Shown here piece after piece: positions 1-64,000 of a DNA stretch of 64,000 bases (the first letter of the stretch is position 1; each line of letters starts with the position of its first letter). The stretch is from Gammaproteobacteria bacterium (lineage in GTDB: Bacteria; Pseudomonadota; Gammaproteobacteria; Ga0077554; Ga007554). The position numbers and the translations under genes were made by a program. The stretch is taken from the NCBI GenBank assembly GCA_033717875.1, contig JADDKJ010000007.1:31255-95254 (forward strand), read 5' to 3'. The notes under the pieces are model-generated. The model saw nothing but the letters and a program-made list of their open reading frames with translations. It was not told where the DNA came from and did no database searches.

Positions 1-126
1 TTCCTGAAGCGCGTTTTCATTGCCCTTGATCCAGATGTGCTTTTGTTCAACGATTGCCACAAGCTAAAGAACTAAGCGTTTTCTTAAAAACATGAGGATA
101 GCATACCGTTGTCTTATAATGAATTC

Positions 127-1185
127 ATGGACAATCTGACCTTCAGCGATCGCCTCCTCGCCTGGTTTGACGATCACGGGCGCAAAGACCTTCCTTGGCA
201 GCGCCAGGCCACGCCTTACCGTGTCTGGGTCTCCGAAGTGATGCTGCAACAGACCCAGGTCGCCACCGTCATCCCCTATTACCAGCGTTTCATGGCGCGC
301 TTTCCCGATGTTCCGGCGCTGGCGGACGCGCCGCTCGACGAGGTGCTGCATCTTTGGACGGGGCTGGGCTACTACGCCCGGGCACGCAATCTGCACCGCG
401 CAGCGGGGGTGATTCGTGATGGCTATCGCGGCGAGTTTCCGAACAATATCGCCGCCGTCCAGGCCCTGCCAGGCATCGGTCGCTCCACGGCGGCCGCCAT
501 CCTCGCGCTCGCTTCCGATCAGCGCCATGCCATTCTCGATGGCAATGTCAAGCGTGTGCTGACCCGTTTCCACGCCATCGAGGGCTGGCCGGGGCGGGCG
601 GAGGTCGAGCAGCGGCTGTGGGCGCTGGCCGAGCGGCATACGCCCGCGCGCCGCGCGGCAAACTATACCCAGGCCATCATGGACCTGGGCGCCACGCTCT
701 GCACGCGCGCCTCACCGGCCTGCGCGCGCTGCCCGCTCAGCGAGGATTGCGCCGCCTACCGGCAAAACCGGGTGGCGGATTTTCCCGCGCCCAAGCCGCG
801 CAAGGCGCTGCCGGTGCGGAATACCGTCATGCTCATGTTGCGCAATGCCGGCGGCGAAGTGCTGCTGGTGCAGCGTCCGCCGGCGGGCCTGTGGGGCGGG
901 TTGTGGGTTTTCCCGGAATGCCCGGCGGATGAGGATGTCGGGCAATGGTGTGAGCGGCGCCTGGCTTGTCGCATCTCGCCGCCCAAGATCTGGCCGGCGT
1001 TGCGCCACACCTTCAGCCACTTCCATCTCGACATCACGCCGGTTCATGCCCGGCTGAGCGCCGCGAGCGCCGTCATGGAGGGTGGCAATGCTGTCTGGTA
1101 CAATCTCGCATCACCCCCCGCGCTGGGGTTGGCCGCGCCGGTACAGCGTTTGCTGCTGCAATTGAAAGAGGAATTAAAAGCATGA
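127..1185 (+). CDS. mutY: A/G-specific adenine DNA glycosylase
   Basis: N-terminus [25 protein letters not shown] is MutY-like. Also HhH-GPD region ([12 protein letters not shown]), a 4Fe-4S Cys cluster ([17 protein letters not shown]) and a NUDIX-like C-terminal domain. The ATG at 127 is preferred over the TTG at 109. Confidence 0.9.
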
Positions 1186-1454
1186 CACGCATGGTTCACT
1201 GCGCCAAACTGAATAAAGAAGCCGAGGGCCTGGCCGTTCCGCCCTATCCGGGAGTGTTGGGCAAGCGCATCTATGAAAGCGTCTCGAAAGAAGCGTGGCA
1301 GATGTGGCTCAAGCACCAGACCATGCTCATCAACGAATACCGCCTGGTGCTGGTCGATCCCAAGGCGCGCCAGTTTCTCGAGGGCGAGATGGAAAAATTC
1401 TTCTTCGGCGATGGTTCGGCGATGCCGGAGGGGTATGTACCGCCCGCCAAGTAG
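1182..1454 (+). CDS. yggX: Fe(2+)-trafficking protein YggX
   Basis: 90 aa starting [17 protein letters not shown]...[21 protein letters not shown] overlap with the mutY stop. The mutY-yggX pairing is conserved. Confidence 0.85.
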
Positions 1455-1464
1455 TTTTCTGTTT

Positions 1465-1605
1465 AGGGTACCTCTAAAAATCCGCTGAAGCCGCGATGGC
1501 GGCGTTGAAAAGTGGCTCAAAATGCTCATGTACTGCGTGTACACTCCGCTTTTTCGCCACTTTTCGCCTTGCCCTCGCCCTTGATCGAATTTTTAGAGGT
1601 ACCCT
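1465..1605. repeat. MITE-like 141-bp element, copy 1, with terminal inverted repeat agggtacctctaaaaat / atttttagaggtaccct
   Basis: Lies between the convergent yggX and prfA genes and abuts the prfA stop codon. By eye about 90 percent identical to 29858-29999, in the same orientation. Confidence 0.7.
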
Positions 1606-2688
1606 TTACTCCGCCATCGCCGCCAGCAAATCCGCCTGATATTCGCTGCTGAGAGGATTGAGCACCGGGTCGAGGTCGCCTTCGATGATGTCGGCGAGTT
1701 TGTACAGGGTAAGGTTGATGCGGTGGTCGGTGAGACGGCCCTGCGGGAAGTTGTAGGTGCGGATGCGTTCCGAGCGGTCACCGGTGCCGACCAGCAGGCG
1801 GCGTGTCTGGGCTTGTTCGGCGGCCTGTTTTTCACGTTGCATGCTCACCAGCTTCGATTGCAGCAGCGACATGGCGCGGGCGCGGTTTTTGTGCTGCGAG
1901 CGCTCGTCCTGGCATTCGATGACGATGCCGCTGGGAAGATGGGTGATGCGGATCGCCGAGTCGGTCTTGTTGACGTGCTGGCCGCCCGCCCCGGAGGCGC
2001 GGAAGGTGTCGACTTTGAGATCGGCGGGGTTGATCGCCACTTCGTCGACCTCGGCGATCTCCGGCATCACCGCCACGGTGCAGGTCGAGGTGTGAATGCG
2101 GCCCTGCGCCTCGGTTTCGGGGACGCGCTGCACGCGGTGCGCGCCGGATTCGAATTTCAGCCGCGAATAAGCGCCGTGGCCGATGATGCGTGAAATGATC
2201 TCCTTGTAGCCGCCATGTTCGCCTGGGCTTTCGCTGATGATTTCCACCTGCCAGCGCTGCTTTTCGGCGTAGCGCGAATACATGCGGAACAGATCGCCGG
2301 CGAAGATCGCCGCTTCGTCGCCGCCCGCCCCGCCGCGGATTTCGAGGAAAATGTTGCTGGCGTCGTGCGGATCCTTGGGCAAGAGCAGCTTTTGCAGCTC
2401 CATCTCCAATGTATCGCGGCGGGTCTGGCCCTGCTTGTACTCCTCTTCCGCCATCTCGTGCAGCGCGGGGTCCGGGTCGCGCATCATGTCCTCGGCGGCG
2501 GCGATGTCGGCCAGCGCCGTCTTGTAACTTTCAAAGCACGTCACTACCGGGTTGAGTTCGGCATACTCCATCGACAGGGCGCGGAAGCGCTCCTGGTTGG
2601 CGATGGTTTCGGCGTCGGCGAGCAACGCGCTGATTTCCTGGAGACGCTCGCGCAGGCTCTCCAGTTTGCTGCGGATGGAAGCCTTCAT
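1606..2688 (-). CDS. prfA: peptide chain release factor 1
   Basis: 360 aa with the GGQ motif ([11 protein letters not shown]) and the PxT-type RF1 region. ATGA coupling to hemA upstream. Confidence 0.95.
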
Positions 2689-3944
2689 TGGGATTTCTTC
2701 AGATCGAACAGTTCGCGCGCGGCATCAAGCAGGTCGAAGCGGCCTTCGAAGCCGGCCTGTTTCATATGTGCGCTGGGGGCGTGGACCAGTTTGTTGGTGA
2801 GGCCGCGCGCCAGTTGTTGCAGCACCTCTTCGGCGGAGGCGCCGCGCGCCAGCAGCCGCCGCGCCTTTTCCAGCTCGTCATCGCGCACCCGCTCGGCCTG
2901 TTCGCGGTAGGCGCGGATGGTGGATACGGCCTCCAGCGATTTCAACCAGCCCATGAAGTGTGCCACTTGCACGTCGATGATCTCCTCGGCCTGCTTGGCG
3001 GCTTCCTGGCGTGACTTGAGCCCTTCCTGGATGATTTCTTGCAGATCGTCCACGGTGTAGAGATACACATCGCGCAGCTCGCCGACCTCGGGCTCGATGT
3101 CGCGCGGCACGGCGATGTCCACCATCAGCATCGGACGATGCTTGCGCGCCTTGATCGCCCGTTCCACCGCGCCCTTGCCCAGGATCGGCAGCGGACTGGC
3201 GGTGGAGGAGATGATGATATCGGCTTCCGCCAAATGGGTGGGAATTTCGCCGAGCTCGATGGCATAGCCGTTGAATTCGCTGGCCAGGACATGCGCCTTT
3301 TCCAGAGTGCGGTTGGCGATGATCATGCGGCCGATGCCGTTTTCGTGCAGGTGCCGCGCCGCCAGTTCGATGGTCTCGCCCGCGCCGATCAGCAACACCG
3401 TGTAGCCGGCGAGTTCGCCGAAGATCTGCTTGGCCAGGCTTACGGCGGCGAAGGCCACCGACACCGGGCTGGAACCGATGGCGGTGTCGGTGCGCACCTG
3501 CTTGGCGACGGAAAACGTGTGCTGGAACAGCCGCCCCAGCGTCGTGCCGACCGTACCGGCCTGCATCGCCGCCGCATAGGCGGTTTTCATCTGGCCGAGA
3601 ATCTGGGGCTCGCCGAGAATCAGCGAATCCAGGCCGCTGGCGACGCGCAACAGGTGCCGCACCGCGTCCTGTTCGGGATGCAGATAGACATAAGGAGCCA
3701 CGTCCTCGGAGCGGAGATGATGGTAATCGCCGAGCCATTCGACGATGTTGTCATCGCTGTCCCCCTTGGCGCAGCACACCAGCTCGGTGCGGTTGCAGGT
3801 GGAGAGGATCGCCGCCTCGGCAACGTCCGATCGGGTCTGAAGATCGTGCAACGCTTCCGGCAGGCGGTGGGGGGCGAACGCCACCCGCTCCCGTATATCC
3901 ACAGGCGCTGTCTTGTGATTGATGCCAACGGCCAGTAGGCGCAT
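2685..3944 (-). CDS. hemA: glutamyl-tRNA reductase
   Basis: [23 protein letters not shown]..., active-site region STCNRTE, NADPH-binding GAGETIE. The internal ATG at 3944 matches the usual HemA N-terminus. Confidence 0.92.
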
Positions 3945-4143
3945 GGAACTTATTCGCCTGTTATAAAACAAAGTCTTATCGGTTGGCGCAAACCCTTCAT
4001 CATGCGGGATTCCCCCTGCTGTCCGATAAAGGAGCGTAAATGGCTAATATATCAGGCTTTCCTTCCCGCCGAAAAGGGGTGCAGACTTGCAGGCCATAAT
4101 ATGTGACACTTGTAATAATGTTTGGTTGCGGGAGTGGCTATAA

Positions 4144-5853
4144 ATGAGAACCTTGTTTTTGGTGGCCACGCTGGGGGTTTCCATGCTGGCGACGGGTTGC
4201 GCCGCGGTTCGCCCGGCGGGCGCCACGGCGCCCAAGCCCAAGGCGGCGCCGGCCCAGCAGGCGGCGCCCCTTCCCCCTGCCGCGATCTATCAGGCGCTGG
4301 TGGCCGAAACGGCATTGCAGCGCGGACAATTCGATGTCGCCGCCGACTATTATCAGCGCCTGGCGCGCAGCGTGCCGGATGCGAAAATCGCCGAGCGCGC
4401 CACGCGCATCGCCCTTCTGGCGCGCGACGACGAGAAGGCCCAGGCATCCGCCAAGCTGTGGATGGAGGAGGACCCGCACAGCCTGGATGCCCGGTTGCTG
4501 ATCGCCGCCAGCCAGATCCGGCGCGGTCAGATCGACGCCGCCCTGGAACACCTGGAAATCGTTCTGGCGGCGCAAGCCCACACCCCCGATCGTGGCTATG
4601 CCGCGGTGAGTTCGGTGCTGCACAGCCTTCCTGAAAGCAAAATGGCGCTCGCCACGATGGAAAAGCTCGTCGCCCGGCACACCGACGATCCCCACGCCCA
4701 TTTTGCTTACGCCCAGCTCGCATTGCGCGCCGAGGCGCTGGGTACCGCCCGCACCGCCATCGACACGGCGCTGCGCCTCAAGCCGGGCTGGCCCAATGCC
4801 ATGATCGTTCAGGCGCGCATCCTGCAATTGAGCGGCGACACGGCCAAATCACTGGAGATTCTGGGTGAGGTGATTAAACAGCAGCCGCAAGATATGCCAT
4901 TGCGCCTGGTCTATGCCCGCGCGCTGGCGGGCGCCAACCGCCACGAGGAGGCGCTGGAACAGTTCGAGACGCTGCTGAAACAGTTCCCCGACAACCCGGA
5001 AGTGCTGCTGGGCACGGCGTTGTTGTCCCTTGATCTCAAACGCTTTGACAAGGCCGAAGAGTATCTGACCCGGCTGAGCCGCCAGCCCAAGCGCGCCGCC
5101 GAAGCCAGTTTCTACCTCGGCGCCGTCGCGGAGGCCAAAAAAGATTTCGCCACGGCGAAAAAGTGGTACGCCGCCGTACCGGCGGGCGAGGCCAACTATC
5201 TCAATGCCCAGATCCGCATGGCCGACATTGTGGCCAAACAGGGCGACGTGGACGGCGCGCGCAAACATCTGCGTGGCCTTGAAGCCAGCGATCCGAGTCA
5301 AAAGCTGCGCCTCTACCTCGCCGAGGGCACGATACTGTTCCAGGCTGCGCAGCACAGCCAGGCCATCGCCGTATACGATGCCGCGCTGAGCGAAGTGCCG
5401 GACAACAGCGACCTGCTCTACGGCCGCGCCCTGGCGCGTGCTGAACTGGGCCAGATCGACCTCATGGAACAGGATCTTTCCAGCATCCTCAAGCGCGAAC
5501 CGGACAACGCCGCTGCCCTTAACACCCTGGGCTACACGCTGGCCGACCGCACCAACCGCTACCAGGAAGCGCTAGGCTACATCAAGCGCGCCCTGGAGCT
5601 GCGCCCGCAAGATTTCGCTATCATCGACAGCATGGGCTGGCTGCAATTCAAGATGGGCAACAAGGAAGAAGCGATCAGATATTTGCGCCAGGCCTTCGAC
5701 ATGAGCCAGGACCCGGAAATCGCCGCCCACCTTGGCGAGGTGCTATGGAGCACGGGCGACCAATCCGCCGCGAAAGAGCTATGGCAACGCGCCATCAAAA
5801 CCGCGCCCGACCACAAACTGCTGAACGAGACCATGCGGCGGTTTGGGCAGTGA
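4144..5853 (+). CDS. TPR-repeat lipoprotein
   Basis: Lipobox LATGC after MRTLFLVATLGVSM. Repeated Ala/Leu/Tyr TPR-like helices throughout the 569 aa. Confidence 0.75.
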   Translation: MRTLFLVATLGVSMLATGCAAVRPAGATAPKPKAAPAQQAAPLPPAAIYQALVAETALQRGQFDVAADYYQRLARSVPDAKIAERATRIALLARDDEKAQASAKLWMEEDPHSLDARLLIAASQIRRGQIDAALEHLEIVLAAQAHTPDRGYAAVSSVLHSLPESKMALATMEKLVARHTDDPHAHFAYAQLALRAEALGTARTAIDTALRLKPGWPNAMIVQARILQLSGDTAKSLEILGEVIKQQPQDMPLRLVYARALAGANRHEEALEQFETLLKQFPDNPEVLLGTALLSLDLKRFDKAEEYLTRLSRQPKRAAEASFYLGAVAEAKKDFATAKKWYAAVPAGEANYLNAQIRMADIVAKQGDVDGARKHLRGLEASDPSQKLRLYLAEGTILFQAAQHSQAIAVYDAALSEVPDNSDLLYGRALARAELGQIDLMEQDLSSILKREPDNAAALNTLGYTLADRTNRYQEALGYIKRALELRPQDFAIIDSMGWLQFKMGNKEEAIRYLRQAFDMSQDPEIAAHLGEVLWSTGDQSAAKELWQRAIKTAPDHKLLNETMRRFGQ

Positions 5854-5907
5854 TCGCTGGCTTCTCTCTGTGCCGGGGGGCATCTGGCAGGATGAATGGT
5901 ACGAGCC

Positions 5908-5934
5908 CCCTCTCCCCGCTCAGCGGGGAGAGGG
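5908..5934. repeat. palindrome ccctctccccgc-tca-gcggggagaggg
   Basis: Perfect 12-bp stem just downstream of the TPR gene, with no T-run after it. Same core as the hairpin at 40527-40554. Confidence 0.5.
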
Positions 5935-6494
5935 CTGGGGTGAGGGGATAGTAGCTCTCACAAGAATCTCTGACCGCCATCACCCAAGGCGCGGCCACCA
6001 CTACCTTCACCTACGACGCCGACCACGCCCGCGCTGGGATGACGGCATCCGCTACGAAAAGACCACCAAAGCCGGCGGTTTCATCCAACACCATCATTGC
6101 CCCTGCGCCAGAATTAAAAATAATTTATCTCCTTGTCCTAACGGTAACGCCAATCGGTATAAAAAGTTACGAATTGTTTGATTTAGATCAAGGAGTCCGT
6201 GCCCCGTATTTGTTATCGTGACATCGAACTTATCATCGATGAAAAGGACTGGATACCCGGCGTCACAATTCCGCGCGATAAAGTTGCGTGAAAAGTGAAA
6301 ACTATCTTGACTGATCCTGTGGATAAGAGGTCATGAAAGCAGGAGCGGAAGAATAAGGGGAGACGCTTCCCTTATTTATCGGCCTCTTCACCAACTGAGG
6401 TATAAAGGGAAGCATCCCCTTTGGGTACCGCGCCGAAGGCGTCCAGGGCGCGTTGCACCCGGCTCACCCGGGAACTTCCATGAGGGAATATCAC

Positions 6495-8696
6495 ATGGCT
6501 GACGAGCGAACACCGCCATTGCCTGAGCACCCCCGCAGCCTTGCTGCACCGCGCGAGCTTATTTTTGTTACAAAACGAGAAGCAGATTTGCAGGTAACGC
6601 AGGAAGGCGTTGCGTCCACCGCGGGCGCAGACATCACCCCCCTAACGGAATTGTTGTCCTCCGAGGGTGCCACGCTGCGGCCGTTATTTGGCGTCAGTGG
6701 AGCCAGGCTCAGGGATGAAGCCGCATCTTTGGCGTCCGCTGCGGGTGCGGAAGCGCCGGATCTATCCGTTTACTTTAGAGTGGAGGCACCCGATGAGCGT
6801 TTGGACCTGTTGGCAGAGCGCTTGCGCGAACTGGAGGTTGTCGCTGCCGCGTATGTAAAGCCGGGAGCCGAACTGCCGGAAATCAACGACATGCTCCCTG
6901 TGGCGGAAGAGCCGCCGTTGCACACGCCTGACTTCAGCGCCAGCCAGGGTTATCTGGGTGCTGCCCCGGAAGGTATTGACGCGCGTTACGCATGGACGCT
7001 CCCTGGAGGCGGAGGAGCGGGTGTGGGGATTGTTGATATCGAAGGCGCCTGGCGATTCAGCCATGAGGACCTGGTCCAGAACCAGGGAGGGGTGACGGGA
7101 GGCACCCAAATCAACGATCCCGCCTGGCGCAATCACGGTACCGCCGTGATTGGAGAATTCGGCGGCGACCGTACCGCATTTGGCATCACGGGAATCTGCC
7201 CGGATGCCGGCGTGCGAGCCATCTCGATTGGCGGCCTGGGTTCGGCCGCAGCCATCCGGCAGGCGGCGAACGCCCTGCGCCCGGGTGACATCATCCTTAT
7301 CGAACTCCACCGTTCCGGGCCGCGGGCGACCGGCAGTGGCCAGCAGGGTTTCATTCCGATCGAATGGTGGCCGGATGACTTTGACGCCATTCGCTTTGCC
7401 ACCAGCCGCGGCGTCATCGTGGTGGAAGCGGCGGGAAACGGCGCGGAGAACCTCGACGACCCGATCTATAACACCCCGCAGGCGGGCTTTCCCGCCACAT
7501 GGACGAATCCGTTCAATCGGGCCAATCGCGATTCCGGTGCAATTGTGGTCGGGGCCGGTGCGCCGCCTCCCGGCACTCATGGCAGGGACCACGGCCCCGA
7601 TCGCTCGCGTCTCGGTTTTTCGAACTGGGGAGCGCTGGTGGACGCCCAAGGCTGGGGAAGGGAAGTAACCACCTGCGGATACGGTGATCTTCAGGGCGGG
7701 GTCAACGAGGACGAATGGTACACCGACCAATTCAGTGGAACCTCCAGCGCGTCGCCGATTGTCGTGGGCGCCCTGGGTTGTCTCCAGGGGGCCCTGCGCG
7801 CCCAGGGAAGATCCCCGCTGACCCCCGCCGAGGCAAGAGATCTGCTGCGCGTAACCGGCTCCCCGCAACAGGATGCGCCCGGGCGGCCCCGTACCCAGCG
7901 GATCGGCAACAGGCCCGATTTGCGCCAGATGCTCGCGCACGTCACCAAAGGAAAGGACTCCAAAGACATCAAAGACAAGGACCGCAAAGAGTTCAAGGAC
8001 CTGCCCAAAGAAAAAGAGAAGGACGTCAAAGAGGTCAAGGAGGCGAAGGAGGCAAAAGAATTCAAAGAAAAGGATCGCAAGGAGAAGGATCGCAAGGAGT
8101 TCAAGGATCTGCCAAAAGAGAAGGAGAAGGACATCCGGGAGGGCTTTCGGTTTCCGCCTGGTGAACCGGTCCAGCCCATCGCCGCCGCCATTCTTGAGCA
8201 GCGCCTCGCCCGTCTCGAAGCCGTGCTCGCCCGGTTGACCGATCTGCTGTTGCGCTCGCGCAAGTGCGTCGACTTCAAGGCATTTCCCCTTGGGAGCGGA
8301 CCGAATCCGTGGCGGGTCCAAGGCGCGACATTCGCAGCGCGTGACCATGCGAACAATCTACTGCCGCAGACCAGGGTTACCTCCTGGGGTGGCTTCACCG
8401 GGTTGGACTGCGGATTTGCCCTTGAAATTCGCTTGCCGGTCTCCTGCCCGGTCGTAGAGGTCGCGCTTGTGCATTTCGCCCGGCCAGCGAAGGTCACGGC
8501 GTTCAACACGAATGGTGCGATCGCGGCGACGGCGGCAATGAGCGGCCCGCAACGGCAGAGCGAAACGCTCCGACTCAGCGGCGGTGCGATCAACCGCGTT
8601 GTGGTGGAGGCCCCGCAGAGCGAGACGCTGTTGCTCGCGATGTGCTACGGTTGGAAGGAGCCCAAGATCGATAAGCTCGAAGGAAAAGAGCTTTAG
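6495..8696 (+). CDS. S8 (subtilisin-like) serine peptidase without signal peptide, with K/E/D-rich spacer and C-terminal beta-rich domain
   Basis: Catalytic motifs in D-H-N-S order: VGIVDIEGAW, NHGTAVIGEF, EAAGNG, SGTSSASP. N-terminal propeptide-like region with no hydrophobic leader. Spacer KGKDSKDIKDKDRKEFKDLPKEKEKD...KEKEKDIREG. Start at 6495 (GAGGGA 7 nt upstream); 6453 and 6480 are also possible. Confidence 0.8.
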   Translation: MADERTPPLPEHPRSLAAPRELIFVTKREADLQVTQEGVASTAGADITPLTELLSSEGATLRPLFGVSGARLRDEAASLASAAGAEAPDLSVYFRVEAPDERLDLLAERLRELEVVAAAYVKPGAELPEINDMLPVAEEPPLHTPDFSASQGYLGAAPEGIDARYAWTLPGGGGAGVGIVDIEGAWRFSHEDLVQNQGGVTGGTQINDPAWRNHGTAVIGEFGGDRTAFGITGICPDAGVRAISIGGLGSAAAIRQAANALRPGDIILIELHRSGPRATGSGQQGFIPIEWWPDDFDAIRFATSRGVIVVEAAGNGAENLDDPIYNTPQAGFPATWTNPFNRANRDSGAIVVGAGAPPPGTHGRDHGPDRSRLGFSNWGALVDAQGWGREVTTCGYGDLQGGVNEDEWYTDQFSGTSSASPIVVGALGCLQGALRAQGRSPLTPAEARDLLRVTGSPQQDAPGRPRTQRIGNRPDLRQMLAHVTKGKDSKDIKDKDRKEFKDLPKEKEKDVKEVKEAKEAKEFKEKDRKEKDRKEFKDLPKEKEKDIREGFRFPPGEPVQPIAAAILEQRLARLEAVLARLTDLLLRSRKCVDFKAFPLGSGPNPWRVQGATFAARDHANNLLPQTRVTSWGGFTGLDCGFALEIRLPVSCPVVEVALVHFARPAKVTAFNTNGAIAATAAMSGPQRQSETLRLSGGAINRVVVEAPQSETLLLAMCYGWKEPKIDKLEGKEL

Positions 8697-8930
8697 GAGA
8701 AGCCTGAGAAGCTCGAAACCAAGGAAATCAAGGATAAAGATAAGAAATTGGTCAGTTGGCTCATTTTAGCGGCCATGAATTGCGACCTGATTTGGGTTCA
8801 AGAGCTCTCAGGGGTGAATCGGATATGGGCAGCACTGATCCTGCAATTGAGTCAGCAACTTTATAAACAGGCTATAGCCACTAAGCAACTCAAGGAAGAC
8901 AAGGACATCGAGAAGGTGAGAGAGGGGTAG
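8697..8930 (+). pseudogene. decayed C-terminal extension of the S8 gene, homologous to the tail of the next gene
   Basis: After the TAG at 8694-8696 the same frame stays open (EKPEKLETKEIKDKDKK...). EIGQLAHFSGHELRPDLGSRALRGESDMGSTDPA reads in a shifted frame, and LSQQLYKQAIATKQLKEDKDIEKVREG* reads back in the original frame. Both segments align to 10249-10431 (GQLSHFISPELRPDL...LRQRLQKQAADAKQAKDGKDIEKPREG*). Confidence 0.5.
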
Positions 8931-9006
8931 CCGTTTGGTTAATTATCAATGCAGGCAGGTTGTGATTTCATAACCGCCAACTCGCCTTTTTTTATGGAGG
9001 AAAGAT

Positions 9007-10431
9007 ATGCCAAGAACTAATTTTGTGCCAGCCAGACACGGTTTTCACTTTCGAAACGATTTCGTGAACAATGTAGCCACAATTCCATTTTTTGGGAATG
9101 TTACGACCCGCGGACGATGCGGCGGAATGGCGTATGCCGCATTGGATTACTACCACGCGGGCATCCCTACCCCTACTCATAATACCTCTGATTTTCCAGG
9201 GACAGGTGTTCCTGCCGATGGCACTCGACTAGCTGATTACATCTACTGGAGGCTATTGAATAGCTTCACAGTGCCCACAACCATGAATTTTATTACATGG
9301 ACGATGCATGCTGACCATGCCACCTGGTTTTTCAAAGGGGTTACCCGCTGGACCAAAGAGGATGAGTTTAGCAAATTGCGTCGGTATATCGACAGCGGTA
9401 CTCCTGTAGTGCTGGGGCTCGTTTGCTCAAGGGATTTAACGCAGATTGGGGACAATCATCAAGTCGTAGCCTATGGTTACGATTTTGATCCAGACTCGGA
9501 GACTATCACCATATACATTTACGATAATAATTACCCTGATCAGGAAGTCGTACTGTCGTCAGATCGGTCCAATCCGCATTTTAACGAGTCTACTGGGGCC
9601 ATATGGCGTGGGTTCTTCGTTCAGGATTACGGTGCGCAGCGACCTACTTACCTAGATCTTGCGATTTCTAGAGGCATATGGGTGAGTTCGAGCCATCCGA
9701 CATTGGGCGGTCACTTTGACTGTCAGTACACCGTCAGGAATTACGGTGATTACCCGGCCCATCTCCAGTTTTTGTATCTTTATTTGAGGGGGCCGTCTGG
9801 TGAAAACCTGGATTCTTTTCTGGGGTCGGATGCGAATGCCACCCCGCTTCAGGCCAACGAAGAAAGGATGATTTTTAAAGCCAGCGAGAGGTTCTCCACT
9901 TTGGCGGGGAACCATACAATAGGAGCCGCGTATTTTTCCGAACGGGGAGAATGGATTGGCATTCCTGCCGGCGAGCCAGGTGCTGCAAGAGAAGTTGTCA
10001 TTTCCGTTGAAAAACCAAAGGAGAAGGAGAAAGAAAAAGAGAAAGAGCAAAAGGATAAAGAAAAGGATCGCAAGGACACAAAGGAAAAGGAGGTTGCCAA
10101 AAACGAATCCAAGGAGGCCAAGGAGCTGACTAAGGAAAAAGACAGAGAGAACTATTACACCCCAAAAGAGTTCGCCGAGGACTTTTCTGGGGGGACCGCT
10201 GGCCACCCGTCTTTCGAAGAACGCCTGACCCGTGTTGAGGCGGCAGTAGGTCAACTCAGTCATTTCATCAGCCCAGAGTTGCGCCCCGACTTGAGTATCG
10301 GCTCCCTCAGGCGCGAGCCTGATCTGGACAGTCCCGATTCTGCCTCGCTGAGGCAGCGGCTTCAAAAACAGGCGGCCGATGCCAAGCAGGCCAAGGACGG
10401 TAAGGATATTGAAAAGCCAAGAGAAGGATAG
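9007..10431 (+). CDS. papain-like Cys/His peptidase-fold protein with K/E-rich spacer and conserved acidic/basic tail
   Basis: Candidate triad GRCGGMAYAALDYY (Cys), NHQVVAYGYD (His), IYIYDNNYP (Asp/Asn). A beta-sandwich-like middle domain. Spacer EKPKEKEKEKEKEQKDKEKDRKDTKEKE.... Tail ERLTRVEAAVGQLSHFISPELRPDL...KDGKDIEKPREG. GGAGG 7 nt upstream of the ATG. No signal peptide. Confidence 0.6.
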   Translation: MPRTNFVPARHGFHFRNDFVNNVATIPFFGNVTTRGRCGGMAYAALDYYHAGIPTPTHNTSDFPGTGVPADGTRLADYIYWRLLNSFTVPTTMNFITWTMHADHATWFFKGVTRWTKEDEFSKLRRYIDSGTPVVLGLVCSRDLTQIGDNHQVVAYGYDFDPDSETITIYIYDNNYPDQEVVLSSDRSNPHFNESTGAIWRGFFVQDYGAQRPTYLDLAISRGIWVSSSHPTLGGHFDCQYTVRNYGDYPAHLQFLYLYLRGPSGENLDSFLGSDANATPLQANEERMIFKASERFSTLAGNHTIGAAYFSERGEWIGIPAGEPGAAREVVISVEKPKEKEKEKEKEQKDKEKDRKDTKEKEVAKNESKEAKELTKEKDRENYYTPKEFAEDFSGGTAGHPSFEERLTRVEAAVGQLSHFISPELRPDLSIGSLRREPDLDSPDSASLRQRLQKQAADAKQAKDGKDIEKPREG

Positions 10432-10448
10432 CTGGCGGACAGGCAGAT

Positions 10449-10488
10449 GGCGGGGCCGGTTTTCGCATTCCCGGCCCCCGCCATTTTT
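10449..10488 (+). terminator. intrinsic terminator-like hairpin
   Basis: Stem ggcggggccgg ... ccggcccccgcc followed by ttttt, directly after the stop at 10431. Confidence 0.6.
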
Positions 10489-10507
10489 CGGGGGAGGATG
10501 TTGAGCA

Positions 10508-11254
10508 ATGTGGCTGGTGCTTTGTCCGTCAAATGATGAGGCCGCGCTTTGGGCCTACGAGGGTCTCAAGGCCCGGCAGATCGCACCGCTCGAATTGGTG
10601 AGCGCCGAGGAGCTGGCGTGCAGCCTGCGCTGGGAGCATCGGGTGTCGGCGGATGGCGCCAGTGTCGCCATCACCCTTGCGGACCGGCGCACAATCAACA
10701 GTGGCGCTGTCCGCGGAATAGTGAATCGCCTTTCCTATATTCCCCAGGAGCACCTTGCCATGGCCAGTCCGGCCGATCGCGAATACGCAGCACAGGAGCT
10801 GATGGCGTTTTACATGAGTTGGCTGTACGCCATGCCTCAGCCGGTGCTGAACCGGCCAACGGCGCAGGGGCTGTCCGGCGCATGGCGCCACATCTCCGAA
10901 TGGGTTTGGCTGGCCGGGAAGGCGGGGTTGCCGACACTGCCTTACCGGCAAAGCGGCTTTGATGAGATCGATGAAGGGCATCTCAGGGGAGGGTTCGTCT
11001 CAGCAGAGACGCCAGTGAATACGGTCATCGTCATTGATGGGCACGTTGTCGGGGAATCGCCCCCCCCCGACATTGCTGCAAGCTGCAAACGTCTCGCGGG
11101 TCTCGCGGGGGCCGGGTTGTTGGGCATTCAACTTGTTGCCGGGCCGGAATCTTCCTGGACCTTCGCCGGGGCGACACCGTTGCCTGATCTCAGGCTGGGG
11201 GGCGAGGCACTGCTCGATGTGATGGCGGCGGCGCTCCAGGGTGGAGGAAGGTAA
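10508..11254 (+). CDS. degenerate ATP-grasp paralog (pseudo-enzyme candidate)
   Basis: Colinear with the next gene. MWLVLCP... matches MILLCGIP..., NRPTAQGLSG matches NRTGPMGSNS, VIVIDGHVVG matches VRVHTVGTEVF, and CKRLAGLAGAGLLGIQLV matches CVRLARALELPFAGIDLK. It lacks about 60 central residues, and FAGATPLP replaces the Mg-ATP motif FEVNPSP. Confidence 0.6.
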   Translation: MWLVLCPSNDEAALWAYEGLKARQIAPLELVSAEELACSLRWEHRVSADGASVAITLADRRTINSGAVRGIVNRLSYIPQEHLAMASPADREYAAQELMAFYMSWLYAMPQPVLNRPTAQGLSGAWRHISEWVWLAGKAGLPTLPYRQSGFDEIDEGHLRGGFVSAETPVNTVIVIDGHVVGESPPPDIAASCKRLAGLAGAGLLGIQLVAGPESSWTFAGATPLPDLRLGGEALLDVMAAALQGGGR

Positions 11255-12184
11255 ATGATTCTGCTATGCGGCATTCCCACCGAAACCCCGATCGCCATGG
11301 TCCGGGAGGAGCTCGATGGACTCGGCGTGCCGTATGCCGTGTTCAATCAGCGGCATTTCAGCGCCACAGAGCTGGAATTCGCAATCTCCGGCAATCGTGT
11401 CACCGGCCGGATAACCATCGACACCCAGGACTACCGTCTCGAGGATATTTGCGGCGTTTATACCCGGTTAATGGATGATCAGGTCTTGCCGGAGCTCAAG
11501 GATGAACCCGCCGGTTCACCCCGGCGGCGGTACTGCCGAGCCCTCCACGATGCCTTGATGCGCTGGTGCGAGATCATGCCGGGCCGTGTTGTCAACCGCA
11601 CCGGGCCGATGGGGTCCAATTCGTCCAAGCCCTATCAGGCGCAACTCATCCGCGAACAGGGTTTTGCCATTCCGGAGACGCTTGTCACTAACGATCCGGA
11701 TCTGGTGCTTCAATTCCGCGCCAAGCACAAGAGGATCATCTACAAATCGATCAGCGGCGTGCGCTCCATTGTGCAGACCCTCGAAGACGAGGACCGGGAA
11801 CGGCTGGCGCAGATTCGCTGGTGCCCCACGCAGTTTCAGGAGTTTGTGGAAGGCACCAACGTTAGGGTGCACACGGTCGGGACTGAAGTGTTTGCGACTG
11901 CCATCACCACCGAGGCTGCCGACTACCGGTACGCACATCGGGCAGGTAAAGAGGTGGAACTGAAGGCGTTCGATCTGCCCGGCGAGCTTGCCAATAAGTG
12001 CGTGCGTCTCGCCCGGGCGCTGGAACTGCCCTTTGCCGGCATTGATCTCAAGATCACCCCCGATAACCGGGTCTACTGTTTTGAGGTCAATCCGAGTCCG
12101 GCATTCAGTTATTACGAGAGTAACACAGGCCAGCCAATTGCTCGGGCCGTGGCGCGATATCTGGCTGGGGAAACGCAATACTGA
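11255..12184 (+). CDS. MdnC/MvdD-like ATP-grasp ligase
   Basis: Pre-ATP-grasp N-domain, IYKSISGVRS, CPTQFQEFVEGTNVRVHTVG, IDLKITPDNRVYCFEVNPSPAFSYYE. From memory, the block order resembles microviridin ligase MdnC. The start abuts the previous stop (TAA then ATG), with GGAGGAAGG inside the upstream gene end. Confidence 0.8.
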   Translation: MILLCGIPTETPIAMVREELDGLGVPYAVFNQRHFSATELEFAISGNRVTGRITIDTQDYRLEDICGVYTRLMDDQVLPELKDEPAGSPRRRYCRALHDALMRWCEIMPGRVVNRTGPMGSNSSKPYQAQLIREQGFAIPETLVTNDPDLVLQFRAKHKRIIYKSISGVRSIVQTLEDEDRERLAQIRWCPTQFQEFVEGTNVRVHTVGTEVFATAITTEAADYRYAHRAGKEVELKAFDLPGELANKCVRLARALELPFAGIDLKITPDNRVYCFEVNPSPAFSYYESNTGQPIARAVARYLAGETQY

Positions 12185-12528
12185 ACATGAAAGCCGATAA
12201 AGCGGGTGCAAGGAAAGCGGCAGGGCCAGGTCTTGATGTCATGTTCCGCGCCCCGCCCAAGGATGCCATGAAACCCAAGCCACATCGATCGTGAATGTCC
12301 GATGACGAGGATGAAATATCATTGATCGGATGTCGCCGAGCCGCGATTTGTTGTTGATCGCCTTTCCGGCTGGCGGCGGGAATGCACGAAATTCGAGCGA
12401 TGCGGTGAAGGGGGTGAACCGTATCCTGCGTTACCTGGCTTTTATCAAGGTAAAGGGTTTCCCCCTTTCCTTTATCTGTTATATGCTTGTTCCTTCCGCA
12501 GTAATTCAGATTCAAATCAAGGTGTGCA

Positions 12529-13689
12529 ATGAGCGAGTATCTGCCCGGCCTGGAAGGTGTTCCGGCGACCAAGTCCAATATTTCCTTCATCGATGGCGAG
12601 CGCGGCATACTGGCCTATCGAGGCTATCCCATCGATGAACTCGCCGAGCACAGCACTTTCGAAGAAACCGCGCTGCTGTTGCTCGATGGCCGCCTGCCCA
12701 CGTCGAGCGAGCTCGACAGTTTCGATGAACAACTGCGCGCCAACCGCCGCGTCAAGTACAACATCCGCGAGATGATGAAAAACCTGCCGGCCAGCGGCCA
12801 CCCGATGGAGATGCTCCAAACGGCGGTGGCGAGCCTGGGCATGTTTTATCCCGGCCCGGAGGGGTTGACCGGCCGCGACATCCGCGAAAATCTGGATTAC
12901 ATCCACAGCATGACGGTGAAGATCCTGGCGCGCATGGCGACGCTGGTGGCGATGTGGGAGCATATTCGCAACGGCTACGACCCCGTGCTGCCGCGCACCG
13001 ATCTGAGCTACGCGGAAAACTTCCTCTACATGCTGACCGGCAAGGAGCCTGATCCGTTCCATGCCGACATCATGGATACCTGCCTGGTGCTGCACGCCGA
13101 ACATACCATCAACGCCTCGACCTTCGCCGCGCTGGTGGCCGGCTCGACCCTGGCGGCGCCCAACGGCGTCATCGCCGCCGCCATCGGCACCCTCTCCGGT
13201 CCGCTGCACGGCGGGGCGAACGAGAAAGTCGTGGAGATGCTGCAAGAGATCGGCAGCCCGGACAACGCCCGCGCCTGGGTGGAGAAACAGCTTGCGGCGA
13301 AGGCCAAGATCTGGGGCATGGGGCATCGTGAATACAAGGTCAAAGACCCGCGCGCCGTGATCCTGGAAAAGCTGGTGGAAAAGCTTGCCGCCCACAAGGG
13401 CGGCCAGGTCAGCCCGCTGTTCGAGACCGCCCTGGCGGTGGAAGAGGCTTGCCGCGAGCGGCTGGCGCACAAGGGAGTTTATCCCAATGTCGATTTCTAT
13501 TCGGGCGTGCTCTACTCGGAGATGGGCATCCCTACCGACCAGTTCACCTCCATCTTCGCCATCTCGCGCTGCGCGGGGTGGCTGGCCCACTGGCGCGAAC
13601 AGCTCGCCGACAACCGCATCTTCCGGCCCACGCAGGTCTACACTGGCGAAGATGTCCGGCCTTATGTGCCGTTACGGCAACGTGGATAG
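12529..13689 (+). CDS. citrate synthase (about 380-aa type; could be 2-methylcitrate synthase)
   Basis: Motifs [15 protein letters not shown] and [12 protein letters not shown]. Confidence 0.9.
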
Positions 13690-14790
13690 CGCGGTTTCCG
13701 CCTCCGTATAAGTCATCTCCAAACTCTCCGCCACGGCGCGGCAGGTCAACATGCCGTGATGGGTGTTGAGGCCGGCGCGCAAGGTCACATCGCCGCGCAG
13801 CGCATCCAGGCCGCTGCCCGCCAGCTCGATGATATAAGGCAGGGTCTGATTGACCAGGGCGAAGGTGCTGGTGCGCGGCACGGCGCCGGGCATATTGGCG
13901 ACGCAGTAATGCACCACGCCATCGACGACATAGGTCGGCGCGTGATGGGTGGTGGGATGCGTCGTTTCCACGCAACCGCCCTGGTCGACGGAGACATCGA
14001 CAATCACGCTGCCCGGCCGCATGTGCGCCAGCATGTCGCGCGTCACCAGCCAGGGTGCCTTGCGGCCCGCGATCAACACCGCGCCGATCACCAGGTCGGC
14101 ATGCAAGACCGCCTCTTCGATATTCGCCTCATTGCTGGTGCGGGTCTGTACCCGGCCCATGAAAATGTCGTCCAAGTATTGCAGGCGCTCGTGACGGGTG
14201 TCGAGCAGGGTCACCTGCGCCCCCATGCCCGCGGCGATCTTGGCGGCATTGAGTCCCACCACGCCACCGCCGAGGATCGCCACCTGTCCCGGCGGCACGC
14301 CCGGCACGCCACCCAGCAGCACACCGCGTCCGCCCAGGTGCTTCTCCAGATACGTCGCGCCGACCTGCGTGGCCATACGCCCCGCCACCTCGCTCATCGG
14401 CGCGAGCAACGGCAGGTGGCCCGCTGGTGTCGTCACCGTTTCATAGGCGACGCCGGTCACGCCCGAGGCCAGCATGCGCTCCGTCAGCTCGCGGTTGGGC
14501 GCCAGGTGCAGATAGGTGAAGAGCAGCAAATCAGGGCGCAGATAGCCATACTCGGCGGCGATCGGCTCCTTCACCTTCACCACCATCTGCGCCGCCCACG
14601 CCGCCGCGGCATCCGCCACGATCTCACCGCCGGCGGCCTGATATTCGGCGTCGGTGATGCCGCCGTCCATGCCCGCGCCACTCTGCACCCGCACACGATG
14701 ACCGCGACGGATGAGCGTCTTGACCGCGCCGGGGGTCATGCCTACGCGGTATTCGTCGTCTTTGGTTTCTTTGGGAAGGCCGATGAGCAT
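13672..14790 (-). CDS. ald: alanine dehydrogenase
   Basis: [20 protein letters not shown]..., NAD-binding site [15 protein letters not shown]. 372 aa. Confidence 0.92.
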
Positions 14791-14866
14791 GGGGGATCTC
14801 CTTTCGGTTTAAAGCGGCTTCTCAACGCAAAATACCAACGGCAGCTCAACTGCGCCTATTTTGAGA

Positions 14867-15886
14867 TCACAGTGTCACGCCCATTTTGTCCGCAATTTTC
14901 ATTGCCAACTGGTTGAAATCTTTCTTGGCATCCTGAACAGCATTGGCATGACTACCTATGGCACCATCGGCGGGTGTCAGATTGAAAATCGGTTTATGAT
15001 GCTCCTGCGCCATGGGAATCAAGCTGCGATAGTGCTTGATTGTAGCCAGGCAATAGGGATCATCGATGATCTGTTTTGTAAGCACGTCCGGCTTCTCGCC
15101 CAGTACTGATTCGCGGTATATCGCAGGAATGCGAGTGATCCACTTTTCATAGGCTTTAACCGGCCTATTCAGGCGCACACTATATTGCTGGCAAAGATAA
15201 CCTATAGGCTGCATTTTCCCTTGCGGCAAATGGAAGGTGGGATGGGATGGCTTTTCGGCGCTTGCTTCCCAGTTATCCAGCCTTTTTTTCCATAGGTTTT
15301 GCCAGTTTTTCAAGGTGGGGCCAAGATTTTTCAGCCCTTGTAAGGAGAACAGGTCAGCCCCGAGAGGAATCACTACGTAATCAGTGGCGACCAGTACCGA
15401 TCGGTTGATTGCGCCCAGATTTGGGCCGATATCGACAAGTATGATATCAGCTTGAACTTTTTCCACGGCCATCCGCATTACCTGCCAGAAAGAGCTCAGT
15501 ATTCGCATTGGGCGGTAAAGATTGTTGTCGCCCATGCTGTTAGGCCATTCGTTGGAAAGCGCATCTTCAAAACCGGATAAATTGACATCTCCCGGGATCA
15601 GGTAAAGGTCTGTGGCAATGGTTTGCAGCGTAGGTTCGGTGATATCACCAATCGCGGTAAGTGGCTTGACGCACTGAAAGATCGTTGAGCCTTGTGACGA
15701 ACTGTTCCAGATCTCCTCAATCCGATCTTCATCCAGGAAGGCCGACGTCAAATTGGCTTGTGGATCAAGATCTACGGCGACAACCCGCTTGCCCAGACTG
15801 GCAAACATCCACGCAAGATGATAGATCAACGAAGTTTTGCCCACGCCGCCCTTGTTGTTAAAAAAAGTCAACACGGGCGCACTCAT
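14867..15886 (-). CDS. ParA/MinD-like P-loop ATPase
   Basis: Deviant Walker A FFNNKGGVGKTS, then VAVDLDPQANLT and ILVDIGPNLG. ATGA overlap with the upstream gene. A/T-rich relative to its flanks. Confidence 0.8.
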   Translation of the reverse strand: MSAPVLTFFNNKGGVGKTSLIYHLAWMFASLGKRVVAVDLDPQANLTSAFLDEDRIEEIWNSSSQGSTIFQCVKPLTAIGDITEPTLQTIATDLYLIPGDVNLSGFEDALSNEWPNSMGDNNLYRPMRILSSFWQVMRMAVEKVQADIILVDIGPNLGAINRSVLVATDYVVIPLGADLFSLQGLKNLGPTLKNWQNLWKKRLDNWEASAEKPSHPTFHLPQGKMQPIGYLCQQYSVRLNRPVKAYEKWITRIPAIYRESVLGEKPDVLTKQIIDDPYCLATIKHYRSLIPMAQEHHKPIFNLTPADGAIGSHANAVQDAKKDFNQLAMKIADKMGVTL

Positions 15887-17091
15887 GGTTTGCGCCTCAT
15901 CACACAAGCGACCGCGCTCTGATTTACTTCAAACGTCAGCTCAGGATTGCCGTTTTTTTCCAGTTCTTTTCTCGCGGTAGCAATTCCTCTTCCAAATGCC
16001 TGAATAAAACCAAACGTTTTTAACACGTCGCCAATATTCGGATTACGATAATCCGTGATGCCAGGGTTGCCGAAGTTATCAATCGTGACATTGCCATACG
16101 GTCCGCCTGGGCTGATGATTTCAATGCGGTCATTAAACCAATACACCCGCACCGGAGCATTGGTGCTCTCGTAAGTTCTGTGCAACACGGCGTTATATAG
16201 AATCTGCTGGATTGCAGCAGGGGGGTATGGCATCTCTTTCAAATGTGTTGGCGCCGAGATGATGTCGATAGCTGCCCGGTTATGGGCCATAAGTTTTTCT
16301 TCAGTACGACGAAGTACCTCTACAAGTGCTCCTCCTATTGGTTCTTCGTCGATTACCGGGTCAGATAGCTCCGTCCCGTCAATGCGCAAAAACTGAATAT
16401 ACGCGCCAGGAAGGAAATCCTGGGGGCTTTTTCCGATGGCGAGTAATCCAAGCACGGTTGGCGTAGTATCATCAGGTGACACAATCATCTTGCATGAAGC
16501 GAGGCGTTCCTCATAGGTTCTGCCATTAGTTTCCAGAATATCTGCTGCAAATGCGGCGGGTAAATATTCGTTCTCGAAGATCAGCCTTGAAAGATCCGAA
16601 ACCTTTGCTGTGGGAATGGGATAAATATCGAAAGGAAGATTTTTATATCTTCTTCTTTCACTGAGGATACGTTCTTCCTGTTCGTTGGCAATAGAGCGGC
16701 GTGGGCCAGTGCGAATCCAGATACGCCCCTCGTACTTTACCGGTGGCATATCCGAGGGCATAACCGTTACAACGGCCATCTCGGTGCCTTTCAAGGTTCT
16801 TTTTTCAACAGAGAGAACAGGCAATGGAAGGATGTTGCCGTCGCTTCTCATATCCGCCAGGCTGCGAAGCAGTTCATCCGTGATAGGTTCGTCAGAAGGA
16901 GATCCATCGTCTTTCGCGCCTATGAAAAGAATGCCCGGCTTGTTGTGGTTGGGTAAATCATTGGCGAACGCGCAAACAGCCTGCCGGGCTTTTTTGGAGG
17001 CATCTCCTCTGAAAGACCGCTTTCTCTCAGTAAGATCGGATTCAGTATCATCCAATAGAGCCGTCAGCTCCTGGTCCGCAAGTCTTTTCAT
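15883..17091 (-). CDS. AlbA_2 (Schlafen-like) plus HATPase_c_4 putative DNA-binding ATP-binding protein
   Basis: N-terminal ESDLTERKRSF...AVCAFANDL...GILFIGAKDDG. C-terminal AIQQILYNAVLHRTYES, DRIEIISPGGPYG, YRNPNIGDVLKTFGFIQAFGRGI. Confidence 0.75.
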   Translation of the reverse strand: MKRLADQELTALLDDTESDLTERKRSFRGDASKKARQAVCAFANDLPNHNKPGILFIGAKDDGSPSDEPITDELLRSLADMRSDGNILPLPVLSVEKRTLKGTEMAVVTVMPSDMPPVKYEGRIWIRTGPRRSIANEQEERILSERRRYKNLPFDIYPIPTAKVSDLSRLIFENEYLPAAFAADILETNGRTYEERLASCKMIVSPDDTTPTVLGLLAIGKSPQDFLPGAYIQFLRIDGTELSDPVIDEEPIGGALVEVLRRTEEKLMAHNRAAIDIISAPTHLKEMPYPPAAIQQILYNAVLHRTYESTNAPVRVYWFNDRIEIISPGGPYGNVTIDNFGNPGITDYRNPNIGDVLKTFGFIQAFGRGIATARKELEKNGNPELTFEVNQSAVACVMRRKP

Positions 17092-17191
17092 CTCGTTGAT
17101 CCCTTACTCCAAAATCTGGGGGTATTGCATCAGTATTGCGATAAATCACATTCAGCGCAATGCCATTGAGTTGCTGTGGTTACGGCGCACC

Positions 17192-18937
17192 CTACATCCC
17201 GGCGATATGCTCCACAATCAACTGCACGCTACGCCGCCCCTGGTATTCATTGACATCCAGCTTGTATGCCATGTGGACCTGGGGACCCACCTCGTCCGCG
17301 CCCTGCCCTTTGTTGAACGCGATTGCGTCGAGCAATGCTGTCGAACCAGGTATCTTGAGCAGCATCTTGAGGTGTTTTTCGCCGACGATGCGCTGGTTGA
17401 CGATTTCGAAGCGGCCGTCGAACACGGGTTCGGGGAAGCCTTGGCCCCAGGGGCTGGCGTTACGCAGTGTTTCGGCCAGTTCCAGGCCTAGGTCGCGGGG
17501 GGGTAGCTCGCCGTCGCTGAGAACGGTGGCCTGCGGCGGCTGGTTGTCGAGGAGTGCGCGTATTTCTTCGTCGAAGGCTTGACGAAAGGCGTCGAAGTGT
17601 TCGCGCTTGAGGGTCAGCCCGGCGGCCATGGCGTGGCCGCCGAATTTGGTGAGCAGACCCGGATGATGCGCCGCCACGCTGTCGAGCACGTCGCGGATGT
17701 GGACGCCGGGAATGGAGCGTGCCGAGCCTTTGATTTCCTGCTCGTTGGCGGGGGCGAAGGCGATCACCGGACGGTGATAGCGATCCTTGATGCGCGAGGC
17801 GAGGATGCCGATCACACCTTGATGCCAGGATTCGTCGAACAGGCAGAGGCCGAAAGAATTTTTCGCGTTTCGGGTTTCAGGTTCCGGTTCGCCGAACTCG
17901 CTCCCTGCAAGCAGCGTCAGCGCCTGTTCCTGCATCTCGTTTTCGATGCCGCGGCGCTCGCGGTTGAGGTGATCCAATTGCCCGGCGATATCGCGCGCCC
18001 GGGTATCGTCGTCGGTGAGCAGGCACTCGATGCCCAGCGTCATGTCGTCGAGACGCCCGGCGGCGTTGAGCCTGGGGCCGACCGCGAACCCCAGATCGGT
18101 CGCGCCGATGCGTTCATACCGCCGGCCCGCCACTTCCAGCAAGGCGCGAATGCCGGCGCAACACGCCCCGGCGCGGATGCGCGCCAGGCCCTGTGCCACC
18201 AGGATACGGTTGACATGATCGAGCGGCACCACATCGGCCACGGTGCCGAGCGCCACCAGGTCCAGCAATTGCGCGAGATTGGGCTCGGTGATGCCGCGTT
18301 GTGCGAACCAGTCTCGTTCACGCAGTCGCGCGCGCAGCGCCAGCATCACGTAGAAGATCACGCCCACGCCGGCGAGACTCTTACTGGGGAAGCCGTCGCC
18401 GGGCTGGTTGGGATTGACGATGGCATCCGCCCCGGGCAGCGTTGCGCCGGGCAGATGGTGATCGGTAATCAACACTTGCATGCTGTGTGCCTTGGCCGCT
18501 GCCACACCGTCGATGCTCGAAATACCATTGTCCACGGTAATGAGCAAATCGGGCTGGTGTCCGGCGGCTACCGCGACGATCTCGGGCGTCAGGCCATAGC
18601 CGAATTCGAAGCGGTTTGGTACCACAAAGCGCACATCGCTGGCGCCGAGCAGACGCAGCGCCCGCACCGCCACCGCGCAACTGGTCGCGCCGTCGGCATC
18701 GAAATCCGCCACGATCAATATGCGCTTGCCGTCGCGCAGTGCGGCGTATAGCAGATCACACGCAGCGTCGATGCCCGTGAGCTGTGAGGCGGGCGGCAGA
18801 CGCGTCAGCAGGTTTTCCAGCTCGCCGGCATTCGCCACCCGGCGCGCGGCATAGATGCGCCGCAGCACGGGGTGCAGACTGTCCGGCAAGGCGGTGTTGT
18901 CCTCGAAGGTGCGCCGGACGATCTGTTTTTCTGTCAC
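17192..18937 (-). CDS. recJ: single-stranded-DNA-specific exonuclease RecJ
   Basis: DHH motifs (DFDADGATS, VDNGISS, LITDHH) and DHHA1 (GGHAMAAG). GTG start overlaps the upstream stop. Confidence 0.93.
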   Translation of the reverse strand: MTEKQIVRRTFEDNTALPDSLHPVLRRIYAARRVANAGELENLLTRLPPASQLTGIDAACDLLYAALRDGKRILIVADFDADGATSCAVAVRALRLLGASDVRFVVPNRFEFGYGLTPEIVAVAAGHQPDLLITVDNGISSIDGVAAAKAHSMQVLITDHHLPGATLPGADAIVNPNQPGDGFPSKSLAGVGVIFYVMLALRARLRERDWFAQRGITEPNLAQLLDLVALGTVADVVPLDHVNRILVAQGLARIRAGACCAGIRALLEVAGRRYERIGATDLGFAVGPRLNAAGRLDDMTLGIECLLTDDDTRARDIAGQLDHLNRERRGIENEMQEQALTLLAGSEFGEPEPETRNAKNSFGLCLFDESWHQGVIGILASRIKDRYHRPVIAFAPANEQEIKGSARSIPGVHIRDVLDSVAAHHPGLLTKFGGHAMAAGLTLKREHFDAFRQAFDEEIRALLDNQPPQATVLSDGELPPRDLGLELAETLRNASPWGQGFPEPVFDGRFEIVNQRIVGEKHLKMLLKIPGSTALLDAIAFNKGQGADEVGPQVHMAYKLDVNEYQGRRSVQLIVEHIAGM

Positions 18938-19968
18938 GTATAAGTCTCCAGCGAGCGGCGGCGCTTCCAGAAGCGCCGCAGTGATGACGGGGTGACGCGG
19001 TAAGCGCGGCCATCGGCGGCGAGGATGTCCAGGCTGTCGATGTTACGCCTTTTCAGGGCATCCAGCAGCGGCGCAAACCAGTTTTGCATCAAAGACGCCA
19101 TCGCCTCGCCCCACGTGCTCGTGTCGCCATACAGCGTCGCGCTGTGGACGGCATTCAGCACCACCAGTTGCGCACCGCCGGAACGATGTTCCAGCACGAC
19201 GGCGGCGGATGCCGGCAGCGTCGCGGCAGGAACGCCACCCAGCCGCGCCAGCCCTGTCGCCACGGGCTCATCGCTCCATACCCGCGCCCAACGCGCCGGC
19301 ACACCTCGTGGCGTATAGCCGCCGCCCCACAGCCACACGCTGTTGACGGCAGGCGCGCCACGCGCGCTACGCGCGTGATTCACCGCGCTGGAGTGCAACA
19401 GCATCTGAATCTCATTGAGCACTGCATGCCACTGCTTGCCGCGCGCCCCCGAAGGCAGCAAGCCGTCGATGTGACGCCCCAGCGCCTCGCGCAGGTCATA
19501 GGTGCGAATGTGCGGATCCTCCGGCAAACGCAAATACCAGCGCTCGGGATGCGGCGTTTCAAGACGCCAGCCATCGGCGCCGAACAAGGCGTTGAACTCT
19601 TTGGCGATGGTGTCCGCTTCGTGCTGTTGCATATTCAACATGCGGTCGCCGAGCAGCACCAGGCGCGATTGGTCGGGGCGCAGATGCACCGGGTCGGCGC
19701 GCAGCCAGAAATCCTGCGACACTTCGCCGGTATCCCCTGCCCACGCCACCGCCGCCACCGGCAGATCCCGCGCCGGGTCGCGTTCCACGCCGAACAGATG
19801 AAACAGCGTCGCCTCCAGGCCCACAGCCGGCACGTTCTCCACCACCGCGCGCGCCAGCAGGGTTTCCAGGGGCGCAAGGTTGAGCCCGGAAAAATCCGTG
19901 GCGCGCAGTCCTGGCGGGCCGTAGAGGCCGGGGGTGACGAGGGTGCAGGAGGCGGGAGAATCCATCAA
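18934..19968 (-). CDS. conserved hypothetical protein, translationally coupled to recJ
   Basis: 344-aa ORF with codon usage like its neighbours. I recognise no motif. Confidence 0.6.
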   Translation of the reverse strand: MMDSPASCTLVTPGLYGPPGLRATDFSGLNLAPLETLLARAVVENVPAVGLEATLFHLFGVERDPARDLPVAAVAWAGDTGEVSQDFWLRADPVHLRPDQSRLVLLGDRMLNMQQHEADTIAKEFNALFGADGWRLETPHPERWYLRLPEDPHIRTYDLREALGRHIDGLLPSGARGKQWHAVLNEIQMLLHSSAVNHARSARGAPAVNSVWLWGGGYTPRGVPARWARVWSDEPVATGLARLGGVPAATLPASAAVVLEHRSGGAQLVVLNAVHSATLYGDTSTWGEAMASLMQNWFAPLLDALKRRNIDSLDILAADGRAYRVTPSSLRRFWKRRRSLETYT

Positions 19969-19976
19969 CTCTGCTG

Positions 19977-20366
19977 CTATTCTGTTTCTACTATGCGCTC
20001 GACATGGCGCACCAAGGTGTTTACTTCTTCGATCATGACATGGCGGTCCAAAGGTTCGTCGCTGCTCTCCATGCCTTCATATCGCGCCTGTGCCACAAAC
20101 ATGTTGTAGGCGGCCAGAGGCCAGTATGGCGTCACATCCTCGCCACGATTCTCGAGCAGCGTGAGTAGCCTGCCTACATCGTGAGTTCGTGGATAGATCA
20201 AGCCGAGTGCCGACATCCATGCCTTTAGCGCTTTTTCTACCGCTTGTTGGCCGTGAAATCCGAAGATTTCATCTGCGAAGACGTTCGAATCCTGCATGCC
20301 GGTCAGGGCGCGCAAATCCTTTTGCGCGGCGGTAAGCATGGCTTTGGCGTGCTCAAGATCGCGCAT
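19977..20366 (-). CDS. HEPN domain protein (toxin partner of MNT)
   Basis: MRDLEHAKAMLTAAQKDL...AVEKALKAWMSALGLIYPRTHDVGRLL. Overlaps the MNT gene by 14 nt. Confidence 0.75.
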   Translation of the reverse strand: MRDLEHAKAMLTAAQKDLRALTGMQDSNVFADEIFGFHGQQAVEKALKAWMSALGLIYPRTHDVGRLLTLLENRGEDVTPYWPLAAYNMFVAQARYEGMESSDEPLDRHVMIEEVNTLVRHVERIVETE

Positions 20367-20688
20367 GCAGGACTTTCCCTTCGCGCATGGCGCGTGCGAT
20401 GAGGTGGTTGGGCGAGTTGCGCCAATGCTCCACTTCGCCCTGGCTGTAAAGCACGATATCCTTGGAAACCGGGAACCGTGCAAGCGCCCGCCATAAGCGT
20501 GCCGCCTCTCTTCTTCGGCTGCGCGATGCGCCGAAAGGCTCCCGCTCGATGACGAGCAGATCGACGTCGGAATCCTGACGCGCATCGCCCCGGGCATAAG
20601 AGCCGAACAGGATGATACATTCGGGATTTACTTCTTGCGCGATGGTTTGCGCCATGTCTTTCAGCATTTGGTCATCGATTTTATCCAT
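20353..20688 (-). CDS. MNT-type nucleotidyltransferase (antitoxin partner of HEPN)
   Basis: ILFGSYARGDARQDSDVDLLV, matching the GSxxRGx(n)DxD motif. Confidence 0.85.
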   Translation of the reverse strand: MDKIDDQMLKDMAQTIAQEVNPECIILFGSYARGDARQDSDVDLLVIEREPFGASRSRRREAARLWRALARFPVSKDIVLYSQGEVEHWRNSPNHLIARAMREGKVLHARS

Positions 20689-21064
20689 ACAACCTCACTT
20701 TCACCGCATGATTCAATAACCGAAAGTGTTTATCGAGTGAATAAATTGCGCAATTATGTTGCCTTGCGTTTTGAGCAATAATCAAATCGGGAATCCCTAC
20801 CCCATTTGCCCCGCCTTTCAAACACTTCACCTGGAATTCGATAATTTCTTCCCAATGAATATCTAGCGGGATTCTATTTATTTCATAAAGCAGCTTAACG
20901 ACCTTCGTTTGCTTTTTTACCTTTAGATAGGGTAATAGCTCGGCCAGTATTATGTCGTTGGTGACGATAAGGTTTTCGTCTATCAGGAAATCGAGGTCTT
21001 TGGAGTTGAGGCCGCTCCGAAAATAATCAATCCATATTGATGTATCTACCAAAACGTCCATCAA
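20681..21064 (-). CDS. vapC: PIN-domain toxin VapC
   Basis: MMDVLVDTSIWIDYF... with conserved acidic residues. 4-nt overlap with the antitoxin gene. Confidence 0.85.
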   Translation of the reverse strand: MMDVLVDTSIWIDYFRSGLNSKDLDFLIDENLIVTNDIILAELLPYLKVKKQTKVVKLLYEINRIPLDIHWEEIIEFQVKCLKGGANGVGIPDLIIAQNARQHNCAIYSLDKHFRLLNHAVKVRLYG

Positions 21065-21255
21065 TGGCGGTCTCTGATTTCGTCAAGATCAATATCCAGA
21101 TCGATTTTCCCTTTGTATTTCTTTAGCTCGGAAATTCTTGATTTTCTCACTAATTCTTCCAGCGCCTTAATGATGACCGCGGTTTTGGTGTCCGCGTGGG
21201 TTGCTTTCATTGCCTCGTTCAGCAAGCTTTCGGGTAAATCAAGGGTGGTTCTCAT
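21061..21255 (-). CDS. vapB: VapB-family antitoxin
   Basis: 64 aa, MRTTLDLPESLLNEAMKATHADTKTAVIIKALEELV. Immediately upstream of vapC. Confidence 0.75.
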   Translation of the reverse strand: MRTTLDLPESLLNEAMKATHADTKTAVIIKALEELVRKSRISELKKYKGKIDLDIDLDEIRDRH

Positions 21256-21344
21256 GTTCGCCTCCGCGGGTTATGCATATAATAATAGACATCTATGCAT
21301 ATTCTTTCAAGAAACCGGCATGGTGCGCCGGAGGGCCTTTCAGA

Positions 21345-21917
21345 TCAATTCCCAATCTGAAACCGATAACCCAGGCTGACGAAATCGATATTCTTTTCGA
21401 TCACCGTGTATTCAAGTTCAAGAGCCCCCTCGCCGATTTTCCAGCCGCCGCCGAGGCCATAGGAGCCGTGCCAGTCGGTGGCGCTGGCGGAAAGGGCGTT
21501 GCCGCTGGCGCTGATTCTGTCGTAAAGGACGCCAGCCCTGACCTTGGCGTAAAATTTCCCTGGGCTCTGGTAAACGCCGTAGAGCGCGGCGGTGGTGACG
21601 CCCCAAACGTTGTCGCCTTGGGGAATTTTCGTGCCGTTGCGGGAGAAGTCGGCGCGGCCGCGGCCGAAGCTGGTGGTCAGTTCGCCTTCGGCGCCGAGAA
21701 AACCGAGTTTGCCGATTTTGAATTGATAGCCGCCGATGAGGCCGGCGTTCGCCACGGCGTCCGGGCTCGACATTCTCACGCCATCGTCGAGGTTCATCTT
21801 GTCGGCGAGCATCGCGCCGACCTTGAGCCCCCCATACAGCGGGCTTTCCTCGGCCTGCGCGGTGGCCAGTAAACCAAGGCTGAACAGTGCGATCATTGCA
21901 GAAATTCTGGTTTTCAT
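21345..21917 (-). CDS. small outer-membrane beta-barrel protein
   Basis: Signal peptide MKTRISAMIALFSLGLLATAQA. Alternating Gly/aromatic beta-strand pattern, ending GYRFQIGN. Confidence 0.7.
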   Translation of the reverse strand: MKTRISAMIALFSLGLLATAQAEESPLYGGLKVGAMLADKMNLDDGVRMSSPDAVANAGLIGGYQFKIGKLGFLGAEGELTTSFGRGRADFSRNGTKIPQGDNVWGVTTAALYGVYQSPGKFYAKVRAGVLYDRISASGNALSASATDWHGSYGLGGGWKIGEGALELEYTVIEKNIDFVSLGYRFQIGN

Positions 21918-21949
21918 TGCATTGCCCTCTGCTTATTGTTTCTCCGAAA

Positions 21950-23458
21950 TTACGCTTTCTCCAACACCCCGCGCTCCAGCAACAAACTCAGTGTGAACCG
22001 CACGCCGAAGCCGGTGATGTCGGTGGGGATGTGCGCCAGTCCACCCTTGTTGTTGCCGGCGGCGAGATCGATGTGCAGCCAGGGCACCTCCTCCTTGACG
22101 AAACGGCTCAGAAAGCGCGCCGCGAGGATGTGATCGGCTTCGCCGGCGAGGACGCATTGCTTGATGTCGGCGATGTCGCTTTCCAGTTCCTTGTCGTAGT
22201 CGCTGTCGGTCGGAAAGGGCCACACCCGCTCGCCGCTGGCGCGGCCCGCTTCGATCACATCGGCGACCAGCGCGTCGCGATTGGCGAACGCCCCGCTGTA
22301 GCGCGTCCCGAGGGCGTAGATGCACGAACCCGTCAACGTGGCGTAGTCGATGAGCAGGCCGGGGCGTTCGGCGCTGGCCATCGCCAGGGTATCGGCGAGG
22401 ATCATGCGGCCCTCGGCGTCGGTGTGCACCACTTCGATGGTCACGCCGTTGCTGGCGGTGACGACATCATTCTGCTTGTAGGCTTTCGGGCCGATGTGGT
22501 TTTGCGCCAGGGCCAGCCAGCAGTGTACGGAAAGATTCGCCTTGAGCCGGGTCAGCGCCAGCAGCACGCCGAGCGCCACGGCGCTGCCTTCCATGTCCTC
22601 GTGCATGCCGAACATGCTCTTGGCCGGTTTGAGGTTGTTGCCGCCGGTGTCGTAGCAGATACCCTTGCCGACCAGCGCCAGCCGCCGCCCGGTCTTTTTT
22701 TCCGTGCCGCGTTTGCGGCTGCGGGGCGAATAGCAGAGCTGCACGATGCCCGCGTCGTCATCGGTGCTGCCCTGCGCCACGGCGAGAAAGGCCCCGGCGT
22801 TCTGGCGCTTGAGGGTCTTGGTGTCGAAAAAGTGCATGTTCCAGCCGTTTTCTTCGGCCAGTTCGGCGATGCGTTCCCGATAGTGCGCCGGGGTGAGTTG
22901 ATTGGGTGGCAACGCCGTGAGATAACGCGCCAGGTTGTTGCCCTCGGCCTCGGCAAGCGTACGCGAAAAATCGAGCCTGGCGTCCAGGCCGTGGATGTCG
23001 ATACCGGCCAGCCGCTTTTCCCTGGCCGGTTTGCTTTTCAGGGCCGGCATGGCGTGGACGCCCGCCAGCAGCGCCGCCACGCACGCCTCGGCGACGCGCG
23101 CGGCCAGTTCCGAGTCCAGTCCCGCCAGTAGCAGGGTGATGGCGGTGGGATTTTGTTCCAGATGTGTGGCGCACAGCTTGCGCGCCAGCGTCAGCAGGTC
23201 GAAGGCCGAAATATCCGGTTTGATGGGCGCGAGCGTGACGCGGCTGCCTGTGGCATTGGGCAGGTCGGTGGTCAGCGGCGAGGTGTCGTCTTTTTCCTTG
23301 AGACGCGCCCAGCGCTGTTTCAGCAGGCCGGCGTGGGGAAACATCGGCCAGTCCTTGCCGGACGTGGTCTCGGGAAAGGCGATGAGAAGGTTGGTCTGGC
23401 CATCGACATACCCCTCTTCCGGCAGTCCGCGATGTTGTTTTATGCTGATTTTGATCAC
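21950..23458 (-). CDS. M17 leucyl aminopeptidase family protein
   Basis: Motifs GKGICYDTGG, VHTDAEGRMILAD and ATLTGSC. Confidence 0.85.
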   Translation of the reverse strand: MIKISIKQHRGLPEEGYVDGQTNLLIAFPETTSGKDWPMFPHAGLLKQRWARLKEKDDTSPLTTDLPNATGSRVTLAPIKPDISAFDLLTLARKLCATHLEQNPTAITLLLAGLDSELAARVAEACVAALLAGVHAMPALKSKPAREKRLAGIDIHGLDARLDFSRTLAEAEGNNLARYLTALPPNQLTPAHYRERIAELAEENGWNMHFFDTKTLKRQNAGAFLAVAQGSTDDDAGIVQLCYSPRSRKRGTEKKTGRRLALVGKGICYDTGGNNLKPAKSMFGMHEDMEGSAVALGVLLALTRLKANLSVHCWLALAQNHIGPKAYKQNDVVTASNGVTIEVVHTDAEGRMILADTLAMASAERPGLLIDYATLTGSCIYALGTRYSGAFANRDALVADVIEAGRASGERVWPFPTDSDYDKELESDIADIKQCVLAGEADHILAARFLSRFVKEEVPWLHIDLAAGNNKGGLAHIPTDITGFGVRFTLSLLLERGVLEKA

Positions 23459-23560
23459 TTAAAACCCCTTCTTAAGCCATGGTTTACCTTGACCTTGAGC
23501 CGCAAAAAACAGATCATATCGTGCTTGACGATTTTCAGGTACTTTAAATGAAGGAGTCCC

Positions 23561-24553
23561 ATGACCCCTGCTGACAAAAAACGCGTGCTGCGTGAGATGC
23601 TGTTCGCACGCCGTTTCGAAGAGCGCTGCTACGAAGCCTATGTGGAGCGCAAGATCGGCGGCTTTCTTCACCTCTATCCCGGCCAGGAGGCCTGCGCCTT
23701 CGGCGTGATGGAAGCGGCGCGGCCGGGCCATGACTATGTTATCACCGGCTACCGCGATCACGTCCACGCCATCAAGTGCGGCGCCGACCCCAAGGCGGTG
23801 ATGGCCGAACTGTACGGCAAGGAGACCGGCTCCAGCAAGGGCCGCGGCGGTTCGATGCACATCTTCGACGCGGAACACCGCTTCATGGGTGGCTACGCGC
23901 TGGTGGGCGGACCGTTTCCGCTGGCGGCGGGCATCGCCAAGGGCCTGAAGATGAAGGGCTCGGACGCGATCTCGATCTGCTTCCTCGGCGATGCCGCGAA
24001 CAATCAGGGCACGTTCCACGAGTCGCTGAACATGGCCAAGGTGTGGAACCTGCCCGTCCTGTACGTGTGCGAAAACAACCTCTACGGCATCGGCACCCGC
24101 ATCGACCGCTCCACGGCGGTGATCGACCAGTATAAGCGCGTCAGCGGCTACGACATTCCCGCCGCGCAGACCGACGGCCAGGATATCGAGAAGGTATACG
24201 AGGCGGCCAAAATCGCCGTCGACCATGTCCGTTCCGGCAAAGGCCCCTACTTCCTCGAGCTGATGACCTACCGCTACCGCGGCCATTCCATGTCCGATTC
24301 CAACGCCTACCGTCCCAAGGACGAGGAACGCATGTGGAGCAAGCGCGATCCCATCATCATGCTGCGCGACCGGCTGGTCGAGGCGAAGCAGATCACGCTG
24401 GACGACTACAAGGCGATGGACACCGCCGTGCTCGAAGAGATCGAAAACGAGATCATCAAATTCGCCGAAGCATCGCCCGAACCCTCGGTCGATGAATTGG
24501 AAAAATATGTATTGGCGGACAACGATCCTTATGTCCGGGGGAGTAAACACTAA
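23561..24553 (+). CDS. pdhA: 2-oxoacid (pyruvate/acetoin) dehydrogenase E1 alpha subunit
   Basis: ThDP-binding GDAANNQGTFHESLNMA, and YRYRGHSMSD. Confidence 0.88.
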   Translation: MTPADKKRVLREMLFARRFEERCYEAYVERKIGGFLHLYPGQEACAFGVMEAARPGHDYVITGYRDHVHAIKCGADPKAVMAELYGKETGSSKGRGGSMHIFDAEHRFMGGYALVGGPFPLAAGIAKGLKMKGSDAISICFLGDAANNQGTFHESLNMAKVWNLPVLYVCENNLYGIGTRIDRSTAVIDQYKRVSGYDIPAAQTDGQDIEKVYEAAKIAVDHVRSGKGPYFLELMTYRYRGHSMSDSNAYRPKDEERMWSKRDPIIMLRDRLVEAKQITLDDYKAMDTAVLEEIENEIIKFAEASPEPSVDELEKYVLADNDPYVRGSKH

Positions 24554-25536
24554 TGGCCGTAATGATGTATTGGGAAGCGATCCGCCGCGCCCAGGATGAG
24601 GAGCTGACGCGCGATCCGATGGTGATCGTCATGGGCGAGGACGTCGGTGTGGCCGGCGGCACCTACAAGGCGACCAAGGGACTGTACGAGAAATACGGCG
24701 CCGAGCGCGTCATCGACACCCCGATCTCGGAAAACGGCTTCACGGGTCTTGGCATCGGCGCCTCCTTCGTCGGCGTGCGGCCGATCATCGAGATCATGTC
24801 GGTGAATTTCGCCTGGCTGGCGATGGACCAGATCTTCAACTCCGCCGCCAAGGTGCGCTACATGTCGGGTGGCCAGCTCGAAGCGCCGGTGGTGATCCGC
24901 TCGCCGGGCGGCACCGCTCACCAGCTCGGCGCCCAGCACTCGGCGCGCATGGAGAAGGTGTTCATGGGCGTGGCCGGACTGCGCGTGGTGACGCCCTCCA
25001 ATCCGAGGCAAGCCTATGGCCTCATCAAGTCCGCTGTGCGCTGCAACGACCCGGTGTTCATCAACGAACACGAGCTGATGTACAACATGAAGGGCGAGGT
25101 GCCCGACGAGGAATATTTCCATCCCCTGGAAGGCTCGGAAGTGGCGCGCCAGGGCCGCGATGTCACGCTGTTCGGCTACAACATCTCGGTGCACTGGTGC
25201 TTGGAGGCCGCGGAATTCCTCGCCAGCCATCACGGCATCGACTGCGAGGTGGTGGATCTGTATTCCCTCAGCCCGCTCGATCGCGCCGGCATCAAGGCCT
25301 CGGTGAGCAAGACCCATCGCGCGATCATCGCCGAAGAGGCCGAGGCCCCGGTCGGCGTGGGCTCGGAAGTGATGGCGATCATCAACGAGGAATGCTTCTT
25401 CGAGCTGGACGCCGCGCCGGTGCGCGTGTCCGCGCGGAATGTGCCCATCCCCTACAACCACAAGCTGGAAAAGGCCGCCATCCCCGGCGCCAAGGATGTG
25501 GTCCATGCCGTGCTGAAGATGTTTGGGAAACAATAA
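24553..25536 (+). CDS. pdhB: 2-oxoacid dehydrogenase E1 beta subunit
   Basis: VIVMGEDVGVAGGTYKATKGL...RVIDTPISENGFTG. 1-nt overlap with pdhA. Confidence 0.9.
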   Translation: MAVMMYWEAIRRAQDEELTRDPMVIVMGEDVGVAGGTYKATKGLYEKYGAERVIDTPISENGFTGLGIGASFVGVRPIIEIMSVNFAWLAMDQIFNSAAKVRYMSGGQLEAPVVIRSPGGTAHQLGAQHSARMEKVFMGVAGLRVVTPSNPRQAYGLIKSAVRCNDPVFINEHELMYNMKGEVPDEEYFHPLEGSEVARQGRDVTLFGYNISVHWCLEAAEFLASHHGIDCEVVDLYSLSPLDRAGIKASVSKTHRAIIAEEAEAPVGVGSEVMAIINEECFFELDAAPVRVSARNVPIPYNHKLEKAAIPGAKDVVHAVLKMFGKQ

Positions 25537-25539
25537 ACC

Positions 25540-25612
25540 GTAGGGTGCGCCGTGCGCACCATGCAGCATTGTCGATATTAAGCGACGTTGTGGTGCGCGC
25601 GGCGCACTCTGC
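25540..25612. repeat. REP-like inverted pair (gtagggtgcgccgtgcgcacc ... ggtgcgcgcggcgcactctgc)
   Basis: Two hairpin-forming units in opposite orientation in the pdhB-E2/E3 spacer. Confidence 0.55.
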
Positions 25613-25646
25613 GATTTCTTAGATTTAACGCGGAAGTGGATGAAGA

Positions 25647-28600
25647 ATGTCTGGCTCCTACCCCATCAAAATGCCCCAACTCTCGGACACCATGACCGAG
25701 GGCGTGATCGTCAGTTGGGAAAAGAACGTCGGTGACAAGGTCGAGCGCGGCGATATCGTCGCCACCGTCGAGACCGACAAGGCGATCATGGATGTCGAGG
25801 TGTTCCGCGACGGTTATCTGTCCGGCCCCATCGTTCCCACGGACAGCGTCGTGCCGGTAGGCGAGGCGATTGCCTATATCGCCGCTTCCGCCGAAGAAGT
25901 AGAGGGCGGCGCAGTGGCGCCTGTCGCCAAGACAGCGGCCGCGGCGGTACCCGCCCCGGCACCCGAGTCCCATCACGCCCCTGCTAAGACAGCGGCGGCG
26001 GAAGGTCCGGCGGGGACGGTCCACACCATCAAAATGCCCCAGCTCTCCGACACCATGACCGAAGGCATGGTGGTGAGCTGGAGCAAGCAGCCCGGCGACA
26101 AGATCGAGCGTGGCGACATCGTCGCGCAGGTCGAAACCGACAAGGCGATCATGGATGTCGAGGTGTTCCGCGAAGGCTATCTCTCCGGCCCGCTCACCGC
26201 GGCGGACAGCATGGTGCCGGTCGGTGGCGCGATGGGCTATCTGGTGGAGAAGCCGGAGCAGGTGGTTACAGGATCCGCCGTAAGCGCGCCCCAGGCGAAG
26301 CCGGCTGCTGCGGCAGGCGGTGGTTTGAAACCCGCCCCCGCAATCCCCGCCGCGGCAGCTGTGGCCGCCATGGCCTCCGGCGCCGCGCCCGTCTCCCGCC
26401 CCGACAACAAGCAGGCCACGCCCTACGCCCGCAAGCTGGCGGGAGCGCTGCACGTCAACTTGAACAATGTCAGGGGCACCGGTGCCGGCGGAGTGATCGT
26501 CGGCGACGACGTGCTGCGCGCGCAGCCGATCGAACGGCCCACCGAGGTCGCCGCCCAGCCGCCCGCGTATGCCATGCCCGAAATCCAGGTGCCCGGCCAT
26601 GGCCGGGCCATGAGTTCGATGGAGCGCGCGGTGAGCCAGTCGATGACCGCCTCGCTCACCATGCCGACCTTCCACGTCACCATCAACGCCCGTCCCGAGG
26701 CGCTGATCAAGGCCGCCAAGAACAAGGCCGTGTCGGTCACCGTGGCGATCGCCAAGGCCTGCGCGCTGGCGATGAAGAAACACCCCACCATGAACTGGGC
26801 CTACCAGCCGGTGGACAAACTGGTCGAGCGCGACTTCGTCGATATCGGCATGGCCGTGTCGGCCGACGGCGGCGGCTTGGTGGTGCCGGTGCTGCGCGGT
26901 TGCGAATCGCGCAGCCTGGAAGAACTGGATGCCGCCTGGAAAGACCTGGTGGCGCGCGCCCGCGTGCGGCGCCTGAAACCGGAGGAATACGCCAACCCCA
27001 CCTTCATGGTGTCCAATATGGGCATGTTGGGGGTGAGCTATTTCGATGCTATTCCCACGCCCGGCACGGCAGCAATCCTGGCCATCGCCACGGCGGGCGA
27101 ACAAGGCATGCCGCTCACCGTCACCGCCGACCATCGCGTGGTCAATGGCGCGGAGGTGGCCATGTACCTCAATACCTTGAAACAGCATATCGAAAACCCG
27201 GAGGAATGGATGGGACCGAGCGGCCCGGCTATCCCCGCAGGCCAGTGGGACTACGACGTGGTAGTGATCGGCGGCGGGCCGGGCGGCGAGGACTGCGCCC
27301 GTGAGCTGGCCGAGCACGGCATCAAGGTGGCGATGATCAACGACGCGCCTTTCCCCGGTGGCGAGTGCCTGTGGCGCGGCTGCATTCCCTCCAAGGCCTG
27401 GCGCGCCGCGGCGGACCGCATCCGCGACCGCGCCCACGACGCCCACTTGGGCGTGGAAGGCACCACGCAGCCCACGCTCAACTGGGGGTTGTTGGAAAAG
27501 ACCCGCCGCAGCGTCCTCGAAACTCGCGGCGAGATGGCGCTCAAGACTGACACCGGGGTGAAGATCAAGGTCATCCAGGGCTTTGCGTCTTTCGAGTCCG
27601 ACCATCGTATCTTTGTCGACACCTCGGGCAACAGCAAAGACCCGCACGGCCGCGCGCCGCAGGGTGACGGCTCCAAGGGCGAACGCATCACCTTCGGCGC
27701 CGCGGTGATCGCCACCGGCGCCCCGCCCTTCGTGCCGCCCATCCCGGGCGCCGACAAGGGTCTGGCGAACGGCGGCGTGCTGACCTCCGACACGGTATGG
27801 GGCCTGACTGGCCAACCCAAGCGCCTCGGCATCATCGGCGGCGGCGCGATCGGCCTGGAAATGGCGCAGATCTTCCAGGATTTCGGCACCGAAGTCGTGC
27901 TGCTGGAAGGGCGCGACCGCATCCTCGCCGAAGTGGAACCGGAAATCGCCAAGAACCTCACCGCCATCCTCAACAACGATCCGCGCCTGACCGTGCACAC
28001 TTTGGTCAAGATCAAGGAAATCAAAGGTGCGCCCGGCGACATGACGCTGGTCTATGAAGACGCCCAGGGCGCGGCGCAGTCGCTCAACTGCGATTACGTG
28101 CTGATGGCCACCGGCAAGCGCCCGGTGACCGCCCCCCTCAAGCTCGAAGCCGCTGGCGTGGCGCTGGACGGCTACGCCATCAAGGCCGATGTGCGCTGCC
28201 GTACCAGCGTGCCGCACATCTTCGCCGTCGGCGACGTGATCGGCGGCTACATGCTCGCCCACACCGCCGGCCAGCAGGGCCGCGTGGCCGCCGCCACCCT
28301 CCTCGGCGAAGACGCCAAATACGACCAGGACAAGGACTGCGGCGTGATCTTCACCCGCCCGCAGGCCGCCTTCGTCGGTTTGTCGGTCGACCAGGCCAAG
28401 GCCAAAGGCATCGACGCCGCCGAGGTGAAAATGCCGATGAGCATCGACGCCAAGGCCATGATCACCGCCGAGACCCAGGGCATGATCAAGATCGTTGCCG
28501 ACAAGAAGAGCCACCGCATCATTGGTGTCCACTTCCTTGCCGACCACGCCGACACCCTGATCGGCGAAGCGGTGATGATGGTCAGCGGCAGCATGACCCT

Positions 28601-28709
28601 GGAACAGGTCGCGCACGCCATCCACCCGCATCCCACCCAGACGGAAATGTTTGGCGAAATGGCGCGGCGGTTGCTTTCACGGCTGCGCAGGAGCCAGAAG
28701 AAGGGGTAA
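25647..28709 (+). CDS. fused dihydrolipoamide acyltransferase (E2) and dihydrolipoyl dehydrogenase (E3)
   Basis: Two lipoyl domains (IKMPQLSDTMTEG twice), a subunit-binding domain (TPYARKLAGALHVNLNNVRGTGAGG), and the E2 catalytic motif DHRVVNG. From about 27250 and with no intervening stop: YDVVVIGGGPGG, redox centre CLWRGC, and C-terminal HPHPTQTE. Confidence 0.85.
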   Translation: MSGSYPIKMPQLSDTMTEGVIVSWEKNVGDKVERGDIVATVETDKAIMDVEVFRDGYLSGPIVPTDSVVPVGEAIAYIAASAEEVEGGAVAPVAKTAAAAVPAPAPESHHAPAKTAAAEGPAGTVHTIKMPQLSDTMTEGMVVSWSKQPGDKIERGDIVAQVETDKAIMDVEVFREGYLSGPLTAADSMVPVGGAMGYLVEKPEQVVTGSAVSAPQAKPAAAAGGGLKPAPAIPAAAAVAAMASGAAPVSRPDNKQATPYARKLAGALHVNLNNVRGTGAGGVIVGDDVLRAQPIERPTEVAAQPPAYAMPEIQVPGHGRAMSSMERAVSQSMTASLTMPTFHVTINARPEALIKAAKNKAVSVTVAIAKACALAMKKHPTMNWAYQPVDKLVERDFVDIGMAVSADGGGLVVPVLRGCESRSLEELDAAWKDLVARARVRRLKPEEYANPTFMVSNMGMLGVSYFDAIPTPGTAAILAIATAGEQGMPLTVTADHRVVNGAEVAMYLNTLKQHIENPEEWMGPSGPAIPAGQWDYDVVVIGGGPGGEDCARELAEHGIKVAMINDAPFPGGECLWRGCIPSKAWRAAADRIRDRAHDAHLGVEGTTQPTLNWGLLEKTRRSVLETRGEMALKTDTGVKIKVIQGFASFESDHRIFVDTSGNSKDPHGRAPQGDGSKGERITFGAAVIATGAPPFVPPIPGADKGLANGGVLTSDTVWGLTGQPKRLGIIGGGAIGLEMAQIFQDFGTEVVLLEGRDRILAEVEPEIAKNLTAILNNDPRLTVHTLVKIKEIKGAPGDMTLVYEDAQGAAQSLNCDYVLMATGKRPVTAPLKLEAAGVALDGYAIKADVRCRTSVPHIFAVGDVIGGYMLAHTAGQQGRVAAATLLGEDAKYDQDKDCGVIFTRPQAAFVGLSVDQAKAKGIDAAEVKMPMSIDAKAMITAETQGMIKIVADKKSHRIIGVHFLADHADTLIGEAVMMVSGSMTLEQVAHAIHPHPTQTEMFGEMARRLLSRLRRSQKKG

Positions 28710-28711
28710 TG

Positions 28712-28739
28712 ATCGGGGGCTTCGGCCCCCCGATTTTTT
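28712..28739 (+). terminator. intrinsic terminator
   Basis: atcgggggc-ttcg-gccccccgat followed by tttttt, 3 nt after the stop. Confidence 0.75.
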
Positions 28740-28975
28740 CAGGAACCTCTGATGTGTCAGAGCTTCATTTTTTTGAGAACTCAATGGGGCGACGGTCTGC
28801 CCTTCCAGCCTTGGATTACACTGCTCGACCAACGCACTCAACTCAGTCCATGGCATAGCGCTATGGGGTATGGCGGCGGGACTTGTTCGCTTGCTTCTTG
28901 ACTGGGAATCCCTCGAGTAAAGGCGGTGTACGCGCAGGGTTAATTCCAATTTGCGTTAAAAACGACAATAATTTT

Positions 28976-29026
28976 GTAGGGTGCGTTCCACGCACCAATG
29001 GTAATGGTGCGTGGAACGCACCCTAC
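28976..29026. repeat. REP-like palindrome (two inverted units gtagggtgcgttccacgcacca / tggtgcgtggaacgcaccctac)
   Basis: Perfect 22-bp arms with a 7-nt spacer. Same family as 25540, 53353 and 61150. Confidence 0.65.
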
Positions 29027-29166
29027 GATCGATTTCACTTTATTATTGCGAAATGGAATAAGGTTTTTTTCAAATGTCGCTGGTGAGCCAGTCGGCGATG
29101 GGTTTCCAGGGGCCAAGCTGGGTCTGCTCGGCGGATTGGTTCTCCTTTTAGGGGAAGGCATTCACC

Positions 29167-29922
29167 TCAAGGCTTGATGCCATCAGGAGCGCCGGCCCTC
29201 AGCACCAGCTCGACCCGCCGTCGTAGGCGTTGCGCCTCGGCGGCATCGCCGCTGAGCTCGGCGTGACGCGCCTGCGCCAGCAGCCAGGCCAGCAGCGGCC
29301 GGTTCCAGCCCTGGTTCGATGCCGTCTCCACGGCCAGCGCCATCACTGCCGGATGCGCCTGCCCGGCGCGGAACCACACGCCGGCCGCCACCAGGCGTGC
29401 CAGCGGGTCGGCGATCGCCGAAAGCGTGTCCGTATCGCCGCTGGTCATTGTCCCGCCCTCCAACAGGCGTTCGGCAGCGGCACGGTGTTGTGGTGGCAGC
29501 AGGGCCACGTCCTGCGGCCGCAGCCGACCTGTCAGATAGTCGGCATAGGCACGCGCGGGCGTGGCGGCGTCCGCCCGCAGCGCTTCGAACGCGGCGCAGT
29601 CTTCCAACACCAGGCTGGCGACGCGCGTGGCGCAGCGCAGCAACTCGGCACGCGCCATCAGGTTGATATCGCCGGTGCGCGCGATTTCGCGGCGCATGCG
29701 ATCGAACTCCAGAACCTCCACTCGTGTGTCGCCTTTAAAGTAGGCGGTTATGGTGCTTTCCGAGGCGCCTTTGGCGTTCATCTGCCAATCCGGCGGCGGT
29801 GGGCGGCTGGCGCAAGCGCCCATCAGCGCGGCAAGCCCGACCGCCGCAAGCGCCTTGAGGGCACTTCTAAAAATTCGCTGAAGCCGCGATGGCGGCGTTG
29901 GAAATGCGCTCAAAATGCTCAT
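29167..29922 (-). CDS. hypothetical lipoprotein downstream of the MCE gene
   Basis: Lipobox LMGAC in ...RSALKALAAVGLAALMGACAS. The only in-frame ATG (29922) lies inside the MITE-like element, so the start is uncertain. Confidence 0.55.
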   Translation of the reverse strand: MSILSAFPTPPSRLQRIFRSALKALAAVGLAALMGACASRPPPPDWQMNAKGASESTITAYFKGDTRVEVLEFDRMRREIARTGDINLMARAELLRCATRVASLVLEDCAAFEALRADAATPARAYADYLTGRLRPQDVALLPPQHRAAAERLLEGGTMTSGDTDTLSAIADPLARLVAAGVWFRAGQAHPAVMALAVETASNQGWNRPLLAWLLAQARHAELSGDAAEAQRLRRRVELVLRAGAPDGIKP

Positions 29923-29999
29923 GTACTCCGTGTACACTCCGCTTTTTCGCACATTTCCGCCTTGCCCTCGCGTCTTGATCGAATTTTTAGAAGTGCCCT
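29858..29999. repeat. MITE-like element, copy 2, with terminal inverted repeat agggcacttctaaaaat / atttttagaagtgccct
   Basis: Same orientation and about 90 percent identity (by eye) to 1465-1605. Sits between the MCE gene stop (30021) and the lipoprotein signal peptide. Confidence 0.7.
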
Positions 30000-30020
30000 T
30001 GAGATAGCGCGGCGCGATCG

Positions 30021-30983
30021 TCATGGCAGCTTGATCTCCGTGTCCCGCGCGAAAGGCCACTTGCGGTTGATCTCGTTGACCAAGTGCTCCACCTTGCGCA
30101 GGCTGCTCTCCACCTCCGCGCGCAGCGCCGTCAGATCGACCGTGCTCTCGCGGATGTTGGACGCGATCGCCTCGGCATCCACCAGCACGGCATCCACCTT
30201 CTTCAGGCTGGCGCGGGCGTCGCTTAGTAAGGCATTGAGCTGCACCACGGTGGCACGGGTCTCAGGCATCACGCCTTGGTCGCCAAACACCTGAAGGTCG
30301 GCCTTTGCGACCAGCGTATTCACCCGAGCCAACAGTGCGTTTGTGCGGTCCATCAGGATGACCACCTTGCGGGCGTCGGCCTCGTTTCCCATGAGTGCGC
30401 CGAGTGCCCCCTGCCGGCCCTTGAGCTTGTCAGTCACGACCTTCACATTGGCCAGACTGGTATTGATAGCCGAATCGGCCGCGGTCATTGCTTGCAAGTT
30501 GCCGAGCAGGTTGCGCGCCTCGTTCAGCAGACGCTGAATATCGGCCGTGGGGTCGCCGACGAGTACTTTGCTTTCAGCGCCATCGGGCAGTGGCGGGTCC
30601 GTCAACACGCCGCTGTAGGCCCGGATCCGCGTATCGCCCAACAGGCTGCGTTCCATGACGAAGATGCTCGACTGCCGTAGCCAGTGCGCGTCCTTTTTCG
30701 GCACATCGATCACGATGCGGGCATTGCCCTCGGGCGAAAGCTCGATGCGGCTCACTCGGCCGAGCGGGAAGCCGGAAAACGTCATATCCATGCCGACCGC
30801 CACGCCCTCCGAATCATCCGCGAGCAACACCACTTGCTGGGTACGCTCGAACACGCCGCACGCGTAGAGTAAGTAAGCCACCGACACGCTAATCAACAAA
30901 CCCACCAGCAGCATCAGCAGCAGCGCCTTGAACTCAAGCCGTGGTGCTTTTGAGAGAGTCTCGCGCGTGTCTTCCATGGTCAT
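30021..30983 (-). CDS. MCE/MlaD-family protein with long helical C-terminus
   Basis: N-terminal TM helix, then an MCE domain (VAVGMDMTFSGFPLGRVSRIELSPEGNARIVIDV). Confidence 0.8.
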   Translation of the reverse strand: MTMEDTRETLSKAPRLEFKALLLMLLVGLLISVSVAYLLYACGVFERTQQVVLLADDSEGVAVGMDMTFSGFPLGRVSRIELSPEGNARIVIDVPKKDAHWLRQSSIFVMERSLLGDTRIRAYSGVLTDPPLPDGAESKVLVGDPTADIQRLLNEARNLLGNLQAMTAADSAINTSLANVKVVTDKLKGRQGALGALMGNEADARKVVILMDRTNALLARVNTLVAKADLQVFGDQGVMPETRATVVQLNALLSDARASLKKVDAVLVDAEAIASNIRESTVDLTALRAEVESSLRKVEHLVNEINRKWPFARDTEIKLP

Positions 30984-30988
30984 GACGG

Positions 30989-31759
30989 TCAGTAGTAGTT
31001 ACCCACGAGCGAGGCAACCTCGATCAGCAGGATCAGCAGAAACATACGTATCAGACCCTGCAGTTCGGGCAGGGACTGCGGCTTGTGCGGCGGCGGGTCA
31101 AACAGGCTTGAAACCGCCGGGATGAGCGACACAGCCAGACTGAAGGCCGCCGTTTTCAGGACAAAGATGAGCGACACGGCGGGGGTAAACACGTGACCGA
31201 CCTTGCGTGTATATGTGGCAAACGCCGAAAGCGTCAACCCGTGCACAATCAGATACGCCAATACCAGCGAAATCACGCAGCTTACGGTGGCCAACGTCAC
31301 CACCGCAAACATTCCCGCCAGAGTCCGCGGTACCAATTCGGTCACGAGCGGCTCGACGCCGCGCCGACGCTGGGCGTCGAATTCACCCCGCTGGCGCAGC
31401 TCGCTCACCTCGACCCCGCCCGGCACGGTGGAGCGTACCGCGACGAACAGCGCGGCCGTCAGCGGAATCAGCTCCAACACCAGCACGCGGACCACCATCT
31501 CCAGCGCATACTGCGACAGGCCATAACTCGCGGCCGTGACCACCACGATTCGGATTATCACGAGACTGGTCAAGGCCGCCAGTACCGTGAACCAAGGGAG
31601 CAGTGGCGCCGTGCCTAGATAAATATGGCGTGCCAAGCCCGCCCGGTACTCGCGCCGATAGCTCGACGGCGACAGCACCAGGGCCAGCAGCAGCGCCCCC
31701 GTGTGCAGCCAACGGTTGGCGGCGCCCGGCCGATCCTGCGGTGAAGTCGTGGGACTCAT
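30989..31759 (-). CDS. MlaE-family ABC transporter permease
   Basis: Polytopic 256-aa protein with an MlaE-like core (EMVVRVLVLELIPLTAALFVAVRS). Upstream of the MCE gene. Confidence 0.8.
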   Translation of the reverse strand: MSPTTSPQDRPGAANRWLHTGALLLALVLSPSSYRREYRAGLARHIYLGTAPLLPWFTVLAALTSLVIIRIVVVTAASYGLSQYALEMVVRVLVLELIPLTAALFVAVRSTVPGGVEVSELRQRGEFDAQRRRGVEPLVTELVPRTLAGMFAVVTLATVSCVISLVLAYLIVHGLTLSAFATYTRKVGHVFTPAVSLIFVLKTAAFSLAVSLIPAVSSLFDPPPHKPQSLPELQGLIRMFLLILLIEVASLVGNYY

Positions 31760-31961
31760 TAAATCATGATAGCGGTTTGGAGACGCCTTGCGCCAGCGTC
31801 AAAATGCGCCGACGATCGGCGCCCGATTCGGCGGTTCTCGGAGGAATATCCTTTCAGCGTTTTGTGGACAGTAGAGCTACGGCATCGGCTTCAAACTAAA
31901 GGTATAATCTTCTGGAGTCGAAATATAAGGGTAGGAATGGAGTGGCGTATAGGAACCTCTG

Positions 31962-31987
31962 ATGTGTCGGAGGTTCCGGGGGCACAG
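31962..31987. repeat. GGAACCTCTGA-family hairpin
   Basis: ggaacctctga-tgtg-tcggaggttcc. Related copies at 28742-28766 and 43235-43274. Confidence 0.4.
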
Positions 31988-32082
31988 AGATGCGCCGGCA
32001 TGGTTTGCCAATTTCTGTGACCCCGCTCATAGAATATTTGGCGAATAGGGCGCAAAATGACAACAACGTCGAGGATTGCCGC

Positions 32083-32694
32083 ATGACAGCCAGACTCACA
32101 CTGCTGATCATCATGCTTGTTGCCTGGGCACTGCCTGCACGGGCGGATCTCTACGCCTTTACCGACGAGAACGGCGTGCTCAACATCACTAATGTGCCGA
32201 GCTACGACACCCGCTACAAGCTGATCCACAAGGAGCCGAAGAGTGCGCCGCGCCAGAATTATTCCACCGGGTCATTGCGCTCGATGCGCACCGCGAAAAA
32301 GCCGCCGGGGCTGGATGGCATCGTTAGTCAGGCGGCACAGACCTACCAGGTCGATCCGGCGTTGGTGCATGCCGTGATCCATGCCGAATCCGGTTTCAAC
32401 CCACAGGCCCTTTCACCCAAAGGGGCGTCCGGGCTGATGCAGCTCATGCCCGATACCGCGCGCCGCTATGGGGTGCGGGATATCTTCGACCCTGCCGAGA
32501 ACATCAATGGCGGGGTGCGCTACCTGCGCGATCTGCTGAAAATGTTCGGCCAGAACAAGCGCCTGGCGGTGGCCGCTTATAACGCCGGCGAGAACGCGGT
32601 GCTGCGTTTCGGCGGCATTCCTCCCTACCCGGAAACCACCCACTACGTCAGCCGGGTGCTGAGCCTGCATAGTCGGTATAGGCGCAGCGGTTGA
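32083..32694 (+). CDS. lytic transglycosylase (SLT domain)
   Basis: Signal peptide [21 protein letters not shown]. Motifs [27 protein letters not shown] and AAYNAG. Confidence 0.85.
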
Positions 32695-32705
32695 CGGCGA
32701 TTATC

Positions 32706-32741
32706 CTAAAAACCTCAGTGGGCTCCAACCGAGGTTTTTAG
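32706..32741. terminator. bidirectional terminator-like hairpin
   Basis: ctaaaaacctc ... gaggtttttag between the convergent SLT and comF genes. Confidence 0.55.
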
Positions 32742-32743
32742 AA

Positions 32744-33448
32744 TTACTCAAGCGCCGCCCGCGCGCACACCCACGCCTCGATCGTTTCCACCCCCGTCTT
32801 GCGCATGGTGGCGGCAAGTTCCTCGACAGTGCTGCCGGTGGTCATCACATCGTCGATGATGGCGACGTGGCGGGCGCGGAAACCCGGGGCGACGGTGAAG
32901 GCGCCTTTGACGTTGCGGTGGCGATCCGCGGCGGGCAGGTCGGATTGCGCGGGCGTGGCGCGTTGCCGTTGCACGCTGCGGAAGTCGATGGGGACGCCGA
33001 GCCGACGGGCGATGGGGCGGGCCAGTTCCAGCGCCTGGTTGTAGCCGCGCTCACGCAGGCGCGCGGGGTGCAGCGGCACGGGAATGATCAGATCCGGGCG
33101 GGGCTGTGCGTGGTGCGCGAGATTGCCGGCCATGATGCCGCCCAGCAGCCGGGCGATGGTGAGCTTGTGGTGAAACTTCAGATCCTGAATCAGCCGGTCC
33201 AGCGGATGGGCATAGTGAAACGCGCTGTAGGCGCGATCGTAGCTCGGTGGCTCGTTCTGGCAGCGCCCGCACACTTCCGCGCCAGCCCCGTGCAGCGGCA
33301 GGGCGCAGCGGTGGCAAGCGTCCTGTTGCCAGGGCAGATCTTTCTCGCAACCCGGACACAGGTCCACACCTTCGCCGCCTTGCCCGCCACAGACGATGCA
33401 AGTGGGCGGAAAGAGCCGGGATTGTATATTATTTAGCCAGTTGTTCAC
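32744..33448 (-). CDS. comF: ComF-family phosphoribosyltransferase-like protein
   Basis: N-terminal Cys pairs (CIVCG, CPGC, CHRC, CGRC). C-terminal PRTase motif VAIIDDVMTTGST. Confidence 0.8.
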   Translation of the reverse strand: MNNWLNNIQSRLFPPTCIVCGGQGGEGVDLCPGCEKDLPWQQDACHRCALPLHGAGAEVCGRCQNEPPSYDRAYSAFHYAHPLDRLIQDLKFHHKLTIARLLGGIMAGNLAHHAQPRPDLIIPVPLHPARLRERGYNQALELARPIARRLGVPIDFRSVQRQRATPAQSDLPAADRHRNVKGAFTVAPGFRARHVAIIDDVMTTGSTVEELAATMRKTGVETIEAWVCARAALE

Positions 33449-33466
33449 TTTTTACCGGTTTTTTGG

Positions 33467-33494
33467 TTGACAGGGACTGTTCCGCCAGTATTAT
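33467..33494 (+). promoter_or_regulatory. sigma70-like promoter candidate for bioB
   Basis: TTGACA, 16-nt spacer, TATTAT, about 37 nt upstream of the bioB ATG. Confidence 0.4.
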
Positions 33495-33530
33495 CGTCAT
33501 TATTCTGAGAACCTACAGGGAAAATCAACC

Positions 33531-34574
33531 ATGAACAACGAAACCTATCAGCGCATCGACGCGATCACCGCGCGCGTTCTTGCGGGCGGGGCGATGACCG
33601 CCGACGAGGGGCGCTGGATGATCCGCCTGGAGGACGACTACCTGCCGTGGCTGATGGCGGGCGCGGACCGCATCCGCAAGACCTTTCGCGGCGACGAGGT
33701 CGAGGTGTGCGCGATCTCCAACGTGCGTTCGGGCAATTGTTCGGAAAACTGTTCGTTCTGCGCCCAGAGCGGGCACTACCAGACCGCCACGCCGGTGTAC
33801 AACTACATCCCCGCTGAAAAGCTGGTCGAGCAGGCCGAGCGCGCCCGTGCCTGGGGTGCGAGCGACTTCGGCGTCGTGTCCAAGGGCTGGGGGGTGCGTT
33901 CGGCGAAAGAGCGCGAGCAGTTGCGCGAGTACTTCACGGCGCTGCGTGACCACTCCGACATCGGCCGTTGCGCCAGCCTCGGCGCGCTCGACCAGGAAAC
34001 GGCCGTGATGCTGAAGGCGATGGGCATGGAGAACTATCACCATAACCTCGAGTGCGCCGAGAGCTTTTTCGATCAGGTCTGCACCACCCACACCTATCAG
34101 GAAAATATCGATACCATCCGCCATGCGCGTGATGCCGGGCTGCGGGTGTGCGCGGGCGGCATTCTCGGCATGGGCGAAAATCTCGACCAGCGTGTCGAGC
34201 TGGCCCTCACCTTGCGCGGGCTGGGCGTGGAGTCCGTGCCGCTCAATTTCCTCAACCCGCAAGATGGCACGCCCTTTGGCGACCGTGAGCCGATGCAGCC
34301 GTTCGACATCCTCAAGGCCATCGCCGTGTTCCGCTACCTGCTGCCCAAGGCCGAGATCCGCATCGCGGGCGGACGTCAGTTTCTCGGCGACCTGCAAGCG
34401 ATGATCTTCATGGCCGGGGCCTCGGGCGTCATGATCGGCGATTATCTGACCACCAAGGGGCGCCAGGTGGAAGATGACCTGAAGATGCTCGAAGCCCTGA
34501 AACTGCGGCCACGCGGCGACACCCAGCAGCGGCGCGCGCAGCAGGTGCAAGAGCACAAAATCGTCTGGGCATGA
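33531..34574 (+). CDS. bioB: biotin synthase
   Basis: Radical SAM motif [14 protein letters not shown] region. Confidence 0.95.
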
Positions 34575-35731
34575 AGCACCTCGCCGCCGTGCTGGCACGG
34601 CAGAAGACACATCATCTGTACCGCACCCGCCACGTCCTGGAAAGCCCGCAGGGGGCGGAGGTGGTCATCGACGGACGGCGTTATCTGTCGTTTTGCAGCA
34701 ATGATTATCTAGGGCTGGCCAGCCATCCCGTCGTGGTCCGCGCACTGCACGAGGGCGCCAGCGAGTATGGCGCGGGCAGTGGCGCGGCGCATCTGGTGAC
34801 CGGGCACAGCCTGCCTCACCACGCGCTGGAAGAGGAACTGGCGGCCTTCACTGGCCGGCCGCGCGCCTTGCTGTTTTCCACCGGTTACATGGCCAATCTC
34901 GGCGTGGTGGCGGCGCTGGCGGAACGCGGCGATACGGTCTTCGAGGATCGCCTCAATCACGCCTCGCTGATCGACGCCGGGCTGTTGTCCCAGGCGCGCC
35001 TGCGGCGCTATCCCCATGCCGACATGGAGGCGCTGGAGCGGCAACTTGCCGGCGATGCCGCTGAACACAAGCTGATCGTCAGCGACGGCGTGTTCAGCAT
35101 GGACGGCGACATCGCGCCGCTGTCCCGGCTCGCGGCGCTCGCCCAAGGCCACCACGCCTGGCTGATGATCGACGATGCTCATGGTCTGGGGGTGCTGGGG
35201 CTGAATGGCGGCGGCACGCTGGAGCATTTCGGGCTGGGGCTGGACGATGTACCGATTCTGATCGGCACCCTCGGCAAGGCTTTCGGCACCTTCGGCGCCT
35301 TCGTCGCGGGCAGCGAGGAGCTGATCGAAACACTGATCCAGAAGGCGCGCACCTACATCTACACGACGGCGCTGCCCCCCGCCATCGCGCAGGCGACCCG
35401 CGCCAGCCTGAAGCTGATGCGGCAGGAAGGCTGGCGGCGCGAACATCTGCATCAACTCGTGGCGCGCTTCCGCGCCGACGCGCAACAGTTGGGGCTGGCG
35501 CTGCCTCCTTCGCAGACGCCGATCCAACCGCTGATCGTGGGCGATGCGGCGAGGGCGGTGGCCTTGAGCGAGGCGCTGATGCAGCGCGGCATTCTCATCA
35601 GCGCCATTCGTCCGCCCACCGTGCCGGAAGGCAGCGCAAGGTTGCGTATCACGCTGTCGGCCATGCATAACGAGGCACAAGTGGACCGGCTGCTGGAGGC
35701 GCTGGGCGAGATAGTGGCTGCCCCTGCTTGA
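34571..35731 (+). CDS. bioF: 8-amino-7-oxononanoate synthase
   Basis: PLP-enzyme motifs, including GTLGKAFG (PLP Lys). Overlaps bioB and bioH. Confidence 0.92.
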
Positions 35732-36495
35732 AACTGCACATTAGAGTCCTAGGCGGCGGACCCGACATCGTGCTGCTGCACGGCTGGGGTCTGCACAGCG
35801 GCGTTTGGGAGTCCGTGGCGCAGCGGCTTGCGGCGGACTTTCGCGTCACGCTCATCGACTTGCCGGGACACGGGCGCAGCGGTATGCCCGATCAGGAGTA
35901 CACGCTGCCCGCGCTGGCCACGGCGATCGCGCGGGTTGCGCCGCCACGCGCGGTTTGGATGGGCTGGTCGCTGGGCGGAATGGCCGCCATGCAGCTTGCC
36001 ATCGAGCATCCCGGCCGGGTAGCGGGCCTGATTCTGGTCGCCGCCATGCCGCGCTTCGTCCGCGCCCCGGACTGGCCGCACGCGATGGAAGCAGAAATGC
36101 TGGAAACCTTCACCCGCGTGCTGGAGGAGGATTATCAGGGCACCCTGCAACGCTTTCTCGCCTTGCAGACCCTGGGCGGCGCGCACGGCGCCGAGACGCT
36201 GCGCGCCCTGCGCGAACTCGCCGCGCGCAGCCAGCCGCCGCCGCCGGACGCGCTGCGCGGCGGCCTTGCGATTCTGCGCAGCGCCGATCTGTGGCCGCGG
36301 CTGGGCGAGATCGCCTGTCCGGTGCAGTTGATCCTGGGCAAGGGTGACAGACTGGTGCCCGTTGTTGCGGGCGTCGCCATGAAAGAGCGGTTGCCCAGCA
36401 TGCGCCTGCATGTCATCAAAGGTGCGGGACATGCGCCGTTTTTGTCGCATCCAGACGAGTTTCTCGAAGTGGTGAATGAGTTTTTGCATGAATAG
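35728..36495 (+). CDS. bioH: pimeloyl-ACP methyl ester carboxylesterase
   Basis: Alpha/beta hydrolase motifs LLHGWG and GWSLGG. Position within the bio operon. Confidence 0.85.
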
Positions 36496-37387
36496 AACGG
36501 ACGCTTTCCATCTCGATAAAGTACGGATACGCGCCGCGTTCGACCGCGCCGCCACACGTTACGACGAAGCGGCCGTGCTGCAAGCGGAAGTAAGAAACCG
36601 CATGCTGGAGCGGCTCGACCTGGTGCGCCTGGAACCCACGCTGATCCTCGACATCGGCGCGGGCACCGGCCACGGCGTGCGCGCCCTGATGCGGCGCTAC
36701 AAGAAGGCCCGCGTCATCGCCATGGATCTCGCCTTTAATATGCTGCTTCAGACACGCCATCGTAACGCCTCCTGGCTGCCCTGGCAGCGCGCCCCGTCCC
36801 TGGTGTGCGGCGATGCCGAGCGCCTGCCGTTTCAGGATGGCTGCGTCGATCTGATCTTCTCCAACCTCACCGTGCAGTGGTGCAACGACCTCGACCAGGC
36901 CCTCGCCGAATTCCGGCGCGTGCTGAAACCGGGCGGGCTGCTGATGTTCACCACCTTCGGCCCGGACACGCTGAAAGAACTGCGCCAGAGCTGGCGCGCA
37001 GTGGACGGTTACCACCATGTCAACAGTTTCCTCGACATGCACGACATCGGCGATGCCCTGATGCGCGCGCGGCTCGGCGAGCCGGTGATGGACGTGGAAA
37101 ATTTCACGCTCACCTATCCTGATGTTTATCGCCTGATGCGCGACCTCAAAACGATCGGCGCGCACAACGCCACGGCCGGACGCGCCCACGGACTCACCGG
37201 CAAGTCGAGACTGCGCGCCCTCGAATCCGCCTATGAGCACCACCGCCGCAACGGCCTGCTGCCCGCCAGCTACGAGGTGGTCTACGGCCACGCCTGGGGA
37301 CCCGCGCAAACCGCCGCGCAGGCGGCGCGCGAGCCGGGCGAGTTCAAGGTTGCATTATCCAGCATCCCCAGGAGGCGCGGCCCATGA
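36488..37387 (+). CDS. bioC: malonyl-ACP O-methyltransferase
   Basis: SAM motif ILDIGAGTG and LKPGGLLMFTTFG. Confidence 0.88.
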   Translation: MNRTDAFHLDKVRIRAAFDRAATRYDEAAVLQAEVRNRMLERLDLVRLEPTLILDIGAGTGHGVRALMRRYKKARVIAMDLAFNMLLQTRHRNASWLPWQRAPSLVCGDAERLPFQDGCVDLIFSNLTVQWCNDLDQALAEFRRVLKPGGLLMFTTFGPDTLKELRQSWRAVDGYHHVNSFLDMHDIGDALMRARLGEPVMDVENFTLTYPDVYRLMRDLKTIGAHNATAGRAHGLTGKSRLRALESAYEHHRRNGLLPASYEVVYGHAWGPAQTAAQAAREPGEFKVALSSIPRRRGP

Positions 37388-38058
37388 CGCGAGGCTTCTT
37401 CATCACCGGCACCGACACCGAGGTCGGCAAAACCTGGGTAGCCGCGGTGCTGTTGGCGGCACTAAAGGCGCGCGGCCACACCACCGCGGCGATGAAGCCG
37501 GTCTCCGCAGGCTGTATCGAGACACCCGAAGGATTGCGCAACGAGGACGCCCTGATCCTGCAACGCCACGCCACGCTCGCGTTGCCCTATGAGCGGATCA
37601 ATCCCTACGCCTTCGCCCCCCCCATCGCCCCGCACATCGCCGCGGCACGCATCGGACAACGCATCGACATCGCGCCGATCAAGACCATCTTCCACAGCAT
37701 CGCGCCACAGGCCGATTACATGATCGTGGAAGGTGCGGGCGGCTGGCGGGTGCCGCTCAACGAACGCGAGACCATCGCCGATCTGGCCAAGGCGCTCGAT
37801 CTGCCCGTCATCCTGGTGGTGGGCATGCGCCTGGGCTGCATCAATCACGCCCTGTTGAGTTGTGAGAGCATCACGGGACACGGCGTGAAGCTGGCAGGCT
37901 GGGTGGCCAACAGCATCCTTCCCGATTTCGCGGAACTGGAGGAGAATATCGACACCTTGCGACATCGCATCGACGCCCCCCTGCTCGGCACCCTCCCCCA
38001 CATGACGGAACTTGACGCCGCCTTGGCGGCAAGGCATCTTAACCTCAGTCACTTATAG
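37384..38058 (+). CDS. bioD: dethiobiotin synthase
   Basis: FFITGTDTEVGKT P-loop. VEGAGGW. Confidence 0.92.
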   Translation: MTRGFFITGTDTEVGKTWVAAVLLAALKARGHTTAAMKPVSAGCIETPEGLRNEDALILQRHATLALPYERINPYAFAPPIAPHIAAARIGQRIDIAPIKTIFHSIAPQADYMIVEGAGGWRVPLNERETIADLAKALDLPVILVVGMRLGCINHALLSCESITGHGVKLAGWVANSILPDFAELEENIDTLRHRIDAPLLGTLPHMTELDAALAARHLNLSHL

Positions 38059-38075
38059 CAATCGCACATCAATTC

Positions 38076-38549
38076 ATGCAAACAAGCGCATCACCTTTAC
38101 GTTCAATAACGCTGCTCGCCCTGCTCTTTGTCCTTAGCGGCTGCGCCGCGTTGGCGCCTAAAATCGACCCGCCCCATGTCTCGCTGAATGACCTGAAGCT
38201 CAAGGAGGTTGGTCTGTTCGAGCAGCGTTTCACGCTCACGCTACGCATCCAGAACCCCAACGATTTCGCGCTGCCGATCAAGGGCATGGACTACGAGGTA
38301 TTCCTGAACGACCAGAAATTCGCGCGCGGCGTCAGCAACAACGCCGTCACCGTCCCCGCGCTCGGCGAAGCGCTGGCATCCGCCGATGTCGTCAGCAATG
38401 CGGGTAGCGTATGGCAACAGGCGCAAACCCTGATGAACGGCAAACAAACCGCCCTGCGTTATCGTCTCAGCGGCGGACTGAGGGTGGTCAACCGGGCCGT
38501 CAAGATACCGTTCGACTATCAGGGCGAATTCAAGTTGAACCCGCAATAA
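38076..38549 (+). CDS. LEA_2 (Lea14/NDR1-like) lipoprotein
   Basis: Lipobox LSGC. The region LNDLKLKEVGLFEQRFTLTLRIQNPNDFALPIKGMDYEVFLN is typical of LEA type 2. Confidence 0.7.
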   Translation: MQTSASPLRSITLLALLFVLSGCAALAPKIDPPHVSLNDLKLKEVGLFEQRFTLTLRIQNPNDFALPIKGMDYEVFLNDQKFARGVSNNAVTVPALGEALASADVVSNAGSVWQQAQTLMNGKQTALRYRLSGGLRVVNRAVKIPFDYQGEFKLNPQ

Positions 38550-38551
38550 GC

Positions 38552-38580
38552 CTAAAAACGGCGGTTGGGGCCGTTTTTAG
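38552..38580 (+). terminator. intrinsic terminator
   Basis: ctaaaaacggc-ggttggg-gccgtttttag, directly after the stop. Confidence 0.65.
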
Positions 38581-38602
38581 ATTAACCCTTTCGGAGCACA
38601 CA

Positions 38603-38935
38603 ATGACCGACGCCAAAACCCCGGACATCGAAGTACCCAAATGGGATGTCGCGCTGGAAGCGCTCGTGAAGGAAGAATACGGCAAGCAAGGAAAACCGCT
38701 GACACTCGAAGATTTCAGGCGGCTCGCCAACCAGTACACCATACGGCTGGACGACATCATGGCCACCCTGCTCGAACTGGCCGTGCACAGCCAGTGGCGC
38801 TACTGCAATCCGCAAGGCATACCGCAAATCATCACCCGCGACGAGGTCGATGCCCTTTACAAGCGCGGCCGCATCCAGGAAGCGGATATGCAGGCCTATG
38901 GCGGGAGCTGGTATCCGGTGCGATCGGCGGAATAG
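38603..38935 (+). CDS. hypothetical protein (110 aa)
   Basis: GGAG 6 nt upstream of the ATG. No motif recognised. Confidence 0.5.
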   Translation: MTDAKTPDIEVPKWDVALEALVKEEYGKQGKPLTLEDFRRLANQYTIRLDDIMATLLELAVHSQWRYCNPQGIPQIITRDEVDALYKRGRIQEADMQAYGGSWYPVRSAE

Positions 38936-39004
38936 GCCGGGTGTGCCCGCTCACCCTCTGTGCTGCGCGTGAGACGTACCCTGCGACTTGAACAGGTTCT
39001 TACA

Positions 39005-39211
39005 TCAGCGTGATCGGCAGGTTCTAAGCTTCTTATAATCATAGTCAGCGCCGTAATCGACGGTACCGAAAAGTTGCGTGATTTCACGCTGTTTTCTTCG
39101 CTGTATGTACTCCACAAGCGCCTCGGTCACCGCTTCTTTTTTGGTTTTCTTGTGCCCAACCTTCTGCGCTTCCAGTATCAGCTTATCATCGATCGCAAGA
39201 TTGGTTGCCAT
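39005..39211 (-). CDS. VapB-like antitoxin with no adjacent toxin gene
   Basis: MATNLAIDDKLILEAQKVGHKKTKKEAVTEALVEYI.... AAGGAG Shine-Dalgarno. Only about 70 nt of non-coding DNA follows it. Confidence 0.65.
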   Translation of the reverse strand: MATNLAIDDKLILEAQKVGHKKTKKEAVTEALVEYIQRRKQREITQLFGTVDYGADYDYKKLRTCRSR

Positions 39212-39228
39212 AAACAACTCCTTATGGA

Positions 39229-39984
39229 TTACGGAATACATACGCTATCGTCCGGGCACTTGAAGAACCAGAGTTGATACATGGAAACGAACCACTGGTA
39301 AGCGAACGACAAACCCATCAGCGCGCCGCCGACGAATACCACATACGCGAACGGCGTCGATACCTTGGTCAGCCACCACGACATGATATCCAGGAAGATC
39401 GCCACGAACGGCATGGCCACGGCAATGCTCTTGAGATATTTGCGCCGCACATAGGCATGGCTGAAGATCAGCCCGGTAAAGGCGAAGATGAACGTTAAGC
39501 CAAACAAGTGAATGTGGGAAACGCGCACCAGCGTGCCTATGCTCATGCCGGTGTCCAGTTGGGCAAGGTTCTTGACCTCCTGATAATTGGTCAAGGAAGG
39601 AATATGGGGATTGGAGCCGTTATGGCACCCCAGGCAACGGTTCTGCAGAATCGGCTGGACTGCCTGGCCGAAAGCGTCCTCCTTGCCGCCGTCGCGCACC
39701 CACGCGATGATTTGCGCGCGTTCCTCGCCGGGCAGCATGCCCGCCATCGGCCCCTTGAGCGCCGCCTCCAGGCGCGTATCGGTCTTGCTGCCGCTGTAGG
39801 CGATGCGGATATCCTCCACGGATAACCCCGGCCTGCCATCGCGTCCGGAATGCACTTCATAGATCTGGATCATCGCGAAGATGTATCCCAATCCGAGAAT
39901 AAGCAACACCATCGTGTAGAGCACTTTCAGCGCCTGTGGCAACTGATCGAAGGTGGGATAACTGAAACGGTTATAACTATTCAT
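39229..39984 (-). CDS. polytopic membrane protein with one CxxCH heme-binding motif
   Basis: About 4 hydrophobic helices. Periplasmic loop carries ILQNRCLGCHNGSNPHIPSL. Confidence 0.6.
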   Translation of the reverse strand: MNSYNRFSYPTFDQLPQALKVLYTMVLLILGLGYIFAMIQIYEVHSGRDGRPGLSVEDIRIAYSGSKTDTRLEAALKGPMAGMLPGEERAQIIAWVRDGGKEDAFGQAVQPILQNRCLGCHNGSNPHIPSLTNYQEVKNLAQLDTGMSIGTLVRVSHIHLFGLTFIFAFTGLIFSHAYVRRKYLKSIAVAMPFVAIFLDIMSWWLTKVSTPFAYVVFVGGALMGLSFAYQWFVSMYQLWFFKCPDDSVCIP

Positions 39985-40139
39985 TCACTGCGCCTCACAA
40001 GAAAACCCGTATGTTTTGCGGATGTATTATACCGCTGAAGTTGACAATGTTGTTGACAGCAGCCAACCGCGCTTCCTATAGTGGATGCCCGCCCCTGCAT
40101 GAGGCGGGATCAGCAACCCAACTTTTGCGGAGGTATGAC

Positions 40140-40520
40140 ATGAACAGGATGAAGCTTGTTTTACCCGTAGTATGTGTAGTGCTGATGCTGGGCGCCAACG
40201 TCGCTTCGGCTGCTTCGCAGGCGATCAAGGACATGGCCAACATCGTCATGAATCTCAGCCATCATCCCAGTGGTGGTGAAAAGGAAGCTCTCAAGAAGAT
40301 CATTGATAACGCGTCGTCCACGCCGGGTGAACGCGCGCTTGCCAATGCGTTGATGAACATGGATCACGAGGTTGGCGGCGGAGACAAGGCCAAGCTCAAG
40401 GAACTCATGAAAAATGCTGCCGCGCCTGCGGAAGAGCGGGATCTGGCGGGCATCCTCGTCAACCTGGCGCACAAGGCGAGCGCCGGGGACAAGGACAAAT
40501 TGAAACAATTGATGAAGTGA
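40140..40520 (+). CDS. secreted protein made of three approximately 38-aa repeats
   Basis: Signal peptide MNRMKLVLPVVCVVLMLGANVASA. Repeats: ANIVMNLSHHPSGGEKEALKKII, ANALMNMDHEVGGGDKAKLKELM, AGILVNLAHKASAGDKDKLKQLM. GGAGG upstream. Confidence 0.6.
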   Translation: MNRMKLVLPVVCVVLMLGANVASAASQAIKDMANIVMNLSHHPSGGEKEALKKIIDNASSTPGERALANALMNMDHEVGGGDKAKLKELMKNAAAPAEERDLAGILVNLAHKASAGDKDKLKQLMK

Positions 40521-40526
40521 ACTTTT

Positions 40527-40554
40527 CGCCCTCTCCGCATGCGCGGAGAGGGCG
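40527..40554 (+). terminator. hairpin cgccctctccgc-atgc-gcggagagggcg
   Basis: 12-bp stem 6 nt after the stop, followed by a T-rich stretch. Same core as 5908-5934. Confidence 0.5.
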
Positions 40555-40582
40555 CCTCTCTTTGCTTTCGTTCCAGCATGCC

Positions 40583-40622
40583 CTGTCATCTAACATTCAT
40601 CCATCTGTAATAAAAACGTCAC
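40583..40622 (+). promoter_or_regulatory. tandem Pho boxes (PhoB binding site candidate)
   Basis: Four 7-bp repeats at 11-bp phasing: CTGTCAT ctaa CATTCAT ccat CTGTAAT aaaa ACGTCAC. A TTTAAT -10 candidate lies 10 nt downstream. Upstream of a phosphate porin and a PstS gene. Confidence 0.6.
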
Positions 40623-40710
40623 ACAACTCCATTTTAATGTGTGTTGTCGGGCGCGGCGGGGGAATCTCGTCATGTCACAAGGCAATATTATAATTGGAGG
40701 AAAGATAACG

Positions 40711-42198
40711 GTGAATGCAAGCAAGGCGTTTTATAGAAGAAGGGTGCGTTACAACAATCGAGCAAAGCGTAGTGCGGGCCTGGCGTTGTCCGCCGGTTTG
40801 CTGTGTGCCGTAATGCAGGCACCGGTATACGCGAATGAAGCTATTTCCGAATTATTGAAGACGCTGAAGGAAAAGGGGGTGCTGAGTAATGAAGAATTCG
40901 GTCAGCTCAAAGACACCCTCCGGGAAGTCAAGCAAAGCGAAGCGGAAGCCAAGCGCGGCGAATTGAAGCCCGCCTTCAAAGATGGCATTTCCATCGAATC
41001 CGCAAGCAAGGATTTCAGCATCGCGCTCACTGGCCGGCTGCATGCCGATTACCGCAACTACCTGGAAAACGACGGCATGGTTGCGGACACCTTCGAAATG
41101 CGTCGCACCCGTGTCGGTGCGAAAATCAAATTCTATGATCGCTACGAAGCGCAAGTGATCGGTGAATTCGGAGCGGGTGGCGCGGCGCTCGACATCGCCC
41201 ACCTCGACGCGCTGTGGTGGCAGAAGCTGGGGTTGCGGTTTGGGCAGTTCAAGATGCCGATGGGGCTTGAGCAGCTTACCAGTTCCAACTTCATCGACTT
41301 TCAGGAACGCTCTCTCGCCGATCAACTGGTGCCGGGCAAGGAAATCGGCGCTATGGCCTTCGGCGAAATCACCAAAGGGGTCAATTATGGCTTGGCGCTA
41401 TCGAACGGACGCGGCATAAACAACGCAGAGCTTTCGACCATCGACTCCACCACCGGCCAGAACAATGCCAAGGCCGACAAGATGGATGTGATTGGCCGCA
41501 TTACCGCCAATTTTGCCGAAATCTTTCATCAGAAGGACGCCGTCTATCACGCAGGTCTAGCCTTTTCCAGGGGCGGACAAGCGCCCGGCGATGGCACATT
41601 GCGCGCCCGCTCTCAAGCCAGAGGTGTCACCTTCTTTCAGAGCGCGCCTTTCGATGGAGAAAACTTCGACCGCACGCGCTATGCGGCCGAGGCCGCCATC
41701 GCACAGGGCCCGGTCAAGTTCCAGGCGGAATATCTGAAGGCCAATTATCAAGGCGCCAGCAAGGCGGGTACCGGCTTCGACCGCGATATCGACGCCTGGT
41801 ACGCCTCCGTCAACTGGCTGGTCACCGGCGAAAAATACGCGGACAGTTACAAGGCCGGCGCATTTGGCCGCATCCGTCCCAACACCAACTTCCAACCCGG
41901 ATCTCTGGCCGAGGGCTGGGGCGCTTGGGAAGTGGGGCTGCGCTTCGCCGAATATGATGCCTCCGGCTTTACGGCCGCCAACGCGGCGGGAGCAGGGCGC
42001 TTGGCCTCTTCCTCCGCAACAACCGCTTATACCAACAAGGCCGGCGCGTGGACTGCGGGTGTCAAGTGGATCGTCAACCCCAACACGCGCTTCCTCCTGA
42101 ATTACGTGCAGACCGACTTTGACACGCCCGTCACCGTCAACGGCGTCACCAGCAAGAGCGAAAAAGCGGTCACGCTGCGCGCAGGATTTGATTTTTAA
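40711..42198 (+). CDS. phosphate-selective porin O/P family
   Basis: [27 protein letters not shown]-terminal LRAGFDF. GTG at 40711 has GGAGG 10 nt upstream; the ATG at 40672 is an alternative start. Confidence 0.8.
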
Positions 42199-42216
42199 CC
42201 AATCGAGGCAAAACGT

Positions 42217-43227
42217 ATGCTGAATAAATTCATCAGAAAATCGATCGCCATGACCGCCATCCTGGGCGGGTTGTCGAGCGTGTCAATGACGGCTGTCGCC
42301 GTGCCCATCGTCAAGGCTGACGGCTCCAGCACGGTATTTCCCATCACCGAGGCGGTCGCCGAGGAGTTCCAGAAGGCCAAAAAGGGAGCGGTCCGCGTCA
42401 CGGTCGGCATCTCTGGCACGGGTGGCGGATTCAAGAAGTTCTGCCGCGGCGAAACCGATATCCAGGATGCTTCGCGTCCTATCCTTGCGGGAGAGATGGA
42501 ATCGTGCAAAAGCGCCGGCATTCAGTATCTGGAATTGCCTGTCGCTTATGATGCCCTGACAATCGTGGTGAATCCCGAGAACACCTGGGCAAAAAGCATG
42601 ACGGTGGCCCAGCTCAAGAAGATGTGGGAACCGGGCGCGCAGGGCAAGGTCACCAAATGGAATCAGATCGACCCCTCCTGGCCCGATGCGCCGCTGCGCT
42701 TGTTCGGCGCGGGTTCCGATTCCGGCACCTTCGATTATTTCACCGAGGCGGTGGTAGGCAAGGCTAAATCCAGCCGGGGCGATTACACCGCCAGCGAGGA
42801 TGACAACGTGCTGGTGCAGGGCGTGGCGCGAGACAAGAACGCAATAGGCTATTTCGGCTATGCCTATTACGCCGAAAACGCCAACAAGGTGAAGGCGGTG
42901 CCCATCGCCGTGAAAGAAGGCAAGCCCGCCGTCGCACCCGGTCCCGAAGCGGTCATCAATGGCAGCTACCAGCCGTTGTCGCGCCCGATCTTCATCTACG
43001 TCAACGAAAAATCCTTGCAGAAGCCTGAAGTCAAGGAGTTCGTCGAGTTTTATCTGAAGAACGCCGCCAGCCTGGTCAAGCAGGTAAGGTATGTTCCGCT
43101 GTCCGCAGGCGATTACAAGCTGGTTCTGGAGAATGTCAACAAGCGCAAACTGGGCAGCCTTTTTGGCGGTGTGCCCGAGGTGGGCGTGACGATTGATGAT
43201 CTGATGCGGCGCGAAGGGAAGCTGTAA
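42217..43227 (+). CDS. PstS-family phosphate-binding protein
   Basis: Signal peptide. Motifs [16 protein letters not shown] and [12 protein letters not shown]. Confidence 0.85.
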
Positions 43228-43234
43228 TAACCGG

Positions 43235-43274
43235 CCAAGGAACCTCTGATCTGATCAATTCAGAGGTTCCTTGG
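43235..43274. terminator. bidirectional terminator hairpin (GGAACCTCTGA family)
   Basis: Perfect 15-bp arms ccaaggaacctctga / tcagaggttccttgg between convergent genes. Confidence 0.65.
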
Positions 43275-43280
43275 TATTCT

Positions 43281-43724
43281 TTATTGCACCTTTGCCAGAT
43301 ATTCCTGCAAGCGCTCCCCGCCCGCGGCCATCTTCTTCGACAGCTCCGCGGCGGCGGCTTTGGCGGCCGCGAGATTCACGGGCTTGCCCACCTGAATCAC
43401 CCCCACCATGCCAAGCATCCTGTGCAGGTCGCACTCATAGAGGTAAACGCCTTCCTTGTTGAGGGTGATGGTAAGATTGTTGCTGACAGCGCCTTTCCAG
43501 TTTTGGGCGCCCTCCGGGACATGACGGGAAATGATGTTATGGCCGGGATCTTTCGCGACGAAGGTGACGGTGTCCCCCATGTTCACCTTCACATAGGCTG
43601 GCTCGAAAACCATCAGGCCGTCCGCGCCGGTGTCGAGCATCTGAATCTTGTGGTCTTCGGCGAACGCCGTCGATGAAGCAAGCAAGCCAATCATCACTGC
43701 AACTTTTACTGCACTGCTACGCAT
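43281..43724 (-). CDS. pseudoazurin-like type 1 copper protein
   Basis: Signal peptide. Copper ligands GHNI ... YECDLHRMLGM. Confidence 0.8.
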   Translation of the reverse strand: MRSSAVKVAVMIGLLASSTAFAEDHKIQMLDTGADGLMVFEPAYVKVNMGDTVTFVAKDPGHNIISRHVPEGAQNWKGAVSNNLTITLNKEGVYLYECDLHRMLGMVGVIQVGKPVNLAAAKAAAAELSKKMAAGGERLQEYLAKVQ

Positions 43725-43825
43725 GAGGTTTTCTCCTGGATGTGTCAATCTCTGTTAGGGAAAGCTGGCCTGAACATTCTACAATATCCGCGCGGGGTTT
43801 CGCTCTGAGCAAAGTCTTCCCGGTT

Positions 43826-44968
43826 CTACTTCATCTGCCACACATTCGCCAGATTTGAGTCGCGCGATCGCCTTCGGGATGGATCATCGTGCGCCACGCC
43901 GTCAATGCTTTGACGAATATCGGCATTGGTATGGCCGGACATGTAGTAGCTGTGTTCCACCATGCCCGTCACGATCGGCGTGCAATCGACTTGCTGAACC
44001 TTGTTGTGCAGCAGCGAAGGGCGCGCGGCGCCGCTGCTGCCGAGGCGTTCCGGGTTGCCCTTGGTGAAGTCGGAGACCACCATCGCCACATCGCCCCGGT
44101 TGTGATAGATCGTGACGGAACGCGCCAACTCGTGCACTCGGCTCATGCCGTTGTCCGTTTCCATCACGTTGTCATCGACATCGGGCGCGCAGAGGAAGAC
44201 GTGCTCGAACAGCCGTGGCAGAGCTTCGCCGGGAGTGAACTGGTCGATGCGCGTGATGGCGTGTTGGAGCAGGAAGTTGCCCATCGAATGACAGAGCAGA
44301 TGCATGTCCTGTCCGCACAGCTTCTCGCCACCCTTCGCCCGGTCGCGCAGGTCGGCCACAAAGTCGCGCACCTTGAGCAGACCACGTCCGACCGCGTAGC
44401 CTGATCCAGCCGCTTCGGAGCGGTCCGATTTATAGGAGGCGAAGGGCAGGGCCATGCCGTCGGACGGCCAGGTGAAGAGCACCACCAGGACGCGCTGTTT
44501 CGGATCGGCGAGGGCGCTGTTGTTGAGCATCAGTTGCAGCGCGCAGGCGCTACCCACCGCCTCGTACCAGGAAACATTGAAGCCGTGGATATAGACCAGC
44601 ACATCGGTATTTTTTTCCATGTCGGCTTTCAGATCGGCGAACATATCGAGCGAGCCGAGCTTGGCTTTGTCCTGTGCCGTATCGGCGATGTCGGGGGCGA
44701 GTTTTTCCTGATAGGCTTGAATCTTCGCCGCCTTCGCGCATTCGGCGAGGTAATCCGCCAACCCCTCGCCGTCGCCCGTTCCGGCGGATTTCAGTTTCTT
44801 GCGTACATGCTTGTTGACGGTCGCATCGTCCGCTTCCAGCGTGAGGTAACCGAAGCGCAGATTCTCCATGCCGTCGTCGCTGAATTTCTTGCCGTAGGCG
44901 TCGGGATTCCAGCGGTCTTTGCCGAGGTGGTTGCGGTTGGTTGCGTAGTACAGCCCGATCTTTGCCAT
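43826..44968 (-). CDS. alpha/beta hydrolase (DUF900-like)
   Basis: IHGFNVSW and nucleophile elbow CHSMGN. No signal peptide. Confidence 0.7.
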   Translation of the reverse strand: MAKIGLYYATNRNHLGKDRWNPDAYGKKFSDDGMENLRFGYLTLEADDATVNKHVRKKLKSAGTGDGEGLADYLAECAKAAKIQAYQEKLAPDIADTAQDKAKLGSLDMFADLKADMEKNTDVLVYIHGFNVSWYEAVGSACALQLMLNNSALADPKQRVLVVLFTWPSDGMALPFASYKSDRSEAAGSGYAVGRGLLKVRDFVADLRDRAKGGEKLCGQDMHLLCHSMGNFLLQHAITRIDQFTPGEALPRLFEHVFLCAPDVDDNVMETDNGMSRVHELARSVTIYHNRGDVAMVVSDFTKGNPERLGSSGAARPSLLHNKVQQVDCTPIVTGMVEHSYYMSGHTNADIRQSIDGVAHDDPSRRRSRDSNLANVWQMK

Positions 44969-45154
44969 GTTGTCTCTCCTTGTCGTTGTTCACTGCGAGA
45001 TGAAAATGCTGTGGGGACTGATCTCCGCCTCTTTTAACATCTTGGCCACGCAGGTGCAATTGGCATTTTCCCGCGGGCGAAATTGACATTTCATGACGCG
45101 ACTGCTTTTCGCTACAATTCTGTCATCGCCGGTCGGGTGAAAGTGGGTGGATCC

Positions 45155-45577
45155 ATGGCCAGAGAAGGAAATTTGTTTATCATTCGACCCATCTGGGCGG
45201 GTTTGATCGTTCTGGCGGTATTGGTTTCGTTGACGACCGGCGCGGGAGTCTATATCGCCACCGTGTCGTCACACGACATTGCCATCGATTTTCTGGAGAT
45301 TGCGACCATCTATACCTCGCCCTATATAATCTATGGCGGGGCGGGATTCGTTATGTTTCACATCAAGAGAGTCGCGGTGATCGCCCACACGTTCAACTTC
45401 GGCGCCGCCGCCCTGCTGTTGACGTGGCTGATTGTTACCCTGCGGGGAGGGGCGGCTTCGCAGGGGGAGGGTCTCCATGCGGCGCTTGCCGACACATTCC
45501 TGTTTTCCGCCGTGATTGCGGGCGGATTTTGTTTTGTGCTTGGTTGTCTGGCTTATCTGGCACCGGCCAAGCGGTAG
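45155..45577 (+). CDS. hypothetical membrane protein
   Basis: Four hydrophobic segments. Start uncertain. Confidence 0.45.
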
Positions 45578-45602
45578 TTCATCGAAGGTATCAAATTTCC
45601 TC

Positions 45603-46292
45603 ATGATCAAAGTCATACTCACCGATATCGAAGGCACGACATCCTCGCTGTCCTTCGTCAAAGACGTGCTTTTTCCCTATTCCCGCGAGCGCATGGCCGA
45701 TTTTGTGCGCCGCCATGGGCAGGAGCCCGCCGTTCGCCTGCTGCTGGACGAAGTGGCGCGCCTGGCGGCAGTCAACCATACCGACGATAACCGGATCACA
45801 GAGCAACTCGTGCGCTGGATCGACGAGGACCGCAAGATCACCCCCCTCAAGGCGCTGCAAGGCATGATCTGGGAAAACGGTTACCGGCGCGGCGATTTCA
45901 AGGGCCATGTCTACGAGGACGCCGTGCGCAACCTCCGGCAATGGCAAGCGCGGGGTATCCGGCTGTACGTCTATTCCTCCGGCTCGGTGCAGGCACAGAA
46001 ACTGCTCTTCGGCCACACGGAACATGGCGATCTCACCCCGCTCTTTTCGGGATATTTCGACACCGCCGTGGGCGGCAAAAGAGAAATGACCTCATACCAG
46101 AAAATCGCCGGGATCATCGGCGCTTCTCCAGAGGAAATCCTGTTTCTTTCCGATATCAAGGAAGAGCTTGATGCGGCAGGGCAGGCGGGGATGCGAACGG
46201 TATGGCTGGTGCGCGACGAGGGTATCGAAGGCGCCGCCTCACACCCTCAAGCTATCGATTTCGATGGGGTCTCGATGCCTGGGATTGCCTAG
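45603..46292 (+). CDS. mtnC: enolase-phosphatase E1 (acireductone synthase)
   Basis: HAD motif [10 protein letters not shown] and IWENGY. Confidence 0.85.
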
Positions 46293-46340
46293 TGTCGCCA
46301 CGAGATATTTGCTCACAGCGCGATACATCTGGAGTAAATG

Positions 46341-47309
46341 CTACCGTTTTGCCGGCGCGGCAAGCTTGTCAAGCACCTGCTGCAAAGTTTCCTGATACGT
46401 TGCCTCCAGCGGTCCGCCCAGGCTCACGGCGCGGCGGGCGGCCTGCTCGGCGGGTTTGAGCTGGCCCTGCTCGGCGAGCACCTGGGCGAGGTTGTTGAAG
46501 GCGGGGGCGAAGGAGGGCGTGGACAGGGTGATATAACGATATGCCCGTTCCGCGCCGGGCAAGTCTTTCATCGCGTAGAGACTATTGCCCACTCCCATGC
46601 GCGCCGGCACGCTGTCCGGCCAGCGCGACAGGGCGGCTTCATAGGCTATTTTGGCTTCCTGCCAATGTTGCGCGCGCTCCAGCCCAGTGACGGCTTGCAG
46701 GTACGGCGTTTCCTCGGCGCTGGCGGGCAGGCGGTTGGGGGGCAGCGCCAGCATGGCCCAGTGGTTGCCGCGTTGCCAGGTGCGCTCGAAGGACTGCAAC
46801 GACATGACGTGCCGTTCGTTCCGCCCGGAACGCAGGATGATTTCATTGCGCGCCAGGTCGAATCCGATCACCACCGCGTAATGCCAGCGCGTGAACCAGC
46901 TCAGCCCCAGATTTTGCAGCACCAGCACCGGATGGCCGGCCTCCACCTCCGCCAGCAGGGTCTCCATGCGCGGTTCGATGACATAAGGGACGCGCCCGTG
47001 ACGCCGCGTCGCCGCCAGCAGCTCGGTTTGCAGGCTACCGTGCCGCTCCGGCAAATAGACTTGCGGGACCAACTCCTCGGGAGTGACCTTGGCACCCGCC
47101 CAGTTCAGCGCCGTGGCCAAGGCCGCGGGGCCGCACTGAAAATCTTCCTGGGGGAAAAATGGCGTGCCGGTCAGTTCGACCGGCGGCGGGAAGGCCTGTG
47201 GTGATTTCAGCAGCCGGTCGCTTTGCAGCGGGGCACAGGCGGCGAGGATCAACACCGTCGACGCCAGAAACACCGCCCGGAGCGATCCGGGCGGTCCTTG
47301 TCGAAACAT
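46341..47309 (-). CDS. PA2778-like C39-type cysteine peptidase with TPR tail (lipoprotein)
   Basis: Lipobox LAAC. Motifs FFPQEDFQCGPAALATAL and WHYAVVIGFD. TPR-like C-terminus. Confidence 0.75.
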   Translation of the reverse strand: MFRQGPPGSLRAVFLASTVLILAACAPLQSDRLLKSPQAFPPPVELTGTPFFPQEDFQCGPAALATALNWAGAKVTPEELVPQVYLPERHGSLQTELLAATRRHGRVPYVIEPRMETLLAEVEAGHPVLVLQNLGLSWFTRWHYAVVIGFDLARNEIILRSGRNERHVMSLQSFERTWQRGNHWAMLALPPNRLPASAEETPYLQAVTGLERAQHWQEAKIAYEAALSRWPDSVPARMGVGNSLYAMKDLPGAERAYRYITLSTPSFAPAFNNLAQVLAEQGQLKPAEQAARRAVSLGGPLEATYQETLQQVLDKLAAPAKR

Positions 47310-47314
47310 GGTGT

Positions 47315-47719
47315 TTATCGCCGGTGCTTGACGAAGGGGAAGATGCTGGTCAGGCCCAGAATATCGGTGATCAGCAGGACGATGAACACCGCGAACAGGA
47401 TACCCAGGGCGCTGTCGCCGCCCGCCGGCAACCGGTCGATCTTGCCGGCCAGAGTATGGACTTCGGCATCGGTGAGACTGTCCACGCGCGATTTGGCTTG
47501 TTCGGGGCTCACGCCGTAGGCTTTCAGTTGCTCCTGCACATCGACCCGCTCCAGCAGGGCCGCGACGTGTTGCCGGTCCTGCTCGGCCTGAGCGCTGTTC
47601 ACAATCGCTTCAGTACCGACGATTCCGGCCTGGGCGGCGGGAAGCTGAACGCCCAGCCAGAGGAAGGCGACGATGACGAAGTGGCTGACAGGTTTGGCGA
47701 TGCGACGAAGTTTTTCCAT
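47315..47719 (-). CDS. PA2779-like small protein
   Basis: Signal peptide, a helical middle (VQEQLKAYGVSPEQAKSRVDSLTDAEV) and a C-terminal TM anchor. Adjacent to the peptidase gene. Confidence 0.7.
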   Translation of the reverse strand: MEKLRRIAKPVSHFVIVAFLWLGVQLPAAQAGIVGTEAIVNSAQAEQDRQHVAALLERVDVQEQLKAYGVSPEQAKSRVDSLTDAEVHTLAGKIDRLPAGGDSALGILFAVFIVLLITDILGLTSIFPFVKHRR

Positions 47720-47825
47720 CTATTTTCTCCTTGGCTATGGTTTAAATCATTGACTCATGGAGGGCACGGCCCTCTTCCCTGTCTTTATCGGATCGTATCA
47801 TATTTTCATCAGGGTTTTTTCAGTA

Positions 47826-48824
47826 TTACCGTACATCGGCAGCACAACGAAACCCGACATCGGTGCTGACGGCGGAAGGTTCGGCGTGCGCGCGGCGTGA
47901 GGTACGATAAAAGGAACTCAGCGCGTAGTGCCCCTCACCCGCCCCGCCGCCACGGATGACTTTGTGTACTTCGCCGAAGGCTTCGTGCCTGTAGGTGGTG
48001 TCCGGGTAGGGCCGATACCAGTCATTGACCCATTCCGAAACATTGCCCGCCATGTCGTACACGCCATACGGCGATTTATCCGTCGGGTAGGAGCCCGGCG
48101 GCAGGGTCGTCCCCTCGTTTTCGCCACCCGCGCCGGTATTGGCTTTTTGCGCGTCCCATTGAGGACCCCAGGGAAATTCGAAGCCTTGCGTTCCGCGCGC
48201 CGCCTTTTCCCACTCCGCTTCGCCCGGCAGGCGCTTGCCCGCCCATTTGCAATAGCTGTAGGCATCGTCCCAGCTCACGCCCGTGACCGGCAGCTTGTCG
48301 CGCTGGCGCTGGATTTTCTCCAGCTCGGCGAGCAGCGCCTCGCGCGTCATCGCGCCGGCGTTCTTGTCTATTTTGAAGTAATCGCTGGCGATCCAGCGCA
48401 GATTCTCGATACTGGCGGCGCGCAGTTTGTCGCCATGCACATTGTAGCCGTTCTGTACCCACGGCGGCGGCTCGGCGGCCTTGGTCGCAAGAACAAAGGC
48501 TTTGTACTGGGCGTTGCTGACCTCGTATTTGTCGATCATGAAAGCAGGCAGGGTAACCTTGTGCGGCGGGTGTTCATCCACATACAACGGATTGACGAAG
48601 CCGTATTCCTGCTGCAAACCGGTGTCGTCGGTCTTGTCGCTGCCCATGGTGAACTCCCCGGCGGGGATCATGACCATGTCCTGCGCGATGTGGTTAAGAC
48701 GCTGGACTTGAGGGGCAGGGGCGGATTCTTCTCTGCCGCAACCGCACAGCACCATGGCCAGGCAAAGAACAATCGCGCGGGCGCGATCAGGCATCTTTGG
48801 CGCAACGGAAACCGAAACTGGCAT
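47826..48824 (-). CDS. formylglycine-generating-enzyme (SUMF1) family lipoprotein
   Basis: Lipobox LCGCG. Motifs HKVTLPAFMIDKYEVSN, LPGEAEWEKAARG, GNVSEWV and GFRC. Confidence 0.8.
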   Translation of the reverse strand: MPVSVSVAPKMPDRARAIVLCLAMVLCGCGREESAPAPQVQRLNHIAQDMVMIPAGEFTMGSDKTDDTGLQQEYGFVNPLYVDEHPPHKVTLPAFMIDKYEVSNAQYKAFVLATKAAEPPPWVQNGYNVHGDKLRAASIENLRWIASDYFKIDKNAGAMTREALLAELEKIQRQRDKLPVTGVSWDDAYSYCKWAGKRLPGEAEWEKAARGTQGFEFPWGPQWDAQKANTGAGGENEGTTLPPGSYPTDKSPYGVYDMAGNVSEWVNDWYRPYPDTTYRHEAFGEVHKVIRGGGAGEGHYALSSFYRTSRRAHAEPSAVSTDVGFRCAADVR

Positions 48825-49815
48825 TTTTTACTTTCGCATTGAAAAAGGCGCGATTGAACACGGGCGCGGAGATGCCGCACTTGTAAAAAGAGCAGTCCCA
48901 CCAGGAACCGCCCTTGAGCGTCTTGTACTGCTCGCCATAATTCTCGTTCGGCCGGCTGTTGCCGGGATAGGCGCGGTACCAGGAGGCCGTCCACTCCCAG
49001 ACATTGCCCGACATGTCATGAACGCCATAGGGACTCACCCCTTCAGGGAAAGCGCCCACCGGCGTGGTATCGCCCTCCTGCTTGAGCTGCGCCCAGCGTA
49101 CCGGAGAATTCACCCTGTTGATGTCGAATTCATTGCCCCACGGAAACATCCGCCCATCCGTGCCACGCGCCGCCTTTTCCCATTCCTCGTCGCTCGGCAG
49201 GCGCTTGCCCGCCCACTCGCAATAGGCCTTGGCGTCATGCCAGGAAACGAAGGTCACCGGATGATCGGCCTTGCCCGCCGGAAAAGTGCGATTGTTGAAA
49301 TGATCCGGCGAACGCCGGCCTGTGGCGTCGATGAACTGCGTATATTGCAGATTGGTCACCTCGTATTTGTCGATCAAGAACGCCTTGAGATTCACCGTAT
49401 GCCGTGGCCCCTCGTCGGACAGTCGCTCGTCGGTGCCCATGATGAATTTGCCCGCCGGAACCTTGATCATCGGGTTGGGCTTGGCGCCGATGCGGCTGTC
49501 GTCATAGTACATTGGCATGGAGAGGAGGCGGGGCTTGCCCAGGCGCTGGCCCGGCGACATGCCCTGTTTGTTTTCCATCTCGTCCGGGGTCCATCCGGTC
49601 TTCATTGCGCGGCCTTTTTCCTGGCTGGATTCATGGCATTCCACGCACCCTGCGGCCAGCGCCGTCTTCACCAGCCGCGAGGCCGATTCCTGGTGGCAGG
49701 AGAAGCAGGTTTGCCCTTCCCGCTGATGATGAAATGCGGCGCGGCCGGCAGCAAACACGGCCATTTGGGCGCAAAACAATCCTGCGAAAAACAAAGCTGA
49801 AATGAAATTCTTCAA
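48787..49815 (-). CDS. FGE/SUMF1-family protein with N-terminal diheme (2 x CxxCH) extension
   Basis: Signal peptide. CFSCH and CVECH, then HTVNLKAFLIDKYEVTN, LPSDEEWEKAARG, GNVWEWT and GFRC. Confidence 0.75.
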   Translation of the reverse strand: MKNFISALFFAGLFCAQMAVFAAGRAAFHHQREGQTCFSCHQESASRLVKTALAAGCVECHESSQEKGRAMKTGWTPDEMENKQGMSPGQRLGKPRLLSMPMYYDDSRIGAKPNPMIKVPAGKFIMGTDERLSDEGPRHTVNLKAFLIDKYEVTNLQYTQFIDATGRRSPDHFNNRTFPAGKADHPVTFVSWHDAKAYCEWAGKRLPSDEEWEKAARGTDGRMFPWGNEFDINRVNSPVRWAQLKQEGDTTPVGAFPEGVSPYGVHDMSGNVWEWTASWYRAYPGNSRPNENYGEQYKTLKGGSWWDCSFYKCGISAPVFNRAFFNAKVKNASFGFRCAKDA

Positions 49816-49958
49816 TGCCTAGCCAATGCGGTTTCTTCATATGACAGATGAGCTATTTTAAGGCATGATAAAAAGGAGCGCAGCACACAAATTTACCCTT
49901 CACTCTTGACTCTGAACCGCGATATGGGTCTAATACGCGTTCTTCCGTCAGCAGACAA

Positions 49959-50034
49959 GCCCAGGTAGCTCAGTCGGTAGAGCAGGGGACTGAAAATCCC
50001 CGTGTCGGTGGTTCGATTCCGCCCCTGGGCACCA
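49959..50034 (+). tRNA. tRNA-Phe (GAA)
   Basis: 76-nt cloverleaf folded by hand. Acceptor gcccagg/cctgggc, anticodon loop ctGAAaa, T-loop ttcgatt, encoded CCA. Confidence 0.95.
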
Positions 50035-50047
50035 TAAAAACAACGGC

Positions 50048-53000
50048 CTAACCCTTCGGTTCCAGAGCGGTTTCTTGTTCAGGGTAACTGAAGTAATAAC
50101 CCTGTCCCCAATCCACCCCCATCTCGCGCAGCAGTTCGGCGGTTTCGCTATCCTCCACATATTCGGCGATGGTGGTGATGCCTTGTTTTTGCGCGAGATG
50201 CACGATCATTTGCACCATGGCCTCGACGCGGGGGTTGTGGCGCATGTTGCGCACCATCCACCCTTCGATCTTGAGGAAGCTGATGGGCAGTTCGGCAAGA
50301 TACAGGAATGAGGAATAGCCGCTGCCGAAGTCGTCCAGAGCGAGGCGGAAGCCGAGGTCGAGCAGCGGTTTGAGGTCGGTTGCGAGGTCGTCGAAATCCT
50401 TGAGCAGTTGCCGTTCGGTGATTTCGAACACCAGCGGCTTGGTCATGTCCGCCCTGATGTTGTTTACGGTACACAAGCGCTTTGCTTCATCGAGCAGCTC
50501 TTTGACGAGATCCTTGCGCGCCAGGAACTGCGGGGAAAGATTGATGAAATGGGCGATGACCGGCCGGGAAGGGTCTTTGGAGAGGCTGGCGGCGCAGTGT
50601 TTCATTGCCGATTGGATAATGGTTTTGTCGACCAGATGTACCAGGTTGATCCCTTCGGCCGCCTCGATGAAGTCGCCGGCCGGAACGACATTTCCGTCGG
50701 ATTCGACCAGGCGCGCCAGAATCTCTTCCGCGACGATGGCGCGGCTGTTGAGATCGACGATGGTCTGGTAGGCCGGAACGATGCGGTTCTCCTTAAGGGC
50801 GCGTTGTAGCATGCCAGCCTTCCACAGCGTGCCGCGCCGGGCCGCCTCGCTCACCACGACGCTGTCACGCCCTCTTTTCTTGGCCTCGTAGAGACAGCCA
50901 TCGGCCTCCGCCAGAAGCTGGGCGATATCCTCTTCCGGGCCGCGCAACAGGCCGATGCCGATGCTGGCGGTGATTTCCAGCGGTCCGAGCCGGGTTTGTA
51001 CGGGCTTGGCCCTGAGCGCCTGGCGCAAACGATCCATGGCGACGAAGGCTTCCGTGCCGTCGGACTGGTGCAGGAAGACGAAGAATTCCTCGCCGCCCCA
51101 GCGCGCGACCCAATCACCCTCGCGCAGCGCATCTTTCATGATGCCGGCGATCTGTTGCAGCACTTCGTCTCCGATATCGTGGCCATAGTGGTCATTGATC
51201 AGCTTGAAGCGGTCGAGATCGCACAGCGCGATGGCGAAATACTCGCTGGTCCTCCGGGCGCGGGCGATTTCGCCAGCGAGGCGGCTGTCGGCGGCGCGGC
51301 GGTTGGGCAGCCCGGTCAGGCTGTCGGTCATGGCCAGCTCCTCCAGGGCGTGCCGTTGCTCTTGCTGCAGGAAGGTCTGCCCGAACCAGGAGGCGAGCAG
51401 TTCGACAAACGCCTTGTCATCGTCGCTGAAGCCGCCGGGCTGGGGTTCGCGCCGGCTGAAAACCAGCGTTCCGTAAATCTGCTCGCCCATCCAGATCGGG
51501 ATGGAGATATAAACACGAATCCCCAGATCGGCAAGCTCGCCATAGGTCTCATCCAGCGTCAGGTCAGGCACCACAATGCTTTGCCTGCTCTCTATGGCAA
51601 GACTGCACGGACTGCCCGACGAAATGATCTGGCCGGGCGAAAACGTGCCGCCGGGATCGACGGCGTGACGGATGATGTATTGTCCCTCCTTGAATTCTCC
51701 GACCATCGCCATATCCATCCCCAGCGTTTCCAGGCCAAAGTGGAGGGTGAGCCGCACTTTCTCGTCATCCGGCATGTCTCGCCGGGTCGCCAGCCGCCAT
51801 AGCGCCTGTAGCCGTTTCGAATCGGTCTGAACCTGGCGCAGCAGCGCCTCGCGCTGGCTCACATCGATGGCCAGGCCCTGACGCACCGCTTCTCCGTCCG
51901 ACCGATCGAGGTATTCCGCCACCGACAGCCAGACGCTGCCGCCACTCTTATGGGTACACTCCACCACATGAGACATGGTACCCTCGTGGAGGGTGTAATC
52001 CTCGGCGGTGGGATGGCACAAGAGATCCGTCCATGGGCGGTCTATCACCTCTTGCGCGCTCTTGCCCAGCATGCGCAGAAATTCCTGGTCGGCGTTCAGG
52101 ACAATGCCATCGCTCAAGCGGACTGTGTAGGTGCCCGCATCGGCGGCGGCGAGCAATGATCTCTCGCGGTTTTTCGACGCTTCGTGCAGGCGCTGGCGCG
52201 CTTCGGAAAGCGCATCGCACAGTGCGTCGATCTCGCTTACGCCGCTGCTGGGCAAAGGTTGCCTGGAAGCGGGGTCCGTTTCCTCAAGCCGTTGGCCGAT
52301 AACGGCCATGTTCGCGGCAAAGCGGCGGGTCGTGCGGCGATAAAAGAATATCGCTGCCACCACGCCCCCCAGCGCCAGATAAAGAGGAATCTGCACGCCC
52401 TGCCACCATAGCCCCAGCAGTGCGGATCGCGGCAAGGATATGAAAGCATACAGGGGGTAATGCTCAAGGTGCCGGTACGCGCCGACACGATACTGCTCGT
52501 TCCACGTAACACCTTGGTAGAGACCCGCATTGGGATTACTTTTGATCGCCCGGGACAGTGGCTTTTTCGGATCTCTTATAAGGTAGATTTGCTTGAGATT
52601 CTCATCCGGCCAGCGGCTGATCAGATAACCATCCTCTCGCAGCAAGCCGATGCCCGAGCCTCGCGGCAAGGGCAAATCGCGCCATAGCGCCTGCTGGTTC
52701 TCGAGCGGGATGCTGGCCTGAATCAGGAAGACCATCTTGCCTTGCTCGTCACGGACGGTGTAGCGCAGCGGGATGATCCATCGGCGCGGTACGTCGCCGA
52801 TTCGTGGACGGTTGATGCTCAATCCCTCGCCTTTCAGGTTGGCGTAAAAATCCTCGCGCCATTCCGGCTGGCTCAGCACATTGGGCGTCATTCCCTGGGT
52901 CTGCGCGGTGCCCGTCAGTATCTGCCCGTCCGGCCGGATCAGCGCCGCGGAAGCCAATTGCGGATGTTTGGCGACGAAACGCCGGAGCAGTTCCAGTGCT

Positions 53001-53269
53001 TGTTCAGGATGGTTGGCGGCATCGATGCGCCGCAAATCGTCCGCCAGCCAGCCCATGTGGCTGCCGATCAGATCGAAGAAATTCGTCGCATGCCCGGCGA
53101 TCAGTCCCGCCGCGGCGGTCATGCGCTGGGTAGCCACCTGCTTGGTGTTGTACCAGGACAGCCACAGCCAGAGCGCAATGAGCGTCAGCGAGACCCACCC
53201 CAAGGTCAACAGCACCCGGCGTCCGAGCTGGATCATGGAAGGTGCGTGGTGCCGGTTATCCTTGCGCAT
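50048..53269 (-). CDS. sensor diguanylate cyclase/phosphodiesterase (periplasmic sensor-PAS-GAF-GGDEF-EAL)
   Basis: Two TM segments flank a periplasmic domain. Motifs GGEEF, EITER and DDFGSGYSS. Confidence 0.88.
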   Translation of the reverse strand: MRKDNRHHAPSMIQLGRRVLLTLGWVSLTLIALWLWLSWYNTKQVATQRMTAAAGLIAGHATNFFDLIGSHMGWLADDLRRIDAANHPEQALELLRRFVAKHPQLASAALIRPDGQILTGTAQTQGMTPNVLSQPEWREDFYANLKGEGLSINRPRIGDVPRRWIIPLRYTVRDEQGKMVFLIQASIPLENQQALWRDLPLPRGSGIGLLREDGYLISRWPDENLKQIYLIRDPKKPLSRAIKSNPNAGLYQGVTWNEQYRVGAYRHLEHYPLYAFISLPRSALLGLWWQGVQIPLYLALGGVVAAIFFYRRTTRRFAANMAVIGQRLEETDPASRQPLPSSGVSEIDALCDALSEARQRLHEASKNRERSLLAAADAGTYTVRLSDGIVLNADQEFLRMLGKSAQEVIDRPWTDLLCHPTAEDYTLHEGTMSHVVECTHKSGGSVWLSVAEYLDRSDGEAVRQGLAIDVSQREALLRQVQTDSKRLQALWRLATRRDMPDDEKVRLTLHFGLETLGMDMAMVGEFKEGQYIIRHAVDPGGTFSPGQIISSGSPCSLAIESRQSIVVPDLTLDETYGELADLGIRVYISIPIWMGEQIYGTLVFSRREPQPGGFSDDDKAFVELLASWFGQTFLQQEQRHALEELAMTDSLTGLPNRRAADSRLAGEIARARRTSEYFAIALCDLDRFKLINDHYGHDIGDEVLQQIAGIMKDALREGDWVARWGGEEFFVFLHQSDGTEAFVAMDRLRQALRAKPVQTRLGPLEITASIGIGLLRGPEEDIAQLLAEADGCLYEAKKRGRDSVVVSEAARRGTLWKAGMLQRALKENRIVPAYQTIVDLNSRAIVAEEILARLVESDGNVVPAGDFIEAAEGINLVHLVDKTIIQSAMKHCAASLSKDPSRPVIAHFINLSPQFLARKDLVKELLDEAKRLCTVNNIRADMTKPLVFEITERQLLKDFDDLATDLKPLLDLGFRLALDDFGSGYSSFLYLAELPISFLKIEGWMVRNMRHNPRVEAMVQMIVHLAQKQGITTIAEYVEDSETAELLREMGVDWGQGYYFSYPEQETALEPKG

Positions 53270-53369
53270 GGTTTATCTCGGGGTTAAAAGCCGGCGGAGC
53301 AATGTGCCATGGTGAGCCCTGTAACTCTGAAAAGCCATACGGGCTTTTGTGCGGTGCGTGAGACGCATC

Positions 53370-54152
53370 CTACATGTTGCTGAATCTCACTTCGATACCC
53401 TGCGCCGCCAGGTGACGCTTGGCGTCTTCAACGGTGTATTCGCCGAAATGAAAAATGCTGGCGGCCAGCACGGCATCCGCCTTGCCCAGCTTGATACCCT
53501 CGACGAGATGGCCGAGATTGCCGACCCCGCCCGAGGCGATCACCGGCACGGGTACGGCGTCGCTCACGGCGCGGGTGAGCGGAAGGTCGAAGCCGTCGCG
53601 CGTGCCGTCGCGGTCCATGCTGGTGAGCAGAATCTCGCCCGCGCCCGCCTCGGCCATGCGCTGCGCCCATTGCACGGCGTCGATGCCGGTGCGCTTGCGC
53701 CCGCCGTGGGTGAACACTTCCCAGCGCGGCGGCTCATCGCCTTGATTCACCTGCTTGGCGTCGATGGCGACAACGATGCACTGTGAACCGAAGCGCGCGG
53801 CGGCGTCGCGTACCAGTTCCGGGTTATGGATCGCAGCGGTGTTCATGGCCACCTTATCGGCGCCGGCGTTGAGCATGCGGCGGATATCGTCGATGCTGCG
53901 TATACCGCCCCCCACGGTGAGTGGAATGAACACCTGCGCGGCGACCTGTTCGACCACATGCACCATGGTCTCCCGCTCCTCGGCGCTGGCGGTGATGTCG
54001 AGAAACACCAGTTCGTCGGCACCCTGTTCGTCATAGCGCTTGGCGATTTCCACCGGATCGCCCGCGTCGCGGATACCGACGAAGCGCACGCCCTTGACGA
54101 CGCGGCCGCGGTCGACATCCAGGCAGGGGATGATGCGTTTGGCCAGTCCCAT
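53370..54152 (-). CDS. hisF: imidazole glycerol phosphate synthase cyclase subunit
   Basis: [13 protein letters not shown].... The start shares 1 nt with the hisA stop. Confidence 0.95.
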
Positions 54153-54886
54153 CAGTTCAGCTCGTCCGCCACTTGCTGCGCCGCCGCCAGATCCAGCGTG
54201 CCTTCGTACAGCGCGCGCCCGATCACCGCGCCCATGACACCTTCTCCCGCCACTTGGCACAGGGCGCGGATATCATCGAGATTGGTGATGCCGCCGGAGG
54301 CGATGACCGGAATCGAGATGGCGCGCGCCAGCGCCACAGTCGACTCGACATTCACCCCTTTCATCATGCCGTCGCGGCTGATATCGGTGTAGATGATCGC
54401 TTCCACGCCCTCTTTTTCGAAGCGCTGGGCAATATCGATGACATCGTGATTGGAGAGTTTGGACCAGCCGTCGATTGCCACCTTGCCGTTCTTGGCGTCC
54501 AGGCCAACGATGATGTGGCCGGGGAATTCGCGGCACACATCGCCGACGAAATGGGGCGTGTTGATGGCCTTGGTGCCAAGGATCACGTAACTCACCCCCA
54601 TGTCGAGATACGACTGGATGGTGTCGTCGTCGCGTATGCCACCGCCAACCTGTACCGGCACATCGGGACACGCCTCGACGATGCGCCGGATCACCTCGCC
54701 GTTGACCGGCCGGCCGGCGAAGGCGCCGTTCAGATCGACGAGATGCAGCCGTCGCGCGCCTGCCTCCACCCAGTGCTCGGCAACAGCGACGGGATCGTCC
54801 GAAAAAACAGTATCATCCTCCATGCGCCCCTGGCGCAGGCGCACGCATTTGCCATCTTTCAGGTCAATGGCGGGGATCAACAGCAT
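54152..54886 (-). CDS. hisA: ProFAR isomerase
   Basis: [17 protein letters not shown].... Confidence 0.95.
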
Positions 54887-54933
54887 GACGGGTTCCTCAT
54901 GAGGAGAGAAGGTATTTATACAACAATATAAAT

Positions 54934-54960
54934 AGTAGCGTGCGCACAGCGCACGCTACT
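54934..54960. repeat. palindrome agtagcgtgcgc-aca-gcgcacgctact
   Basis: Perfect 12-bp stem in the hisH-hisA spacer, related to the REP core GTGCG...CGCAC. Confidence 0.5.
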
Positions 54961-54977
54961 TTTGATGCCATGCAGGA

Positions 54978-55625
54978 TTATGTTCGACCATCCCAGCGCA
55001 TGAAATTAGCCAGCAAGGCAAGCCCGGCGCGCTGGCTCTTTTCAGGGTGAAACTGTACCGCGAACACGTTACCGCGCGCCAGTGCGCAGACGAATTCGAT
55101 GCCGTGGCGGCTGACGGCCGCGCTCTGCGCGGGATCGGCCGGGACGACGTGGTAACTGTGCACGAAATAGAAACGGCTGTCCTGGGCGATGCCTTGCCAC
55201 AGCGGGTGCGCTCCATTCTGGCGCACCTGATTCCAGCCCATGTGGGGAATCTTCAGTGTATCGCCATTTTGCGGATCAATCATCCCATCGGGAAAACGCC
55301 GCACCTTGCCCGGCAATATGCCCAGGCACGGCGTGCCTCCCCCTTCCTCGCTGAAGTCGAGCAACACCTGCAAGCCCATGCAGATGCCGAGAAAAGGCTT
55401 GGTCTTCACCGCCTCTTTCACCACCGCATCGAGACCGAGGCGGTTGAGCTCCGCCATGCAATCGCGCGCCGCGCCTTGGCCGGGAAAGACCACACGGTCC
55501 GCGCTCAGGATGCGCTCCGCGGAGGAAGTCACTTCCACCGTGATGGAACCGGCGACATGCTCCAGAGCCTTGGCGACGGAGCGCAGATTGCCCATGCCGT
55601 AATCGATGACTGCAACGGTGGTCAT
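54978..55625 (-). CDS. hisH: imidazole glycerol phosphate synthase glutaminase subunit
   Basis: VAVIDYGMGNLRSV, GICMGLQ. Confidence 0.95.
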   Translation of the reverse strand: MTTVAVIDYGMGNLRSVAKALEHVAGSITVEVTSSAERILSADRVVFPGQGAARDCMAELNRLGLDAVVKEAVKTKPFLGICMGLQVLLDFSEEGGGTPCLGILPGKVRRFPDGMIDPQNGDTLKIPHMGWNQVRQNGAHPLWQGIAQDSRFYFVHSYHVVPADPAQSAAVSRHGIEFVCALARGNVFAVQFHPEKSQRAGLALLANFMRWDGRT

Positions 55626-55635
55626 GCGGTTTATC

Positions 55636-56229
55636 TTATAAGGTGCCTTTGGTGGATGGCATCATGCCTTGCATGCGCGGGTCCATCTCCAGCGCCATGC
55701 GCACCGCGCGGCCGAAGGCCTTGAACACCGTCTCGACAATGTGATGAGCGTTACGGCCGCGCAGATTGTCGATATGCAGCGTCACCAGCGCGTGGTTGAC
55801 GAAGCCCTGGAAGAATTCATGGAACAGGTCGACATCGAAATCGCCGATGCGCGCGCGCGGGAAGTTGATGTGGTATTCCAGGCCGGGACGGCCGGAGAAA
55901 TCGATCACCACGCGCGACAGTGCCTCGTCGAGCGGTACATAAGCATGACCGTAACGGCGGATGCCGCGCTTGTCGCCCACCGCCTTGGCTACCGCCTGGC
56001 CGAGGGTGATGCCGATATCCTCCACCGTGTGATGGGCGTCGATGTGCAGATCGCCCGCGGCCTTGATGTCGATGTCGATCATGCCATGGCGCGCGATCTG
56101 ATCCAGCATGTGGTCGAGGAACGCGACGCCGGTCTGAAAATGCGATGCGCCCGTGCCATCGAGATTGACGGTCGCCTCGATGCGAGTCTCCAGCGTATCG
56201 CGCTTGACGGTCGCTTTGCGTTCGGTCAT
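55636..56229 (-). CDS. hisB: imidazoleglycerol-phosphate dehydratase
   Basis: [18 protein letters not shown].... Monofunctional, 197 aa. Confidence 0.95.
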
Positions 56230-57383
56230 GGATTTTTCTCCAACAAGATATTTTGTAGCACCACCGTCAACGCCCGGTCGAGCGCCGCCAGGAACACCGC
56301 GTTTTCCTCCGGCGTGCCCACCGTCACCCGCAGGCAATCATTGAGCAAGGGACTGGCGCCGTGCATGCTCTTGATCAGCACGCCGTTGGCCTTGATCGCC
56401 GCGAAGATCGCCTGGGTCTGCCCGGCGGGCACGCGGAACAGGATGAAATTGGCTTGGCTGGGATAGACGGTAATGCCCGGCAGGGCGCGCATCCGCGCCA
56501 GGAGCTGTTCGCGGTCGACGCGGAGCTGGACCGCCTGGGCCTCCAGTACGTCGTAATGACGCAGCGCGAATTCGGCGCTGGCCTGTGTCAGTACGTTGAT
56601 GTTGTAGGGCAGACGAATCTTGTCCAGCTCATTCAGCCACGCCGGACTGCCCGCCAGTATGCCCAGGCGCAGTCCCGCCAGGCCCATCTTGGACAGTGTG
56701 CGCAGCACCAGCAGATTGTCGTACTCGCCGAGCCGGTCCATCAGGCTGCGGCCGGCAAAGGCGGAATAGGCCTCGTCCACCACCACCAATCCCGGGCAGG
56801 CCTCGATCAGTTCGCATACCGCATGCTCATCGAACAGATTGCCGGTGGGGTTGTTGGGATAGGAGAGGAACACGACCGCCGGTTGGTGTCTGGCGATCGC
56901 CTCGCGCATCGCCGCCATGTTCAGGCTGAAATCACCCGCATTGAGCGGCACACCGACGAAGTTCAGGCCGGTGAAAGCGGCGATCATGCGGTACATGGAA
57001 AAAGACGGTTCCGGCGATAACGCCACCCGTCCCGGTCCGTTCACCGCCATGTCGATCATCTGGATCAGCTCGTCCGAGCCGTTGCCGAGCAGGATATCCA
57101 TACCCGCAGGCACCCCCAGCCGTTCGCGCAGCGCGGCCTTGAGGCGCGGCGCGTGCGGATCGGGATAGCGGTTGAGGCTGACATGGCGCAGCGTTTCCAG
57201 CCAGTCATCGACCAGCGACGGCGGCCAGGTGTAGGGATTCTCCATGGCGTCGAGCTTGATGAGATCGCCCACCTCCGGTACGTGATAGGCGGACAGCGCG
57301 CGAATCTCCGGACGGATCCACTCGGTCACGCGATCACGCTGCGTATCAGCGGTTTTGGAGGGTGATGCTTGGTTGCGGGTCAT
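56226..57383 (-). CDS. hisC: histidinol-phosphate aminotransferase
   Basis: Class II aminotransferase. [13 protein letters not shown] carries the PLP Lys. Confidence 0.92.
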
Positions 57384-57404
57384 GGCTTGCGGGTCAACAG
57401 GTTG

Positions 57405-58706
57405 CTAGGTTTTTATCCGATATTCCGCCGAGCGCGCATGGGCCGTCAAGCCCTCGCCTCGCGCCAGCAGCGAGGCGGTCTTGCCCAGCGTCGAGGCGCC
57501 GTCCGCCGAACACATGATCAGACTGGAGCGCTTCTGGAAATCATACACCCCGAGCGGCGAGGAAAAGCGCGCGGTGCGCGAGGTGGGCAGCACATGGTTT
57601 GGCCCGGCGCAGTAATCGCCCACCGCTTCGGCGGTGTAACGTCCCATGAAGATCGCGCCCGCGTTGCGGATGCGCGCGGCCATCGCCTGCGGTTCCGCCA
57701 CCGAGAGCTCCAGGTGTTCGGGTGAAATGAAGTTGGCCACGGCGACGGCTTCGTCGAGATCGCGCACCTTGATCATCGCGCCGCGCCAGCCGAGCGATTT
57801 CTCGATGAGCGCGGCGCGTTCCATGGTCGGCAGCAGGCGGTCGATGCTCGCCTGCACCTGATCCAGATAAGCAGCATCGGGGCACACCAGGATGGACTGC
57901 GCATCCTCATCATGCTCGGCCTGCGAGAACAGGTCCATGGCGATCCAGTCGGGATCGGTCTGGTCATCGCACACCACCAGGATCTCCGACGGCCCGGCGA
58001 TCATGTCGATGCCCACCGTGCCGTACACCATGCCCTTGGCGGTGGCGACATAGATGTTGCCCGGGCCGACGATCTTGTCCACCTGCGGCACGGTTTGCGT
58101 GCCATAGGCCAGCGCCGCGACCGCTTGCGCCCCGCCGATGGCAAATATCCGGTCGACGCCGGCGATCGCTGCCGCCGCCAACACCAGTTCGTTGAGCTGG
58201 CCGTCCGGGGTGGGCACCACCATGATCAGCTCGGGAACACCGGCGACCTTGGCCGGGATGGCGTTCATCAGCACCGAGGAGGGATAGGCCGCCTTGCCGC
58301 CCGGCACGTACAGCCCGGCACGATCCAGCGGGGTGACCTGCTGGCCGAGCAGCGTGCCGTCCGCTTCGGTATAGCTCCAGGATTCCTGTTTCTGATGCGC
58401 GTGATAGGTGCGCAGGCGTGCGGCTGAAAACTCCAGGGCTTCGCGCTGCGCGGCGGGAATCCGGGCGAGGGCCTGATGCAGGCGCGCCTGGGGGATTTCC
58501 AGTTCCGCCATGTGTGACACGCTCATGCGGTCGAAGCGGTTGGTATACTCGATCACCGCCGCATCGCCGCGGCTATGCACGTCGGCGAGGATGGTGCGCA
58601 CGGTGTTGGCCACCGTCGCGTCAGAGACGCTCTCCCACGCCAGATGTTTTTCCAGGCGCGCCCAGAAGTCGGCATCGGTTGAATTTATGCGCGTGACATT
58701 GACCAT
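57405..58706 (-). CDS. hisD: histidinol dehydrogenase
   Basis: 433 aa. Motifs [16 protein letters not shown] and [13 protein letters not shown]. Confidence 0.95.
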
Positions 58707-58709
58707 CGC

Positions 58710-59360
58710 TCAGCCCCTTGTGTGATCCTTCGCCGCCACCGCCTCGGCAACCCGCTCGATCAGGGCCTTGACCGGGGCATGCTTCATCTTCATCGACGCC
58801 TTGTTGACGATCAGCCGCGAGCTGATGTCGGCGATGTGTTCCAGCGGCGCCAGACCGTTCGCTTTCAGGGTATTGCCGGTGTCGACCAGGTCGACGATCA
58901 GATCGGCCAAGCCCACCAGCGGCGCCAGCTCCATCGAGCCATACAGCTTGATGATCTCCACCTGCTTGCCCTGCGCCGCGAAGTAACGCCGCGTGGTCGC
59001 CACATACTTGGTGGCGATGCGCATGCGCGCCTCGCCGTTCTTCGCCGCCGCGGGTCCCGCCAGCATCAATTTGCAGCGCGCGATTTTCAGGTCGAGCGGT
59101 TCGTACAAACCCTCGCCGCCATGTTCCATCAGCACATCCTTGCCCGCCACGCCGACATCGGCGGCGCCGTATTCCACATAGGTCGGCACATCGGAGGCGC
59201 GGATGATCACCAGCTTGATCTCGGGGTGATTGGTATCGAGGATGAGCTTGCGGCTGGTGTCGGGATCGTCGACAGGCACAATGCCGGCATGCGCCAGCAA
59301 AGGCAGGGTTTCCTTGAAGATGCGGCCCTTGGAGAGGGCGATGGTAAGTGTTTCTGTCAT
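58710..59360 (-). CDS. hisG: ATP phosphoribosyltransferase, short form
   Basis: [22 protein letters not shown].... 216 aa, with no C-terminal regulatory domain. Confidence 0.92.
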
Positions 59361-59483
59361 TTGTTGATAAGATACAAGAGAAAAGAGGAAAGAGGAAAGG
59401 TGCCTGTAATTCAAGGTTTACGGAAACGGCATCCCACTTCGTATTTCTTTTCTCTGTCTTCTTTTCTCTTTCCTTTGTTTCTC

Positions 59484-60809
<1,326 letters not shown>

Positions 60810-61052
60810 CTAGGCGTGTTTTTTCTCCCACTGCCGCGGGGTATAGGTTTTCATCGACAGGGCATGAATGGCCGAGTGCATGAGGTCGCCCAAGGTGGCG
60901 TAAACCATCTTGTGCTGAGCGAGCATGCCTTTGCCCTCGAAGGCATCCGAGATAATGATCGCCTCGAAGTGAACACCGTCGTCGCCCTTCACCTGGGCTA
61001 CGCTGCCGGGCAGACCTGCCTCGATCAGCTTTTTGATGTCTTCGGCTTTCAT
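60810..61052 (-). CDS. ibaG: BolA-family protein
   Basis: 80 aa. HFEAIIISDAFEGKGMLAQHKMVY. Lies between mlaB and murA, as in E. coli. Confidence 0.85.
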   Translation of the reverse strand: MKAEDIKKLIEAGLPGSVAQVKGDDGVHFEAIIISDAFEGKGMLAQHKMVYATLGDLMHSAIHALSMKTYTPRQWEKKHA

Positions 61053-61258
61053 CCGAAATTCCTGTCTCGATTGTGAAAAAGCTTATTTTAGCAGAACCGG
61101 CACAAACCTATTAACCTGGCAATCAAATTCATTTGCTTTTCTCCCGCGCGGTGCGTGAGACGCACCCTACGAGACTACGAGACACTGGGAGCGGCGATCT
61201 AGAATCACCGGGTTAATAAAAACGGTGACCGGGATCTCGTCGTTTTCAGAATACCGGA

Positions 61259-61558
61259 TCACGACAGCGGCAGGATCTGCTCCAAGCCGCTGGCTCTGGC
61301 GATGGACATCATCTGCGGCGGGATGTTTTTGAAAACGATCGCCCTGTTCTTGCCGCGCGCGATGCGCAGCCATTCGATCAGCAGCGCCAGCCCCGCGCTG
61401 TCGGTATGGGTGATCCCGTGCAGGTCGAGCATCACGCTGTCGCCGTTGTCGAACAAGGCCGTGCTCTGGCGCCACAAGGCCGGCACGGTCTCGAAGGTCA
61501 TTGCGCCGGTCAGCAAAAAGCCCCCCGTCTCCTGCGGCGTGATCTCGACACGGTTCAT
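61259..61558 (-). CDS. mlaB: STAS-domain protein
   Basis: 99 aa, STAS-like. Overlaps the mlaC stop. Confidence 0.75.
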   Translation of the reverse strand: MNRVEITPQETGGFLLTGAMTFETVPALWRQSTALFDNGDSVMLDLHGITHTDSAGLALLIEWLRIARGKNRAIVFKNIPPQMMSIARASGLEQILPLS

Positions 61559-62181
61559 TTGTCGCTGGCGGACGTGGCGGTGGAGCGCCGATTACTTTCC
61601 GCCAGTTTGCTGATCAGTTTATCCAGACCGTTCTGGCGAAGCTCGTTGGCGAAGGTGCTGCGGTAGTTGGTCACCAGGCTGACGTTGTCGATGGCGACAT
61701 CGTAGACCAGCCATTCGTTGTTCTTGAGGAACAGGCTGTAATCGATGGGAATCGCCGCAGTGCCCGGCTGTTCCACTTCGGTGCGCACCGTCACCTCGGT
61801 GGCATTGGCGTCGCCGCGAAAGGGCAGATAGTTGATCTTGCGATCGGTATACTCGGTGAGCGAGGTGGCATAGGTGCGCACCAGCAGGTTGCGGAACTCC
61901 TCGGTGAAGCGTTTCTTTTGGTCGGGTGTCGCCGTGCGCCAGTGCTTGCCCAGCACCCATGACGACATACGCTCGAAATCGAAGTGCGGCAGCACGATTT
62001 CGCTGACCAGCTCGTAGACACGGCCCGGGTCCTTGCGGATCACGGCGCGCTCTTCCTTGAGTTTCGTCAGCATGCGCTCGGCCGCCTGCTTGATCAGATC
62101 CTGCGGCGGCTGCACGGCGGCGCTTGCGCCGGCGAAACCCGTCATCCATACCAGCCATAGCGCGATAAAAAACTTTTTCAT
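61555..62181 (-). CDS. mlaC: phospholipid-binding periplasmic protein
   Basis: Signal peptide. Ttg2D/MlaC-like region FDFERMSSWVLGKHWRTATPDQKKRFTEEF. Confidence 0.85.
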   Translation of the reverse strand: MKKFFIALWLVWMTGFAGASAAVQPPQDLIKQAAERMLTKLKEERAVIRKDPGRVYELVSEIVLPHFDFERMSSWVLGKHWRTATPDQKKRFTEEFRNLLVRTYATSLTEYTDRKINYLPFRGDANATEVTVRTEVEQPGTAAIPIDYSLFLKNNEWLVYDVAIDNVSLVTNYRSTFANELRQNGLDKLISKLAESNRRSTATSASDK

Positions 62182-63551
62182 TCTTCGGTTCCCGTCACAC
62201 TGTGCAACTGCGCCACGCGCATATTATAGTCGTAAATCGCCCTGATGTAGTCGGTATGAATCAGCACATAACCCTGGAATGCGTTGATGACACGTTCGGC
62301 TATTTCCATTCCGGCTTCGAAATCCGCGTAACGGGCGATCATCCAGCGCCGCGCATTGCGGCTGCCCTCGCCAAGCTGCTGTACCTTGGTGTGATCGGCC
62401 TGTACTTGATGGTATTGCTCGGCGACCTGGAATGGAATGCCTTGGCGCGCCAGGTCGGACTTGGCCAGCAGGGCGTTCAGCTCGGCGCTTTCCTGGGCCA
62501 GCTTGGCGTCTTGCACGCGCGGTTGCCAGTCCCATTTGAGGCCGATCATCGGCGTCAATCCGATGGTGTTGAACGGATCGTAGATATAGGGGTTTTTGAG
62601 ATTGTCGCGATTGGGCGAGTAGGACAGGATGCCCGCCACGCCGGCGTAAAGGTTCGGCAACCGCTCGGCGCGGCGCGCCTCCACCAGTGAACGCCGGGCG
62701 CGCAGCCCCGCCTCCACCTGCGCCATTTCAGGGCGCTTGGCGAGCGCTTGTTCCTGCAGCGCCGGCAAGGCGCCCTCCGGCAGCGGCACGGGACTCAGAC
62801 CGCTGCCGGCCAAGGTCATCCGCTCTTCCGCAGGGATGCCGGTCAGCACTTTTAATCCCTCGATCGCCACTTTCTCCATACCCTCGGCCTGGGTGATATA
62901 TCCGCCCACCAGGGAGCGGGCCGCCCGCAGCGCGTACAGGTCGGCTTGCCGGATGTCCCCCTCCCCCTCGCCATTCTCCAGCCACTCCTCGGCGATGCCG
63001 ATGGTTTTGGTGATGCCTTTACGGACATCCTCCAGGAACAACCGCGCGTCGTGCGCCGCGAGATGGCCGTAATAAGCGCGCTTGACATCCAGGATCGTTG
63101 CGGCGCGCTGCGTGCGCACATCGCCTTCCTTGACCTCGATGTTGGCGCGCGCGGCGCTGGCGTAATGCTCGATCTTGCCGAAGGTAGACAGCGGCTTGAG
63201 GATGCTCATTTGCAGATTCACCCAGGGCGACAGCCCATTATTGCCGAGATCGTATCTATCGGTGCGCAGCGCGCAATTGCCGGGTGCACAGGCGCCACCT
63301 CTGAAGATATTGCCGTTGACGCCGGGCGAAACCGCCAGAAAGGTGTTGGCGTCGAATTTCCAGCCCTCGTTGCCGTTGACTTCCGCGAGAAGTCCCTGCG
63401 CCACGTCCACCAGGCGCTGGCGCTCGGCGATGCGCGGGTCGGTCTTGAGCGCGCGCTCCACCGCCTGATCGAGCGTCAGTGTCAATGGTTCAGCCATCGC
63501 GGCCGCGCATAGGGTCATCCCTGCCATTCCCGCCCATGCCATCCGCATCAT
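62178..63551 (-). CDS. TolC-like outer membrane factor family protein
   Basis: Signal peptide, then LTLDQAVERALKTDPRIAE. Two-fold helical repeat organisation. 457 aa. Confidence 0.65.
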   Translation of the reverse strand: MMRMAWAGMAGMTLCAAAMAEPLTLTLDQAVERALKTDPRIAERQRLVDVAQGLLAEVNGNEGWKFDANTFLAVSPGVNGNIFRGGACAPGNCALRTDRYDLGNNGLSPWVNLQMSILKPLSTFGKIEHYASAARANIEVKEGDVRTQRAATILDVKRAYYGHLAAHDARLFLEDVRKGITKTIGIAEEWLENGEGEGDIRQADLYALRAARSLVGGYITQAEGMEKVAIEGLKVLTGIPAEERMTLAGSGLSPVPLPEGALPALQEQALAKRPEMAQVEAGLRARRSLVEARRAERLPNLYAGVAGILSYSPNRDNLKNPYIYDPFNTIGLTPMIGLKWDWQPRVQDAKLAQESAELNALLAKSDLARQGIPFQVAEQYHQVQADHTKVQQLGEGSRNARRWMIARYADFEAGMEIAERVINAFQGYVLIHTDYIRAIYDYNMRVAQLHSVTGTEE

Positions 63552-64000
63552 GGTGCCGTCCCTTCGCTCGATTGTCCCCCGCCGGTCTTGTCTTCTCCCG
63601 CCGCCTTGCTGAACAGGAACTGGCCGATCATCTTTTCCAGGATGATCGCCGACTGGGTCAGCTTGATCTGGCCATCCTGCTTGAGAAAATTTTCGTCCCC
63701 GCCCGGTTCGAGCGACACATACTGCTCGCCCAGCAGCCCCGCCGTGAGGATGCTGGCGGAGGTGTCGAGCGGCAGACGGTTTTGCGCGGTGTCGATGCGC
63801 ATCGACACCACGGCCTCGTAGGTCTTGTCGTCGAAGACGATGGATTTGACGCGTCCGATGCGCACACCGGCCACGGTTACCGCAGCGCGTTCTTTCAGCC
63901 CGCCGATGTTCTCGAAATGGGCAATCACATCGTAGCCGTCACGGTTGGTGAATGCGGCCAGATTGCTGACCTTCATGGCGAGCATCACCAGCGCCGCGAT
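63548..64000 (-). CDS. mlaD: MlaD (MCE domain), 5-prime end outside the window
   Basis: DGYDVIAHFENIGGLKERAAVTVAGVRIGRVKSIVFD. The reading frame runs open to position 64000. Confidence 0.85.
   Translation of the reverse strand: MAALVMLAMKVSNLAAFTNRDGYDVIAHFENIGGLKERAAVTVAGVRIGRVKSIVFDDKTYEAVVSMRIDTAQNRLPLDTSASILTAGLLGEQYVSLEPGGDENFLKQDGQIKLTQSAIILEKMIGQFLFSKAAGEDKTGGGQSSEGTAP

What the first reader, a model, noticed from the sequence alone, without database searches (positions are those of the whole stretch)
6495..12184. Four-gene island: two cytoplasmic peptidases with a shared K/E/D-rich spacer and tail, plus a graspetide-type ATP-grasp ligase and a dead paralog
Seen in sequence: four co-directional genes. 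(1) An S8 subtilase with a full D/H/N/S motif set and no signal peptide. (2) A 474-aa protein with papain-like Cys/His/Asp motifs and no signal peptide. (3) A shortened ATP-grasp paralog lacking the Mg-ATP motif. (4) A full ATP-grasp enzyme whose block order matches my memory of microviridin ligase MdnC/MvdD. Both peptidases carry a Lys/Glu/Asp-rich spacer followed by an ERLxRxEA helix. Gene 2 ends in the tail GQLSHFISPELRPDL...KQAKDGKDIEKPREG, and a decayed copy of that tail lies behind gene 1. Established knowledge: MdnC/MvdD-family ligases form side-chain ester or amide macrocycles between Thr/Ser/Lys and Asp/Glu in graspetides, and many graspetides are protease inhibitors. Inference: the ligase pair may cross-link the Lys plus Asp/Glu-rich segments or tails of these full-size peptidases. 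That would amount to a protein-scale graspetide or a built-in cross-linked autoinhibitor. I see no convincing conventional short precursor gene next to the ligase. I do not know of a described system with this architecture, but I cannot search for one.
Basis: partly seen in the sequence, partly recalled or inferred. Interest (0 to 1): 0.85.

Follow-up and report, generated by a model that had tools for sequence, protein, structure and literature searches.

The report
Ligase pair with tail-tagged substrate proteins
A graspetide-type ATP-grasp ligase and its dead paralog sit, in hundreds of bacterial species, directly behind proteins that all end in the same Lys/Glu-rich spacer and about 45-residue tail, so these full-size proteins (some of them peptidases) are probably the long-missing substrates of this ligase branch.

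Summary
All four genes, the catalytic motifs, the K/E/D-rich spacers, the ERLxRxEA helices, the tail of gene 2 and a decayed tail copy behind gene 1 are present. Gene 4 groups with the graspetide macrocyclases PsnB, MdnC and CdnC, not with RimK. Gene 3 is a degenerate ATP-grasp paralog that lacks the central domain and the Mg-binding Glu and Asn.

Comparative genomics shows what is conserved. In 80 loci from many phyla the gene-3 homolog lies directly upstream of the ligase. In all 77 loci with sequence upstream, the next gene ends in a spacer plus the tail ExRLxxLExxVxxLxHFIxxxLRPDL[S/T]xGALxxEPD. The N-terminal part is interchangeable: S8, trypsin-like, astacin, M64 or papain-like peptidases, TIG or lectin domains, or nothing. 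About two thirds of carriers have no recognised domain.

The likely substrate is therefore the spacer-plus-tail module, not the peptidases as such. This argues against a peptidase autoinhibitor.

The locus type matches "branch 8" of Makarova et al. 2022, which had an inactive truncated ATP-grasp, unrelated peptidases and no precursor found. The shared tail appears not to have been reported. The chemistry is not determined.

Verdict: a new variant of a known kind, interest about 0.7.

The parts
6495..8696 (+). Gene 1. A cytoplasmic S8 subtilase carrier with this layout: S8 domain (Pfam match at about 7098-7859), K/E/D-rich spacer 1 (7929-8156), EQRLARLEA helix (from 8196), an unknown 'X' domain (about 8250-8654), then the start of spacer 2, cut by a TAG stop.
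   Evidence: Peptidase_S8 E 3.9e-11. Motifs D181, H214, N315 and S417 are present; spacer and helix coordinates come. The reading frame continues as K/E-rich sequence past the stop.
8697..8930 (+). Decayed copy of the spacer-plus-tail module that once ended gene 1. It reads EKPEKLETKEIKDKDKK / IGQLAHFSGHELRPDLGSRALRGESD / ...KQLKEDKDIEKVREG across two frames.
   Evidence: Three-frame translation. The DNA alignment with the gene 2 tail and both L001 tails shows a stop, a 4-nt gap and a 2-nt gap, and loss of the ERLxxLE helix. The tail profile hits it at E 1.7e-9.
9007..10017 (+). Gene 2 passenger part: a papain-like domain (9007-9651; C38 at 9118, H151 at 9457, D173 at 9523) followed by an Ig-like beta-sandwich (about 9652-10017).
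   Evidence: Two AlphaFold models: full length pLDDT 81.9, N-domain 92.7. Foldseek finds papain-like peptidases for the N-domain, and transglutaminase 2 and CARDB or Ig-like sandwiches for the whole protein. The triad is invariant in alignment A8. GC3 is 0.49-0.55 against about 0.70 for genes 1, 3 and 4.
10018..10197 (+). Gene 2 K/E/D-rich spacer (EKPKEKEKEKEKEQKDKEKDRKDTKEKEVAKNESKEAKELTKEKDRE...).
   Evidence: Composition scan. Predicted as a helix followed by a low-confidence region. The same kind of spacer precedes the tail in 76 of 81 carriers.
10198..10431 (+). Gene 2 conserved C-terminal tail: amphipathic helix EERLTRVEAAVGQL, then SHFISPELRPDLSIGSLRREPD, then the Lys/Asp-rich end ...KQAKDGKDIEKPREG. 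This is the proposed recognition and substrate element of the ligase pair.
   Evidence: The tail profile hits 77 of 77 assessable loci immediately upstream of the gene-3 homolog. There are 159 representative proteins with E <= 1e-3, and among the 150 listed nearly all carry the tail at the extreme C-terminus. Column frequencies over 191 tails are.
10447..10490 (+). GC-rich hairpin (13 bp) followed by AUUUUU, between the carrier gene and gene 3. It may act as a leaky terminator that sets the ratio of substrate to enzyme.
   Evidence: Folding; the z-score against shuffles is not significant. The intergenic region between carrier and gene 3 has a median of 72 nt and is mostly strongly structured across 71 loci, but it is 15 nt or less in 14 of them.
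10508..11254 (+). Gene 3. A degenerate, non-catalytic ATP-grasp paralog, probably an obligate partner of the ligase.
   Evidence: hhalign against the ligase profile gives E 6e-5, colinear, with the central domain missing and the Mg-binding E and N replaced by Ala. phmmer cross-hits to the ligase occur in several loci. It lies directly upstream of the ligase in 81 of 81 loci, commonly with an ATGA overlap, and is fused to the ligase in frame in L030.
11255..12184 (+). Gene 4. A graspetide-type ATP-grasp ligase with an intact catalytic set (K164, D264, E277, N279 invariant in the family).
   Evidence: NCBIfam and PDB profile searches. It is 65-75% identical to homologs in Nitrospirota, Acidobacteriota, Chloroflexota, Cyanobacteria, Gemmatimonadota and others.

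Best explanation
This is a self-contained three-part module that has spread by horizontal transfer. It consists of one or more substrate ('carrier') proteins, a catalytically dead ATP-grasp paralog (gene 3) and a graspetide-type ATP-grasp ligase (gene 4).

What defines a carrier is its C-terminal end, not its N-terminal domain. That end has two parts. The first is a Lys/Glu-rich spacer of strictly alternating charge. The second is a tail of about 45 residues: an amphipathic helix (ExRLxxLExxVxxL) followed by HFIxxxLRPDL[S/T]xGALxxEPD.

My proposed mechanism, all of it inferred:
- Genes 3 and 4 form a complex.
- The tail helix and HFI motif act like a graspetide leader and dock on the ligase.
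- The ligase uses ATP to activate a side-chain carboxylate. The candidates are the near-invariant Asp of LRPDL, the Glu of GALxxE, or Glu/Asp in the spacer.
- It then joins that carboxylate to a nearby Ser, Thr or Lys side chain, forming an ester or isopeptide cross-link on a full-size protein.

The peptidase, TIG and lectin domains are interchangeable passengers. Where the passenger is a peptidase, its most economical role is to cut the Lys-rich spacer and release the modified tail, that is, a maturation protease fused to its own precursor.

In this window gene 2 is the live substrate. Gene 1 has lost its tail through a stop codon and two frame breaks.
For: Shown:
- The ligase belongs to the graspetide clade (PsnB 7e-35, MdnC, CdnC and MdnB, against RimK at about 1e-8 to 1e-10).
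- Gene 3 is a colinear paralog without the central domain and without the E-x-N metal ligands.
- Gene 3 lies directly upstream of the ligase in 81 of 81 loci, commonly with an ATGA overlap, and is fused to it in L030.
- A tail-bearing gene lies directly upstream in 77 of 77 assessable loci. The other three contigs end before it.
- No other neighbour is conserved across phyla. No small ORF is conserved downstream.
- The tail is C-terminal in 95% of 191 cases. Its near-invariant residues are R, E, H, F, I, R, P, D, L, A, L and E.
- Passengers are shuffled even among the closest ligase relatives: S8, trypsin-like/Nal1, astacin, M64, papain-like, TIG, lectin or none.
- Most homologs of the gene 2 passenger lack the module and carry a different C-terminal domain. 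The gene 2 passenger also has foreign GC3. Together these show that the spacer-plus-tail is a portable module.
- None of 47 large carriers has a signal peptide, so they share a compartment with an ATP-dependent enzyme.

Precedents from papers:
- A 22-kDa graspetide precursor with five Lys-Asp lactams, and partner-dependent synthetases (PMC13097080).
- A leader still works when moved C-terminal to the core (PMC13003496).
- A graspetide synthetase can cyclise and cross-link whole proteins (PMC12291112).
Against: - No chemistry is shown.
- No nucleophile position in the tail is invariant. Ser/Thr at position 35 occurs in 70% of tails and Lys/Ser/Thr at position 40 in 60%. In 24 of 179 tails both are absent, and the two positions do not compensate for each other. 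A fixed ring inside the tail is therefore not supported.
- The tail could be only a docking element.
- The ligase scores far below the curated cut-offs of every NCBIfam graspetide family (126.6 bits against 350), so it is a separate branch and its reaction could differ.
- Most loci have no peptidase, so tail release cannot in general depend on a fused one.
- The reason for 100-300 residues of patterned K/E spacer is not explained.
- I could not model the complex of gene 3, gene 4 and the tail.
Confidence: 0.6

Rival explanations
1. The ligase pair cross-links the spacer or tail so that it becomes a built-in, graspetide-like inhibitor (a covalent pro-peptide) of the peptidase it is fused to.
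For: Many graspetides inhibit serine proteases (PMC8939145). Carriers that have a recognisable enzyme domain are overwhelmingly peptidases. Those peptidases are cytoplasmic, where latency would be useful.
Against: About two thirds of carriers have no recognised domain at all, and others carry TIG or lectin domains. The same tail is attached to serine (S8, S1-like), cysteine and metallo (M12A, M64) peptidases. Most homologs of gene 2 do without the tail. AlphaFold gives no confident contact between the tail and the active site.
Confidence: 0.1
2. The hypothesis of Makarova et al. The neighbouring peptidases cut other cellular proteins to supply peptides that the ligase then modifies. On this view the tail is at most a scaffold-docking element that brings peptidase and ligase together.
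For: Stated for branches 7 and 8 in PMC8939145. The tail has no invariant nucleophile, which fits a docking role.
Against: Most loci have no peptidase, yet all have a spacer-plus-tail protein. Carriers made only of K/E spacer and tail would have no role. What is conserved is the tail, not peptidase activity. Many members of the gene 2 family even lack the catalytic Cys and His.
Confidence: 0.1
3. The tail is a conjugation or sorting tag. The ligase activates the invariant Asp or Glu of the tail and joins it to an amine on another molecule. That could be a lysine of another carrier's spacer or of a target protein, or a lipid or cell-envelope amine. The result would be anchoring or polymerising of passengers that look extracellular (proteases, TIG arrays, a lectin-like bacteriocin domain).
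For: Carboxylates are invariant while nucleophiles vary. The layout of passenger, charged stalk and C-terminal signal resembles sorting-signal proteins (from my own knowledge). Passenger families are typical of secreted or surface proteins, including a putidacin L1-type lectin at E 3.8e-26. ThfB can cross-link separate protein chains.
Against: There is no conserved transporter, membrane protein or acceptor gene in the neighbourhood. Carriers have no signal peptides. All characterised relatives of the ligase make intramolecular rings.
Confidence: 0.15
4. The similarity of spacer and tail is a chance effect of low-complexity sequence, and the genes are unrelated neighbours.
For: The spacers are low-complexity, and the word-indexed database search returned only 20 short proteins.
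Against: Tail profile E-values reach 1e-24 at a fixed position in 77 of 77 loci from many phyla. Twelve non-low-complexity positions are at least 88% conserved. The helix motif occurs 165 times against about 2 in shuffled sequences.
Confidence: 0.01

Closest known systems
ATP-grasp 'branch 8' loci of Makarova et al. 2022 (Biol Direct 17:7, PMC8939145)
   Same: A graspetide-clade ligase, a truncated and catalytically inactive ATP-grasp paralog, neighbouring peptidases of several unrelated families, and no short precursor.
   Different: That paper reports no shared C-terminal tail or K/E spacer on the peptidases. It screened only neighbours of 150 aa or fewer and proposed that the peptidases cut other proteins. 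Here the tail-bearing proteins themselves, most of them without a peptidase, are the conserved partner. I could not verify sequence-level identity with branch 8, because the held supplement is truncated.
Structurally characterised graspetide synthetases: PsnB (7DRM), MdnC (5IG9), CdnC (7MGV), MdnB (5IG8)
   Same: Full-length colinear homology at E 7e-35 to 6e-25, with the same catalytic residues.
   Different: According to the papers read here, those enzymes act on short precursors with an N-terminal leader, and none characterised before rosaritide needed a partner protein. This ligase is always paired with a dead paralog, and its candidate substrates are 130-1900 aa proteins with the conserved element at the C-terminus.
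Corallotide (CorA/CorB) and rosaritide (MirC partner), Carter et al. 2026 (PMC13097080)
   Same: Corallotide has an unusually large (22 kDa) precursor with repeated Lys-x3-Asp lactams made by a TIGR04187-type ligase. That family is also the best NCBIfam match of gene 4. Rosaritide's synthetase needs a co-purifying partner protein.
   Different: The rosaritide partner is a PpiC-like protein, not an ATP-grasp paralog. The precursors there have no enzyme passengers, no K/E polyampholyte spacer and no LRPDL tail; 'LRPDL' is absent from the held supplements.
Engineered ThfB substrates (Link lab: PMC12291112, PMC13003496)
   Same: These show that a graspetide synthetase can use a leader placed C-terminal to the core, can cyclise whole proteins and can cross-link protein chains.
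   Different: Those are laboratory constructs. The module here would be a natural, widespread counterpart.
Borosins (OphMA-type precursors fused to their own modifying enzyme); recalled from memory, not tested
   Same: A RiPP core sits at the C-terminus of a full-size enzyme.
   Different: In borosins the fused enzyme is the modifying methyltransferase. Here the fused domains are peptidases or binding domains, and the modifying enzyme is separate.

Membership tests
Graspetide synthetase clade of ATP-grasp ligases (gene 4) | Sequence groups with MvdD/MdnC/PsnB-type maturases rather than with RimK or GshB | tested here: met
   TIGR04187 scores 1.1e-36, MvdD 1.6e-27 and MvdC 3.1e-26, against rimK_fam at 7.6e-17 and glutathione synthase at 0.01. 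In the PDB search PsnB scores 7e-35 and RimK about 2e-8.
Graspetide synthetase clade of ATP-grasp ligases (gene 4) | Reaches the curated score of a named NCBIfam graspetide family | tested here: not met
   126.6 bits against a cut-off of 350 for TIGR04187, and 96.5 against 475 for MvdD. It is a separate branch.
Graspetide biosynthetic system | A ribosomal precursor next to the ligase, with a conserved recognition (leader) motif and a core holding Ser/Thr/Lys and Asp/Glu | tested here: inconclusive
   A conserved helix plus HFI motif and invariant Asp and Glu are present. Nucleophile positions vary. The element is at the C-terminus of large proteins, not in a short peptide.
Graspetide biosynthetic system | Side-chain ester or amide macrocycles are actually formed | not testable with these tools
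   This needs mass spectrometry after co-expression.
Makarova et al. 2022 'branch 8' loci | A truncated, inactive ATP-grasp paralog is encoded with the ligase | tested here: met
   hhalign E 6e-5 with the central domain missing and the metal ligands lost. Present in 81 of 81 loci.
Makarova et al. 2022 'branch 8' loci | Peptidases of several unrelated families lie in the locus, and there is no precursor of 150 aa or fewer | tested here: met
   S8, trypsin-like/Nal1, astacin, M64 and papain-like peptidases are found. No conserved small ORF is found.
Makarova et al. 2022 'branch 8' loci | The ligase sequence falls inside their branch 8 on the tree | not testable with these tools
   The rows for branch 8 and the sequence files are cut off in the held supplement. 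Motif searches found nothing.
Peptidase S8 (gene 1) | Pfam score above the gathering cut-off, and the Asp/His/Ser triad with the oxyanion Asn | tested here: met
   43.3 bits against 21.8. D181, H214, N315 and S417 are present.
Papain-like (clan CA) cysteine peptidase (gene 2 N-domain) | Cys, then His, then Asp/Asn in that order on a papain fold | tested here: inconclusive
   C38, H151 and D173 are invariant in the closest subfamily. The model has pLDDT 92.7. Top Foldseek hits are nearly all papain-like but weak (E >= 0.015, TM 0.25-0.38). Pfam C39_2 scores 16.9 bits, below the 24-bit cut-off. Many more distant homologs have Ser or Gly for the Cys and Arg for the His.
Known anti-phage defence systems | Any of the four proteins matches a PADLOC model | tested here: not met
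   No hits at E <= 0.01.

The most novel reading that the evidence does not exclude
The gene 3/gene 4 pair is a natural ATP-dependent protein-protein isopeptide ligase. It would activate the invariant Asp or Glu of the tail and join it to lysines of the K/E-rich spacers, either in cis (giving protein-scale lariats) or between carriers (giving covalent polymers that carry proteases, TIG arrays or lectins). That would make it a bacterial protein-conjugation system built on a RiPP enzyme, comparable in function to pupylation or transglutaminase cross-linking.
Probability: 0.15. Interest if true: 0.9.

Novelty: new variant of a known kind. Interest (0 to 1): 0.7.

Why it matters
A whole branch of graspetide-type ligases has had no known substrate. 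At least 316 of about 185,000 species representatives carry a relative of this ligase, and the 80 closest loci span a dozen phyla. The shared C-terminal tail gives a concrete candidate that can be tested directly.

If the candidate is right, it shows three things:
- RiPP-type macrocyclases act in nature on full-size proteins, including active enzymes.
- A pseudo-enzyme paralog can be an obligate partner of such a ligase.
- A portable 'spacer plus tail' cassette can put arbitrary proteins under the control of one ligase.

That cassette would also be a ready-made natural tag for enzymatic protein cyclisation or cross-linking.

Tried and rejected
- **Word-indexed search with a 40-tail alignment.** It returned only 20 short proteins. 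The sequences and the two loci I inspected look like internal-start or frameshift fragments of K/E-rich carriers, not real short precursors.
- **Confirming that the ligase lies in Makarova's branch 8.** The supplement is truncated, and searches for sequence motifs found nothing. Iyer et al. 2009 is not held.
- **Modelling genes 3 and 4 together.** Homologs taken from fetched loci are not accepted for structure prediction. No complex with the tail could be modelled.
- **Gene 3 profile against PDB sequences.** Nothing significant. Its ATP-grasp ancestry rests on hhalign and phmmer cross-hits.
- **PADLOC defence models.** No hits.
- **Looking up the window's own ligase in the contig index.** Not on record, so the organism was not identified.
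- **Direct or inverted repeats marking island borders.** None convincing.
- **Conserved small ORFs downstream of the ligase.** Only Arg/Ala/Pro-rich off-frame artefacts and a lineage-specific PAS protein.
- **A fixed ring inside the tail.** Nucleophile positions wobble and do not compensate.
- **Encapsulin cargo-loading peptide.** The window's LSIGSLRR resembles one from memory. I rejected this because the family consensus differs (LSxGALxxE) and no shell gene is conserved nearby.
- **Type I secretion signal.** No ABC or membrane-fusion genes are nearby.

Full report
**What is in the window.**

Four co-directional genes lie between hemA and a TPR gene on one side and a citrate-synthase-like gene on the other.

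- Gene 1 (6495..8696) is an S8 subtilase: Pfam E 3.9e-11, above the cut-off.
  - It has D181, H214, N315 and S417 and no signal peptide.
  - After the catalytic domain come a K/E/D-rich spacer (7929-8156), an EQRLARLEA helix, an unknown 'X' domain of about 135 aa, and the start of a second spacer.
  - A TAG stop cuts that second spacer.
- The next 230 nt still encode, in two other frames, IGQLAHFSGHELRPDLGSRALRGESD and KQLKEDKDIEKVREG.
  - A DNA alignment with the tail of gene 2 and with both tails of the Nitrospira locus L001 shows the stop, a 4-nt gap and a 2-nt gap. The helix part is lost.
  - So gene 1 once ended in the same tail and has lost it.
- Gene 2 (9007..10431) has four parts: a papain-like domain, an Ig-like sandwich, a spacer and an intact tail.
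  - C38, H151 and D173 are invariant in the closest subfamily.
  - The N-domain model is confident, at pLDDT 92.7. Its Foldseek hits are weak, but nearly all the best ones are papain-like peptidases.
- Gene 4 (11255..12184) matches graspetide maturases best: TIGR04187 at 1.1e-36 and PsnB at 7e-35, then MdnC, CdnC and MdnB.
- RimK scores much worse.
  - Gene 4 is far below every curated family cut-off, so it is a branch of its own.
- Gene 3 (10508..11254) has no library hit.
  - Its 27-member profile aligns colinearly with the ligase profile at E 6e-5.
  - The central domain is deleted, and the Mg-binding Glu and Asn are replaced by Ala.

**What is conserved elsewhere.**

The ligase has thousands of homologs. 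The closest are 65-75% identical and come from very different phyla.

A scan of one genome per species found 316 loci, and I examined the best 80.

- A gene 3 homolog lies directly upstream of the ligase in all of them.
  - The two genes commonly share an ATGA stop/start overlap.
  - In L030 they are fused in frame through a Pro/Ser linker.
- A profile built from the tail hits the C-terminus of the gene directly upstream of gene 3 in 77 loci, with E 1e-7 to 1e-24. In the other three loci the contig ends before that gene.
- Nothing else is conserved across phyla. No small ORF is conserved downstream.
- A phmmer search of 1.84 billion representative proteins with the window's 77-residue tail found 159 proteins at E <= 1e-3.
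  - The 150 listed are 55 to 872 aa long, and in nearly all of them the tail is at the very C-terminus.
- The short ones I examined are gene-call or frameshift fragments of K/E-rich proteins.

**The carrier module.**

Over 191 tails the conserved pattern is E-x-R(93%)-L-x-x-L-E(94%)-x-x-V-x-x-L-x-H(88%)-F(97%)-I(96%)-x3-L-R(97%)-P(97%)-D(90%)-L(95%)-[S/T](70%)-x-G-A(90%)-L(96%)-x-x-E(95%)-P-D(74%). In 95% of cases the tail ends within 60 residues of the C-terminus.

A K/E-rich spacer precedes the tail in 76 of 81 carriers, with a median length of 116 aa. Its composition is 29% Lys and 24% Glu. KK and EE dipeptides are 10-20 times rarer than in shuffled sequence, and there is a period of three. 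It is therefore a patterned polyampholyte, not mere low complexity.

The ExRLxxLE helix can recur inside carriers after an earlier spacer. The motif occurs 165 times against about 2 in shuffles, and 16 carriers have two or more copies. Gene 1 has such an internal copy.

N-terminal passengers are interchangeable:
- S8 peptidases
- trypsin-like/Nal1 peptidases
- astacin
- M64
- papain-like peptidases
- TIG arrays
- a putidacin-type lectin
- nothing recognisable, in about two thirds of carriers

None of 47 large carriers has a signal-peptide-like N-terminus.

Most homologs of the gene 2 passenger have a different C-terminal beta domain instead of the module. The gene 2 passenger has GC3 of 0.49-0.55, against about 0.70 for genes 1, 3 and 4. 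The module is therefore portable, and the passenger in this window looks recently acquired.

**Interpretation.**

The only feature that always accompanies the ligase pair is the spacer-plus-tail. I conclude that the carriers are the substrates, or at least the specific clients, of the pair. I also conclude that the tail plays the part of a graspetide leader plus core fused to the end of a full-size protein.

This answers why no precursor was found for what is very probably Makarova's branch 8. That branch was described with a truncated inactive ATP-grasp and peptidases of unrelated families, and only neighbours of 150 aa or fewer were screened.

Precedents make the proposal chemically reasonable:
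- a 22-kDa precursor with five Lys-Asp lactams, and partner-dependent synthetases;
- a leader that works from the C-terminal side;
- enzymatic cyclisation and cross-linking of whole proteins by ThfB.

What remains inferred:
- that genes 3 and 4 form a complex (supported by gene fusion and translational coupling);
- where the ligase acts;
- what bond it makes.

Carboxylates in the tail are invariant, but nucleophile positions wobble and do not compensate. The reaction may therefore involve the spacer lysines or another molecule.

**On the peptidases.**

The carriers span five peptidase families with serine, cysteine and metal catalysis. Most carriers have no peptidase. Most gene 2 homologs have no tail.

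A simpler reading is non-orthologous peptidases fused to a precursor in order to cut the Lys-rich spacer. That reading cannot be general either. I give the docking-only and conjugation-tag readings some weight.

**Verdict.**

The locus type is already in the literature without a substrate. The shared tail and spacer, and hence the protein-scale substrate, appear to be new.

Noticed in passing
window 8250-8654 (gene 1 residues about 586-720): An unknown 'X' domain of about 135 aa sits between two K/E spacers. It recurs in carriers with different peptidases: L009 (S8), and L004 and L073 (both trypsin-like), at E 1e-30 to 1e-34. It has no Pfam match.
   Followed up: partly
window 10447-10490: A 13-bp GC-rich hairpin followed by AUUUUU lies between the carrier gene and gene 3. 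The matching intergenic region is short (median 72 nt) and strongly structured in most of 71 loci, but nearly absent in 14. It may act as a leaky terminator.
   Followed up: partly
window 9007-9978 versus 6495-7928 and 10508-12184: The gene 2 passenger has GC3 of 0.49-0.55, while genes 1, 3 and 4 have about 0.68-0.71 and the flanking genes 0.68-0.82. The passenger looks recently imported and joined to a resident spacer and tail.
   Followed up: partly
alignment A5 (homologs of gene 2): In many full-length homologs of gene 2 the catalytic Cys is Ser or Gly and the His is Arg. They also carry a different C-terminal beta-rich domain instead of the spacer and tail. These are likely pseudo-peptidases.
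   Followed up: no
window 8064-8083 and 10057-10076; 7970-8034 and 8078-8142: An exact 20-nt match links the spacers of gene 1 and gene 2. Inside the gene 1 spacer there is a 65-nt internal duplication at 82% identity. Both suggest repeat expansion or gene conversion in the spacers.
   Followed up: no
K/E spacers of 81 carriers (e.g. window 7929-8156 and 9979-10182): Charge alternates strictly. KK and EE/DD dipeptides occur at 0.05 and 0.09 of the shuffled expectation, and like charges recur every three residues (1.7-fold enrichment). I have no structural or enzymatic explanation.
   Followed up: partly
L030 5996-7723: A natural in-frame fusion of the gene 3 homolog and the ligase through a 30-aa Pro/Ser-rich linker, in a Longimicrobium MAG.
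   Followed up: yes
L001 7675-9174: In the Nitrospira locus with the same four-gene order, the second carrier has an N-terminal lectin domain. It matches the putidacin L1 family of lectin-like bacteriocins (E 3.8e-26) and lies ahead of the papain-like domain.
   Followed up: no
window 10297-10320 (LSIGSLRR in the gene 2 tail): This stretch resembles encapsulin cargo-loading peptides such as LTVGSLRR, as I recall them. The family consensus (LSxGALxxE) and the absence of shell genes argue that the resemblance is coincidental.
   Followed up: partly
L083 7112-8219: A RES/Xre toxin-antitoxin pair lies directly downstream of the cyanobacterial (Hydrococcus) copy of the module. In that locus both a 1227-aa TIG protein and a 356-aa protein carry the tail.
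   Followed up: partly
window 14867-17091 (minus strand): A ParA-like ATPase ORF (deviant Walker A, NKGGVGKT, judged by eye) and a 402-aa ORF sit in a lower-GC stretch (0.54-0.57). This may be another inserted element. It was not analysed.
   Followed up: no
window 49959-50031: A single tRNA gene, the only Rfam match in the window.
   Followed up: no
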